Below, piece after piece: positions 1 to 64,000 of a DNA stretch of 64,000 bases. The position numbers were made by a program, and so were the translations under genes. The DNA is from Epithemia pelagica (Eukaryota; Protista; Bacillariophyta), in NCBI GenBank assembly GCA_946965045.2, contig OX337233.1:1674001-1738000 (forward strand). The letters are read 5' to 3'. The notes under the pieces are model-generated. The model saw only the letters and a list, made by a program, of their open reading frames with translations. It was not told the DNA's origin and searched no databases. The first letter of the stretch is position 1; every line of letters starts with the position of its first letter.

Positions 1-758
1 TTGGATAGTATGGAATGAGGAACGGTTGCATTGAGCACAACAGATCTGTTATCTCCGTACATGTAACTTCGCTCTCGGATAGGTACTCCAAGGTAGCGGA
101 GAGAATGTCGTAATTCTGTAATCTGATCTATTGCTGTCCTTGCAGCCACAAACTCGGATCCATAGGTAGCAGTTTCCACCGTGCTCTGTCTCTTGCTGTA
201 CCAGTCAATAGGTGTTCCGTTCAACAAATGTAGAACAGCAGTGACGGATTTACCAGTGACTATGTCATGCATGAGATTGGCATCAACATAATGAGTTGTG
301 GTAACATAGCGGCCAAGAGGTGTTGGGCAGTCTTCAGGAATACGTTCACTTGCATTCGGATAGACAGTGCGAGTCCAATCAAATTCTTGGGTAGGAAGAC
401 TTGAATAATCGGGCTCTCCAATCCTAAATCTGATTGCGCCTTCTGGGAGATGTGCAAGGTATCCATAGATACGCTTGGCTCTATCAAGATGTCCTTTCCT
501 CGGAGCAGCACGAAAGCGTGATAGCGTCATTGTAGCGGTGAAGACGTCGAAACGACCAATAGTGATCACCCATTGGAGTTGTCCAATCAGAGTTTGGAAA
601 TGGCTAGTACCTTCTTCATCAAGGAGTTCAGAATCATCCAATTCAGGATGGTCTCCACCAATAAGAGGTGTTTTGGCTTTCTTGGGTTTCTCCTTGAAGA
701 TTCGTTCGAAAGTGTCCATCATCTTACCAATGTAGCGTCTTGGATCTGCTACTAATGT
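1..758 (-). pseudogene. pol: pol C-terminus (RT thumb/connection + RNase H), in frame behind the premature TGA, copy 1; open to the window edge
   Basis: Reads *TLVADPRRYIGKMMDTFERIF...YVDANLMHD...SKRQSTVETATYGSEF, which are copia RNase H motifs. Confidence 0.9.
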
Positions 759-3700
759 TCAATCAGAATCCTTGGTGTAACAACATCCCAAGTGAAAATC
801 AATAGGTCCATCTCCTTTGAGTTTGAAGTTGTATTTCTCCTTCAGGATCTTGCAGATATTCCCAGGATCAGTAGAAATAATGGCTAAGTCATCAACGTAT
901 ACGGCAATGTATTCGTAACAGTCTTCTCCAGGTGCCTTCCTCATCCAGATATCCGGATCTGCTTTGCTTGGTGAAAATCCCATGTCTGTCAAAACATCGA
1001 ATAAGACATCATGCCAGCGTGCGCCTGATGACTTCAATCCATAAAGTGCCTTGTATATAATCAGGATGTGACCTTCTAATTCCTTGAATTCAGGTCCTGC
1101 GACAATGAAAATTTTCTCCCCTGTCAAGGCTTCCAGATATGCGTTTCCAATATCTGCTCCCCATATTTCCAAGTCATTCAAAGTACCCAGGAATAAGGCA
1201 ATGCGGAGGTTGCGAATGGAAACAACACCTGAATAGATTGTCTCAACAGGTTCTTTTGTGAGATGTCCATCTGCGACAAGTCTTGCTTTATGTCGTCCAT
1301 CATGTTTTACGTCAAAGACAAGATGTACACGTATCTTATGATATCCTTCAGGTGCATTGGATACTTTCCCTTTAATGAAGATGGCTTTCCCAAAATCCTT
1401 GAATGTCTTGTAGGACTGGATCTGTGACAATTCTAATTCTGTTGCATCTTGCCACTTTGTGTTGCCATGTTGTTTATCAAGAGCGACAGCTTCCTCATAA
1501 TTGCGTGGTACTTGGAATCCAAACTTATACTTGACGGAATGGTGAACTTGTTTAATCCTTGACTGTTTGGCTGCTCGAATGAGACGTTTGCTTGTTTTGA
1601 CATAACGTTTCAAATGCTTCCATCCAGGTTCGTTGAGTAAATCATGTTTCTTTCCATAAATTGCTACAGTGATCGGATCATCATTGGCGATGAGTGATAA
1701 AGGTTCATAGGTAGTCTCCCCAGTTTCCCAATCAACAAGCAAATTATATTTGCTCCCCTTGTAATCTGGATCAGTTGTGTTCAGTGGACCTTGATGGGCA
1801 ATGACGTCCCTGAACCTGAAAAGATTATCTCCAGAGGTTTGAGCTTGGTTATCTCGTTCGATATACTCCATGAGTTGATTATAGGATATCATCTCATCAA
1901 CATCAGAACTTGTCTTTCGGTAGATGTACTTGACACGTTCTTCCTGTTTCGTTGCTTCTTCATTAAGATCAATGACTCGTTTGATGACACGTGCACGGTG
2001 TCGCTCCCCATTTTCTTCTGTGTCGCATAGGAATGTGCGTCCTATCATGTCGTCAAAATCGATCGTGGGCATTGGTTTGGATGGATCTTCACTATCACTG
2101 CGAATGAAGACAGTGTCAGCTTGCTTATCATTGTCATCCTTCTCAGACGAATCCTCCCCTGAAGGTCGATCCACACGTAGGTTAGGTGTAGTGGATTCAA
2201 CACGGCGAACGGCAGAACGGTAGATTATCTGGTTATCCTGGGTGAGAATCTTCCAAGTAAAAGAATCACCAACGTTGTGAGCAAAACCAACCCAGTGGCC
2301 AAGTTTCTCATCAGAAGAAGATGGATATGAACCGGAATTGGGTTCAGCGGGGTCGACACGGTAGTAAACCTCATCCCAGAAAGGAAAGAACAAGAGATGA
2401 GTAATGTCGGGTGGGCGTCCGGAGAGAGCCTCAAGAGGAGTGCGACCGGAGTGTGTGGGTGATGACGTATGGTTCAATAAGTCACAGACATACTCAAGGC
2501 AAAGAAGCCAGGTGTTGGCAGGGCAACCAGTGGCATTCATGAGAGCGTTGGTCATACGTTTAACGGTCTGGTAACGGTTTTCAGCCTTATTCTGGTGTTG
2601 ATGATAAGGTTCGGATCGATACTCCCCAATAAGCAAAGTGCGAAGAATGTCTTTAACCTTTTGAGAGATGAGAGATGAACCACCATCACTGATAAGAGTC
2701 TCCATGGCACCACGAAACCGGATGTTGTCCTGAAGAGTATTGACAAACTGTTTGGTTGGCTTGATCCCATAGATATCAGTAACCAGAGTATCTCGACCAA
2801 CAAAGATTTGTGCGACTTTACCGCCATGGTCAACAGCAGGGGTGTCGGAGAAAACCGAGTCAGTAGCAACGGGTTCATGGCGTCGAGGTATATTAAGGAC
2901 TGGATTGCGAGCCTTGAAATGTTTCTTAAGGGTGTCGTGGTCAAAAGTAATGCTACCATTACGTGTAGTGTGCTTGAACGTATCGGCAATAACATCTTCA
3001 GATTGCCAACCAAAGAATGGACGGAACTTCTTCCAGTCATACGCTTCCTGGTAACGACGGTGGACAGAGGCATGAAGTGTAGGATCATTACCTTCTGCGT
3101 CAGCATAGATAGAAAAGAAGGGTGCGTCGTCAGGTCCATGATCGTATGGGAGATCCAAAAGGAGATTGAGGTTACAAACAACACGATCAGTGTACTCCCC
3201 ATAGTTGTCATATGGATGGTTTGACATACTACCATCAGTCTTGACGTGTTTCCAATCAGGATCATTGTCAGAGGGTGTGGGAGAATACGAATGGTCCAGA
3301 ACACCAGGATCCCATGTGTCGGGTGACGTGAAGATGATCTGAGGTAAGGTATCCATGTCATCGTCGCTGGGGATACCCAAGGAGTGGATGTAGGCTAACC
3401 CATCCTTGATGTGAAGAGGTATGGCACGACCATCAAGTGTAGTGATGCGTTGTTTACCATCAACTTTAACAGGTCGTTCATCAACAGCAAGTCCGAAATG
3501 CTCGAATTGACCAGGAGCATGGATAGATAAGCCCTTCCCATAATAAGCATATTCATTGAAGATGCCGACAATAGGTCCGTCATTGGTCTCAAACTTTGCG
3601 GCACATGTGACGACAGGAAGTCCAGTAAGTTCATGGTTATCAATACCCACAATAGTGATATGGCGGCCAGTCTTAGAAAGGATGCGCATGTCAGAACCAG

Positions 3701-5456
3701 CAAGTCCTCCATTAGCACCACGGTCAATCAATTGATTCCCTGGTAAAGTAGATTTCCTGGAAAACAGATAGCGTGGAACATGTCCTGCTTGTTTATGCAT
3801 GTTGGCTTTGAAAGTAACCTTCTTGCTCGTCTTGGACTTGGCGTTAGAAAGAACACTAGTCAGGTCAGTTGCCGGGTGATTGATATCAGTCGTCATGGCT
3901 TGGTTGATAAATTGTGTAACCGGATCTGAATCATCTGAATGCTCAGGGACTACGCCAGGTGAGTCGTCATCAGATGCAACTTGGTTGGGGTCAGGGTCAG
4001 GTTCCGGATCAATGTCGAGGGCATGTGTTTGCACTGTCCTCGGTGTTGTTGATGAAGGTGCTTGAATCATCTTGTTATACTCAATGATCAACTTGCGATC
4101 TTCTTCAGAAAGTTTGAACCATAGGTCACGCGGTAGACTAACCTTGGACGAAGAGGATGGAGATTCAGATGTCGCTTTGGTGTTGTGGACATGATACTCC
4201 ATATCATCTTGTGAGGTTATGTCAGCATCTGTATCTTGGCCATATAGTGATTCATGTTGTTTGACATGTCGACGGCGACTATGAACAGATGACTGGGTTG
4301 CTTGATCATGGTCATAAGCTGCGTCTAGAAGGAGACGGAAGTATGATTGATAGCAAAGGGATTTTGCACCGGATTTGGTGTTCACCACATTATCCAAGAT
4401 CTTGACTCGGCGGAGATCAGGTACCTTTTCTACAGCTTGCATGAGGAAGGTCATCCTGGTATGATCAGGGATGCGATCAGACAATGTCACTAAATTGTCT
4501 AGCAAACGTAGCTGCTCTTGAAAGTGTAGAAGAAATTGACGTGTTGTTCCGCGCCATGTGTCGTCAAGACGTAGATTGGAAATGTAGTTGGTTAAGCGGA
4601 GGACTTCTCGCTTTGCTAGGTCGGATTCGGTATGCAAAGAGTGTAACTTCTGCAATACGGCACGCGCATCTTCATCATGTTCATGTTCACGTACATAGGC
4701 TCGACCTTGGTCAGTCTGAATGATACGGACAAGAACGGAGTAAAGAAATACTTGTTGCTCTTGAAAAAGTTCTTCGGCATACTCATCATCATGGGGTGGT
4801 GTGTATTTGAAATTCAGAACGTTGGATAGGCCTTGAGCCTTAGCTGTAGTCTTGAATACACGCCAGAATGAATCGTAGTATCGTTCATCCTTGAATACCT
4901 CATATGCAGTTGCGTCGCGCTTAGTTCCCTTTCTGAATGCTGTAAGGTCTTGTTGAGATTGGGATGCGGCAGTAACTGTGCTGACAGATTTCACAGATGA
5001 CGGTGACTTCATTGGTGAGACTGGGACTTGGCTAGGTGGTCCCTTAGAGAAATCTGTGTTGATCCTCCAAGTGTTGAACTCTTTCCTCGTTAGGTTCATC
5101 CAGTCGCTATTGGATAGCTCGTCTTGAATTTCATTGGTCTTGTATGTGGCCCAATAAGCCAAGAGCTTGATCTGCTGTCTTGTGGGGCCTTGTAGATCAT
5201 GTGTCTGTTTGTTGACCTTGTATTGTGTCAGTTCTTTCATGGATTCCTCGGTATTAGTTTGCATATACGAGATAACATGGGTAATGTTCTCAAAACCATG
5301 GTATTTCATCCACTTCATTAAGTAGTCGGCCCTTTCTTTGGTGAAGAATTGGCAGACAGTAAATATGATGTGGTCGAATAGGTCTGTGTCCGAGACATTG
5401 TCTTGGTTATCTTCTCCCTTAGGAGTCGTAGGTGTCTTGGGTGATTGAGGATCCAT
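759..5456 (-). CDS. gag-pol: Copia gag-pol polyprotein (gag, protease, integrase, RT up to an internal TGA), 1565 aa, copy 1
   Basis: Protease LIDRGANGG (~3717-3725); integrase DSVFSD / ISDGGS / SEPYHQHQNKAE; RT HKARLVADG, ADIGNAYL, KALYGLKSSG, YVDDL (~888-899). Confidence 0.95.
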   Translation of the reverse strand: MDPQSPKTPTTPKGEDNQDNVSDTDLFDHIIFTVCQFFTKERADYLMKWMKYHGFENITHVISYMQTNTEESMKELTQYKVNKQTHDLQGPTRQQIKLLAYWATYKTNEIQDELSNSDWMNLTRKEFNTWRINTDFSKGPPSQVPVSPMKSPSSVKSVSTVTAASQSQQDLTAFRKGTKRDATAYEVFKDERYYDSFWRVFKTTAKAQGLSNVLNFKYTPPHDDEYAEELFQEQQVFLYSVLVRIIQTDQGRAYVREHEHDEDARAVLQKLHSLHTESDLAKREVLRLTNYISNLRLDDTWRGTTRQFLLHFQEQLRLLDNLVTLSDRIPDHTRMTFLMQAVEKVPDLRRVKILDNVVNTKSGAKSLCYQSYFRLLLDAAYDHDQATQSSVHSRRRHVKQHESLYGQDTDADITSQDDMEYHVHNTKATSESPSSSSKVSLPRDLWFKLSEEDRKLIIEYNKMIQAPSSTTPRTVQTHALDIDPEPDPDPNQVASDDDSPGVVPEHSDDSDPVTQFINQAMTTDINHPATDLTSVLSNAKSKTSKKVTFKANMHKQAGHVPRYLFSRKSTLPGNQLIDRGANGGLAGSDMRILSKTGRHITIVGIDNHELTGLPVVTCAAKFETNDGPIVGIFNEYAYYGKGLSIHAPGQFEHFGLAVDERPVKVDGKQRITTLDGRAIPLHIKDGLAYIHSLGIPSDDDMDTLPQIIFTSPDTWDPGVLDHSYSPTPSDNDPDWKHVKTDGSMSNHPYDNYGEYTDRVVCNLNLLLDLPYDHGPDDAPFFSIYADAEGNDPTLHASVHRRYQEAYDWKKFRPFFGWQSEDVIADTFKHTTRNGSITFDHDTLKKHFKARNPVLNIPRRHEPVATDSVFSDTPAVDHGGKVAQIFVGRDTLVTDIYGIKPTKQFVNTLQDNIRFRGAMETLISDGGSSLISQKVKDILRTLLIGEYRSEPYHQHQNKAENRYQTVKRMTNALMNATGCPANTWLLCLEYVCDLLNHTSSPTHSGRTPLEALSGRPPDITHLLFFPFWDEVYYRVDPAEPNSGSYPSSSDEKLGHWVGFAHNVGDSFTWKILTQDNQIIYRSAVRRVESTTPNLRVDRPSGEDSSEKDDNDKQADTVFIRSDSEDPSKPMPTIDFDDMIGRTFLCDTEENGERHRARVIKRVIDLNEEATKQEERVKYIYRKTSSDVDEMISYNQLMEYIERDNQAQTSGDNLFRFRDVIAHQGPLNTTDPDYKGSKYNLLVDWETGETTYEPLSLIANDDPITVAIYGKKHDLLNEPGWKHLKRYVKTSKRLIRAAKQSRIKQVHHSVKYKFGFQVPRNYEEAVALDKQHGNTKWQDATELELSQIQSYKTFKDFGKAIFIKGKVSNAPEGYHKIRVHLVFDVKHDGRHKARLVADGHLTKEPVETIYSGVVSIRNLRIALFLGTLNDLEIWGADIGNAYLEALTGEKIFIVAGPEFKELEGHILIIYKALYGLKSSGARWHDVLFDVLTDMGFSPSKADPDIWMRKAPGEDCYEYIAVYVDDLAIISTDPGNICKILKEKYNFKLKGDGPIDFHLGCCYTKDSD

Positions 5457-5776
5457 GGTGTTATTTGGTTGGTTCGATGTTTATTTAATGTGCGGTGTGA
5501 TGTGGTTTATTTAATGTGTGATGTGATGTGAACCCGGATGTACCACGTGTGCCACGTATGTACCACGTATGTGATACCCGGATGTGTGTTGTGATGTGCG
5601 ACTCCTGGAAATTTCCGTTGATTTCGACAAATTTTCACCGAGTTTCAACAAATTTTCGCCGAATTTTCGCGATTTGACGGGAATGTGTGGCGTGTTGTGC
5701 GACCAAGGGTACCCGGATGTGCGTTGAGTTTAAGTCTTGGAAAGGTTTTGAGAGGACGGGAGTTAACTATGAGTAA

Positions 5777-6556
5777 TTAAGCTTCGGTCTCTGAATCCTC
5801 ACCCTCTTCCGAATGATCAGAGTCGCTTCCAGGCTCAGATGGGGCAGCACAAGCAACAGAAGAAGGGGTATCACCTTCAGCCAGGTGGTTCTCGACCTCG
5901 GTACGCAAAGGGTAGATAGTTGCACGATGGTCCTCGATGGTATGGACCTCGTGGATGTAGGCAACGTAGTTATCTAGGCGTACAACGTTAGGAGGCAGAG
6001 GGCAAGTCGTCGCGTTCACGACGTGGATGGCATTGTAGTATCCAGTTGGGCGCTCGAAGGTTAGGAAGCGGAGGTGGACAGTACGGATGGGGTTGCCCGA
6101 GAGGGCGGCAAAGATGAGGCGACGCCTCGGAGAACGATGAAGTTGGTCGTTCAGACGGTCAATGTCTTCTTGGTCGACGATGTGGGTCACCGATTGGAAC
6201 TGGCGTTCGATCTGGGTCTCCCCACGGATGATCTCGGGATCGAAGGTCGAACAAGTTGGTTGGCGGAAGTACTTGATATGATCAGCAATCAACCGGGTGG
6301 TACGACGGGATCGAGAAGGGACGAGCCGACGAGGCGGACTCGGGGGCCGAAGCAACGGCGCAGGGATCGGAGCGTGAGGTTGGGTTGGAGTCTCGAATGG
6401 GTTGCTGTTGGAACTGTCGACGGAGATGTTGACCGATGTGTTGGCTGCCTTCGGCGTCGGCACCAGTTCCTGCTGCACCAGGGTATCGGGCTGCCCGGGA
6501 TGCAGGTTGGCTCGATAGATCTGTCGTACAGGAGTGATAATCTCGTTAGTATCCAT
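5777..6556 (-). CDS. Extra 259-aa ORF of unknown function between PBS and gag, copy 1
   Basis: Same sense as gag and starts 37 nt inside the LTR end. Also open, at the same length, in the diverged sister element at 46503-47282. Confidence 0.7.
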   Translation of the reverse strand: MDTNEIITPVRQIYRANLHPGQPDTLVQQELVPTPKAANTSVNISVDSSNSNPFETPTQPHAPIPAPLLRPPSPPRRLVPSRSRRTTRLIADHIKYFRQPTCSTFDPEIIRGETQIERQFQSVTHIVDQEDIDRLNDQLHRSPRRRLIFAALSGNPIRTVHLRFLTFERPTGYYNAIHVVNATTCPLPPNVVRLDNYVAYIHEVHTIEDHRATIYPLRTEVENHLAEGDTPSSVACAAPSEPGSDSDHSEEGEDSETEA

Positions 6557-6581
6557 GAAACCACAAGGAAATAAGCTTTGA

Positions 6582-6592
6582 GACTGTTAATC
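6582..6592 (-). promoter_or_regulatory. Putative primer-binding site GATTAACAGTC, complementary to a tRNA-Asn(GTT) anticodon stem-loop (also 17092-17102, 27602-27612)
   Basis: Directly abuts the LTR-terminal CA. The reverse complement GACTGTTAATC has the form of tRNA positions 30-40 with anticodon GTT. Confidence 0.6.
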
Positions 6593-7375
6593 TGTTACAA
6601 TTCTTTCTGAATCGTAGGGACATTGATGCTCGGTAGAGCAGACAATCAGGTAGGTCACCAACCGATACAAGCTTCTCAGGGTCAGAGAAGCAAGCAAGTC
6701 GAAGTCTATCAGAAGGATAGTCGGGACACAAAAGAGGATGTGATAAATGGTGATATTGTTAGATTGTGTGTTGATTACTACGATAGGTCTACGTGAAATG
6801 TTCGGTCCTGCCAAGGGTCATGTGTCATAGGTTCTTGGCGGCAACAGGTTTGGAATAGTTGGAGTCGATTCATGTGATGTATATGACATGTATATGTGGG
6901 CGGATAACATATACAGGGTCAACAGCTCTTGCTTTGGGTTGGCATAGTTGTTTTCATGGCGCGCAGCTTGTTGACAATTTGGAGATTGTGGGAATGGAAA
7001 TATGGTCTCGCGTGATCGTGTGTCGTGCTTGGGATACTTAGACCGTTGGATCGGATAGATGCCGATAGCGCTCGGATGTCGCTTGGGCGCGCTCGATGAT
7101 TTCGGGCGCGTACGCTTAGGGCGTTAGTATAATGTCCGAGCAACGGCCAAATTTATGTCCGTTGTAATACCGCACGACCCAGTTTAGTCTTGAGAGTGAG
7201 TTCGTCAATCTATTCTCACTTTTCATGATTTGCGAAGAAATATAGGTCGATATAGCGCGAAGCTAGGGAACATAGCTCGAAGCTAGATGGCATGATGCGA
7301 TAGCACGAGGCTATGTGACATGGGGAATCGATGAGATGTAGAATCTAACCACCATAGACGGTGAGAATTCTAACA
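6593..7375 (-). repeat. 5' LTR (~783 bp), copy 1
   Basis: TG...CA ends with an imperfect terminal inverted repeat (TGTTAGAATTCT / AGAATTGTAACA). The outer boundary coincides with the start of homology to the sister copy at 45676. The inner boundary is inferred, because no 3' LTR is present in the window. Confidence 0.7.
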
Positions 7376-7469
7376 GTTAGTGCTGGGCACTTGGCAGGGA
7401 GATGGTGACTGGCACGTACCGGGCAGCACACTTTTTCTAGAGATCGACCATGGCGCGCAAATTGTTCGT

Positions 7470-7585
7470 TCAACCCTCACCCCTTACCACCAAAACCTTT
7501 TTCACAATTGGCAAGCCAACGACCTCAACCCTCACCCCTTACCACCAAAACCTTTTTCACAATTGGCAGGCCAACGACCTCAACC
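7470..7585. repeat. 55-bp tandem duplication (2 copies + partial); also at +10510 and +21020
   Basis: tcaaccctcaccccttaccaccaaaacctttttcacaattggca(a/g)gccaacgacc starts at 7470 and 7525. Confidence 0.9.
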
Positions 7586-8924
7586 TCTTTAACACACCTT
7601 CCGCAGTGCCTTCGCTGCATTGTCTTCCCTCCAGGTTTCCATCTGTGTAGTATCTACTTCAACGGTGGCGCTCCATCAGAGCCCGAGGGCGCATTGTGGA
7701 CGCATTGGAATCGAAAGGAAAAGCAGACGGTGGAACTCAATGCCATGGGCCAGTGGAAATGACACCAAAACAATCCCAACCTTAGATTCTTCGTCTTCAC
7801 CACAACATAACAGATTGGACCCTTCCCTTGCAACAACTGCACATTCGTCAGAGACTGGCAACGTGCCACATCTTGGAGAAACAGTCGACCACCAAAGCAC
7901 CCCTGCTGAAAGTAACCGACAGTTGCTATCAGTCGTATCAGTTTGTGAGCAAAATTACCAACAACAACAGAAGACCCTTGTAGCCATGTGCTATGGTCTC
8001 CAAGGCGAGGCAAATAGACACTTTTGTGATCCTAGGGAAGACCCGGTGTACAAGAAAGCAAAGAACAAGCAGCAACTCTTCCCATCGGCTGAAGATTATA
8101 AACACAAAGTTCTTCGCAGAAACCGTGTCGAGGAGTGTGGGGTTCGACATCGTGGGGCGACTGCTGAGCTTCGGTACTTGGATGAAGGGGCATCACAATT
8201 GATGGAAGAGGATGGTTGCCGATTTCTAAAGGGACAAAGGGATTGAAACCATATTGGGTGTTCCAAGATGGGGCAGATGGTTTGCAGAGATACGGCAGAA
8301 AAGGTAGCAGGTTGCAGGGTTTGTGAAGAAATAATTCCAGATATTGTTCATTGAATTTGGAAATTGACGAAGGAAAAATGAATGGAATTTGTTGATCATC
8401 ATGGGGGAAAGATTTGCTCGGAAAAGCTGGTCAAAGTAGATCGCAGCTGCTAAGACAAATTTTTGATGTGTGAACAGGGCATCGGCTGCCCTTTGAGGGG
8501 GAGGAGTACTAAAGGACAAGATGTGAAAAATTGGTCAAGGGACTTGTGACAAGTCACATGTTTGTTGTCTGAATTGCCAGAAGAGGGGTATGGAAGAGTT
8601 CAAGACGAGACGAATAAGAACAACTTTACGCAAACGGTGTTCAATGATCGGCAACATTCTCCAAGCTCTCCAAAATTTTGCATGTATCAACTCAAGTCCA
8701 GATAAAACCCCTCTCTCAGCAGAAGGTCTTAAATTACGAAAATCAGTTTGTCTTTTGACCGATTTTGCATAATCAATGATGAAATTTAACAACTACACCT
8801 CTCGTCTAGGACAATCGTCCTCATCACAGTCGTCGGCTAGAGAACTAGAAGTTCCACAACCTCTGTCTAATGCAATGGGAATGGATACTCTGGTGTCACA
8901 ATTTTCCCAGCTCATCAAACACAA

Positions 8925-9134
8925 TCAAGTACAGTGCACATGCGCAAATCCACGAGCGACACAAAACGTGCAACATTTGCCATGACGGTCACAGCATCCG
9001 GGAAGGTCCTCAAGCTAATGCTTATTTTCAAGGGAAAATGTCAGGGCCGGATTGTAGCAAAAGAATTCCCAACATTCCCTGACAGTTGCATTTATGCCTG
9101 TCAGGAACTTGGATGGACAAGAAATGTATGTTTT
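8925..9134 (+). pseudogene. pogo/Tigger-like (DDE_1) transposase fragment; also at +10510 and +21020
   Basis: TVHMRKSTSDTKRATFAMTVTASGKVLKLMLIFKGK...YACQELGW resembles the pogo DDE_1 core. It is cut off by the LTR at 9135. Confidence 0.7.
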
Positions 9135-9620
9135 TGTTAAGATGGTGAACAAAGCGTTGATATCAAAAGGGAAAAAATAAGATTATGGGTTCTGCTTTCC
9201 TTTGACGACGTCAGCCCAACTAGCTTGTTTTCGCATTGTCTTTGTTTCACGAGTTCTCTGGCGAGCGTCGTTAACGCGCCGGGCGACTATCTCATTACTT
9301 TCTTCCGTCTCTTGTGTCTCATTTCCAACACCCCCCACTCCTGAGATCAAGGGAACCAAGATGTCGCGGAGCTCACGGAAATGGGCCACGTCTCGATGTT
9401 CTTTTGTCAGCGAGTTGGCTGGGTTGACTTTCCCAGGGATATGATGCACGGCAATTTCTTGGTCGCGGATGGCATCTCGAACAGCAATTTCGCGCATGTT
9501 AAGATGGCGTAATCGCTTAGTAATAGCCCCTGTACTACTCCAATCAACGGCCCCTTTGTTGTCGTTGAAGATAGGAATAGGATGGGCAGTGGATGGAAGT
9601 AGGTTCATCTCGTCCATCAG
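9135..9620 (-). mobile_element. 3' remnant of a second copia family: RNase H end, polypurine tract and 3' LTR (9135-9330); also at +10510 and +21020
   Basis: IFNDNKGAVDWS...RHLNMREIAVRD...HIPGKVNPANSLTK, then PPT GGAGTGGGGGG (9331-9341) directly followed by TGTTGG...TTAACA (196 bp). Confidence 0.75.
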
Positions 9621-10407
9621 ATAAATGTTCCAAAATTCCAAATAAGGCACTTAATTTCTATATCGCCTTGGATTTTAACGAGTGGTGTGAAAGCGCCACC
9701 GGAGGTAGTGGTGCTGCCGGACGGTTCAACTGGGCACACGTCCAAGGGGAATTCACCTGGTTTGGACGAAGACAGCAAGTAAGGAGAGATGAGAAACGAG
9801 ATGGAGGAGATGGGGGAGTTGATTACAGAGTTGGATTCGATTGCAGGACATCAAGTGGAGATGGCAGAGGTTATGAAGGAGTTGGGATGGATGGTGGAGC
9901 GACAGGTGGAGATAGCGGATAGACTGCATCAACTGAAACTGTTGGCCGAGACGAGGTTGCAGCGCGCACGGGACGTCGTATGTAAAAGGAGACGGCACGG
10001 GAGACCTGGAGCCGGATGGGCAAGGGCCAGATGGGAGAGACGGCGAGACTCCACAGAGTCGATCTGACAGCGGAACTCCCCGCGGTCGATGGAGATGGCG
10101 AGTTGCACGAAAGTCAGTCGGTGGGGTGAGTCCGCGAGGACGACGGGTCAGTCGGGGTTCTCGAGACAGCAGCGGAAGACCTGTGGTGGGTGACAGGGTG
10201 AGAGTGTTGAACCCGGTTGATCCACAGCGGGGAAAAGAAAGGAGCAGTGCAGATCATTACTGTCCTTATCTCCTCCTTACTGAGTACCAACTATAAGGAT
10301 GGAACAATTTATCGTCCCGAACCTCAGTATGTAACCTGTTTCCGTGAGAGTGCCAAGAAACAACTCTTCGCTCCATACCAATCTACATGAAAAACATTGA
10401 TCAATGT

Positions 10408-11268
10408 TTAAGAATCGGCAGGGTTGGTCTTTCCATCTTTCCAGTAGAATGCAACATACTTTGCCGCGATGGCTTCACGAACTCGGTGGTATGACAGAAG
10501 ATGGTGTCTCTTGGATAGTATGGAATGAGGAACGGTTGCATTGAGCACAACAGATCTGTTATCTCCGTACATGTAACTTCGCTCTCGGATAGGTACTCCA
10601 AGGTAGCGGAGAGAATGTCGTAATTCTGTAATCTGATCTATTGCTGTCCTTGCAGCCACAAACTCGGATCCATAGGTAGCAGTTTCCACCGTGCTCTGTC
10701 TCTTGCTGTACCAGTCAATAGGTGTTCCGTTCAACAAATGTAGAACAGCAGTGACGGATTTACCAGTGACTATGTCATGCATGAGATTGGCATCAACATA
10801 ATGAGTTGTGGTAACATAGCGGCCAAGAGGTGTTGGGCAGTCTTCAGGAATACGTTCACTTGCATTCGGATAGACAGTGCGAGTCCAATCAAATTCTTGG
10901 GTAGGAAGACTTGAATAATCGGGCTCTCCAATCCTAAATCTGATTGCGCCTTCTGGGAGATGTGCAAGGTATCCATAGATACGCTTGGCTCTATCAAGAT
11001 GTCCTTTCCTCGGAGCAGCACGAAAGCGTGATAGCGTCATTGTAGCGGTGAAGACGTCGAAACGACCAATAGTGATCACCCATTGGAGTTGTCCAATCAG
11101 AGTTTGGAAATGGCTAGTACCTTCTTCATCAAGGAGTTCAGAATCATCCAATTCAGGATGGTCTCCACCAATAAGAGGTGTTTTGGCTTTCTTGGGTTTC
11201 TCCTTGAAGATTCGTTCGAAAGTGTCCATCATCTTACCAATGTAGCGTCTTGGATCTGCTACTAATGT
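10408..11268 (-). pseudogene. pol: pol C-terminus (RT thumb + RNase H), copy 2; truncated at the array junction
   Basis: In frame with gag-pol across TGA 11269-11271. Ends GKTNPADS*, so the usual continuation after NPAD is lost. Confidence 0.9.
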
Positions 11269-14200
11269 TCAATCAGAATCCTTGGTGTAACAACATCCCA
11301 AGTGAAAATCAATAGGTCCATCTCCTTTGAGTTTGAAGTTGTATTTCTCCTTCAGGATCTTGCAGATATTCCCAGGATCAGTAGAAATAATGGCTAAGTC
11401 ATCAACGTATACGGCAATGTATTCGTAACAGTCTTCTCCAGGTGCCTTCCTCATCCAGATATCCGGATCTGCTTTGCTTGGTGAAAATCCCATGTCTGTC
11501 AAAACATCGAATAAGACATCATGCCAGCGTGCGCCTGATGACTTCAATCCATAAAGTGCCTTGTATATAATCAGGATGTGACCTTCTAATTCCTTGAATT
11601 CAGGTCCTGCGACAATGAAAATTTTCTCCCCTGTCAAGGCTTCCAGATATGCGTTTCCAATATCTGCTCCCCATATTTCCAAGTCATTCAAAGTACCCAG
11701 GAATAAGGCAATGCGGAGGTTGCGAATGGAAACAACACCTGAATAGATTGTCTCAACAGGTTCTTTTGTGAGATGTCCATCTGCGACAAGTCTTGCTTTA
11801 TGTCGTCCATCATGTTTTACGTCAAAGACAAGATGTACACGTATCTTATGATATCCTTCAGGTGCATTGGATACTTTCCCTTTAATGAAGATGGCTTTCC
11901 CAAAATCCTTGAATGTCTTGTAGGACTGGATCTGTGACAATTCTAATTCTGTTGCATCTTGCCACTTTGTGTTGCCATGTTGTTTATCAAGAGCGACAGC
12001 TTCCTCATAATTGCGTGGTACTTGGAATCCAAACTTATACTTGACGGAATGGTGAACTTGTTTAATCCTTGACTGTTTGGCTGCTCGAATGAGACGTTTG
12101 CTTGTTTTGACATAACGTTTCAAATGCTTCCATCCAGGTTCGTTGAGTAAATCATGTTTCTTTCCATAAATTGCTACAGTGATCGGATCATCATTGGCGA
12201 TGAGTGATAAAGGTTCATAGGTAGTCTCCCCAGTTTCCCAATCAACAAGCAAATTATATTTGCTCCCCTTGTAATCTGGATCAGTTGTGTTCAGTGGACC
12301 TTGATGGGCAATGACGTCCCTGAACCTGAAAAGATTATCTCCAGAGGTTTGAGCTTGGTTATCTCGTTCGATATACTCCATGAGTTGATTATAGGATATC
12401 ATCTCATCAACATCAGAACTTGTCTTTCGGTAGATGTACTTGACACGTTCTTCCTGTTTCGTTGCTTCTTCATTAAGATCAATGACTCGTTTGATGACAC
12501 GTGCACGGTGTCGCTCCCCATTTTCTTCTGTGTCGCATAGGAATGTGCGTCCTATCATGTCGTCAAAATCGATCGTGGGCATTGGTTTGGATGGATCTTC
12601 ACTATCACTGCGAATGAAGACAGTGTCAGCTTGCTTATCATTGTCATCCTTCTCAGACGAATCCTCCCCTGAAGGTCGATCCACACGTAGGTTAGGTGTA
12701 GTGGATTCAACACGGCGAACGGCAGAACGGTAGATTATCTGGTTATCCTGGGTGAGAATCTTCCAAGTAAAAGAATCACCAACGTTGTGAGCAAAACCAA
12801 CCCAGTGGCCAAGTTTCTCATCAGAAGAAGATGGATATGAACCGGAATTGGGTTCAGCGGGGTCGACACGGTAGTAAACCTCATCCCAGAAAGGAAAGAA
12901 CAAGAGATGAGTAATGTCGGGTGGGCGTCCGGAGAGAGCCTCAAGAGGAGTGCGACCGGAGTGTGTGGGTGATGACGTATGGTTCAATAAGTCACAGACA
13001 TACTCAAGGCAAAGAAGCCAGGTGTTGGCAGGGCAACCAGTGGCATTCATGAGAGCGTTGGTCATACGTTTAACGGTCTGGTAACGGTTTTCAGCCTTAT
13101 TCTGGTGTTGATGATAAGGTTCGGATCGATACTCCCCAATAAGCAAAGTGCGAAGAATGTCTTTAACCTTTTGAGAGATGAGAGATGAACCACCATCACT
13201 GATAAGAGTCTCCATGGCACCACGAAACCGGATGTTGTCCTGAAGAGTATTGACAAACTGTTTGGTTGGCTTGATCCCATAGATATCAGTAACCAGAGTA
13301 TCTCGACCAACAAAGATTTGTGCGACTTTACCGCCATGGTCAACAGCAGGGGTGTCGGAGAAAACCGAGTCAGTAGCAACGGGTTCATGGCGTCGAGGTA
13401 TATTAAGGACTGGATTGCGAGCCTTGAAATGTTTCTTAAGGGTGTCGTGGTCAAAAGTAATGCTACCATTACGTGTAGTGTGCTTGAACGTATCGGCAAT
13501 AACATCTTCAGATTGCCAACCAAAGAATGGACGGAACTTCTTCCAGTCATACGCTTCCTGGTAACGACGGTGGACAGAGGCATGAAGTGTAGGATCATTA
13601 CCTTCTGCGTCAGCATAGATAGAAAAGAAGGGTGCGTCGTCAGGTCCATGATCGTATGGGAGATCCAAAAGGAGATTGAGGTTACAAACAACACGATCAG
13701 TGTACTCCCCATAGTTGTCATATGGATGGTTTGACATACTACCATCAGTCTTGACGTGTTTCCAATCAGGATCATTGTCAGAGGGTGTGGGAGAATACGA
13801 ATGGTCCAGAACACCAGGATCCCATGTGTCGGGTGACGTGAAGATGATCTGAGGTAAGGTATCCATGTCATCGTCGCTGGGGATACCCAAGGAGTGGATG
13901 TAGGCTAACCCATCCTTGATGTGAAGAGGTATGGCACGACCATCAAGTGTAGTGATGCGTTGTTTACCATCAACTTTAACAGGTCGTTCATCAACAGCAA
14001 GTCCGAAATGCTCGAATTGACCAGGAGCATGGATAGATAAGCCCTTCCCATAATAAGCATATTCATTGAAGATGCCGACAATAGGTCCGTCATTGGTCTC
14101 AAACTTTGCGGCACATGTGACGACAGGAAGTCCAGTAAGTTCATGGTTATCAATACCCACAATAGTGATATGGCGGCCAGTCTTAGAAAGGATGCGCATG

Positions 14201-15966
14201 TCAGAACCAGCAAGTCCTCCATTAGCACCACGGTCAATCAATTGATTCCCTGGTAAAGTAGATTTCCTGGAAAACAGATAGCGTGGAACATGTCCTGCTT
14301 GTTTATGCATGTTGGCTTTGAAAGTAACCTTCTTGCTCGTCTTGGACTTGGCGTTAGAAAGAACACTAGTCAGGTCAGTTGCCGGGTGATTGATATCAGT
14401 CGTCATGGCTTGGTTGATAAATTGTGTAACCGGATCTGAATCATCTGAATGCTCAGGGACTACGCCAGGTGAGTCGTCATCAGATGCAACTTGGTTGGGG
14501 TCAGGGTCAGGTTCCGGATCAATGTCGAGGGCATGTGTTTGCACTGTCCTCGGTGTTGTTGATGAAGGTGCTTGAATCATCTTGTTATACTCAATGATCA
14601 ACTTGCGATCTTCTTCAGAAAGTTTGAACCATAGGTCACGCGGTAGACTAACCTTGGACGAAGAGGATGGAGATTCAGATGTCGCTTTGGTGTTGTGGAC
14701 ATGATACTCCATATCATCTTGTGAGGTTATGTCAGCATCTGTATCTTGGCCATATAGTGATTCATGTTGTTTGACATGTCGACGGCGACTATGAACAGAT
14801 GACTGGGTTGCTTGATCATGGTCATAAGCTGCGTCTAGAAGGAGACGGAAGTATGATTGATAGCAAAGGGATTTTGCACCGGATTTGGTGTTCACCACAT
14901 TATCCAAGATCTTGACTCGGCGGAGATCAGGTACCTTTTCTACAGCTTGCATGAGGAAGGTCATCCTGGTATGATCAGGGATGCGATCAGACAATGTCAC
15001 TAAATTGTCTAGCAAACGTAGCTGCTCTTGAAAGTGTAGAAGAAATTGACGTGTTGTTCCGCGCCATGTGTCGTCAAGACGTAGATTGGAAATGTAGTTG
15101 GTTAAGCGGAGGACTTCTCGCTTTGCTAGGTCGGATTCGGTATGCAAAGAGTGTAACTTCTGCAATACGGCACGCGCATCTTCATCATGTTCATGTTCAC
15201 GTACATAGGCTCGACCTTGGTCAGTCTGAATGATACGGACAAGAACGGAGTAAAGAAATACTTGTTGCTCTTGAAAAAGTTCTTCGGCATACTCATCATC
15301 ATGGGGTGGTGTGTATTTGAAATTCAGAACGTTGGATAGGCCTTGAGCCTTAGCTGTAGTCTTGAATACACGCCAGAATGAATCGTAGTATCGTTCATCC
15401 TTGAATACCTCATATGCAGTTGCGTCGCGCTTAGTTCCCTTTCTGAATGCTGTAAGGTCTTGTTGAGATTGGGATGCGGCAGTAACTGTGCTGACAGATT
15501 TCACAGATGACGGTGACTTCATTGGTGAGACTGGGACTTGGCTAGGTGGTCCCTTAGAGAAATCTGTGTTGATCCTCCAAGTGTTGAACTCTTTCCTCGT
15601 TAGGTTCATCCAGTCGCTATTGGATAGCTCGTCTTGAATTTCATTGGTCTTGTATGTGGCCCAATAAGCCAAGAGCTTGATCTGCTGTCTTGTGGGGCCT
15701 TGTAGATCATGTGTCTGTTTGTTGACCTTGTATTGTGTCAGTTCTTTCATGGATTCCTCGGTATTAGTTTGCATATACGAGATAACATGGGTAATGTTCT
15801 CAAAACCATGGTATTTCATCCACTTCATTAAGTAGTCGGCCCTTTCTTTGGTGAAGAATTGGCAGACAGTAAATATGATGTGGTCGAATAGGTCTGTGTC
15901 CGAGACATTGTCTTGGTTATCTTCTCCCTTAGGAGTCGTAGGTGTCTTGGGTGATTGAGGATCCAT
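11269..15966 (-). CDS. gag-pol: Copia gag-pol polyprotein, copy 2
   Basis: Translation identical to 759-5456. Confidence 0.95.
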   Translation of the reverse strand: MDPQSPKTPTTPKGEDNQDNVSDTDLFDHIIFTVCQFFTKERADYLMKWMKYHGFENITHVISYMQTNTEESMKELTQYKVNKQTHDLQGPTRQQIKLLAYWATYKTNEIQDELSNSDWMNLTRKEFNTWRINTDFSKGPPSQVPVSPMKSPSSVKSVSTVTAASQSQQDLTAFRKGTKRDATAYEVFKDERYYDSFWRVFKTTAKAQGLSNVLNFKYTPPHDDEYAEELFQEQQVFLYSVLVRIIQTDQGRAYVREHEHDEDARAVLQKLHSLHTESDLAKREVLRLTNYISNLRLDDTWRGTTRQFLLHFQEQLRLLDNLVTLSDRIPDHTRMTFLMQAVEKVPDLRRVKILDNVVNTKSGAKSLCYQSYFRLLLDAAYDHDQATQSSVHSRRRHVKQHESLYGQDTDADITSQDDMEYHVHNTKATSESPSSSSKVSLPRDLWFKLSEEDRKLIIEYNKMIQAPSSTTPRTVQTHALDIDPEPDPDPNQVASDDDSPGVVPEHSDDSDPVTQFINQAMTTDINHPATDLTSVLSNAKSKTSKKVTFKANMHKQAGHVPRYLFSRKSTLPGNQLIDRGANGGLAGSDMRILSKTGRHITIVGIDNHELTGLPVVTCAAKFETNDGPIVGIFNEYAYYGKGLSIHAPGQFEHFGLAVDERPVKVDGKQRITTLDGRAIPLHIKDGLAYIHSLGIPSDDDMDTLPQIIFTSPDTWDPGVLDHSYSPTPSDNDPDWKHVKTDGSMSNHPYDNYGEYTDRVVCNLNLLLDLPYDHGPDDAPFFSIYADAEGNDPTLHASVHRRYQEAYDWKKFRPFFGWQSEDVIADTFKHTTRNGSITFDHDTLKKHFKARNPVLNIPRRHEPVATDSVFSDTPAVDHGGKVAQIFVGRDTLVTDIYGIKPTKQFVNTLQDNIRFRGAMETLISDGGSSLISQKVKDILRTLLIGEYRSEPYHQHQNKAENRYQTVKRMTNALMNATGCPANTWLLCLEYVCDLLNHTSSPTHSGRTPLEALSGRPPDITHLLFFPFWDEVYYRVDPAEPNSGSYPSSSDEKLGHWVGFAHNVGDSFTWKILTQDNQIIYRSAVRRVESTTPNLRVDRPSGEDSSEKDDNDKQADTVFIRSDSEDPSKPMPTIDFDDMIGRTFLCDTEENGERHRARVIKRVIDLNEEATKQEERVKYIYRKTSSDVDEMISYNQLMEYIERDNQAQTSGDNLFRFRDVIAHQGPLNTTDPDYKGSKYNLLVDWETGETTYEPLSLIANDDPITVAIYGKKHDLLNEPGWKHLKRYVKTSKRLIRAAKQSRIKQVHHSVKYKFGFQVPRNYEEAVALDKQHGNTKWQDATELELSQIQSYKTFKDFGKAIFIKGKVSNAPEGYHKIRVHLVFDVKHDGRHKARLVADGHLTKEPVETIYSGVVSIRNLRIALFLGTLNDLEIWGADIGNAYLEALTGEKIFIVAGPEFKELEGHILIIYKALYGLKSSGARWHDVLFDVLTDMGFSPSKADPDIWMRKAPGEDCYEYIAVYVDDLAIISTDPGNICKILKEKYNFKLKGDGPIDFHLGCCYTKDSD

Positions 15967-16286
15967 GGTGTTATTTGGTTGGTTCGATGTTTATTTAATG
16001 TGCGGTGTGATGTGGTTTATTTAATGTGTGATGTGATGTGAACCCGGATGTACCACGTGTGCCACGTATGTACCACGTATGTGATACCCGGATGTGTGTT
16101 GTGATGTGCGACTCCTGGAAATTTCCGTTGATTTCGACAAATTTTCACCGAGTTTCAACAAATTTTCGCCGAATTTTCGCGATTTGACGGGAATGTGTGG
16201 CGTGTTGTGCGACCAAGGGTACCCGGATGTGCGTTGAGTTTAAGTCTTGGAAAGGTTTTGAGAGGACGGGAGTTAACTATGAGTAA

Positions 16287-17066
16287 TTAAGCTTCGGTCT
16301 CTGAATCCTCACCCTCTTCCGAATGATCAGAGTCGCTTCCAGGCTCAGATGGGGCAGCACAAGCAACAGAAGAAGGGGTATCACCTTCAGCCAGGTGGTT
16401 CTCGACCTCGGTACGCAAAGGGTAGATAGTTGCACGATGGTCCTCGATGGTATGGACCTCGTGGATGTAGGCAACGTAGTTATCTAGGCGTACAACGTTA
16501 GGAGGCAGAGGGCAAGTCGTCGCGTTCACGACGTGGATGGCATTGTAGTATCCAGTTGGGCGCTCGAAGGTTAGGAAGCGGAGGTGGACAGTACGGATGG
16601 GGTTGCCCGAGAGGGCGGCAAAGATGAGGCGACGCCTCGGAGAACGATGAAGTTGGTCGTTCAGACGGTCAATGTCTTCTTGGTCGACGATGTGGGTCAC
16701 CGATTGGAACTGGCGTTCGATCTGGGTCTCCCCACGGATGATCTCGGGATCGAAGGTCGAACAAGTTGGTTGGCGGAAGTACTTGATATGATCAGCAATC
16801 AACCGGGTGGTACGACGGGATCGAGAAGGGACGAGCCGACGAGGCGGACTCGGGGGCCGAAGCAACGGCGCAGGGATCGGAGCGTGAGGTTGGGTTGGAG
16901 TCTCGAATGGGTTGCTGTTGGAACTGTCGACGGAGATGTTGACCGATGTGTTGGCTGCCTTCGGCGTCGGCACCAGTTCCTGCTGCACCAGGGTATCGGG
17001 CTGCCCGGGATGCAGGTTGGCTCGATAGATCTGTCGTACAGGAGTGATAATCTCGTTAGTATCCAT
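16287..17066 (-). CDS. Extra 259-aa ORF, copy 2
   Basis: Translation identical to 5777-6556. Confidence 0.7.
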   Translation of the reverse strand: MDTNEIITPVRQIYRANLHPGQPDTLVQQELVPTPKAANTSVNISVDSSNSNPFETPTQPHAPIPAPLLRPPSPPRRLVPSRSRRTTRLIADHIKYFRQPTCSTFDPEIIRGETQIERQFQSVTHIVDQEDIDRLNDQLHRSPRRRLIFAALSGNPIRTVHLRFLTFERPTGYYNAIHVVNATTCPLPPNVVRLDNYVAYIHEVHTIEDHRATIYPLRTEVENHLAEGDTPSSVACAAPSEPGSDSDHSEEGEDSETEA

Positions 17067-17102
17067 GAAACCACAAGGAAATAAGCTTTGAGACTGTTAA
17101 TC

Positions 17103-17885
17103 TGTTACAATTCTTTCTGAATCGTAGGGACATTGATGCTCGGTAGAGCAGACAATCAGGTAGGTCACCAACCGATACAAGCTTCTCAGGGTCAGAGAAG
17201 CAAGCAAGTCGAAGTCTATCAGAAGGATAGTCGGGACACAAAAGAGGATGTGATAAATGGTGATATTGTTAGATTGTGTGTTGATTACTACGATAGGTCT
17301 ACGTGAAATGTTCGGTCCTGCCAAGGGTCATGTGTCATAGGTTCTTGGCGGCAACAGGTTTGGAATAGTTGGAGTCGATTCATGTGATGTATATGACATG
17401 TATATGTGGGCGGATAACATATACAGGGTCAACAGCTCTTGCTTTGGGTTGGCATAGTTGTTTTCATGGCGCGCAGCTTGTTGACAATTTGGAGATTGTG
17501 GGAATGGAAATATGGTCTCGCGTGATCGTGTGTCGTGCTTGGGATACTTAGACCGTTGGATCGGATAGATGCCGATAGCGCTCGGATGTCGCTTGGGCGC
17601 GCTCGATGATTTCGGGCGCGTACGCTTAGGGCGTTAGTATAATGTCCGAGCAACGGCCAAATTTATGTCCGTTGTAATACCGCACGACCCAGTTTAGTCT
17701 TGAGAGTGAGTTCGTCAATCTATTCTCACTTTTCATGATTTGCGAAGAAATATAGGTCGATATAGCGCGAAGCTAGGGAACATAGCTCGAAGCTAGATGG
17801 CATGATGCGATAGCACGAGGCTATGTGACATGGGGAATCGATGAGATGTAGAATCTAACCACCATAGACGGTGAGAATTCTAACA
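17103..17885 (-). repeat. 5' LTR, copy 2
   Basis: Copy of 6593-7375 at +10510. Confidence 0.7.
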
Positions 17886-20800
17886 GTTAGTGCTGGGCAC
17901 TTGGCAGGGAGATGGTGACTGGCACGTACCGGGCAGCACACTTTTTCTAGAGATCGACCATGGCGCGCAAATTGTTCGTTCAACCCTCACCCCTTACCAC
18001 CAAAACCTTTTTCACAATTGGCAAGCCAACGACCTCAACCCTCACCCCTTACCACCAAAACCTTTTTCACAATTGGCAGGCCAACGACCTCAACCTCTTT
18101 AACACACCTTCCGCAGTGCCTTCGCTGCATTGTCTTCCCTCCAGGTTTCCATCTGTGTAGTATCTACTTCAACGGTGGCGCTCCATCAGAGCCCGAGGGC
18201 GCATTGTGGACGCATTGGAATCGAAAGGAAAAGCAGACGGTGGAACTCAATGCCATGGGCCAGTGGAAATGACACCAAAACAATCCCAACCTTAGATTCT
18301 TCGTCTTCACCACAACATAACAGATTGGACCCTTCCCTTGCAACAACTGCACATTCGTCAGAGACTGGCAACGTGCCACATCTTGGAGAAACAGTCGACC
18401 ACCAAAGCACCCCTGCTGAAAGTAACCGACAGTTGCTATCAGTCGTATCAGTTTGTGAGCAAAATTACCAACAACAACAGAAGACCCTTGTAGCCATGTG
18501 CTATGGTCTCCAAGGCGAGGCAAATAGACACTTTTGTGATCCTAGGGAAGACCCGGTGTACAAGAAAGCAAAGAACAAGCAGCAACTCTTCCCATCGGCT
18601 GAAGATTATAAACACAAAGTTCTTCGCAGAAACCGTGTCGAGGAGTGTGGGGTTCGACATCGTGGGGCGACTGCTGAGCTTCGGTACTTGGATGAAGGGG
18701 CATCACAATTGATGGAAGAGGATGGTTGCCGATTTCTAAAGGGACAAAGGGATTGAAACCATATTGGGTGTTCCAAGATGGGGCAGATGGTTTGCAGAGA
18801 TACGGCAGAAAAGGTAGCAGGTTGCAGGGTTTGTGAAGAAATAATTCCAGATATTGTTCATTGAATTTGGAAATTGACGAAGGAAAAATGAATGGAATTT
18901 GTTGATCATCATGGGGGAAAGATTTGCTCGGAAAAGCTGGTCAAAGTAGATCGCAGCTGCTAAGACAAATTTTTGATGTGTGAACAGGGCATCGGCTGCC
19001 CTTTGAGGGGGAGGAGTACTAAAGGACAAGATGTGAAAAATTGGTCAAGGGACTTGTGACAAGTCACATGTTTGTTGTCTGAATTGCCAGAAGAGGGGTA
19101 TGGAAGAGTTCAAGACGAGACGAATAAGAACAACTTTACGCAAACGGTGTTCAATGATCGGCAACATTCTCCAAGCTCTCCAAAATTTTGCATGTATCAA
19201 CTCAAGTCCAGATAAAACCCCTCTCTCAGCAGAAGGTCTTAAATTACGAAAATCAGTTTGTCTTTTGACCGATTTTGCATAATCAATGATGAAATTTAAC
19301 AACTACACCTCTCGTCTAGGACAATCGTCCTCATCACAGTCGTCGGCTAGAGAACTAGAAGTTCCACAACCTCTGTCTAATGCAATGGGAATGGATACTC
19401 TGGTGTCACAATTTTCCCAGCTCATCAAACACAATCAAGTACAGTGCACATGCGCAAATCCACGAGCGACACAAAACGTGCAACATTTGCCATGACGGTC
19501 ACAGCATCCGGGAAGGTCCTCAAGCTAATGCTTATTTTCAAGGGAAAATGTCAGGGCCGGATTGTAGCAAAAGAATTCCCAACATTCCCTGACAGTTGCA
19601 TTTATGCCTGTCAGGAACTTGGATGGACAAGAAATGTATGTTTTTGTTAAGATGGTGAACAAAGCGTTGATATCAAAAGGGAAAAAATAAGATTATGGGT
19701 TCTGCTTTCCTTTGACGACGTCAGCCCAACTAGCTTGTTTTCGCATTGTCTTTGTTTCACGAGTTCTCTGGCGAGCGTCGTTAACGCGCCGGGCGACTAT
19801 CTCATTACTTTCTTCCGTCTCTTGTGTCTCATTTCCAACACCCCCCACTCCTGAGATCAAGGGAACCAAGATGTCGCGGAGCTCACGGAAATGGGCCACG
19901 TCTCGATGTTCTTTTGTCAGCGAGTTGGCTGGGTTGACTTTCCCAGGGATATGATGCACGGCAATTTCTTGGTCGCGGATGGCATCTCGAACAGCAATTT
20001 CGCGCATGTTAAGATGGCGTAATCGCTTAGTAATAGCCCCTGTACTACTCCAATCAACGGCCCCTTTGTTGTCGTTGAAGATAGGAATAGGATGGGCAGT
20101 GGATGGAAGTAGGTTCATCTCGTCCATCAGATAAATGTTCCAAAATTCCAAATAAGGCACTTAATTTCTATATCGCCTTGGATTTTAACGAGTGGTGTGA
20201 AAGCGCCACCGGAGGTAGTGGTGCTGCCGGACGGTTCAACTGGGCACACGTCCAAGGGGAATTCACCTGGTTTGGACGAAGACAGCGAGTAAGGAGAGAT
20301 GAGAAACGAGATGGAGGAGATGGGGGAGTTGATTACAGAGTTGGATTCGATTGCAGGACATCAAGTGGAGATGGCAGAGGTTATGAAGGAGTTGGGATGG
20401 ATGGTGGAGCGACAGGTGGAGATAGCGGATAGACTGCATCAACTGAAACTGTTGGCCGAGACGAGGTTGCAGCGCGCACGGGACGTCGTATGTAAAAGGA
20501 GACGGCACGGGAGACCTGGAGCCGGATGGGCAAGGGCCAGATGGGAGAGACGGCGAGACTCCACAGAGTCGATCTGACAGCGGAACTCCCCGCGGTCGAT
20601 GGAGATGGCGAGTTGCACGAAAGTCAGTCGGTGGGGTGAGTCCGCGAGGACGACGGGTCAGTCGGGGTTCTCGAGACAGCAGCGGAAGACCTGTGGTGGG
20701 TGACAGGGTGAGAGTGTTGAACCCGGTTGATCCACAGCGGGGAAAAGAAAGGAGCAGTGCAGATCATTACTGTCCTTATCTCCTCCTTACTGAGTACCAA

Positions 20801-20917
20801 CTATAAGGATGGAACAATTTATCGTCCCGAACCTCAGTATGTAACCTGTTTCCGTGAGAGTGCCAAGAAACAACTCTTCGCTCCATACCAATCTACATGA
20901 AAAACATTGATCAATGT

Positions 20918-21778
20918 TTAAGAATCGGCAGGGTTGGTCTTTCCATCTTTCCAGTAGAATGCAACATACTTTGCCGCGATGGCTTCACGAACTCGGTGGT
21001 ATGACAGAAGATGGTGTCTCTTGGATAGTATGGAATGAGGAACGGTTGCATTGAGCACAACAGATCTGTTATCTCCGTACATGTAACTTCGCTCTCGGAT
21101 AGGTACTCCAAGGTAGCGGAGAGAATGTCGTAATTCTGTAATCTGATCTATTGCTGTCCTTGCAGCCACAAACTCGGATCCATAGGTAGCAGTTTCCACC
21201 GTGCTCTGTCTCTTGCTGTACCAGTCAATAGGTGTTCCGTTCAACAAATGTAGAACAGCAGTGACGGATTTACCAGTGACTATGTCATGCATGAGATTGG
21301 CATCAACATAATGAGTTGTGGTAACATAGCGGCCAAGAGGTGTTGGGCAGTCTTCAGGAATACGTTCACTTGCATTCGGATAGACAGTGCGAGTCCAATC
21401 AAATTCTTGGGTAGGAAGACTTGAATAATCGGGCTCTCCAATCCTAAATCTGATTGCGCCTTCTGGGAGATGTGCAAGGTATCCATAGATACGCTTGGCT
21501 CTATCAAGATGTCCTTTCCTCGGAGCAGCACGAAAGCGTGATAGCGTCATTGTAGCGGTGAAGACGTCGAAACGACCAATAGTGATCACCCATTGGAGTT
21601 GTCCAATCAGAGTTTGGAAATGGCTAGTACCTTCTTCATCAAGGAGTTCAGAATCATCCAATTCAGGATGGTCTCCACCAATAAGAGGTGTTTTGGCTTT
21701 CTTGGGTTTCTCCTTGAAGATTCGTTCGAAAGTGTCCATCATCTTACCAATGTAGCGTCTTGGATCTGCTACTAATGT
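20918..21778 (-). pseudogene. pol: pol C-terminus (RT thumb + RNase H), copy 3; truncated at the array junction
   Basis: Identical to 10408-11268. Confidence 0.9.
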
Positions 21779-24700
21779 TCAATCAGAATCCTTGGTGTAA
21801 CAACATCCCAAGTGAAAATCAATAGGTCCATCTCCTTTGAGTTTGAAGTTGTATTTCTCCTTCAGGATCTTGCAGATATTCCCAGGATCAGTAGAAATAA
21901 TGGCTAAGTCATCAACGTATACGGCAATGTATTCGTAACAGTCTTCTCCAGGTGCCTTCCTCATCCAGATATCCGGATCTGCTTTGCTTGGTGAAAATCC
22001 CATGTCTGTCAAAACATCGAATAAGACATCATGCCAGCGTGCGCCTGATGACTTCAATCCATAAAGTGCCTTGTATATAATCAGGATGTGACCTTCTAAT
22101 TCCTTGAATTCAGGTCCTGCGACAATGAAAATTTTCTCCCCTGTCAAGGCTTCCAGATATGCGTTTCCAATATCTGCTCCCCATATTTCCAAGTCATTCA
22201 AAGTACCCAGGAATAAGGCAATGCGGAGGTTGCGAATGGAAACAACACCTGAATAGATTGTCTCAACAGGTTCTTTTGTGAGATGTCCATCTGCGACAAG
22301 TCTTGCTTTATGTCGTCCATCATGTTTTACGTCAAAGACAAGATGTACACGTATCTTATGATATCCTTCAGGTGCATTGGATACTTTCCCTTTAATGAAG
22401 ATGGCTTTCCCAAAATCCTTGAATGTCTTGTAGGACTGGATCTGTGACAATTCTAATTCTGTTGCATCTTGCCACTTTGTGTTGCCATGTTGTTTATCAA
22501 GAGCGACAGCTTCCTCATAATTGCGTGGTACTTGGAATCCAAACTTATACTTGACGGAATGGTGAACTTGTTTAATCCTTGACTGTTTGGCTGCTCGAAT
22601 GAGACGTTTGCTTGTTTTGACATAACGTTTCAAATGCTTCCATCCAGGTTCGTTGAGTAAATCATGTTTCTTTCCATAAATTGCTACAGTGATCGGATCA
22701 TCATTGGCGATGAGTGATAAAGGTTCATAGGTAGTCTCCCCAGTTTCCCAATCAACAAGCAAATTATATTTGCTCCCCTTGTAATCTGGATCAGTTGTGT
22801 TCAGTGGACCTTGATGGGCAATGACGTCCCTGAACCTGAAAAGATTATCTCCAGAGGTTTGAGCTTGGTTATCTCGTTCGATATACTCCATGAGTTGATT
22901 ATAGGATATCATCTCATCAACATCAGAACTTGTCTTTCGGTAGATGTACTTGACACGTTCTTCCTGTTTCGTTGCTTCTTCATTAAGATCAATGACTCGT
23001 TTGATGACACGTGCACGGTGTCGCTCCCCATTTTCTTCTGTGTCGCATAGGAATGTGCGTCCTATCATGTCGTCAAAATCGATCGTGGGCATTGGTTTGG
23101 ATGGATCTTCACTATCACTGCGAATGAAGACAGTGTCAGCTTGCTTATCATTGTCATCCTTCTCAGACGAATCCTCCCCTGAAGGTCGATCCACACGTAG
23201 GTTAGGTGTAGTGGATTCAACACGGCGAACGGCAGAACGGTAGATTATCTGGTTATCCTGGGTGAGAATCTTCCAAGTAAAAGAATCACCAACGTTGTGA
23301 GCAAAACCAACCCAGTGGCCAAGTTTCTCATCAGAAGAAGATGGATATGAACCGGAATTGGGTTCAGCGGGGTCGACACGGTAGTAAACCTCATCCCAGA
23401 AAGGAAAGAACAAGAGATGAGTAATGTCGGGTGGGCGTCCGGAGAGAGCCTCAAGAGGAGTGCGACCGGAGTGTGTGGGTGATGACGTATGGTTCAATAA
23501 GTCACAGACATACTCAAGGCAAAGAAGCCAGGTGTTGGCAGGGCAACCAGTGGCATTCATGAGAGCGTTGGTCATACGTTTAACGGTCTGGTAACGGTTT
23601 TCAGCCTTATTCTGGTGTTGATGATAAGGTTCGGATCGATACTCCCCAATAAGCAAAGTGCGAAGAATGTCTTTAACCTTTTGAGAGATGAGAGATGAAC
23701 CACCATCACTGATAAGAGTCTCCATGGCACCACGAAACCGGATGTTGTCCTGAAGAGTATTGACAAACTGTTTGGTTGGCTTGATCCCATAGATATCAGT
23801 AACCAGAGTATCTCGACCAACAAAGATTTGTGCGACTTTACCGCCATGGTCAACAGCAGGGGTGTCGGAGAAAACCGAGTCAGTAGCAACGGGTTCATGG
23901 CGTCGAGGTATATTAAGGACTGGATTGCGAGCCTTGAAATGTTTCTTAAGGGTGTCGTGGTCAAAAGTAATGCTACCATTACGTGTAGTGTGCTTGAACG
24001 TATCGGCAATAACATCTTCAGATTGCCAACCAAAGAATGGACGGAACTTCTTCCAGTCATACGCTTCCTGGTAACGACGGTGGACAGAGGCATGAAGTGT
24101 AGGATCATTACCTTCTGCGTCAGCATAGATAGAAAAGAAGGGTGCGTCGTCAGGTCCATGATCGTATGGGAGATCCAAAAGGAGATTGAGGTTACAAACA
24201 ACACGATCAGTGTACTCCCCATAGTTGTCATATGGATGGTTTGACATACTACCATCAGTCTTGACGTGTTTCCAATCAGGATCATTGTCAGAGGGTGTGG
24301 GAGAATACGAATGGTCCAGAACACCAGGATCCCATGTGTCGGGTGACGTGAAGATGATCTGAGGTAAGGTATCCATGTCATCGTCGCTGGGGATACCCAA
24401 GGAGTGGATGTAGGCTAACCCATCCTTGATGTGAAGAGGTATGGCACGACCATCAAGTGTAGTGATGCGTTGTTTACCATCAACTTTAACAGGTCGTTCA
24501 TCAACAGCAAGTCCGAAATGCTCGAATTGACCAGGAGCATGGATAGATAAGCCCTTCCCATAATAAGCATATTCATTGAAGATGCCGACAATAGGTCCGT
24601 CATTGGTCTCAAACTTTGCGGCACATGTGACGACAGGAAGTCCAGTAAGTTCATGGTTATCAATACCCACAATAGTGATATGGCGGCCAGTCTTAGAAAG

Positions 24701-26476
24701 GATGCGCATGTCAGAACCAGCAAGTCCTCCATTAGCACCACGGTCAATCAATTGATTCCCTGGTAAAGTAGATTTCCTGGAAAACAGATAGCGTGGAACA
24801 TGTCCTGCTTGTTTATGCATGTTGGCTTTGAAAGTAACCTTCTTGCTCGTCTTGGACTTGGCGTTAGAAAGAACACTAGTCAGGTCAGTTGCCGGGTGAT
24901 TGATATCAGTCGTCATGGCTTGGTTGATAAATTGTGTAACCGGATCTGAATCATCTGAATGCTCAGGGACTACGCCAGGTGAGTCGTCATCAGATGCAAC
25001 TTGGTTGGGGTCAGGGTCAGGTTCCGGATCAATGTCGAGGGCATGTGTTTGCACTGTCCTCGGTGTTGTTGATGAAGGTGCTTGAATCATCTTGTTATAC
25101 TCAATGATCAACTTGCGATCTTCTTCAGAAAGTTTGAACCATAGGTCACGCGGTAGACTAACCTTGGACGAAGAGGATGGAGATTCAGATGTCGCTTTGG
25201 TGTTGTGGACATGATACTCCATATCATCTTGTGAGGTTATGTCAGCATCTGTATCTTGGCCATATAGTGATTCATGTTGTTTGACATGTCGACGGCGACT
25301 ATGAACAGATGACTGGGTTGCTTGATCATGGTCATAAGCTGCGTCTAGAAGGAGACGGAAGTATGATTGATAGCAAAGGGATTTTGCACCGGATTTGGTG
25401 TTCACCACATTATCCAAGATCTTGACTCGGCGGAGATCAGGTACCTTTTCTACAGCTTGCATGAGGAAGGTCATCCTGGTATGATCAGGGATGCGATCAG
25501 ACAATGTCACTAAATTGTCTAGCAAACGTAGCTGCTCTTGAAAGTGTAGAAGAAATTGACGTGTTGTTCCGCGCCATGTGTCGTCAAGACGTAGATTGGA
25601 AATGTAGTTGGTTAAGCGGAGGACTTCTCGCTTTGCTAGGTCGGATTCGGTATGCAAAGAGTGTAACTTCTGCAATACGGCACGCGCATCTTCATCATGT
25701 TCATGTTCACGTACATAGGCTCGACCTTGGTCAGTCTGAATGATACGGACAAGAACGGAGTAAAGAAATACTTGTTGCTCTTGAAAAAGTTCTTCGGCAT
25801 ACTCATCATCATGGGGTGGTGTGTATTTGAAATTCAGAACGTTGGATAGGCCTTGAGCCTTAGCTGTAGTCTTGAATACACGCCAGAATGAATCGTAGTA
25901 TCGTTCATCCTTGAATACCTCATATGCAGTTGCGTCGCGCTTAGTTCCCTTTCTGAATGCTGTAAGGTCTTGTTGAGATTGGGATGCGGCAGTAACTGTG
26001 CTGACAGATTTCACAGATGACGGTGACTTCATTGGTGAGACTGGGACTTGGCTAGGTGGTCCCTTAGAGAAATCTGTGTTGATCCTCCAAGTGTTGAACT
26101 CTTTCCTCGTTAGGTTCATCCAGTCGCTATTGGATAGCTCGTCTTGAATTTCATTGGTCTTGTATGTGGCCCAATAAGCCAAGAGCTTGATCTGCTGTCT
26201 TGTGGGGCCTTGTAGATCATGTGTCTGTTTGTTGACCTTGTATTGTGTCAGTTCTTTCATGGATTCCTCGGTATTAGTTTGCATATACGAGATAACATGG
26301 GTAATGTTCTCAAAACCATGGTATTTCATCCACTTCATTAAGTAGTCGGCCCTTTCTTTGGTGAAGAATTGGCAGACAGTAAATATGATGTGGTCGAATA
26401 GGTCTGTGTCCGAGACATTGTCTTGGTTATCTTCTCCCTTAGGAGTCGTAGGTGTCTTGGGTGATTGAGGATCCAT
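21779..26476 (-). CDS. gag-pol: Copia gag-pol polyprotein, copy 3
   Basis: Translation identical to 759-5456. Confidence 0.95.
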   Translation of the reverse strand: MDPQSPKTPTTPKGEDNQDNVSDTDLFDHIIFTVCQFFTKERADYLMKWMKYHGFENITHVISYMQTNTEESMKELTQYKVNKQTHDLQGPTRQQIKLLAYWATYKTNEIQDELSNSDWMNLTRKEFNTWRINTDFSKGPPSQVPVSPMKSPSSVKSVSTVTAASQSQQDLTAFRKGTKRDATAYEVFKDERYYDSFWRVFKTTAKAQGLSNVLNFKYTPPHDDEYAEELFQEQQVFLYSVLVRIIQTDQGRAYVREHEHDEDARAVLQKLHSLHTESDLAKREVLRLTNYISNLRLDDTWRGTTRQFLLHFQEQLRLLDNLVTLSDRIPDHTRMTFLMQAVEKVPDLRRVKILDNVVNTKSGAKSLCYQSYFRLLLDAAYDHDQATQSSVHSRRRHVKQHESLYGQDTDADITSQDDMEYHVHNTKATSESPSSSSKVSLPRDLWFKLSEEDRKLIIEYNKMIQAPSSTTPRTVQTHALDIDPEPDPDPNQVASDDDSPGVVPEHSDDSDPVTQFINQAMTTDINHPATDLTSVLSNAKSKTSKKVTFKANMHKQAGHVPRYLFSRKSTLPGNQLIDRGANGGLAGSDMRILSKTGRHITIVGIDNHELTGLPVVTCAAKFETNDGPIVGIFNEYAYYGKGLSIHAPGQFEHFGLAVDERPVKVDGKQRITTLDGRAIPLHIKDGLAYIHSLGIPSDDDMDTLPQIIFTSPDTWDPGVLDHSYSPTPSDNDPDWKHVKTDGSMSNHPYDNYGEYTDRVVCNLNLLLDLPYDHGPDDAPFFSIYADAEGNDPTLHASVHRRYQEAYDWKKFRPFFGWQSEDVIADTFKHTTRNGSITFDHDTLKKHFKARNPVLNIPRRHEPVATDSVFSDTPAVDHGGKVAQIFVGRDTLVTDIYGIKPTKQFVNTLQDNIRFRGAMETLISDGGSSLISQKVKDILRTLLIGEYRSEPYHQHQNKAENRYQTVKRMTNALMNATGCPANTWLLCLEYVCDLLNHTSSPTHSGRTPLEALSGRPPDITHLLFFPFWDEVYYRVDPAEPNSGSYPSSSDEKLGHWVGFAHNVGDSFTWKILTQDNQIIYRSAVRRVESTTPNLRVDRPSGEDSSEKDDNDKQADTVFIRSDSEDPSKPMPTIDFDDMIGRTFLCDTEENGERHRARVIKRVIDLNEEATKQEERVKYIYRKTSSDVDEMISYNQLMEYIERDNQAQTSGDNLFRFRDVIAHQGPLNTTDPDYKGSKYNLLVDWETGETTYEPLSLIANDDPITVAIYGKKHDLLNEPGWKHLKRYVKTSKRLIRAAKQSRIKQVHHSVKYKFGFQVPRNYEEAVALDKQHGNTKWQDATELELSQIQSYKTFKDFGKAIFIKGKVSNAPEGYHKIRVHLVFDVKHDGRHKARLVADGHLTKEPVETIYSGVVSIRNLRIALFLGTLNDLEIWGADIGNAYLEALTGEKIFIVAGPEFKELEGHILIIYKALYGLKSSGARWHDVLFDVLTDMGFSPSKADPDIWMRKAPGEDCYEYIAVYVDDLAIISTDPGNICKILKEKYNFKLKGDGPIDFHLGCCYTKDSD

Positions 26477-26796
26477 GGTGTTATTTGGTTGGTTCGATGT
26501 TTATTTAATGTGCGGTGTGATGTGGTTTATTTAATGTGTGATGTGATGTGAACCCGGATGTACCACGTGTGCCACGTATGTACCACGTATGTGATACCCG
26601 GATGTGTGTTGTGATGTGCGACTCCTGGAAATTTCCGTTGATTTCGACAAATTTTCACCGAGTTTCAACAAATTTTCGCCGAATTTTCGCGATTTGACGG
26701 GAATGTGTGGCGTGTTGTGCGACCAAGGGTACCCGGATGTGCGTTGAGTTTAAGTCTTGGAAAGGTTTTGAGAGGACGGGAGTTAACTATGAGTAA

Positions 26797-27576
26797 TTAA
26801 GCTTCGGTCTCTGAATCCTCACCCTCTTCCGAATGATCAGAGTCGCTTCCAGGCTCAGATGGGGCAGCACAAGCAACAGAAGAAGGGGTATCACCTTCAG
26901 CCAGGTGGTTCTCGACCTCGGTACGCAAAGGGTAGATAGTTGCACGATGGTCCTCGATGGTATGGACCTCGTGGATGTAGGCAACGTAGTTATCTAGGCG
27001 TACAACGTTAGGAGGCAGAGGGCAAGTCGTCGCGTTCACGACGTGGATGGCATTGTAGTATCCAGTTGGGCGCTCGAAGGTTAGGAAGCGGAGGTGGACA
27101 GTACGGATGGGGTTGCCCGAGAGGGCGGCAAAGATGAGGCGACGCCTCGGAGAACGATGAAGTTGGTCGTTCAGACGGTCAATGTCTTCTTGGTCGACGA
27201 TGTGGGTCACCGATTGGAACTGGCGTTCGATCTGGGTCTCCCCACGGATGATCTCGGGATCGAAGGTCGAACAAGTTGGTTGGCGGAAGTACTTGATATG
27301 ATCAGCAATCAACCGGGTGGTACGACGGGATCGAGAAGGGACGAGCCGACGAGGCGGACTCGGGGGCCGAAGCAACGGCGCAGGGATCGGAGCGTGAGGT
27401 TGGGTTGGAGTCTCGAATGGGTTGCTGTTGGAACTGTCGACGGAGATGTTGACCGATGTGTTGGCTGCCTTCGGCGTCGGCACCAGTTCCTGCTGCACCA
27501 GGGTATCGGGCTGCCCGGGATGCAGGTTGGCTCGATAGATCTGTCGTACAGGAGTGATAATCTCGTTAGTATCCAT
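26797..27576 (-). CDS. Extra 259-aa ORF, copy 3
   Basis: Translation identical to 5777-6556. Confidence 0.7.
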   Translation of the reverse strand: MDTNEIITPVRQIYRANLHPGQPDTLVQQELVPTPKAANTSVNISVDSSNSNPFETPTQPHAPIPAPLLRPPSPPRRLVPSRSRRTTRLIADHIKYFRQPTCSTFDPEIIRGETQIERQFQSVTHIVDQEDIDRLNDQLHRSPRRRLIFAALSGNPIRTVHLRFLTFERPTGYYNAIHVVNATTCPLPPNVVRLDNYVAYIHEVHTIEDHRATIYPLRTEVENHLAEGDTPSSVACAAPSEPGSDSDHSEEGEDSETEA

Positions 27577-27612
27577 GAAACCACAAGGAAATAAGCTTTG
27601 AGACTGTTAATC

Positions 27613-28395
27613 TGTTACAATTCTTTCTGAATCGTAGGGACATTGATGCTCGGTAGAGCAGACAATCAGGTAGGTCACCAACCGATACAAGCTTCTCAGG
27701 GTCAGAGAAGCAAGCAAGTCGAAGTCTATCAGAAGGATAGTCGGGACACAAAAGAGGATGTGATAAATGGTGATATTGTTAGATTGTGTGTTGATTACTA
27801 CGATAGGTCTACGTGAAATGTTCGGTCCTGCCAAGGGTCATGTGTCATAGGTTCTTGGCGGCAACAGGTTTGGAATAGTTGGAGTCGATTCATGTGATGT
27901 ATATGACATGTATATGTGGGCGGATAACATATACAGGGTCAACAGCTCTTGCTTTGGGTTGGCATAGTTGTTTTCATGGCGCGCAGCTTGTTGACAATTT
28001 GGAGATTGTGGGAATGGAAATATGGTCTCGCGTGATCGTGTGTCGTGCTTGGGATACTTAGACCGTTGGATCGGATAGATGCCGATAGCGCTCGGATGTC
28101 GCTTGGGCGCGCTCGATGATTTCGGGCGCGTACGCTTAGGGCGTTAGTATAATGTCCGAGCAACGGCCAAATTTATGTCCGTTGTAATACCGCACGACCC
28201 AGTTTAGTCTTGAGAGTGAGTTCGTCAATCTATTCTCACTTTTCATGATTTGCGAAGAAATATAGGTCGATATAGCGCGAAGCTAGGGAACATAGCTCGA
28301 AGCTAGATGGCATGATGCGATAGCACGAGGCTATGTGACATGGGGAATCGATGAGATGTAGAATCTAACCACCATAGACGGTGAGAATTCTAACA
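27613..28395 (-). repeat. 5' LTR, copy 3
   Basis: Copy of 6593-7375 at +21020. Confidence 0.7.
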
Positions 28396-31300
28396 GTTAG
28401 TGCTGGGCACTTGGCAGGGAGATGGTGACTGGCACGTACCGGGCAGCACACTTTTTCTAGAGATCGACCATGGCGCGCAAATTGTTCGTTCAACCCTCAC
28501 CCCTTACCACCAAAACCTTTTTCACAATTGGCAAGCCAACGACCTCAACCCTCACCCCTTACCACCAAAACCTTTTTCACAATTGGCAGGCCAACGACCT
28601 CAACCTCTTTAACACACCTTCCGCAGTGCCTTCGCTGCATTGTCTTCCCTCCAGGTTTCCATCTGTGTAGTATCTACTTCAACGGTGGCGCTCCATCAGA
28701 GCCCGAGGGCGCATTGTGGACGCATTGGAATCGAAAGGAAAAGCAGACGGTGGAACTCAATGCCATGGGCCAGTGGAAATGACACCAAAACAATCCCAAC
28801 CTTAGATTCTTCGTCTTCACCACAATATAACAGATTGGACCCTTCCCTTGCAACAACTGCACATTCGTCAGAGACTGGCAACGTGCCACATCTTGGAGAA
28901 ACAGTCGACCACCAAAGCACCCCTGCTGAAAGTAACCGACAGTTGCTATCAGTCGTATCAGTTTGTGAGCAAAATTACCAACAACAACAGAAGACCCTTG
29001 TAGCCATGTGCTATGGTCTCCAAGGCGAGGCAAATAGACACTTTTGTGATCCTAGGGAAGACCCGGTGTACAAGAAAGCAAAGAACAAGCAGCAACTCTT
29101 CCCATCGGCTGAAGATTATAAACACAAAGTTCTTCGCAGAAACCGTGTCGAGGAGTGTGGGGTTCGACATCGTGGGGCGACTGCTGAGCTTCGGTACTTG
29201 GATGAAGGGGCATCACAATTGATGGAAGAGGATGGTTGCCGATTTCTAAAGGGACAAAGGGATTGAAACCATATTGGGTGTTCCAAGATGGGGCAGATGG
29301 TTTGCAGAGATACGGCAGAAAAGGTAGCAGGTTGCAGGGTTTGTGAAGAAATAATTCCAGATATTGTTCATTGAATTTGGAAATTGACGAAGGAAAAATG
29401 AATGGAATTTGTTGATCATCATGGGGGAAAGATTTGCTCGGAAAAGCTGGTCAAAGTAGATCGCAGCTGCTAAGACAAATTTTTGATGTGTGAACAGGGC
29501 ATCGGCTGCCCTTTGAGGGGGAGGAGTACTAAAGGACAAGATGTGAAAAATTGGTCAAGGGACTTGTGACAAGTCACATGTTTGTTGTCTGAATTGCCAG
29601 AAGAGGGGTATGGAAGAGTTCAAGACGAGACGAATAAGAACAACTTTACGCAAACGGTGTTCAATGATCGGCAACATTCTCCAAGCTCTCCAAAATTTTG
29701 CATGTATCAACTCAAGTCCAGATAAAACCCCTCTCTCAGCAGAAGGTCTTAAATTACGAAAATCAGTTTGTCTTTTGACCGATTTTGCATAATCAATGAT
29801 GAAATTTAACAACTACACCTCTCGTCTAGGACAATCGTCCTCATCACAGTCGTCGGCTAGAGAACTAGAAGTTCCACAACCTCTGTCTAATGCAATGGGA
29901 ATGGATACTCTGGTGTCACAATTTTCCCAGCTCATCAAACACAATCAAGTACAGTGCACATGCGCAAATCCACGAGCGACACAAAACGTGCAACATTTGC
30001 CATGACGGTCACAGCATCCGGGAAGGTCCTCAAGCTAATGCTTATTTTCAAGGGAAAATGTCAGGGCCGGATTGTAGCAAAAGAATTCCCAACATTCCCT
30101 GACAGTTGCATTTATGCCTGTCAGGAACTTGGATGGACAAGAAATGTATGTTTTTGTTAAGATGGTGAACAAAGCGTTGATATCAAAAGGGAAAAAATAA
30201 GATTATGGGTTCTGCTTTCCTTTGACGACGTCAGCCCAACTAGCTTGTTTTCGCATTGTCTTTGTTTCACGAGTTCTCTGGCGAGCGTCGTTAACGCGCC
30301 GGGCGACTATCTCATTACTTTCTTCCGTCTCTTGTGTCTCATTTCCAACACCCCCCACTCCTGAGATCAAGGGAACCAAGATGTCACGGAGCTCACGGAA
30401 ATGGGCCACGTCTCGATGTTCTTTTGTCAGCGAGTTGGCTGGGTTGACTTTCCCAGGGATATGATGCACGGCAATTTCTTGGTCGCGGATGGCATCTCGA
30501 ACAGCAATTTCGCGCATGTTAAGATGGCGTAATCGCTTAGTAATAGCCCCTGTACTACTCCAATCAACGGCCCCTTTGTTGTCGTTGAAGATAGGAATAG
30601 GATGGGCAGTGGATGGAAGTAGGTTCATCTCGTCCATCAGATAAATGTTCCAAAATTCCAAATAAGGCACTTAATTTCTATATCGCCTTGGATTTTAACG
30701 AGTGGTGTGAAAGCGCCACCGGAGGTAGTGGTGCTGCCGGACGGTTCAACTGGGCACACGTCCAAGGGGAATTCACCTGGTTTGGACGAAGACAGCGAGT
30801 AAGGAGAGATGAGAAACGAGATGGAGGAGATGGGGGAGTTGATTACAGAGTTGGATTCGATTGCAGGACATCAAGTGGAGATGGCAGAGGTTATGAAGGA
30901 GTTGGGATGGATGGTGGAGCGACAGGTGGAGATAGCGGATAGACTGCATCAACTGAAACTGTTGGCCGAGACGAGGTTGCAGCGCGCACGGGACGTCGTA
31001 TGTAAAAGGAGACGGCACGGGAGACCTGGAGCCGGATGGGCAAGGGCCAGATGGGAGAGACGGCGAGACTCCACAGAGTCGATCTGACAGCGGAACTCCC
31101 CGCGGTCGATGGAGATGGCGAGTTGCACGAAAGTCAGTCGGTGGGGTGAGTCCGCGAGGACGACGGGTCAGTCGGGGTTCTCGAGACAGCAGCGGAAGAC
31201 CTGTGGTGGGTGACAGGGTGAGAGTGTTGAACCCGGTTGATCCACAGCGGGGAAAAGAAAGGAGCAGTGCAGATCATTACTGTCCTTATCTCCTCCTTAC

Positions 31301-34300
31301 TGAGTACCAACTATAAGGATGGAACAATTTATCGTCCCGAACCTCAGTATGTAACCTGTTTCCGTGAGAGTGCCAAGAAACAACTCTTCGCTCCATACCA
31401 ATCTACATGAAAAACATTGATCAATGTTTAAGAATCTGCTGTGTAAAAGTGAACCTGATTCCAGGGGAACCCCAAGAAAAAACATATAGCAATCAGAGAA
31501 GCATTTTCATTGGTTTCCAAAACACCAGAGATGTGTAAAACAAGGGTATTGCAAGATTGGATTTTTGTTTAGAGGAAGTTTAGAATAATGGATGATGACT
31601 CAAAACATTTGAGAGTGGAATATGGAAGGAAAAATCCAATAGAGTGGTACAACATCTGTAATCCAGATTTGATGTTGGTGGAAGTTCATCGTGCACTTTG
31701 GTCATTGCAGAGCATCACTGGCCTCCAAGAATGGTTCATTACAGAAATGTACCATGCATTGCTGGCAACAAAAAATTCTAATTCAAATGGGCTGCAACAT
31801 TGAAGATGGTGAATGATTTCATCCAATTGGTGTGACGGAAGACAAAGTGTGGTAGAAGGTTTTGAATTTGATATATCATCATTGTTGGTCATGGATATGG
31901 GAGGAATGTTTATTATTGCTTTGGCACAATGGAGGGGTTCATCAGCTACTGTTACAACCATGAAACATGGGAGCAGAAGCAAGATGGAGAAGTCCTATCC
32001 AATCTCAACAAGCAAGTGTTAAAGCACCTGCTAGATTGGAGTCTTTATGAACAGCTCTAAATTGTGTTATTTTACTGTTGAAATTTACAAAGTTCCATGT
32101 TTGAACCAGTTTGGTCAGTGTTATACAGAGCTATACCACCACAAAGGCACCCTTAGATATTTCATCACTAAGTATACCCTCACTAAGTATACCCTTGCTG
32201 TTTCTACTCTCTTTGATGGAAGTAACATCAGTATATTCTTCTTCTCTAATACTTTTGGAACACAGATGAAGACTTTGCGTACTTTGCTGTGATGGCTATG
32301 GCTAAAAAGAGTTGGTTGGAAATGATGTCCTTTTTCATTTGTCTTTTCCCCCATGGACAAAAAAGATTTCCCTTGGTAACATGGGCATACTTGTCTCCTT
32401 CGAAGCCACAAATGAACATATGTGACTGCTGCAAGTGCATTCATCTTAAGGCTGAAGAATTTGTCTGTAACAGTGCACAATGTGTTGATTGTAAAACAAC
32501 CACAACCACAACAACAAACAATAGTCCTCCTGATGTCTTGAGATCCTTGTTGGAATGGAAACTGTGGGAACACAGTGGCTGGAACACGAACAAAAAGCTA
32601 CACTTTCGCTGTAACGAAGTTGTGATTATGATGAATCCCATTCTTCCGTTTCTTCCCTACCAACAACAATCTTGATAAACCCTAGGGTTTATCAGCCAAT
32701 GCTCAACAAGCCGTACAGCAAGTCATACGTTGGCAGCCACTGGTACATTTGCATTCATATGTCTGCATCACCAGGTGACCACACCTCCAACTGCTGAAAA
32801 TGATATATAATGTACAACAAGATATTTACTGTAAGAAATCAGAGGAGGTGCGTGTCAACTACGTCACATATGTAGTGATGTAGTACGTGCCAATTGCCAT
32901 ACCAGAGCTGATTTTAAAATATGTATAACTGAATATTATAATAGAGTACCAACGCTTCGCTATGGGGTACGTTGCGAGACGGGCTCGCCTCCTATTTCAT
33001 TGCAGTGCGTGCCAACTTGTTGTTGGTTTGGTTGACTTCCAACAGGATGGAACGTGATATATTTGTCACATCCTTGTGTAGAGCATAATGTTCGTGCGCT
33101 TGTGAGACGATGTCGTCTTGTACTCCAATGAGGTGCGTGTCAACTACGATTGCTGAATCCGAGACGCCAACAATGAAGCAACCACAAAAAGGACGTCTCT
33201 CGAGGAATGAGGCCCTGAAATTCGCAACAAGGTCCGCTTCCAATATCCTTCCACAATGCCATCATGCTGCTACCCGCCCTCTCAACTTCTCTGAACTCTT
33301 GCGGTTCTTGGGTACCACTTCCATCAAAACCCCCTTGTTCTGTTTCGATGTGTTGCCTGACAACGAAGAAGAAAATGAGGCTGAGAACGAGCCGCCCCAA
33401 AAAAATGCACACTATTCCTACCTTTTGCATCGCAGGAAGACTGAGCGGCCGATCCCTCCCGCCGACAAAATTTACCATCTGTTCTTCGACGAGGTTTCTG
33501 CAGTCGCGTCTGGGCGTGTTGGATCTTCCCGTGACATGTTGTAAGAACATTGACTCCAATGACTGCTTCCTCTTCCGGTGTCAGAAAACCAGGTTTGAGT
33601 TTAAGAGCGTGTCGCTCTTCAAGGATTTGATTTTTGAAATTCAAAAATGTACCTTCATACAATGTACCTTCATACATTTTGTCTACAAGTGGAGTCGCGA
33701 GACTCCACAATCCAAGATCATCGGGAATTTCTTCTAAGTGTGTGTACAGTCTTTACCCGGCGACACGGCAGAGAAAAGTGATGGAAGTGACGGTTCAATA
33801 TGCCTTGAATGAGTATGGTTCCAAAGTATTCCCCATGCGAATAATCACTGGATCTTGGAATGCACGTGCAGAAGAATAGACCGTTGCTATGGGACTAGCA
33901 CAGTACTGTCGTAAGTACTGCTCTTGGAGTCCTCCCTTGGCCTCGAGCGTTTCCAACTCATTGAAAACATGTTCAAGGGACGGTACAGGATCTCGAGGAT
34001 TGTAGTGTCCATACAATCAATCACGGTCATGTTCCACACAAGCATGTACATAAGATTCGTCGTCCAGCATCTTGCACATTTCAAAAAACGAGTAACATCC
34101 ATGTAAGTAAGATATCACCAATACAGCAGATCACTCCATTCCAACAGCACATGCTTATCTTTTCTTCACACTGCCTCAAATGAAAGGGAGACAACAAAAA
34201 AGATCCAATTTCTACTTCACTGAAAAACCTCATCCGCATACTGAACTTCCCTGACAGCAAAATACTTGTATTGTGGAATCTATAGGCTTGGTGCTGGGCC

Positions 34301-35929
34301 GTACTTTTGTGCCAGGGTCATCCTCTGGTCCATTGTTCCTGAAAGAAGAGAAAAACAACAACAGAAGAAAGACATTAGGGACTGGTAAGTTCTTGGAATT
34401 GTTTTAGGGTAAACCAGAAGTTTCTAAAGACTTAATTGAGTAAGATGAGCAGAGACTAATTCAGTGAAATGTATCTTGACACACCATTTGTAACTACACA
34501 ATCCTACTGGCAGACATTGTGGCATTAAGGATAAAACGCAAAACTGAAAAATCACTTTGGTTGGCTTCATGGTTGGCTGCATCTCAATTCCTCAATCACA
34601 GTGGAACATTTCTTGACTACACTGCTTTGTATAGACTCCTTGTCTCCATGAAACCAGGCAATTAGCCTACACATTAGGCCCCATTTATTGAGGAAACATA
34701 CATGTCGTGGAGAACAATCCTCGTGATAATCCTGGGAAGCAAGAACAGGCGTAATCTTCCGAGTTACCAAACAAGACAAGCCACAGACACGGAAAACCAA
34801 TAGCTTCATACCACAACAAGACCATATAAAATACCAACAACATGAAGATGTGGCAATGTTATAGTACATTATAGTATTAAGTCAAAGCCTTAGTGAGCAT
34901 TCACCCATACAAACATGCTTCGTTGAATTTGAGAACAACTAGAATTCTAATAACAAAGGCATGATAGGCTTTGACAATCTGCCATCAGCAGCAAATTGTT
35001 CTAGTGGCGGGTAGTATGAGTGACATGGTCGGTCATGTTCACGGAACAGTCGGTAGACTGTGGAATCATGCCTGGTTGATGGCAGCGTGAATAGAGGATA
35101 GTCTTGTCAGTGCCTGAGTCGAACAGAGAATAGCCTGGAAATAGAATAAGCCATAGTAAGAAGCTATAATCATAATAAGCTCGGATATTTGTATCGCTTC
35201 TGTGCCGATCATGTACGGCATCGTGATCGGCACAGCGCCAGTCAATTTGCAACAACACCAATGTGACGAGCCATAACGATGGTGAGTGTACAATCGGGCC
35301 TAAAAAGCAGCATCTAAGGAAGGGATATCAATAAATGAAGGAAATGTTCCAGTGTTGAGAAAATCTGTTTTGATTATGATGGTCAAATATAAAGGTTTAA
35401 TAGCCTATGATGTGTGGGAAAACAACAATAGCATCGGTGAGTGGCACTTTCTTGGCCGAATCGTCCTCGTTGCTTCGAGCTTTGGCATCCGTTGGTGCAT
35501 AATTTTTACCCAGATTGTTGGATGGAGTGAAAGAGGTGGAAGACATGCTGCTGGCGCTGGTGTTGTCATCTGTGTGGATGCAGGTGTACACTGGTGATGG
35601 CTGACGGAGGATGAGGTGTCCATTGACTGGATCCCATAGTATGGCATCATCGGGCCAGGTGGATCCTATTATCAAATAAATATATTTCATATTTTTGAAT
35701 TTATTGTCTTTTTTCTGTAGTCCTAGATATCTCATTTCTATTTCTTGTATCTGTCATATTGTCCTCAAGAAAAAATATGTCGTCATGTCGATATTGCACC
35801 CTAAATGATGAATAATGACTTTTTGAGGCCCAAGCAGAGAATGACTTGTCGAGGTCCAAGTGGAGTTCGAGACCCAAGGACTACAATGAATGAAGAGGAA
35901 AGCTCCAATACACCCTTGATTTCAGAGGT

Positions 35930-36460
35930 CAACATTGCAGACTTCTGCAAATGGAACGTGAAGAAAAATGAGGATGGGTTGCAAGACTGATAAGATCAAG
36001 AACAAGAATGGTTATCAAAATCTCATGAGTCATTGTGCCAAAAAAGTTGCTACGCAATCAAGGTGGCAAGTCAATCAAATCAAGTGGAGATCCGGAAAGG
36101 GATGCATGCTGCATGGAAAGCTTACCATGAAGCAGCCCAACAATCATCCGTAGCAGCAGTTTTCACTCCGAAGATCTCAAAGAAAGCCAAAACTATTCTT
36201 GGGTGGATTGAGATGGTGATCGTGGCCAACAATGCACGGAACGTTGTTGAGAATGAAATTTAGAGAAAATATTTGAACCTTGACCAGATTGATCACAGAA
36301 CACTTTGCAAGTACATCATCATGCTTGCTAACATTGTCGGGCTGAAGGTGAAGAACATAATTGGAAAGAGAGACTGTATTGCTGATGGGTGGAGCCAAAC
36401 AGGCGTCCACTACATTGCCGTGTACCACTGTTGGATGAAATGGACCTGGGCAGTGGGTCA
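35930..36460 (+). pseudogene. hAT-like transposase relic (N-terminal part to first catalytic Asp)
   Basis: GYQNLMSH...GWIEMVIVANNARNVVENEI*RKYLNLDQIDHRTLCKYI...ADGWSQTGVHYIAVY, with stops and frameshifts. Confidence 0.6.
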
Positions 36461-36539
36461 CTGGCGGAGTTCATCATGGCAACACATTCTATGTACGAAA
36501 AAGACAACAGTGCCGATGAGCCAGATGACTTGGTTCTTG

Positions 36540-36690
36540 TGGTCCGGAATCATGGGTTCAATGAAGTCTTTAGGGCAGCATGAGATTGAAATGGAGGCTC
36601 TGGAGTCCCAGATGATAGAATAGAAGGCATTGGGTGGCATGGCATTGTGAAGTTTGATAGGTTGAGATGTCTCCATATTCTCCATATGCA
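36540..36690 (-). pseudogene. Copia aspartic protease fragment
   Basis: SIIWDSRASISISCCPKDF, a degenerate IIWDSGAS motif. Confidence 0.5.
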
Positions 36691-36694
36691 ATGG

Positions 36695-37114
36695 TCATGT
36701 ATGGTCTTGGTCTGTCTTGGTCTGGACGAGGGATGGATCCGTGATCCCATTCATGAAATCAGTTACCTTTTTCGTTTCGGCAGCAGTTTCGCCCAGTTCT
36801 TCCAGGGTGTTGTGTGCACGTTGAGGACGGTGGATGTATTGCTGCAACGTGTAGCGTCCACGGCCATTGAACTTGACAGTTAAAATCTGGGCATACGCTT
36901 GCTTCTTGCATAGGATACTAGCAGCCTGCCCAGTTGCCTGCCGTTTCACTGTGAGGTAAACTTCATGTCCATCCTTGGACTTCTGATGGGCCTTTGTGAA
37001 GGTCCAAGCTGGTCCATCAAAGATGATGGGACAGTACAGTTTATAGACATGGCGTTGAGCGGCCTTGTACTTGTGCCCCTCATGCTTCGTTGTAGCCCTT
37101 CTTATTGACCTCAA
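36695..37114 (-). pseudogene. gag: CoDi-type gag fragment
   Basis: GPAWTFTK...KDG...LTVKRQATG...AYAQI...HNTLEELGE...ETKKVTDFMNGITDP matches the diatom copia gag pattern. Confidence 0.7.
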
Positions 37115-39039
37115 AGTACAAGGCTTTGGCTATCTGGTCGGCGGGGACAACACAAAGAGTGTACTGGTGATTGATCTTGTTTCTTCAGTGAAGGTGAAGG
37201 AGGAACCTCAAGCTTCGGTGGTTAAGAGCAGGCAGCCAAAAATTCATCGGCAGCAAAGGAACACCACAAGAACAAGATTTTGTCTGCAAGTCGGGGAGTT
37301 GGTGCTGGGCGGCAGCTTGGTGTTGGTAACTTGTGTTGTTGTTTCGTGAATCAATAAAGAGAGTGTATTCTGGGAAAAAACAAACATCCATCCAATAGTC
37401 TTTGATCACTGACTGATACCCTGTCCGCAGCTAGTTGGATTTGGCGTTGTACATTTTGTCTCTGCACATCTGTCTGTTTCATTAGATTCCTTGTAAGTCT
37501 GTGTTCACAGCAGGATGCAAGAAAAGTGGAGGCTGCTTCAAGTGTTTTGGTTTCAATGAACTGAGCAGAACTCCGAAGCTATTCGTCCTCCTGGATCCCT
37601 TTCTTTTGGCAGAGGTCCACAATTTCAGACTCACATCTGAAAGCCTTGATCTTGATTCCAAAGCTGAAACCAGTTGGTACAACAAGTCTCATGAAGCAGC
37701 TCGACCAGTTGGCGGGCAATGGAAATCTTGTTGACCGAGCAAAGCTGCAACATTTTGTCGTGGAACACATCAAGGGAGTCATCAGTCTGCAGGGTGCCCT
37801 TGTGCAAAAGGAATACAACACAAAGGGCAAGCCTGTGACGACAACAATCAAACACGTTAATGGATTTTGCCATATTAGTGATTTTGCTTCTCTCCATTAC
37901 GAGCAGATCGACTCCCAATTTTGTGTGGAAAGGTGTGGAATGCCCCACACTTAAAAGCGCCGGCCAATTTTGTCATATTTTCAGACTTTTTCACGAGAAT
38001 GGTGTAAACCACCTTGGAAGCCCTTAGTTTTTCTACTGAGCACCAATGCTTTTGATGCAACTATCCAGGACCCTTCCTTATTATCATTTTTAGTGCACTG
38101 AATAGTTACATCAGAGCCAGCATGTGTTGGTGCACCTTTTAAACTGCCGTCATTCAGAGCCACCAGGCGCTTAGGGTTAGGGATATTATATGCATGCTGT
38201 ACGCTAATTAACAAATAAGGCCGGCCGAATGAGTCAAAAACTTGGGAGTTGAGCTGCTCATAATGCAGATGATGAAGACGCAAAAGAAGACAAAAAACAA
38301 AATGCAATTTCTATATGGAAATGGAAGACCTTAAATCACAAAAGAAGAAGTATGGGAACAGCAATGTCCAGCAAATCTTTCATGACAACCAGTCTCTGGC
38401 TAACTGGTGAGTCTCAACCAATTATTTTATCAGTCATGCCATATACTCATGCAAATCATGAACTGTTGTTAGGGTTGCACACATGAGGTGGGGAAAGAGG
38501 AAGTTGGATAAGGAAAACATTGGTGTGATCACCAAGCAACTGTACCAGACTTTGGATAAGTGTGGTTTTTGACACATGTGATGGCAGATGTGATGGCTTT
38601 GATTGTGCATGTAGTGTCAGTTCATCTGGCAGAACAGTGTTCAATGACAATATGAGCAGGTTTCTCAATGTTCCATTAACTTTTCCACAGAAAGTTGCTG
38701 GTATGAAATTAGTTCAAAATCAGCTGGTTGGGTATAGGTTTTATATATCTCCATGGACTGCATTTCTAGATGTTTGCCACATCATTTTACACCTCCACTT
38801 CATTGTGTTAGGTTGAACATGAGTGTTGTAAGCAAGAGCAAGATAATATACAGGAGGATCACAGAAAACCATATTTTCTAGAAAAAGCCATAGTTAGTCT
38901 CACTCAGACTTAAGTAGTCTGAGGCAACAAGCTGACTTAAATAGGAGAAGAAATTTTAGGAGTCACATATTACGCAAATAGTTAAGAAAAACTATGTCTT
39001 CTAGGACTTTCTAACGTGATAGTTCGTTCACATGAAATT

Positions 39040-39180
39040 TTGCTCGTTATACTCTACCTGAAAAAGAGATTCATCATACATGATAGCTACCTGCACAATA
39101 ATGGCCAAGACTGTGCTTTGACAAAGGGTGCCTGAACCTCTGATGTAAGACCTGAAAGCATCTGAATCTCTTGTTGACAG
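39040..39180 (-). pseudogene. C-terminal half of an older PHIS/DDE_Tnp_4-type transposase relic split by the 39181-44845 element
   Basis: Reads (ET)VNKRFRCFQVLHQRFRHPLSKH...ESLFQVEY and is contiguous with 44846-45370 once the insertion is removed. Confidence 0.8.
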
Positions 39181-39910
39181 GAACATGCGAAACTATGTCG
39201 GCTATGACCTCACGCGCCCTATGCTAGCAGACAAGGCAGCATTTTAGCTTAGTACTAGCTAAACAGTTCTAGTTCTTGTCGTTTTGGCGATTGTCTCTTG
39301 TTCAAAAACTGGGGCAATAAAAACGGTGCTCACCGTATTAAGCCTCATGAATCAAACGGTCACACACATGATGAAATTTTTGTCTTGTCATGTCTTACTT
39401 ATCAATCATTTGCTAAGCCTGACGAATAATGTAGTCTACACTACATATCTTCTTAGTCTTTTGAGCCATCGGTAAATAAGCTCAACGGCAAGGACTTTCT
39501 GCTCACCACGATAGGCTATAATATTCTTGAATAGCCCAGTTCTCATCATTTGGTCTATTTACAGTACCTCCAGTACCTCTCTAGTACAACAGTACTGCAG
39601 AAAGCACGAGTCGTGCTTCTATTTTGTCGTGGTGCTCCCACGGGATGGTTCTCGCCGACCTCATAAAATGAAGCGGACAAGACGACAAGCGGACAAGATG
39701 AAGCGGACAAGACGACAAGCGGACAAGATGAAGCGGACAAGACGACAAGCGGACAAGATGAAGCGGACAAGACGACAAGCGGACAAGAAGACAAGCGGAC
39801 AAGAAGACAAGACGACAAGCGGACAAGACGACAAGCGGACAAGACGACAAGCGGACAAGACGACAATCAAACAAAAAAACGCAACAAGTTCCACTACGAA
39901 GTTAAGCTAC
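39181..39910 (+). repeat. Left TIR (730 bp) with internal minisatellite at 39668-39866
   Basis: Reverse complement of 44117-44845 with only a few substitutions outside the minisatellite. Confidence 0.95.
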
Positions 39911-39921
39911 AAACAACGTGG

Positions 39922-40506
39922 CTACTCCTCATCCTCTTCCTTTTTCATCTTGAGCGCCTGGGCCTTTTTTGCCTCGCGCTTAAGCTCGATAAGACGATTG
40001 AACTTCTGGCGGTTGATCTCTTGTCCAATGTGTTCTCGGAAGACTTTGAGTGAGAACTTCGCGTACTCCGGACGCGACAAGTACAAGTAGCCGGAAGGCA
40101 TGCGGTCGTGAACACCTTCAGAAATGTCATGACGAAGAAGCAGCTGTGCGGCAGAACCATTCCAAAGAGGGCGGCCATTTCCATCAACTGTTTCTTGGGG
40201 ATGGAGGCGCATGTCGTGCTTGAACGCTTCTTCTTCAATCTTCGATGCTTGTTTCTTGACGGCGACTTGTTTCTGATGATCCTTGAAACGAGCAATGAAC
40301 TGTTCCTTTGTGACCTTCTCCGCCACCACGATCGGGTGGTTACAATACATGTCCCAAATTTTGGATTCCGTCGTCTGGGAGTTGTTCAGAGGGACAATGC
40401 CATTTTCAAGGTCGGACAGCACAAGCTTTCGAGTAGCGCATTTGCGCCAATTGATCCATTCAGCTTTCCGAGAGGGTGCCATTGTAGTAGATATAACGAA
40501 TAGCAC
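39922..40506 (-). CDS. Transposon ORF A, 194 aa (probable start 40482, MAPSRK); two W...L..D...G helical repeats, possible DNA-binding partner
   Basis: Intact ORF with an internal repeat (WRKCATRKLVLSDLENG / WNGSAAQLLLRHDISEG) and a basic-acidic tail. Confidence 0.8.
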   Translation of the reverse strand: MLFVISTTMAPSRKAEWINWRKCATRKLVLSDLENGIVPLNNSQTTESKIWDMYCNHPIVVAEKVTKEQFIARFKDHQKQVAVKKQASKIEEEAFKHDMRLHPQETVDGNGRPLWNGSAAQLLLRHDISEGVHDRMPSGYLYLSRPEYAKFSLKVFREHIGQEINRQKFNRLIELKREAKKAQALKMKKEEDEE

Positions 40507-40893
40507 GATTCAAGTTATCTTAGAAATGAGTGCGTTTGATTGTTTGGTATCTTGGAACGGTTCGTGTTTCTCGCTGGTGAAGTCGCGGTAACAGGACCGT
40601 AACGGGAAGGTTCCATTGGAGAAGATGTCGTGATCAGTCTTTTTGGAACGGTTCGTGTTTCTCGCTGGTGAAGTCGCAGCAACAGCGAAGTTATCTTTTA
40701 ACAAACGAATGCGTTTGATTGTTGTCTTCTTGGAACGGTTCGTGCTTCACGTTGGTGGAGTCGGCGCAACAGGACTGTGGCGGGAAGGTATGCTATATGG
40801 AGGGAGGCGCCAAACTGCGCGCCAATGAGTCTATCACGCAAATGGATCTGTCCCATGGGACCCGAATAAGATCAACGTAGGAATGATCATAAG

Positions 40894-42378
40894 ATGTCTA
40901 TTTTTACGCGTCTAGGATTAGTTTGTCGTTGGAAACGAGGCAAAGAGAGCTCACAACCTCTCATAATGCCGTTTCCTTCGTCTCTTTCCGACGCAGAAGT
41001 GATCTCTCTGCTCTCTGACATTGAGGCCATCGACAAGCCTCGCAACACAGTTGTCTTCAGTGATATTGTTGGGTCAACTTCGAATCGAGGCAACAAGTAC
41101 CGTGGCGACTCGTTTCGACAAGTCCAGAAGCGTTGCTCAGCGCTCACCAAGCTCGATATTGACAAGTACGTCAAGTACCTCGAGCACTACGGCGTGAAAC
41201 CGAGCAAACGCACTCTTGCCGAGCAGAACGGCGGCCAACCACTCGCCCCTGAACAAGAAGTCTTTGCTTCCGACGAGATTTTTGCTGCGTTGGACGACGA
41301 GGACGACAAATTCGACTCTGTTGAAGCTGACGACCAAGACATCGACGATTTCGCGTTGATTGGTGGGTTGGAGAATTTGTCTGTTGGTACATCCACATCC
41401 AAAGTTCAAGGAAAGAAGCACGGCAAAGAAGAAGGACAAGTGACCATCCACCTTCCACCAAGCAAGAAGACACAGTTTCGGAGCCCGAGCCCAGCTACAC
41501 CGCTCACACCACCTCGAGCAGTTGCATCAGCCGCCAGACCCACTGCGTCCAGACGCACAGAGTTGCCATCCTTTGCAACTCCTCCACGCAGCCTGTTTCG
41601 ACAACAAGCACAGACGCCACTCGCTTTCAGCCCCGCCCCGCCGACCTTTGTTCTACCGGAGTCCCAGACCACTCCAATCTTTTCGCCGACGACGGACCAG
41701 CAAAGAATGTCGTCGCACACCACCAACAGCAGCAGTTTGGCGCCGACGGATGCATCCACTGCTAACCACGCGCCATCCGGATCCCTCCATAATCCCATCA
41801 TCATCAACATCGACTTCGACTACCCGGATTCGACGGAGGTGATGGTCTTCAAAGTGCCTGGCGTCGTCTACCACAAGCACCAACGCGTTGTTTATATTAT
41901 CCGCATGAAGGTCGAGCCGCTCAATGTGGATGGGTACAAGGCTTCGATTGCCACCGGGTACCCAGGGCTCGAGAATCGAGCCATCTTGATCGAGGGGCCC
42001 TGGCGCGACGCCATGAATGACGACGTCGCCCAGTTTCTCACTCGCTTCCGCGACAACGCCTTCACTGGGGAGAACGCGAAGAATGTCCTCAACAGCTTGG
42101 GTCGCACCTGCATGATCAGCAGGGAGAACAAAGCCTGTCACACAAAGCATTGGTTGGTCATTTTCCCCGAGGGTGTCGTCTTGGATAACTCAGTTATCCA
42201 CCCTGGGGATGACCGGAAGATGACTACACAGACTGCTCCGATGAAGTTGATGAGCGGATCTGCATCTTTCTTCTCACTTTTTGTGTACTGGCTGGTCGCG
42301 GACAACTGGTCGGCGCCTGTTGGAAATGGTGGTGAAGACACTGTGACTGATGTCAACAGTATGTTTGCTGCACTCTGA
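40894..42378 (+). CDS. Transposon ORF B, up to 494 aa (probable start 40966, MPFPSS); unknown function
   Basis: Long intact ORF: helical N-terminal domain, acidic and P/S/T-rich linker, structured-looking C-terminal domain. Confidence 0.85.
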   Translation: MSIFTRLGLVCRWKRGKESSQPLIMPFPSSLSDAEVISLLSDIEAIDKPRNTVVFSDIVGSTSNRGNKYRGDSFRQVQKRCSALTKLDIDKYVKYLEHYGVKPSKRTLAEQNGGQPLAPEQEVFASDEIFAALDDEDDKFDSVEADDQDIDDFALIGGLENLSVGTSTSKVQGKKHGKEEGQVTIHLPPSKKTQFRSPSPATPLTPPRAVASAARPTASRRTELPSFATPPRSLFRQQAQTPLAFSPAPPTFVLPESQTTPIFSPTTDQQRMSSHTTNSSSLAPTDASTANHAPSGSLHNPIIINIDFDYPDSTEVMVFKVPGVVYHKHQRVVYIIRMKVEPLNVDGYKASIATGYPGLENRAILIEGPWRDAMNDDVAQFLTRFRDNAFTGENAKNVLNSLGRTCMISRENKACHTKHWLVIFPEGVVLDNSVIHPGDDRKMTTQTAPMKLMSGSASFFSLFVYWLVADNWSAPVGNGGEDTVTDVNSMFAAL

Positions 42379-42503
42379 TGATGATGCACGACGAATACCA
42401 TCTGTTTCTCTACTATGTCTCTTGGAAGTGTAGAGAATGTCTCTAGTCTTAATCGATAACTATTAGGAGATTACGTTACGTTCGATTCAACTACGTGTAC
42501 TTC

Positions 42504-43463
42504 CTAGATGACAAAAAGTGGAGCTCCATTACAAATTTGGTACTGGACAATGACGCAGACCGCTTGGAATGCCGATTGATGCTTCCGAATATCATGACGG
42601 TAGGTATCAGAAAGCACTCGGAAGTTCTTGATCCGACTGTTGAAAGTCTCGTGCCGTGCTCGGCATCGAGACTTGAAGCTGCGCAGCTCATTGCTGTCCG
42701 TTGAGACCGGGATGGCAAGCTTGAACATTTCGTCTGGCTTCGAGGTGCGGTATCCTCTGTCGGCAATTGCCATTTTGCCGTCAGCCAGCTTCTGCTTCAG
42801 TCCGTTGCGAAAAATTGTTAGGTCGTGCACGCCTGCTTTGAATGGCCCGTTCATCCAAACAAGATCTCCGCCAAAGATGCTCACCCCGAGTTCATATTTT
42901 ACTCCAGCATGGTTGAACTTCTTCGAGAAATACTTCCGGTCATGAGGGAGTGTCGGGTGCTTCTGTTCCCACACTTTCATGTCGACACCATCAACTGACA
43001 CAACAAACACCTCAGAATCTGGGTCATCAAGTGCATCGGGCCAACGAATGACCTTTGCTTTTAGGCCTTGGATGCGCCTCACCCACAACCAAATCGCCTC
43101 ACCCCTTGAGTACACAATGTTCTGCTTGAACAGTGTGGCGATGGCTTGAGCATTCCTTGGGTAAACAAACAAAAAATGTAGAGCTACTAGAAATCTTTTT
43201 GCTCCCTTGTGGTTCTTCTCATCATCATTGAGCTTCGACTCCGGAATTTCGGTTGTTGTTAGGTCGTACCACATATCGGCTACGGCCAACTGTGATGACC
43301 CATAGTGACCATGGAAGATACCCTCCTGGCGTTGAGGAGACATCTTCAGGATGGCATTAAGGGAGAAGCCAACCAGGAAGATGCCGTATTGCATCATTTC
43401 ATTAGGTGTTATTAGTTGCATGACTGTTTTTTTTATGTCGCTCATACTCCTATGCAATTCCAC
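42504..43463 (-). CDS. DDE transposase, DDE_Tnp_4 / PHIS type, 319 aa
   Basis: SVDGVD...SKKFNHAGVKYELGVSI...VWMNGPF...D...ADRGY...RARHETFNSRIKNFRVL...YRH; the D-D-E triad is intact. Confidence 0.9.
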   Translation of the reverse strand: MELHRSMSDIKKTVMQLITPNEMMQYGIFLVGFSLNAILKMSPQRQEGIFHGHYGSSQLAVADMWYDLTTTEIPESKLNDDEKNHKGAKRFLVALHFLFVYPRNAQAIATLFKQNIVYSRGEAIWLWVRRIQGLKAKVIRWPDALDDPDSEVFVVSVDGVDMKVWEQKHPTLPHDRKYFSKKFNHAGVKYELGVSIFGGDLVWMNGPFKAGVHDLTIFRNGLKQKLADGKMAIADRGYRTSKPDEMFKLAIPVSTDSNELRSFKSRCRARHETFNSRIKNFRVLSDTYRHDIRKHQSAFQAVCVIVQYQICNGAPLFVI

Positions 43464-43664
43464 TTTCCATTAATTCTACTTTGTTTTGTTCGCTATAACA
43501 GTTGGCTTTACTGGCAATTCTTCTACAATTTTGAGTACATAGAGTCGTCCCGCGGGTGTTATCTTCGAGCAAGAAACCAAAGAGGGTCAACTTCACTGCC
43601 ACATTTTGATTCTTCTTTCTTTTTTGTAGGGCTCGAGTAGACGTTTGATTGTTGAGAAGAAAAT

Positions 43665-44078
43665 ATGGACACTGTTGTCTACGGAGACGCCATCAAGTTT
43701 GTTGGAGGCACGTATGTTGGACATGATGGGTGGATGGATCCAAAGCGCTCGGCTACCAAGATGAAGTTCCCTGTGATTGTGAGTTTGGGTGAGGGTGCAA
43801 CAAAGACGACAATGGTCCTCAAGGAGAATGTCGAGCTTGTCCGCGACATTCAACCACCCAGGTGCCTTGAGGAGGCTGTGCTTCAGCAGCATTTGCTGCT
43901 CAACAAGGCGATGAATGCTCTTGTGAAGCAATTTGCCCAGTGTGGATTGGAGAGCCCCAACACGATGGCCGCAATCTTTAAGGTCCGGCTCCAGAGAGCC
44001 ATCGACAAGCAGCGCATTTTAGGACCGAAAGCTTGGCTGCGTCCAGTTGTCTATGATCCCGAGAACATCTCCTCTTGA
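43665..44078 (+). CDS. Transposon ORF D, 137 aa; KOW/SH3-like N-terminus plus helical C-terminus
   Basis: YGDAIKFVGGTYVGHDGW resembles the KOW pattern GDxVxVxxGxxxGxxG. The ORF is intact and ends 38 bp before the TIR. Confidence 0.75.
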   Translation: MDTVVYGDAIKFVGGTYVGHDGWMDPKRSATKMKFPVIVSLGEGATKTTMVLKENVELVRDIQPPRCLEEAVLQQHLLLNKAMNALVKQFAQCGLESPNTMAAIFKVRLQRAIDKQRILGPKAWLRPVVYDPENISS

Positions 44079-44116
44079 GAAGTAGCCTTGCCTCCGGTAG
44101 TTGCCCGTAGTTTGCC

Positions 44117-44845
44117 GTAGCTTAACTTCGTAGTAGAACTTGTTGCGTTTGGTTTGTTTGTCGTTGATTGTCGTCTTGTCCGCTTGTCGTCTTGTCGTCT
44201 TGTCCGCTTGTCGTCTTGTCCGCTTGTCTTCTTGTCTTCTTGTCTTCTTGTCTTCTTGTCCGCTTCATCTTGTCCGCTTGTCGTCTTGTCCGCTTCATCT
44301 TGTCCGCTTGTTGTCTTGTCCGCTTCATCTTGTCCGCTTGTCGTCTTGTCCGCTTCATTTTATGAGGTCGGCGAGAACCATCCCGTGGGAGCACCACGAC
44401 AAAATAGAAGCACGACTCGTGCTTTCTGCAGTACTGTTGTACTAGAGAGGTACTGGAGGTACTGTAAATAGACCAAATGATGAGAACTGGGCTATTCAAG
44501 AATATTATAGCCTATCGTGGTGAGCAGAAAGTCCTTGCCGTTGAGCTTATTTACCGATGGCTCAAAAGACTAAGAAGATATGTAGTGTAGACTACATTAT
44601 TCGTCAGGCTTAGCAAATGATTGATAAGTAAGACATGACAAGACAAAAATTTCATCATGTGTGTGACCGTTTGATTCATGAGGCTTAATACGGTGAGCAC
44701 CGTTTTTATTGCCCCAGTTTTTGAACAAGAGACAATCGCCAAAACGACAAGGACTAGAACTGTTTAGCTAGTACTAAGCTAAAATGCTGCCTTGTCTGCT
44801 AGCATAGGGCGCGTGAGGTCATAGCCGACATAGTTTCGCGTGTTC
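44117..44845 (-). repeat. Right TIR (729 bp) with a rearranged minisatellite (~44170-44358)
   Basis: Reverse complement of 39181-39910. Confidence 0.95.
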
Positions 44846-45370
44846 CAGTCTCATTTCTAGCTCTAACTAGAGCATAGGTCCTCCGTTCATAGTCATGTGT
44901 ACCTGTTTGTGTCTTGGCCCATTGATGACCACCTGCATCAGCAACATGTAGGTTGATTGAAGACCATACAATATTGATATCTGGCCAGTCACCAGCAGGG
45001 AATTGTTCATGGACCCACACTATCCATATAATTTCAATACAAATAGCCACCTCAAACTGCCATTGAATTTATAGGAGAACCACTTTGGATTGAAGGGCTG
45101 TGGCTCACAGATTCTAAAGTCTATGTCATCCACTGACACCTTGCAAAAAAGGCCCAAGAGAATGGACAGACACAGGAAATTGAGAGAGCTAGACAGCAAG
45201 ATGTCCAATTTTCCATGGCTGAAGAATGTATCCAGAAGTTGATAGTGCAATGTGTTGTTTGCACAGATCCAGCATGCAATGGGGAGAAGTGCCTTGACTT
45301 TGGGTTCTTTTTTAACTGTTGATCCACCAAGAACCAAAGCCCGTTTCTTCTGTTTTGATTCTTTCAATAG
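44846..45370 (-). pseudogene. N-terminal/central part of the older PHIS-type transposase relic (insertion target)
   Basis: VSVDDIDFRICEPQPFNPKWFSYKFNG...IVWV...FPAGDWPDINI...RRTYALVRARNET, frameshifted. Confidence 0.8.
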
Positions 45371-45675
45371 ACAAGGCTACATTCCTCATGGACCCAGAGC
45401 CTGTCAACTTCAAGTGACTCCTTTTCTGTGCTCACAAGACAAGATCTGCAGCAAACCTCAGAGACTTTTTATTGGTGTAGGTGACATGCAATATGCCCTC
45501 CTTCAACTCCTTCCTGTGTGCAAATGTGAAGAGTAGAGAATAACTGGTGTTAGAATTAGGAATTGAAATATGACTAATTATAAATGCTTTGGGTATACAC
45601 TTACAGTAGATTCACAACCATGTATCATTATGTCCTTGCAACATCCCAACTTATCATAAAACTGGGCAGTAGTCA

Positions 45676-46466
45676 TGTTAGAATTCTCACCGTCTATGGT
45701 GGTTAGATTCTACATCTCATCGATTCCCCATGTCACATAGCCTCGTGCTATCGCATCATGCCACCTAGCTTCGAGCTATGTTCCCTAGCTGCGCTATATC
45801 GACCTATATTTCTTCGCAAATCATGAAAAGTGAGAATAGATTGACGAACTCACTCTCAAGACTAAACTGGGTCGTGCGGTATTACAACGAACGTAAATTT
45901 GGCCGTTGCTCGGACATTATACTAATGCCCTAAGCGTACGCGCCCGAAATCATCGAGCGCGCCCAAGCAACATCCAAGCGCCGTCGGATCCTATCCGATC
46001 CAACTGTCTAAGTATCCCAAGCACGACACACGATCATGCGAGACCATATTTCCATTCCCACAATCTCCAAATTGTCAACAAGCTGCGCGCCATGAAAACA
46101 ACTATGCCAACCCAAAGCAAGAGCTGTTGACCCTGTATATGTTATCCGCCCACATATACATGTCATATACATCACATGAATCGACTCCAACTATTCCAAA
46201 CCTGTTGCCGCCAAGAACCTATGACACATGACCCTTGGCAGGACTGAACATTTCACGTAGACCTATCGTAGTAATCAACACACAATCTAACAATAGTATC
46301 ACCATTTATCACATCCTCTTTTGTGTCCCGACTATCCCTTTGATAGACTACGACTTGGTTTCCTCTCTTACCCGTGGAGAGGTTTGTATCGGTTGGTGAC
46401 TAACTGATTGTCTGCTCTACCGAGCATCAATGCCACTGCAACTGCAATATCAAGAGAATTGTAACA
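45676..46466 (+). repeat. 5' LTR of the sister copy (~791 bp)
   Basis: TGTTAGAATTCTC ... GAGAATTGTAACA (12/13 inverted match), followed by the variant PBS GATGAACAGTC. Confidence 0.72.
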
Positions 46467-46502
46467 GATGAACAGTCTCAAAGCTTATTTCCTTGTGGTT
46501 TT

Positions 46503-47282
46503 ATGGATACTAATGAGCTTATCGCTCCTGTACGACAGATCTATCGAGCCAACCTGCATCCCGGGCAGCCCGATACCCTGGTGCAGCAGGAACTGGTGCC
46601 GACGCCGAAGGCAGCCAACACATCGGTCAACATCTCCGTCGACAGTTCCAACAGCAACCCATTCGAGACTCCAACCCAGCCTCACACTCCGATGCCTGCG
46701 CCGTTGGTTCGGCCACCGAGTCCACCTCGTCGGCTCGTCCCTTCTCGATCCTGTCGTACCACCCGGTTGATTGCTGATCATATCAAGTACTTCCGTCAAC
46801 CAACTTCTTCGACCTTCGATCCCGAGATCATCCGTGGGGAGACCCAGATCGAACGCCAGTTCCAATCGGTGACCCACATCGTCGACCAAGAAGACATTGA
46901 ACGTCTGAACGACCAACTTCATCGCTCTCCGAGGCGCCGCCTCATCTTGGCCGCCTTCTCGGGCAACCCCATCCGTACTGTCCACCTCCACTTCCTAACC
47001 TTCGAGCGCCCAACTGGATACTACAACACCATCTACATCGTGAACGCGACGACTTGCCCCCTGCCTCCTAACGTTGTACGCCTAGATAACTACGTTGCCT
47101 ACATTCACGAGGTCCATTCCATCGAGGACCATCGTGCAACTATCTTCCATTTGCGTGCCCAGACCGAGAACCACTCGGCTGAAGGTGATACCCCTTCTTC
47201 TGTTGCTTGTGCTGCCCCATCTGAGCCTGGAAACGACTCTGATCATTCGGAAGAGAGTGGAGATTCAGAAACCGAAGCTTAA
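46503..47282 (+). CDS. Extra 259-aa ORF, sister copy
   Basis: Same length as the array ORF, with about 24 aa differences by manual count and no indel or stop. Confidence 0.7.
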   Translation: MDTNELIAPVRQIYRANLHPGQPDTLVQQELVPTPKAANTSVNISVDSSNSNPFETPTQPHTPMPAPLVRPPSPPRRLVPSRSCRTTRLIADHIKYFRQPTSSTFDPEIIRGETQIERQFQSVTHIVDQEDIERLNDQLHRSPRRRLILAAFSGNPIRTVHLHFLTFERPTGYYNTIYIVNATTCPLPPNVVRLDNYVAYIHEVHSIEDHRATIFHLRAQTENHSAEGDTPSSVACAAPSEPGNDSDHSEESGDSETEA

Positions 47283-47581
47283 TTACTCATAGTTAACTCC
47301 CGTCCTCTCAAAACCGTTCCAAGACTTAAACTCAACGCACATCCGGGTACCCTTGGTCGCACAACACGCCACACATTCCCGTGTTGAAACTCAGCGAAAA
47401 TTTGTCGGAATCAACGGAAATGTCCAGGAGTCGCACATCACAACACACATCCGGGTAACACATACGTGGTACATAAGTGGCACACGTGGTACATCCGGGT
47501 TCACATCACATCACACATTAAATAAACCACATCACAATCACACCGCACATTAAATAAACATCGAACCAACCAAATAACACC

Positions 47582-49739
47582 ATGGATCCTCAATCACCCA
47601 AGACACCTACGACTCCTAAGGGAGAAGATAACCAAGACAATGTCTCGAACACAGACCTATTCGACCACATCATATTTACTGTCTGCCAATTCTTTACCAA
47701 GGAAATGGCCGACTACTTAACGAAGTGGATGAAATTCTATGGTTTTGAGAACATTACCCATATCATCTCGTATATGCAAACTAATACCGAGGAATCCATG
47801 AACGAACTGACCCAATACAAGGTCAACAAACAGACACATGATCTACAAGGCCCCACAAGACAGCAAATCAAGCTCTTGGCTTATTGGGCCATATACAAGA
47901 CCAATGAAATTCAAGACAAGCTATCCAATAGCGACTGGATGAACCTAACGAGGAAAGAGTTCAACACTTGGAGGATCAACACAGATTTCTCTAAGGGACC
48001 ACCTAGCCAAGTTCCAGTCTCGCCAATGAAGTCACCGTCATCTGCGAAATCTGTTAGCACAGTTACCGCCGCATCCCAATCTCAACAAGACCTTCCGGCA
48101 TTCAGAAAGGGAACTAAGCGCGACGCAACTGCGTATGAGGTATTCAAGGATGAACGATACTACGATTCATTCTGGCGTGTAGTCAAGACTACAGCTAAGG
48201 CTCAAGGCCTATCCAACGTTCTGAATTTCAAATACACACCACCCCATGATGATGAGTATGCCGAAGAACTTTTTCAAGAGCAACAAGTATTTCTTTACTC
48301 CGTTCTTGTCCGTATCATTCAGACTGACCAAGGTCAAGCCTATGTACGTGAATATGAACATGATGAAGATGCGCGTGCCGTATTGCAGAAGTTACATTCT
48401 TTGCATACCGAATCCGACCTAGCAAAACGAGAAGTCCTCCGTTTGACCAACTACATTTCCAATCTACGTCTTGACGACACATGGCACGGAACAACACGTC
48501 AATCTATTCTACACTTTCAAGAGCAGCTACGTTTGCTAGACAATCTGGTGACATTGTCTGATCGCATCCCTGATCATACCAGGATGACCTTCCTCATGCA
48601 AGCTGTAGAAAAGGTACCTGATCTCCGCCGAGTCGAGATCTTAGACAATGTGGTGAACACAAAATCCGGTGCGAAATCCCTTTGCTATCAATCATACTTC
48701 CGTCTTCTTCTGGACGCAGCTTATGACCATGATCAAGCAACCCAGTCATCTGTTCATAGTCGCCGTCGACATGTCAAACAACATGAATCACTATATGGCC
48801 AAGATACAGATACTGACATAACCTCACAAGATGATATGGAGTATCATGTTCACAACACTAACGTGACATCTGACTCTCCATCCTCTTCGTCCAAGGTTAG
48901 TCTACCGCGTGACCTCTGGTTTAAACTTTCTGAAGAAGATCGCAAGTTGATCATTAAGTACAACAAGATGATTCAAGCACCTTCATCAACAACGCCAAGG
49001 AAAGTGCAAACACATGCCCTTGACATTGATCCGAAACCTGATCCTGACCCCAATCAAGTTATATCTGACGACGACTCACCTGGCGTAGCCTCTGAGCATT
49101 CAGATGATTCAGATCCGGTCACACAATTTATCAACCAAGCCATGACGACTGATATCAATCCTCCGGCAACTGACCTGACTAGTGTTCTTTCTAACGCCAA
49201 GTCTAAGACGAGAGAGAAGGTTACTTTCAAAGCCAACATGCATAAACAAGCAGGACATGCTCCGCGCTACTTGTTTTCCAGGAAATCTACATTTACCAGG
49301 CAATCAATTGATTGACCGTGGTGCTAATGGAGGACTTGCTGGTTCTGACATGCGCATCCTTTCTAAGACTGGCCGTCATATCACTATTGTGGGTATTGAT
49401 AACCATGAACTTACTGGACTTCCTGTCGTCACATGTGCCGCAAAGTTTGAGACCAATGATGGACCTATTGTCGGCATCTTCAATAAATATGCTTATTATG
49501 GAAAGGGCTTATCTATCCATGATCCTGGTCAATTCGAGCATTTCGGACTTGCTGTTGATGAACGATCTGTTAAAGTTGATGGTAAACAACGCATCACTAC
49601 ACTTGATGGTCGTGCTATTCCCCTTCACATCAAGGATGGGTTAGCCTACATCCACTCCTTGGGTATCCCCAGCGACGATGACATGAATACCTTACCTCAG
49701 ATCATCTTCACGTCACCCGACACATGGGATCCTGGTGTT
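47582..49739 (+). pseudogene. gag-pol: gag-protease of the sister copy, frameshifted and truncated before integrase
   Basis: Homologous to the array gag. An extra A at 49291 shifts the frame just before LIDRGANGG. Confidence 0.92.
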
Positions 49740-50160
49740 TACCCTAGCAAAGAGACGGGGATGTCAGTAAAGTGAATTTAGTAAGAAAAAGAGGCTCTAG
49801 TAGCAGAAATAACATCTCTCTGTTGCCCAAACCCTGACTTTTCAGCAACTCATGATATCCACAGATCTTAGACACTGCCCCAACACTTCAGCCTCAGGGG
49901 TATCCATCATCAATCTGTCAGACTCATTCAAGGTTATGATCAGTACAAAACATTAAATTTTCTTGAAAATGTGCAAACTATGAATATTGGTGGTGGTTCT
50001 TGTCTGAACGGATGTCACTAGGGACCATTTGAATATTTCGTTTTGTGTGTGGAATGAGAAAATGATCCTTTGCGACCAAACAGTCATATATGCGACCATA
50101 TCCTAAAAAGCTGCTGTGGGCTTCCCGGGTGATCTAACCAAAACAAAGTGGGCGCGCTTT

Positions 50161-50242
50161 GGCAAAGTCTTAAGCATGATCTAAACAGACATTTCCCATG
50201 GGGCAAAGTCTTAGGCATGATCTAAACAAACATTTCCCATGG
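50161..50242. repeat. 41-bp tandem duplication flanked by a 14-bp imperfect inverted repeat
   Basis: ggcaaagtctta(a/g)gcatgatctaaaca(g/a)acatttcccatgg x2; inverted repeat at 50144-50157 and 50242-50255. Confidence 0.85.
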
Positions 50243-50969
50243 TGCACCCACTTTGCTTGGATGACGTGCTTGTCGGTTGGATTGACGAGAGTTAGGCTGA
50301 GGGGAGGGCCATGGTCTGTGCATTAGGGATTCCTAGTTCTCCGTGGTGTTTGGGAAGGGTGGCAATGAGGAGAGCGTGAGGGGGGAGTGACAGGTGTTGT
50401 TGTGTTGTACGTTGGAGAAAAGTGGAGTTGAGAGTGTCGAGTTGATGGATTGAGCTGAGAGTGTTTTATGTTGTTAGCTTTTGAACGAAATCTCCCCTAC
50501 ATTAGTCTAAGTCTGGAGGTGACCCCTTATAATTTTATCTTTTATCTCTCTACTTTTGTTCAGTTTATCAGACCCATTGGTCATTAGCACCATGGAAATG
50601 GCAAGGCCTGGGAAGGCAGAGAACATCCAGGTCGACCCTCATTTCATGACACATGAATCGACCTCCATGCGGCCCACTGAATTGGTGCACCATGGTCTCG
50701 TTTGCGGAAACAGATCGACAGAGTGTGTCACAGTCACGGGGACCACGGTTCACGGACGCATGATCCACCCTAATCCGCTAGGGAAAACAGAATGCGAAAC
50801 CGACCGCCAAAAGATACTACTACCGAACGGCCGAGGAACTCCATTATTCCACTGAAACCGCCATTCATTGTACATCATTCTAAAGAACCCGGTGCAGGTA
50901 ATACTGAATCTCATTTTTCGCTCATAAATCCATTTGCGTTGCGTTTGTTTTGTCCTTGAGCTTTATCAA

Positions 50970-51700
50970 CAACCATGACAGCTGTGGCTCTTTGACAGGC
51001 CTTTCAGAAAATTGGCTGCAGGACTATTCGGACAACGATGTAGAAACTTTGTGCTCGGCGTTGAAGAAACCAGGCGGGTTGTCTGATGCAGAAGATGGAA
51101 CGATGATGGTCAATCCAGGACTGACCGTACCGAGATAAACTTAAAATTGCTTTGTTTTCTTTGTCCTCATTACTCTTATACCAGTTGTACCCTTGATGCA
51201 GGATCCATCCAGTTCGCACTTTTGAATCCAATGGTGGCGGTGAAGGCGGAAGAAGACTACCCCAATGAATTTGACAAGAGCTGTTCCCGATGTTATGGCA
51301 ATTTGGCCCCAGCATTTTGGCCCCAACATTCGAACCAGTATCGTGGGCAATCTGTTGTTTCTCTATCGTATATCATTCGTATCACCCAAAACCCATAAGC
51401 CGAAGCGGAAGATCCCTCATATATATAATATATAATATATAGGGCAGGCAAACAGCACATATAGCTCGATCCTATAGGAGATGGAAGGAAGATGCTACAT
51501 ACAATGCTAACAACGCTCGTGTTTGGACTCTGTTGCAGGCGGCGATGGATTGAACACCGGAACATGTATAACTGGATCTCTTCCCATGCAGGCGCATGCG
51601 GCATGGACTGCATTTGTTGCACATTATCGTGGATCTTCAGCCATTGAGAACATTGTTACTTCTTCATCCAGAGAGCCAACAATACAAGAGGGACTGAACT
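50970..51700 (+). pseudogene. gag: Degenerate CoDi gag relic (third family)
   Basis: DNDVETLCSALKKPGG...NPGLTVP and AAWTAFVAHYRGSSAIENIVTS, with several frameshifts. Confidence 0.55.
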
Positions 51701-51949
51701 GGCATTTCGGTTACTTAATCCCATAAGTTGACAGTTTGTAGACCTAGGCTTCCATCGAGGTAGCTTTGTCCCATCTTCAAAAGTCTGTTGCTGATTGCAT
51801 CCCATACTTGTAGATGGTTTCCTTGATGGCTGCTTCCACTTCCTCATTATCTTCCTAGAGAATATGGTGTAAACAATGTCCCATTTTTTCCTGGGTTTTC
51901 TTCCCTGTAGGCTAGCTGCGTCCACTGTCATATACACACATTCTGTCTT

Positions 51950-54170
51950 CGTCGCGACCATAGATGAATACCTCTAAGCCAGCATTCCATAACCTGTCAA
52001 AGATATGGATCACCCGTAGACGGTATATTTTGGGGTCCCCTGGATCTTTTTCCGAGCCACCGGTCGGCAAAATGACCTGTTTGAAAGGAAGCAGTCAAGG
52101 CACGGCCCGTCACATCGAAAAAGTGGGCGCATTTGTTTTCAGCGGGGGCACTGATGGCCAAGGTGTCACTGTGGGTAGTAATTTGGTCTCCACTAATAGT
52201 GCAATTGGGATTGGCTCTGGCCAGAAGGAGCTTGTCTGGTTGATGAGCAAGAACTGCCTGGGGGGCATTTGTATTATCATCTTTTTTTGGGAAGGTCCAG
52301 AAGTAACAGTGACACCGCTCGGGGATGTAGACGTGGACTCTTTCCACCGTTGGAATTTGCGTCGTAAGTCAGCAGCACTGGTAATAATAACGTTTGAAAT
52401 TCGGGAAAGTGGTGGCCCTTGAAGCTGTGCTAAAAGCGCTGCGGTGGCGGGGTTGAGGTTTGGCAGTTGGAGGGCACACTGGATGCCCTGATGGCCATGG
52501 CACGCATTGCAGCCTAAACAGTCGAGGGTGGGTCCCTGGGTGAAGAAGGGTCCTTGGGTATGGCTAAAATGATTCAAGTTTCTGCTGATCAGGCGTGGCC
52601 CAATGTGATCCGGGTCGTGGAGCCACTCGTATTCGCCCGTGGCACGCCCTTCCAGATCCACAGCCGGAACTTTGAGGAATGCCAGACCGCCGCCTGATTG
52701 ATGTTTGCGTAGCATGGTCCTAAAGCGATAAAATACTCTTTGGACGGATTTGACACCTTGGAGCCCTGCCAGTACTGCAGCCTTCTTTTGATTATCTGGC
52801 TCGAGCTTTGAGGAATTCCTCTTGCAATAGGACACTGTTGCGTTCACATTCGGACAAGTAACTTTTGGCTTTTTTTAAGTGGCTGAGGAGCATTCGGCGG
52901 GTAGGAGGAGACTCAAAAGTTGGAGGATCCCACTCCCGTTCGTCCAAAAAATATCTTTCAGTGCGTAGCTCAGAAATCCAAATGCACCAGAACCGAACCC
53001 GGCGGCGGGCATTAACAAGTGTTGGAGACCAAGGGTGGGAAGTGTGGAGAGGGTGGGTGTGATGGGCTCCACACTTCCTCTCGGCCGACAACATACCTCG
53101 ACTTAACTCGATAATTCCATTCAAAAGGGATTGCGTGGTTGGAAGGATCTTCGGAGGCAAGTTGTTCCAGACGATCAGATCTTTGAACCAGTTTGTGTTG
53201 GACGGAGTATTCTAATACGTGGGTGCGATATTGTAACGCGTGGTTGATGCGATGCATATGCAGGAGCCGCGTTAAAGTCGTGTCGAGGGGAGTAGGCTGT
53301 CCCCCGAAAAATTGCTGGATGTGGAGATCTACGAACAATCCTCGATGGTCAGAGGGAAAAAGTTCATGGTAAGCTGAGATGCCCGCTCGGGCCGTGCAAT
53401 TTGCAATGAGACGGGTCCCAAAGATGTAATCTAATCGTTTTGTTCCATGTTGATATGTGCCGGGGGGTGCCGAGGTCGGTCAAGGAACATTCCTGGACAA
53501 AGCGCAGGAGATGGCCACTTCCGTCATACAAACTCTCGTTTGCATCGATCATTAGCACTACCTTGTACTTGTCCAATACCAACTCATGAATTTCCTTCTG
53601 GAGGTCGCTTGTAATGGTCCAATACCAACTCATGAATTTCCTTCTGGAGGTTGCGGAAGAACTGCTTCCTGGGATCGGGGGTGTTGTTGGGGTTTTGGGT
53701 CCGAAGTAGACGCCACTGCTGCATAAAGGCGGTGTGGCCACCGGCTTGGCTGGGATCTTGATTACACACCCTGTAAGTGGAAATCACTGCTAACTTGCTC
53801 TGCTGATGATGTCCCCGTACAAGGAGCGCGGACCAGCAGCCCATCTGTAACGGATCCGCACGCTGTCGGCATCTGGGTTGCCATGGACCATGGGCCAAGA
53901 TACAAGTGCCACTAGGCTGGTAGCATGTATGATACCGGACAGATGAAGACGCCGTAGCCATAGTGCACGGTTTGAGGACTCGATTAAATTGATGGAAGAT
54001 TTCATGTTGGGCATGGGGGTTGCACCAATCCACATTGGTCTCGACTAAGCCTAGGATATCCATGTCGGCGCCCATGGTCGTGATGGCCACAGTCTGAGCA
54101 TGGCTGAAATTGGTTTGTGATTCCAGGCCGTTAATGTTCTGGAAATAGAGGCGTAAATGGTCATGATTCT
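51950..54170 (-). mobile_element. Degenerate non-LTR retrotransposon ORF2 (APE endonuclease to start of RT), Ambal-like
   Basis: LRLYFQNINGL (~54125-54158), DILGLVETN, VISTYRVC, VVLMIDANE, KWKESTSTSPSG, KDPGDPKIYRLRVIHIFD (~52000-52050); many frameshifts. Confidence 0.75.
53571..53651. repeat. 35-bp direct duplication at 46-bp period inside the LINE relic (frameshifting)
   Basis: gtccaataccaactcatgaatttccttctggaggt at 53571 and 53617. Confidence 0.9.
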
Positions 54171-56052
54171 TAGGGGTACAGGGGTCGCCCCCTACCGCAA
54201 GACGAAAGGAAGCAAGAGCGACAACGATGTGAAATATGATGAAGCTGACAAAAAAGTCACAGCTACCAACAGTAAGCTCCTCAATGGTTTCAACATATCA
54301 ACGGCTCCCCCTCAAGTCTGTAAATACGCACAGAAGCTGGTGGCTCCTTTTCTGCTCCTCCTCAAGTCTGTAAATACGCACAGAAGATGGTGGCTCCTTT
54401 TCGGACCAACCATACAAATCTTCATGATGCCGTTCGGGATGCCATGGCTGATTCAGATTTTGTATCCTCAGCCACCGACAAAAAGTCGGGAGCACCCCTT
54501 CTGATAATGGCAGTGGTCCGCCATCTAGTGAACCACAAGGAACAGCTGTGGTTCCAGCCAAACACACTGGAGTTCAAGATTCCTGTGAGGCCTCAAGATT
54601 TCCTGTCCCCCTTGTGAAGAAGGAAAACTTCATTGCAATAAAACCAACTTCTAAAAAAACAAGAGGTTGTTTCCTATCTTCAAACAGGGTGGAGCACCCT
54701 CTTTGGCCATCATCATGTCGTGCAAATGTACACGATGCCCCATGAGGAATGACACAAACGACGCCCAGCTCCTCATGCCCTTTCCCATTCACATTTGGAA
54801 TGCATACCCTGTCTTACCCAGGTATGCTGACAATGGAATGCTGTCCATTTGGATGGAACAAGCCCACTTCCCAAGTCCAGGAAGGCTTGATGCTCATGTA
54901 AAGCAATGGGGACAAAGTCTCCAGGATGATCTATGAGCCCACCCAACATTTAGATAAGATCATGGAGTATCTGTCCGTGTGGAAAGGACTTCACACCATC
55001 AACGGCGGGGTGAGTGAATCTCCTCCCTTGTAGCCAGAGCTACAGGGGGAGTTTATCACCACATGGCCCCCAAGTGGTGAACTCATCAGCTTCTCTCTGA
55101 TACTGGTAGATCTGGTCGGTTGTCATGTCACCTTTGAAGTTGACCAATCTCATTGACGTGGAGTAGTGGCGAAGAGACTTCTTCCATAATAATGAGTTCT
55201 GGTTTTTTTCGGCTACACACAGGTCAATGAGGCAGTCAAAACCCTCGACAAAACGGCAAATCTGGATGCTGTCCATGCATATGGTCGAGATCTGTTTTGC
55301 TTTGTCATCATATGGGACCTGCCGTTGTGTAGGAAGGTCCTCACAGCCTAATAGACACTTGTTCACAGTCTCATTGATCTTGTTTTGAAAGTCCTGAAAC
55401 TTTTGGTCGATACCATGCTCTTTGTATTTTCCAATCCTCCCTTACAACCATCGTGAGAAGTTTCAAACCCATCCTGTTTTCCATATGTAAGATGCAGGGT
55501 ACTGCATCAATCATGTACATGAGGGCTGTTGTCTTGGAAGAGTTGGTGAATTGGTCAGTAACTCTCTGGGTTTGGTGGTACCACCATTCCTATGCATGGG
55601 AAGACTTCAGTCATTTCTGTCTATCCTCGGGACTTCATTTTTAACCATGCAATTTAGAATTGCTAAGTGGAACACAAGGATATTTTGTGTATATGATCGA
55701 CAACTTTGATGCACATGTGACAAGCATTGGTAAGAAATAAATATTAATAGTTAGGAAGTACTAAGTAATACAATCAATAAGAAACTGCTCCAAGTTTTGT
55801 TTCTCATCATCCGATAAAATGATTGTTAATAAACTCCTCCAATTCCTTTTCCTCATCATCCGGCATCACAAGGACACCTTCCATCACAAACAAATACTCC
55901 CACCATGACGTCTCATCAAAACCATCAATATGGTCACTTGCATAGCAGAAAAACTTTCCGTGTCGAGAAACTTTGTCGACACGTCGTTGTGGTCCATTAC
56001 GTGAATGCGAGTGAGTTGCCAGGGCTGCTTATCTTTGTTACTCAACAGATTC

Positions 56053-56208
56053 ACTGCACGATAATAGTTTTCCTCTTCATTATCATCCGGAGCCGTTTCC
56101 AAATACAGAACAAGATGCTATGATGATAAAACTGCACGATAATAGTTTTCCTCTTCATTATCATCCGGAGCCGTTTCCAAATACAGAACAAGATGCTATG
56201 ATGATAAA
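56053..56208. repeat. 78-bp tandem duplication
   Basis: actgcacgataatagtt...gctatgatgataa(a) at 56053 and 56131. Confidence 0.9.
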
Positions 56209-58083
56209 TGCTCAAGATATCTTCTGACGTGGAGGTCACATGAACCCTGTTTGCGTCAACCTGGACACTAACGGAATCCACCCTCTCCCACATCTGCTGC
56301 TCGTCCGCCATTAACCCTGTCCAGAGTCTCCATCAAATCACCATTGCATCATTCCTAGATACACTTTCAAAGAACTCCTTCTTCATGTCAGTTCTTTTAT
56401 AATCAAGTGGCTCAATAAAAATGACAAACACAACACTGTTTCCATCACAGAAGATGATACCTTTAAAAAGGAATTGTTCCTGTTTGTCAATATCCACATT
56501 CTTGATTACATTGAGAGGCCTGCTGAATGCAGCACTCACAGTGGTTCCCAATGGGACGTGGGGAGATGCCACACTAAATCCAACAGAACACTCGATAGAG
56601 TTGGAAAGACTACTCAATTGATCCAACAGACTACCAAAGAAGTTACAAGATCTCCAAGGTGACGAAAGTGGACATGGTGGACGAGATCACGAACATCAAA
56701 ACGGACATGGCAGCCATGAAATTGGACATGATGGACATGAATAGCTAGTTGGATACGATTATTTGCCACCTCGATCCTTGATAACCCGGTATGAAGAAGT
56801 CCATTATGCATTCACTAACACTACCTATATCTCGCTGCAACACACGATCAGATGAGGTAGAGCATCGTGTAAGAAAAGTAATATGATGCCAAATGTCCAT
56901 TGAACCGTCCACAGTTTGTCCCTTTTCACAACCGGTCGTACTCTTCCTCCAATTCAGGGTATTGTCGCTTCTTGGAAGAAGAGACCAAGTGTTCTTTAAG
57001 GCCAAAATAACGAATACTCTTGAATAAGGCGGTAGTTTTGGCCCGTTGTGCTTCCCGGACATCAGCAGCAAAAGGACCAAGTTGAGCACAATGATGTTCT
57101 GTCCATGAGAGAGCAGTTGCAGAAGGCACTGGACGTAGATTAGAACAAAGTGATTGAACCAGGAAGAAAGGAGGTGATGTTTGCGGTTGGCCCCAGGTAT
57201 AAGTGACCTTGTAGTGCATGTACATCCTCCATTCACTAGGGTGTGGCTGAAGATAGTCCGGAGGATTCATCCACGGTAAAGAATGCCATCCGCTCCACGG
57301 TTCAGTAGTCCAACATCCTCCATTCATTGTTTTGCTTGGTTTAGGTGAAACACAAACGGCGGGATTGAAACCAAGTGCGTTTTCTAAAGTGGACTTCCAG
57401 GTGATATTCCAATCATCCTCCCAAACTTTGAATATGGGATAGCGACTAATAAGAATCATACACTCCTTAAGAACACCACTTTCATCTGTTGTGAGAAAAT
57501 GGCGATTTCGTTTCTCGACGTAAGGAAAGCTCATTTTGATAAGCAGTGCTGTGATTTATGTTATTTCTTGATTATGTGCCCTAAAATGACAACTCTATTT
57601 GCCTTTATGAGGCGACAAGTGCAAGTAATCTGTCCATTCCAATCCCAAATCACACCACCTGAGGTACTTTTACTGACAACTTAAGTCCACTGACTGACTA
57701 CTGACACCAGTAAGTAACCTGACTTTGTTAGATTACAATTTGTGTAATGACAATTGGGCCATCTCTCCTTCTATTTTGTTCAAGGAAGACGGAGGCCCCG
57801 AATTTGCAACATGCAGTTACCATTCGAAGAGACCACATGGTATGTATGTACATGTCCCGAAGAATCCATTGCCACCAGTTGCTTCAGATACATCTGGGCA
57901 ATTTGCACCGGCTGTTGTTTGTCCATGAACTCTTTGCAAAGCAAAAGCACAAGAATTCACAAATTCATTTCAAATGAATAAGATGGGTGCATGTTACAGT
58001 GGTTTGGATTCATCTACACTTACCAATCAAGGAAAAGGAAGCGAAGTTGATTTCATTGCAATCGAACAAGACGTGATTACTTT

Positions 58084-58144
58084 ACATGAACGTCCCGACA
58101 TGAACGTCCCGATATGAACGTCCCGACATGAACGTCCCGACATG
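58084..58144. repeat. 14-bp minisatellite, 4 copies + partial
   Basis: (a(c/t)atgaacgtcccg)x4. Confidence 0.92.
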
Positions 58145-59720
58145 TACTCTAGTCTGGCAACAATGGTTTAAGAAGGTCGCGTGAGTGAACAACAATATGC
58201 CGATTCTGAAACGATGATTGCTCATTGCACAGAGAAACCGCTAGGGGACGATCGTGATAAGTGTTTGTTTGGATCATCCTATGTTGCCCTCGAAGACACG
58301 GTAGCTATGTATAATGCTTTCAAGCAGACTCGTCAATCAGTGATATTGGTGTGCAAAGAACCTGCAACATGTGGAGGACGGGGGTCACCGTGGGGGTTGC
58401 CACAGTGGTCAGGGCGAGGCGGAAGAAGGTTACAGTTGTTGAACTCTAGAGTTCATCAATATCAGATTGGAATGAAAGAATCATTGGCAATTCAAGTTCT
58501 AATTGTAAGACCTGTCGAGGTGTCGAGGCATCATTAATAAAGGATGCTAGTATTACCTTAGTCCTGATTACTCTTGATCATGAGGTGTATATTCTTTATT
58601 AAAGAAGATGATTGATCGTAGCTTGTTTGATGTTCATGTTTTCTACGACTAACAAATTTCAGTTCTAGGAGGATTACAGACATATCAGTGCCTTCACTTC
58701 TATGTGCTATGTAATATATCAGTGCCTTCACTTCTTTGTGCTGTGCCTGTCCCTGCTGTTGTTGTCCACATCTTTTGCTTGAAGCATGATTCCCTCTTAC
58801 ACTGGTATTGTTGCCATCTCAGTGTTCTGTTCCATAAAGCATCCAATGCTTGTTACATTCTCTTCAGCCAGTGTGGTGTACTCCAAAAGTATAGTTTACG
58901 ATGGAAAGGAGACAACCATCCGAGTGGCTTTGCCCCTTTTCCATTCGACCCATACAACAGTGGTGGGCCTGAAGCCCATCTGGTGTTGGATAGGGACATT
59001 CATAGCCACATTTATGAATGTTCCCTCCAACAAGACATCGGGTTGTCCACTAAACACATGTGCGACATCTTCACAAACGAGATGCCCCTTGAAGATTGAG
59101 GAATACCATCAACAACTCCGTTCGTTTTATCTTTTTGCTGCAGCAATCTTAGCAATTTGATTATCATCTCTAGGTTAAAGTTTTTTGAGCATGAAGGACC
59201 TTGATGTTGAGTCTCCTTCTGTCATTCCAAGAGGACTCTCTCAACTCCATTGAAGTGCCTTGAGGACCTGCTTTGCACAATAGAGTGACTCAAGAGATCT
59301 TTTTGTTTACCATTGTACCAATCTGTTGTCCCCAGTTTAAAACACTGTGCTCTTCTAGTGGCATGGAGCTAGAGTCAAATGTGTATGGACACAGTTTTGG
59401 GCAAAGATGAAAGCATTCATTCTGATGTTCAAAGGTTTGGATTTCTCTGATATGGGTTGAGATAATAGTGATTCAGAAATGAAGAATCTTTCTATTGGTG
59501 ACATTACATATGTAAGCTATGAGAATTGGGAATGATATGATTGTAAATGCATAATTGCAAAAATGCTGAAGGTGATGAAGGTCCCACTTGATGAGGATGA
59601 CATTAACCAGACAAGTATGTTTGCTTTTTTTATTCATGTAGTCCAACTTCAATTGGACAAGACCAGGGGGTCCTTTATGTGCAATTACCCCATAGATGAT
59701 GTACTTATCTTTTTTTACCA

Positions 59721-59934
59721 TTTCAACAGTTTGTGCTTTTACACATCTCATGATTTGTGCGACTTTTTTCATATTAGATTGTGATACCTTGAGTTCTGAA
59801 GCCATGGCTTCAGCGACCAGCCATGTTTTTCAACAGTTTGTGCTTTTCCACATCTCATGATTTGTGCGACTTTTTTCGTATTAGATTGTGATACCTTGAG
59901 TTCTGAAGCCATGGCTTCAGCAACCAGCCATGTT
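59721..59934. repeat. 107-bp tandem duplication
   Basis: tttcaacagtttgtgctttt...ccagccatgtt at 59721 and 59828, with a few substitutions. Confidence 0.9.
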
Positions 59935-61499
59935 GGATGCAAGATACCAACTCATCACGGCCCTCCAAAAGGACGACAACAACTAAGGATGACAACAACT
60001 CGGGTAGTTCCACGATGGACGAAGCAGACTTTTCCCACACAGCAAACACCCCAGCGGAACTCGTAGCACTGATACAGCAATACCACATCATAACTGCAAC
60101 ACATTCGCAAAATACTTAGGAGGAGATGCTCCACCTCGCATCCCATGTATATGAGCATGATAGTGGAAAAATGAAGCCACTCCTGGAACACCTACAACTG
60201 ATCACGTCCTTCCAGGAAAAAGTTAACTGCGAATTCATGTGGAGAACTCAATCATAGTGTCATACAGAACACTGCCGGAATAATTTAGTTCTTTTTCGTT
60301 TATGTCTTCCAGCATATCATAGATCTTTCTTGAAAAACGTTTGTGCCTCGCAAAACAAAAAGCGATAGAAGAGAGGATGGTTGTAGGCAAACTTGTAAGG
60401 AGCAATTTCAGGGAATCATTGCTGGACCTGGCGTAACCAGTCATTGTTGAGGTGACTGGGCGTGTGAAGGAGCTCATGGGAGTATGAGGGGCGTCGAGTG
60501 TTGTTGGGCAGGTTTGGGTCAACGAGTTGGAGGTCAGTTGGGAGTGCAACAATACCAAGAAAAGCCCAGCATTGGACGACGTGTGGGGGAAGTTGATCGT
60601 TGTCCTGCAAGATGAACCAATCGAAAGTGAACTGGCTGCGTTTTTCCATGGTGCGGCGAAGGAGAGGAAGATACGTAGAGGGAGCAAGGTACACATACTT
60701 AAGATGTGTACTTGTGAACCATAAAGGGTTGTCTACCGGTAGGTTCCAAGGGGAAGTGGCCGTAGAAACCATAGGAGCATCCCATGCTTGCCATTGTTAC
60801 GCGAGCGGATTGAAAGTCTGAGAGTGGTAGGACTCAAGTTCGGGACCGAACGGCGGGCGGGTAGGGGTAGACTCAGGAGGTGGTATGGGGTGTTGGGCTT
60901 AGTTCTTATCCTCAACATGTCTTTGTGCCATCATCTCTTCCATCAATTTCTCAATCGACAATTGCATCTTGAAAAGAGTTGTAATGCTTCATGACAAAAC
61001 AAAAAGCATCGCCAAAATCACCATCCGATCTTTTCATTGCATCATTGATTACTTCCTTGTGCAACAAATCACAGACAATCACATGGTCGGTTGGTCCACC
61101 GTTGATAAAATTACAACCTCTGATAAATCCTTGTCATTTCTCTTATCGATATGATATTCACATATGTCATATTCATTTTGATTGGCTGTCATGTCTGTAA
61201 GAGCAAGCCACAGAAACTCTATCTTGTTACAAGGACATATCTTCTTGCTTAAGTATTCCTTTCTGGCTTCTTTCATATCACCCCACACAAATGGTACATG
61301 CTTCTCAATACATTCATTTAGCATAATGAACAAATCCACCACTTCTTCTTTTGTTGTTCCATTTAGTGTAAATGTGCCTTGTACTCCTTTTGGAGACAGG
61401 CAGCACAAATCGGTTGGCTATCATTCTCTCTTGTGCTTCTTCATTATCGGCCACAGACGGTGCTCCTGCGCGGCCATTTTTCCCAGCAATTTCCTGAAC

Positions 61500-61850
61500 G
61501 TAGACTTGGTCAAATAGGAGGATGCCCATTTCGTTGATGACTTTCACTTTAGCCCTGAAGGCCTCGTAGAAGCATTGGACTGATTGCCCAGGATGTCGCT
61601 TCATACCGTAGAATTCGGGCCAAATTTTGTCCATAGCCATACCGTTGTCCATAGCCATACCGGTGTACACTCGGTCACTGTCAAAGGTAAAGGTTGTTGC
61701 CTTGATAAGCTGTAAGAGCTCTATGCCATCTTGATTGGCTTGTACTACAGTGAATGTGCTGTGAGCTTTGAGTTTATCTTTCATAATGTCGGTGGATTGC
61801 CCCAGGAGAATGCTGTAAAGTGATGACCAAAAACCTTCTACAGCCACTCA
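61500..61850 (-). pseudogene. gag: LTR-retrotransposon gag relic
   Basis: LYSILLGQSTDIMKDKL...QDGIELLQLIK...FYEAFRAKVKVINEMG resembles the diatom copia gag helical domain. Confidence 0.55.
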
Positions 61851-63239
61851 ATTTTCTTCTACCGCCTTGTATTCGAATTCCCATTCCTTCACCTCTATGG
61901 GACTTGCTGTATCAGCTGAAGAAGGTGCAATAGCTGTTTCTGCAATAGCAATCTGAAGCTCTTGAGAAAGTTCTTGAATGACATAGGCTGCAAACACATT
62001 CATTTCTACTGTTGCCTTGAATACTTTGAATCAAAGACCATCTTCAGTGGAAACTTGGAACTGACTGCCTCTTCTTGGTGAAGTGTAGGTGAAACTGGCC
62101 ATTTTGTTGTTTGTTGTTGAGCAATATATGCATACCCATTTGAGTTTCTGTCTGAAAAACTTGAGTGCCCCTGTTCTCCTGGGAAAAGATCCTGTTTTAT
62201 TGATGAACTTGAAGAAATCCTGATTTAACTCAGTGTATCCTGACAAACACCTGCATTGAATGCATTCATAACCAGAGTGTTTATTTTGGAAATGATGGTT
62301 TAGTATAGTTTGGATTTGCTCAGCTTCTGTGATTCAACAAGCAAAGGCATTGTGGTAGAGCTAGTGCTCATCTACCCCAAAATTATAGACACTTTACTCT
62401 GCAATTTTTGGTCTGCAAAGGGTTGGGTTTGAACATTTGTCCCTCAATGACCATGTCCAAATGTGAGATTGTTTGATCCTTTTCACAGAACTGTGGAATC
62501 ATATGTTTTCAGAGTCCATGACATTCTGGATCAGCATGAAAAAATTGGTGAGTGGGGGATTTTGTGGAGGTTGAATTTCACTGACAGAACTTACATTGGA
62601 TTCCATGGATGCCAGTGATATGTCAATTGAACAGAAAGCTTATTTGTGTGGAAGAGTTATTTTTCTGGACTCTGGTTAGGCAAAGACAACTCAATTTGGT
62701 GGAAATGGAAGAAGCTACTGGGAGGTCATCAAACACTCTTTTCTTCAGTTGTCATGTTGAGCCGACAATCCTTGGATTGAGCATGTCATTGTGCTCAATG
62801 GGGACACTTCTTCTGCTACTGAGGACACTGCTGCTGATGCTGTGGTTCTTCTCAATGACTCATATGAGCATCAGCAATGGTGTGAAGGCTCAAAGCAAGC
62901 CAGAGAGGCTTTTGTGGCGCCAGGTGTATCAGAAGCGTCTCAAGCATCACCTCAAGAAGGTAGAACCAACAGCATTGCTGAGACACAAAACACTTCTTCA
63001 CAACAGCAGAATCCTCCGATAGCATCTCCACCCAACCCATTTCCTTTTCCTTCCTTAGTCAATGAAACCACCTCGTCTCTTCTATCACCAGAAACACGAT
63101 CTCAAACTTCTCCTTTTTTAACCAACCAACAATTGTCCATCCTTGATGATCGTATGGACGTGCAGTTCGGCACAGCCGAGAAGCATGGTAACAACTCTTT
63201 GCATGAAATCAATTTCACAATACATGACAGCATCTACGG

Positions 63240-64000
63240 AAATCCCCAAAAATGTCACTATAATTGGTGATCCTGGATCAGGAAAGATTACAGTTGGTTT
63301 ATTTCAGCATGGTACATGGTTTGAATTGCTATTGCAGTTCCCTGTTGGGTGAACGTGTGCGAGAACTTGGAGGCTCCCATCTGCACGTCTTCTTTTGTAT
63401 TCCGGTGCAAAAATCCAACAGTCCTGGACATTTAGCAGACTTGGCACTTTTGACTTTGATGAAAGCTCCATCACGAATTCAATTCCTCCGACAATTAGAT
63501 GTTTTATTGTTGGACAAAATGAGTCAAATGTCAACAGAAATACTCTCAGTACTGGACATTATTCTTTGCAAAATAAGAACATCAACATGTTTTATGGGTG
63601 GTCTTAACAATGGATGTCCTACAGCTCCTACCAATTCATGGACGACCTCCCATTTTGTCATCCCACATGTTTGCCTGTCTCTCTTTTGCAAGATTAATAC
63701 ACAGTGTTCAGGCTGGCTATGATCCAGATTTTTGTCTATTGCAGCAGATCACACGTCTTTTTCCTTCTGAATTTACTGATGAAAAATGTCGACATTTCAT
63801 TTCGTTGTTAATTAAGTCCTGTACTTTTGTTGACTTCTTTGATGATCCTGCAATTCCCAAAACAGCAACTTATATTTTTGGTAGAAAAGCCCCTGGTCAG
63901 ATAATCCATGCGCAAGTGATGACAAAACTCAAAATTGAAAATCGTTACCGGTACAATTGTGCAAAAGATGATGAAGCTCAAACAGAAACTTACTGGATGC
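63240..64000 (+). pseudogene. PIF1-family (SF1B) helicase relic, possibly from a Helitron-like element; runs off the window
   Basis: IIGDPGSGK (Walker A), LGGSHLHVFFCIP, LDVLLLDKMSQMS..ILSVLDIILCKIR...FMGG, MDVLQLLPI; frameshifts and a DE-to-DK change. Confidence 0.7.

Follow-up and report, generated by a model that had tools for sequence, protein, structure and literature searches.

A four-gene PIF/Harbinger-type transposon with long, array-bearing terminal inverted repeats in the diatom Epithemia pelagica

Results

Architecture of the element

The window, by which we mean the whole 64,000-nt stretch of Epithemia pelagica DNA analysed here, contains at positions 39181-44845 an element of 5,665 bp whose interior is filled by four intact ORFs. 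Our ORF calls bore out the arrangement described in the initial annotation, in which ORF A (reverse strand) diverges from ORF B (forward) and the transposase (reverse) from ORF D (forward). The element is bounded by long terminal inverted repeats (TIRs), the left at 39181..39926 on the forward strand (~746 bp, terminus GAACATGCGAAAC) and the right at 44099..44845 on the reverse strand (~747 bp), close to the ~730 bp first estimated. Complementarity between arms 39176-39858 and 44168-44850 is 98% across 683 nt; when gaps are allowed, the arms extend as far as 39926 and 44099, with 95.5% across 761 columns. Since the termini read CAG GAACA...TGTTC CAG, the boundaries first proposed are exact, with identical CAG triplets at 39178..39180 and 44846..44848 as the two copies of the target site duplication (TSD).

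Also as anticipated, the TIRs carry internal tandem repeats. A subterminal array at 39668..39866 (forward strand), built of 8-nt units GCGGACAA/GACGACAA, has its mirror in the right arm at 44168-44358, both occupying the inner part of the arms, with periods of 8, 16 and 30 nt, of which 16 and 30 are higher-order. The two arrays contain 12 and 10 GGACA cores, respectively, in uniform orientation relative to the ends, and are candidates for protein binding. Sister subfamilies in the same assembly have 8-nt arrays of their own, CTGGACAA in locus L003 and TCCACAAA in L007, and sister-family TIRs measure 287-701 bp and start with GGATAC or GGTTAC. Further long ORFs listed within the TIR arms are translations of the 8-nt arrays and are non-genic.

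The four proteins

The transposase (42504..43445, reverse strand; 313 aa from the ATG) matches Pfam DDE_Tnp_4 (E=2.4e-11; 43.9 bits, the cut-off being 24.8), and its catalytic D152, D229 and E266 are invariant across 16 homologs, which upholds its assignment to the PHIS (IS5/Harbinger) type. Pfam found no other domain in the protein, and neither THAP nor YqaJ was matched by any protein of the element. We collected 64 transposase homologs of ~300 aa, and all matches with a species name are from diatoms. The annotation of the Fragilaria transposase includes an intron.

ORF D (43665..44078, forward strand; 137 aa) is separated from the transposase by a divergent intergenic region of 219 bp (43446..43664). 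Its AF2 model (mean pLDDT 95) confidently predicts an N-terminal five-stranded barrel of the KOW/SH3 type followed by a C-terminal helical domain. In Foldseek it matched Spt5 KOW5 (7okx_Z; TM 0.76, rmsd 2.4 A over 54 residues), NusG KOW and uL24/eL-type proteins. Weak profile matches to Pfam KOW and PDB uL24 agree with this fold; the sequence itself gave no match in a single-sequence Pfam search of the element. Public data hold 267 representative homologs or clusters of D, and in every D-bearing locus except that of Fistulifera solaris the gene adjoins the transposase divergently.

ORF A (39922..40482, reverse strand; 186 aa from the first ATG) has homologs in nine other loci. Its AF2 model (mean pLDDT 89) shows two helical modules of ~55 residues with a W/aromatic spacing, each ending in a long basic helix, and the two halves of the protein are mutually related (hhalign E=5.6e-5). 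Sequence and profile searches of Pfam and PDB returned no match, the Pfam Myb/SANT model matched none of five A homologs at E<=5, and Foldseek gave nothing significant (best E-value 2.3), its low-probability matches including homeodomains. One A homolog has a SAP-like motif. On its modelled structure, ORF A is a probable DNA binder. The public assembly gives ORF A a prokaryote-style call of 135 aa, unlike the ORF used here.

ORF B (40894..42378, forward strand; 494 aa) combines a conserved N-terminal stretch of ~80 aa, an acidic middle rich in P, S and T, and a conserved C-terminal stretch of ~190 aa. It matched nothing in Pfam or PDB; homologs were found in L003, L004, L006/L007, L008, L011 and L016, and no relatives were detectable outside these elements. 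The 411-bp divergent region between A and B contains three direct repeats of ~62 nt at ~90-nt spacing (40550..40789, family D3), which also occur in a second copy of the element (L001) and possibly mark a shared regulatory region. The initial annotation had spoken of three unknown proteins, a description that no longer fits D with its KOW-type fold.

Target site and mobility

The elements insert at C-N-G sites, most of them CWG, and duplicate 3 bp. In a survey of 15 recognisable ends matching four intact terminus motifs, all 15 are flanked by CNG (13 by CWG, the remainder being the CGG/CCG pair of L004) and none by TWA. The central base of the flanking triplet accords with a direct duplication in five of five intact pairs. 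Flanks are CAG/CAG in the window, L001 and L007 and CTG/CTG in L008, and one sister copy, L004, has CGG. Proof of the 3-bp CAG duplication comes from a sister subfamily with an allelic empty site: the filled allele L007 reads ...GAAC CAG[GGATAC...GTATCC]CAG AAAG... and the empty allele L018 reads ...GAACCAGAAAG... A TIR-bounded element with a 3-bp TSD fits the 0-3 bp class.

Recent mobility, as first proposed, is supported by this insertion polymorphism between haplotypes. The near-identity of the TIRs, on which the proposal had drawn, is a poorer guide, because insertion does not render the two arms of a DNA transposon alike and their similarity gives no insertion date. The surroundings, at first taken for otherwise decayed DNA, are more than that and contain Ty1/copia sequences, including a tandem array of three 10.5-kb units at 1-31439. 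The left flank of the window copy is unlike that in the public contig ctg1304l. The window holds no second copy of the element, and the family has few copies, with two member sequences in its transposase cluster at 90% identity.

Relatives and selection

The second copy in the same assembly, L001, is 96-98% identical, has CAG on both sides, and its homology to the window stops a few bases from the TIR ends (left alignment end 39177-39178). It contains all four genes, but B is broken by a frameshifting deletion of 344 bp. The complete set of transposase, D, A and B also occurs, in differing gene orders, in six more distant loci: L003, L004 and L007 of the same assembly, whose transposases share 67%, 55% and 50% identity with that of the window; L008 of Fistulifera solaris, where the four genes lie inside TIRs of their own (287 bp); and L011 and L016, metagenome contigs from other samples. 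The four genes thus travel together, and the possibility that other copies would be without A, B and D was not upheld. The full set is not kept by every relative, since an Epithemia clementina locus (L005) with D, the transposase and a SET gene lacks A and B; its TIRs are undetectable, and this copy may have decayed or been domesticated. In L004, too, a SET-domain gene adjoins the transposase (Pfam SET, 27.4 bits, above cut-off), whereas positions 39181-44845 of the window contain none and four of the six full-set loci are without it.

Across these relatives pS is 0.65-0.84 against a pN of 0.22-0.54 for all four genes, so that synonymous sites are saturated and amino-acid change is limited; for B, pN/pS is 0.43-0.71 with pS saturated. 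The window and L001 differ at six codons synonymously and at 15 non-synonymously, which is not enough for a test of recent constraint. At the level of sequence comparison, these data show that A, B and D have been inherited alongside the transposase under purifying selection, and that they are real genes.

We therefore attach very little probability to a one-off capture, in which A, B and D would be host genes or gene pieces acquired by one Harbinger-type copy (Pack-type) and would have no role in the element. Word-index searches of A and B that gave almost nothing outside the assembly, and the E. clementina locus without these genes, are what such a capture would lead one to expect; the co-occurrence of the four families with transposases only 50-67% identical (L003, L004, L007), inside the Fistulifera TIRs and on two metagenome contigs, together with purifying selection on all genes, speaks against it. 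A single recently transferred element is excluded by protein identities of 27-67%. Equally hard to credit is that the four ORFs are not all genes, some having arisen by chance or being parts of one gene cut up by misread introns. The prokaryote-style public calls, with their 135-aa version of A, and the intron annotated in Fragilaria lean that way, but each ORF has full-length, size-matched homologs in several loci, the signals of selection extend to all of them, the AF2 models of A and D are of high confidence, and D has its 267 representative homologs.

Discussion

Harbinger is the textbook two-component transposon, consisting of a transposase and a Myb-like recruiter, and is the source of the HARBI1/NAIF1 host gene pair. 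The element described here is, very probably and as judged from its sequence, an autonomous or very recently autonomous cut-and-paste PIF/Harbinger (PHIS) transposon, from a lineage whose known hosts to date are diatoms. The initial annotation had put it forward as the best candidate for an undescribed system. Judged against the searchable literature, what is new is the four-gene Harbinger variant; the superfamily is already known, and the diatom Harbinger1-4_TP and the oomycete HarbingerS already exist.

Like the element, canonical PIF/Harbinger transposons have DDE_Tnp_4, a 3-bp TSD, an accessory protein with a gene of its own and subterminal repeats that presumably serve for binding; unlike it, they have two genes, a Myb/SANT partner and a TWA TSD, and ~93% of their TIRs are below 60 bp. 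ISL2EU differs through its 2-bp AT TSD, THAP transposase and YqaJ exonuclease ORF, as against a 3-bp CNG duplication and neither domain matched here. Spy inserts at AAATTT with no TSD, in contrast to the 3-bp duplication at CAG read from the empty site of the sister subfamily, and Pangu/Harbinger2 make ANT TSDs where our flanks are CNG. PHISTA, the PHIS elements of rust fungi that have three genes including TET/JBP (PMC12730594), resemble the element in belonging to a PHIS lineage near Nuwa, in having more than two genes and in lacking a Myb/SANT protein, and differ in their TA TSD, TET/JBP dioxygenase cargo and fungal hosts. Within the diatoms, Data S3 of PMC12730594 places the Repbase families Harbinger1/2/4_TP of Thalassiosira pseudonana near Nuwa, Harbinger4_TP with a confirmed 3-bp TSD and 1/2_TP clustering with it; the points of comparison with the element are the diatom host, that published tree and the length of the TSD.

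By features, a close counterpart is NuwaI, a group previously reported from animals alone that includes HARBINGER3_DR and, as the initial annotation had correctly stated, makes a CWG TSD (Han et al. 2015; PMC4482050). Its ORF1 encodes 292-564 aa (292-368 aa in most families), mostly with DDE_Tnp_4 (PMC4482050). Both share a 3-bp CWG TSD, a ~300-370-aa transposase with DDE_Tnp_4 as sole Pfam domain, the carriage of or need for one or more separate accessory proteins, and termini beginning with G. NuwaI, however, has two ORFs, the second with Myb_DNA-bind_5/SANT, and TIRs of 12-61 bp usually starting GGG, whereas the diatom element has four genes in which Pfam, PDB profile and Foldseek searches detected no Myb/SANT, TIRs of ~746 bp starting GAACA with 8-nt arrays, and a sister copy (L004) that duplicates CGG rather than CWG.

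It is conceivable, if on the unlikely side, that the element is an ordinary NuwaI of the Harbinger3_DR kind, with A a diverged Myb/SANT protein and B and D lineage-specific passengers, anti-silencing or regulatory, that are dispensable for transposition. The CWG duplication and a transposase of typical NuwaI length are in keeping with this, as are the ~55-residue helical modules of A, whose layout would suit a three-helix unit of the homeodomain or Myb type and which gave low-probability homeodomain matches; moreover, additional chromatin genes are on record for other PHIS lineages, PHISTA having TET and HarbingerS having SET (PMC12730594). Set against it are the failure of A to resemble Myb/SANT in Pfam, PDB profile and fold searches, TIRs of 287-746 bp rather than 12-61 bp, the report of NuwaI from animals alone, and the retention of D beside the transposase where A and B are missing, which would be odd for a passenger.

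HarbingerS, the SET-carrying Harbingers of oomycetes (Phytophthora; Kojima and Jurka, Repbase Reports 2014, as cited in PMC12730594), offers another possible placement, in which the diatom lineage would be a member of or sister to this stramenopile clade and the window copy a derivative that lost SET. The SET gene beside the transposase in sisters L004 and L005, and the fact that oomycetes are stramenopiles too, recommend this comparison, which draws on published descriptions of HarbingerS. We nevertheless consider it improbable, more so than a NuwaI membership: HarbingerS is reported as akin to Harbinger2/Pangu, which make ANT duplications where our lineage makes CNG, and SET is wanting from the window element and from most full-set loci.

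For a multi-gene Harbinger, a mechanism can be outlined that proposes roles for A, B and D on the basis of their folds, their positions and analogy. As in NuwaI/Harbinger3_DR, the transposase would cut CWG with a 3-bp stagger; being a bare catalytic protein, it probably relies on a partner acting in trans to recognise the ends. With its two helical modules and long basic helices, and the SAP-like motif of one homolog, A is the foremost candidate for binding the subterminal arrays and bringing in the transposase; it would then be the functional equivalent of Harbinger's Myb-like protein. D is a small KOW barrel whose gene nearly always lies beside that of the transposase in divergent orientation, and its most likely role is that of an adaptor or a nucleic-acid-binding subunit in the transpososome. 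B, large and partly disordered, could serve as a scaffold, assist nuclear import or act as a chromatin-directed subunit. Tentatively, these elements may form a distinct diatom-wide, possibly wider stramenopile, PHIS group on a par with Pangu, Nuwa and Spy, a proposal we hold as possible rather than likely. Transposition would then need four proteins, namely a bare DDE transposase, the KOW-barrel D, the tandem-helical DNA binder A, of a hitherto unrecognised family, that reads subfamily-specific 8-nt arrays, and the scaffold B, with an optional SET protein letting the element set its own chromatin state.

A lineage in which four genes stay together across diatom genera, unrelated proteins take the place of the Myb-like partner and a KOW-barrel protein is present would extend the picture of how DDE transposases are recruited to transposon ends. 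The range of CWG-targeting PHIS elements is likewise widened from animals to stramenopiles. For annotation, the A, B and D families should be treated as transposon genes rather than host genes. Because it has few copies, looks intact and varies in its insertions between haplotypes, the family is also a candidate for use as an endogenous transposon tool and mutagen in diatoms.

Results

The initial annotation had proposed an element at 39181-44845 with four open reading frames in two divergent pairs and CAG on both flanks, a layout borne out by a repeat search of the window, by BLAST and by the reading frames themselves; this is a real, intact element. Its inverted arms span 39176-39858 and 44168-44850 in the repeat search (683 nt, 98% complementary) and reach 39926 and 44099 in gapped BLAST (95.5% over 761 columns). 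The left end reads ...TTGA CAG followed directly by GAACATGCGAAAC..., and the right end ...GTTTCGCGTGTTC followed directly by CAG TCTC..., which sets the element at exactly 39181-44845 with a direct CAG on either flank. Within each arm, the inner ~200 nt are tandemly repeated, with GCGGACAA/GACGACAA as units and periods of 8, 16 and 30 nt; the GGACA cores of these arrays (12 in one arm, 10 in the other) are uniformly oriented relative to the element ends. The space between the arms is occupied by ORF A (39922-40482, minus strand, 186 aa counted from the first ATG), ORF B (40894-42378, plus strand, 494 aa), the transposase gene T (42504-43445, minus strand, 313 aa) and ORF D (43665-44078, plus strand, 137 aa), arranged as two divergent pairs. 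Further ORFs within the arms were rejected as genes, being translated 8-nt arrays. Between A and B, the divergent intergenic region holds three ~62-nt direct repeats (40550-40789; 73-84% alike, ~90 nt spacing), which are present in a second copy, L001, too and are possibly shared regulatory elements.

BLAST of the window found no additional copies of the element within it. T and D are present in a public protein collection, with ENA assembly ERZ21939226 as their source. The second copy of the same family, on contig ctg1352l (L001:8564-13960), is 96-98% identical; homology breaks off only a few bases from where the TIRs end, CAG stands at either side, and B is broken by a 344-bp deletion. Compared for recent selection, this copy and that of the window have few differences between them. 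The contig allelic to this site, L017, gives no empty site for the window family, as it parts from L001 12 nt before the insertion and does not rejoin within 10 kb. After the divergence, L017 carries GAACATGCGA, which resembles an element terminus (L017:12105-12140 versus L001:8545-8563), and beyond it lies >10 kb of unrelated sequence with no element genes. Public contig ctg1304l (L002, ENA ERZ21939226) also matches the window at 99.9% from 39180 (L002:14260) to 53445, apart from 8 mismatches and one gap of 6 nt inside B. Past the A-side end of the element, ctg1304l is unrelated to the window sequence before 39180, and the two triplets flanking its copy form no direct duplication; this left-flank mismatch points to copies having recombined, to a rearrangement of the haplotype or to a mis-join.

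Elsewhere in the window, positions 1-31439 comprise three head-to-tail units of 10,510 bp, 99.98% identical, each with a Ty1/copia-type ORF of 1565 aa (RVT_2, weak rve) and ORFs of 259-274 aa. An inverted partial copy (94.8%) lies just right of the transposon at 45676-49739. This arrangement may reflect either a genuine tandem array of LTR elements or an error of assembly.

A C-N-G triplet precedes 15 of 15 ends that match the four intact terminus motifs: 13 are CWG, and the remaining two are the CGG/CCG pair of the sister subfamily L004. In all five complete pairs the central base is identical on both sides in direct orientation, which fits a duplication and not an extension of the inverted repeat. 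Allelic contigs of another sister subfamily, L007, provide proof. The filled allele reads ...GACGAAC CAG[GGATAC...GTATCC]CAG AAAGTGG..., and the empty allele, on contig ctg1261l (L018), reads ...GACGAACCAGAAAGTGG...; hence this subfamily duplicates a 3-bp CAG and is polymorphic between haplotypes, and CAG likewise flanks the window copy. Recent mobility had been argued from near-identical TIRs. That reasoning fails, because insertion does not make TIR arms identical and their identity is thus unfit for dating; the haplotype polymorphism of the L007 subfamily outranks it as evidence of recent activity and supports the claim for that subfamily. The old L003 copy has TIRs only 79% alike, flanks that do not match and no readable terminal duplication.

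Two side observations concern these contigs. At L007:~530-3019 lies a foldback-like element without genes that is related to the L007 subfamily; its inverted arms of 416 bp consist largely of the same 8-nt arrays, a single terminus can be recognised (CAG followed by GGATACTCGG), and it is possibly a non-autonomous derivative. The empty-site contig L018 carries a ~12-kb tandem duplication, and in each unit there is a truncated DDE_Tnp_4 gene of 183 aa (L018:2187-2738 and 14161-14712), a distant relation of the transposase family.

Word-index searches yielded no more than two clusters for B, each from an ENA assembly, and for A nothing but a truncated gene call on the contig to which the window belongs. 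Given these near-empty results, homologs were sought at loci anchored on transposase homologs, which were scanned with phmmer and with HMMs built from the element's own proteins. Where transposase homologs have a species name, it is always that of a diatom (Epithemia clementina, Fistulifera solaris or Fragilaria crotonensis); judged by these best hits, the host is a diatom and probably pennate. With T set to the plus strand, the order is D- T+ B- A+ in L003 and L007 (T 67% and 50% identical to that of the window) and D- T+ SET- B- A+ in L004 (55%), all three from the same assembly, ERZ21939226; L006 belongs to the L007 family and is interrupted by a copia insertion. The order is A- B+ D- T+ in L016, an ENA metagenome contig (T 50-54%), B+ D- T+ A- in L011, a 4.8-kb JGI metagenome contig, and B+ D- A- T+ in L008 of Fistulifera solaris (T 45%), where 287-bp TIRs enclose all four genes. 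Partial sets are found in Fragilaria (L013; A and T), in L012 (A, D and T) and in Epithemia clementina, where L005 has just D, T and a SET gene. Synonymous sites have reached saturation between subfamilies (pS 0.65-0.84) while pN is 0.22-0.54 for all four genes, and A, B and D are accordingly constrained protein-coding genes. The possibility that other copies would lack A, B and D, making the set a one-off capture, is excluded by this pattern together with the recurrence of the set in L003, L004, L007, L008, L011 and L016.

The SET gene lies directly downstream of the transposase at L004:9083-9868 (Pfam SET 27.4 bits, above cut-off) and also downstream of it at L005:9070-9636 (18.2 bits), and the two proteins are clearly homologous to each other. 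A more distant relative (L014:274-9261 and L015; transposase 37-38% identical) is TIR-bounded and ~9 kb long, with a 325-aa A-like protein at its far end and three more ORFs of 341, 396 and 534 aa without Pfam matches.

Residues 157-306 of the transposase match Pfam DDE_Tnp_4, and all 16 homologs compared keep D152, D229 and E266. For D, an exhaustive HMMER search gave 267 representative homologs, mostly of 130-150 aa, and an AlphaFold2 model built on an alignment of 95 of them (mean pLDDT 95) shows a barrel of five strands (residues 9-58), after which come three long helices and a final short one at the C-terminus. Foldseek aligned the barrel to Spt5 KOW5 (TM 0.76 on target, rmsd 2.4 A over 54 residues), as well as to NusG KOW domains and uL24-type ribosomal proteins. 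Weak Pfam KOW matches in 6 of the 95 homologs and PDB uL24 profile matches at E about 0.04 agree with this reading. Some members of the D family (P0088, P0106 and P0128; 311-337 aa) contain D-like stretches two or three times over and so have KOW-type modules in tandem.

In the model of A, built from 10 sequences (pLDDT 89), two helical modules (16-54 and 111-136) each lead into a basic helix of great length, the first at 59-93 and the second at 145-185. One half is homologous to the other (hhalign E=5.6e-5), and Fistulifera A has a third module. Pfam searches at permissive thresholds, PDB profile searches and Foldseek gave no significant match, and since the best Foldseek E-value was 2.3, A was given no fold assignment. 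One A homolog (L012) has a SAP-like motif at its N-terminus, below the Pfam threshold. In B, conserved N- and C-terminal regions flank an acidic, P/S/T-rich middle, and neither Pfam at permissive thresholds nor PDB profile searches gave a usable match. Kinship between A and the B N-terminus was not supported (profile-profile E=0.19, probability 0.3%).

Discussion

Our analysis shows a PHIS-type DDE transposon that duplicates CNG. NuwaI, in which Harbinger3_DR is classed as NuwaI-2_DRer, is defined by CWG duplications, a transposase with no domain but DDE, a second ORF of the Myb/SANT type, 12-61-bp TIRs that begin with GGG, and exclusively animal hosts (Han et al. 2015, PMC4482050). Compared by features alone, the element shares with NuwaI the CWG duplication and the DDE-only transposase; unlike NuwaI, it has no detectable Myb/SANT second ORF, its TIRs are not of the 12-61 bp, GGG type, and its host is not an animal. 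In Ectocarpus, Harbinger elements have two genes and make ANT or TNA duplications, and Thalassiosira Harbinger1/2/4_TP lie near Nuwa in a 2025 tree, with 3-bp duplications confirmed for Harbinger4_TP (PMC12730594). The same tree also names HarbingerS, a SET-carrying clade from Phytophthora (PMC12730594). As in these oomycete elements, a SET gene stands beside the transposase in L004 and in Epithemia L005, which shows that SET cargo is at times present in this diatom lineage as well. PHISTA, three-gene PHIS elements without a Myb protein (PMC12730594), are a further precedent for enlarged PHIS gene sets.

The 8-nt arrays differ by subfamily (GCGGACAA, CTGGACAA, TCCACAAA). In Harbinger3_DR, subterminal repeats are bound by a Myb-like partner, which recruits the transposase. 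By analogy, accessory proteins probably recruit the bare transposase to the ends in our element. A would be the strongest candidate for reading the 8-nt arrays, and D is likely an adaptor, as it is almost always paired divergently with T.

In conclusion, no description of the element's A/B/D gene set was found in the searchable literature, Repbase lying outside the reach of the search. Rather than a mobile element of a new kind, it is best regarded as a novel multi-gene variant inside the Harbinger/PHIS superfamily whose target site is of the Nuwa type. What is new is the conserved A/B/D set, including a KOW-barrel protein, along with long array-bearing TIRs and no detectable Myb/SANT partner.
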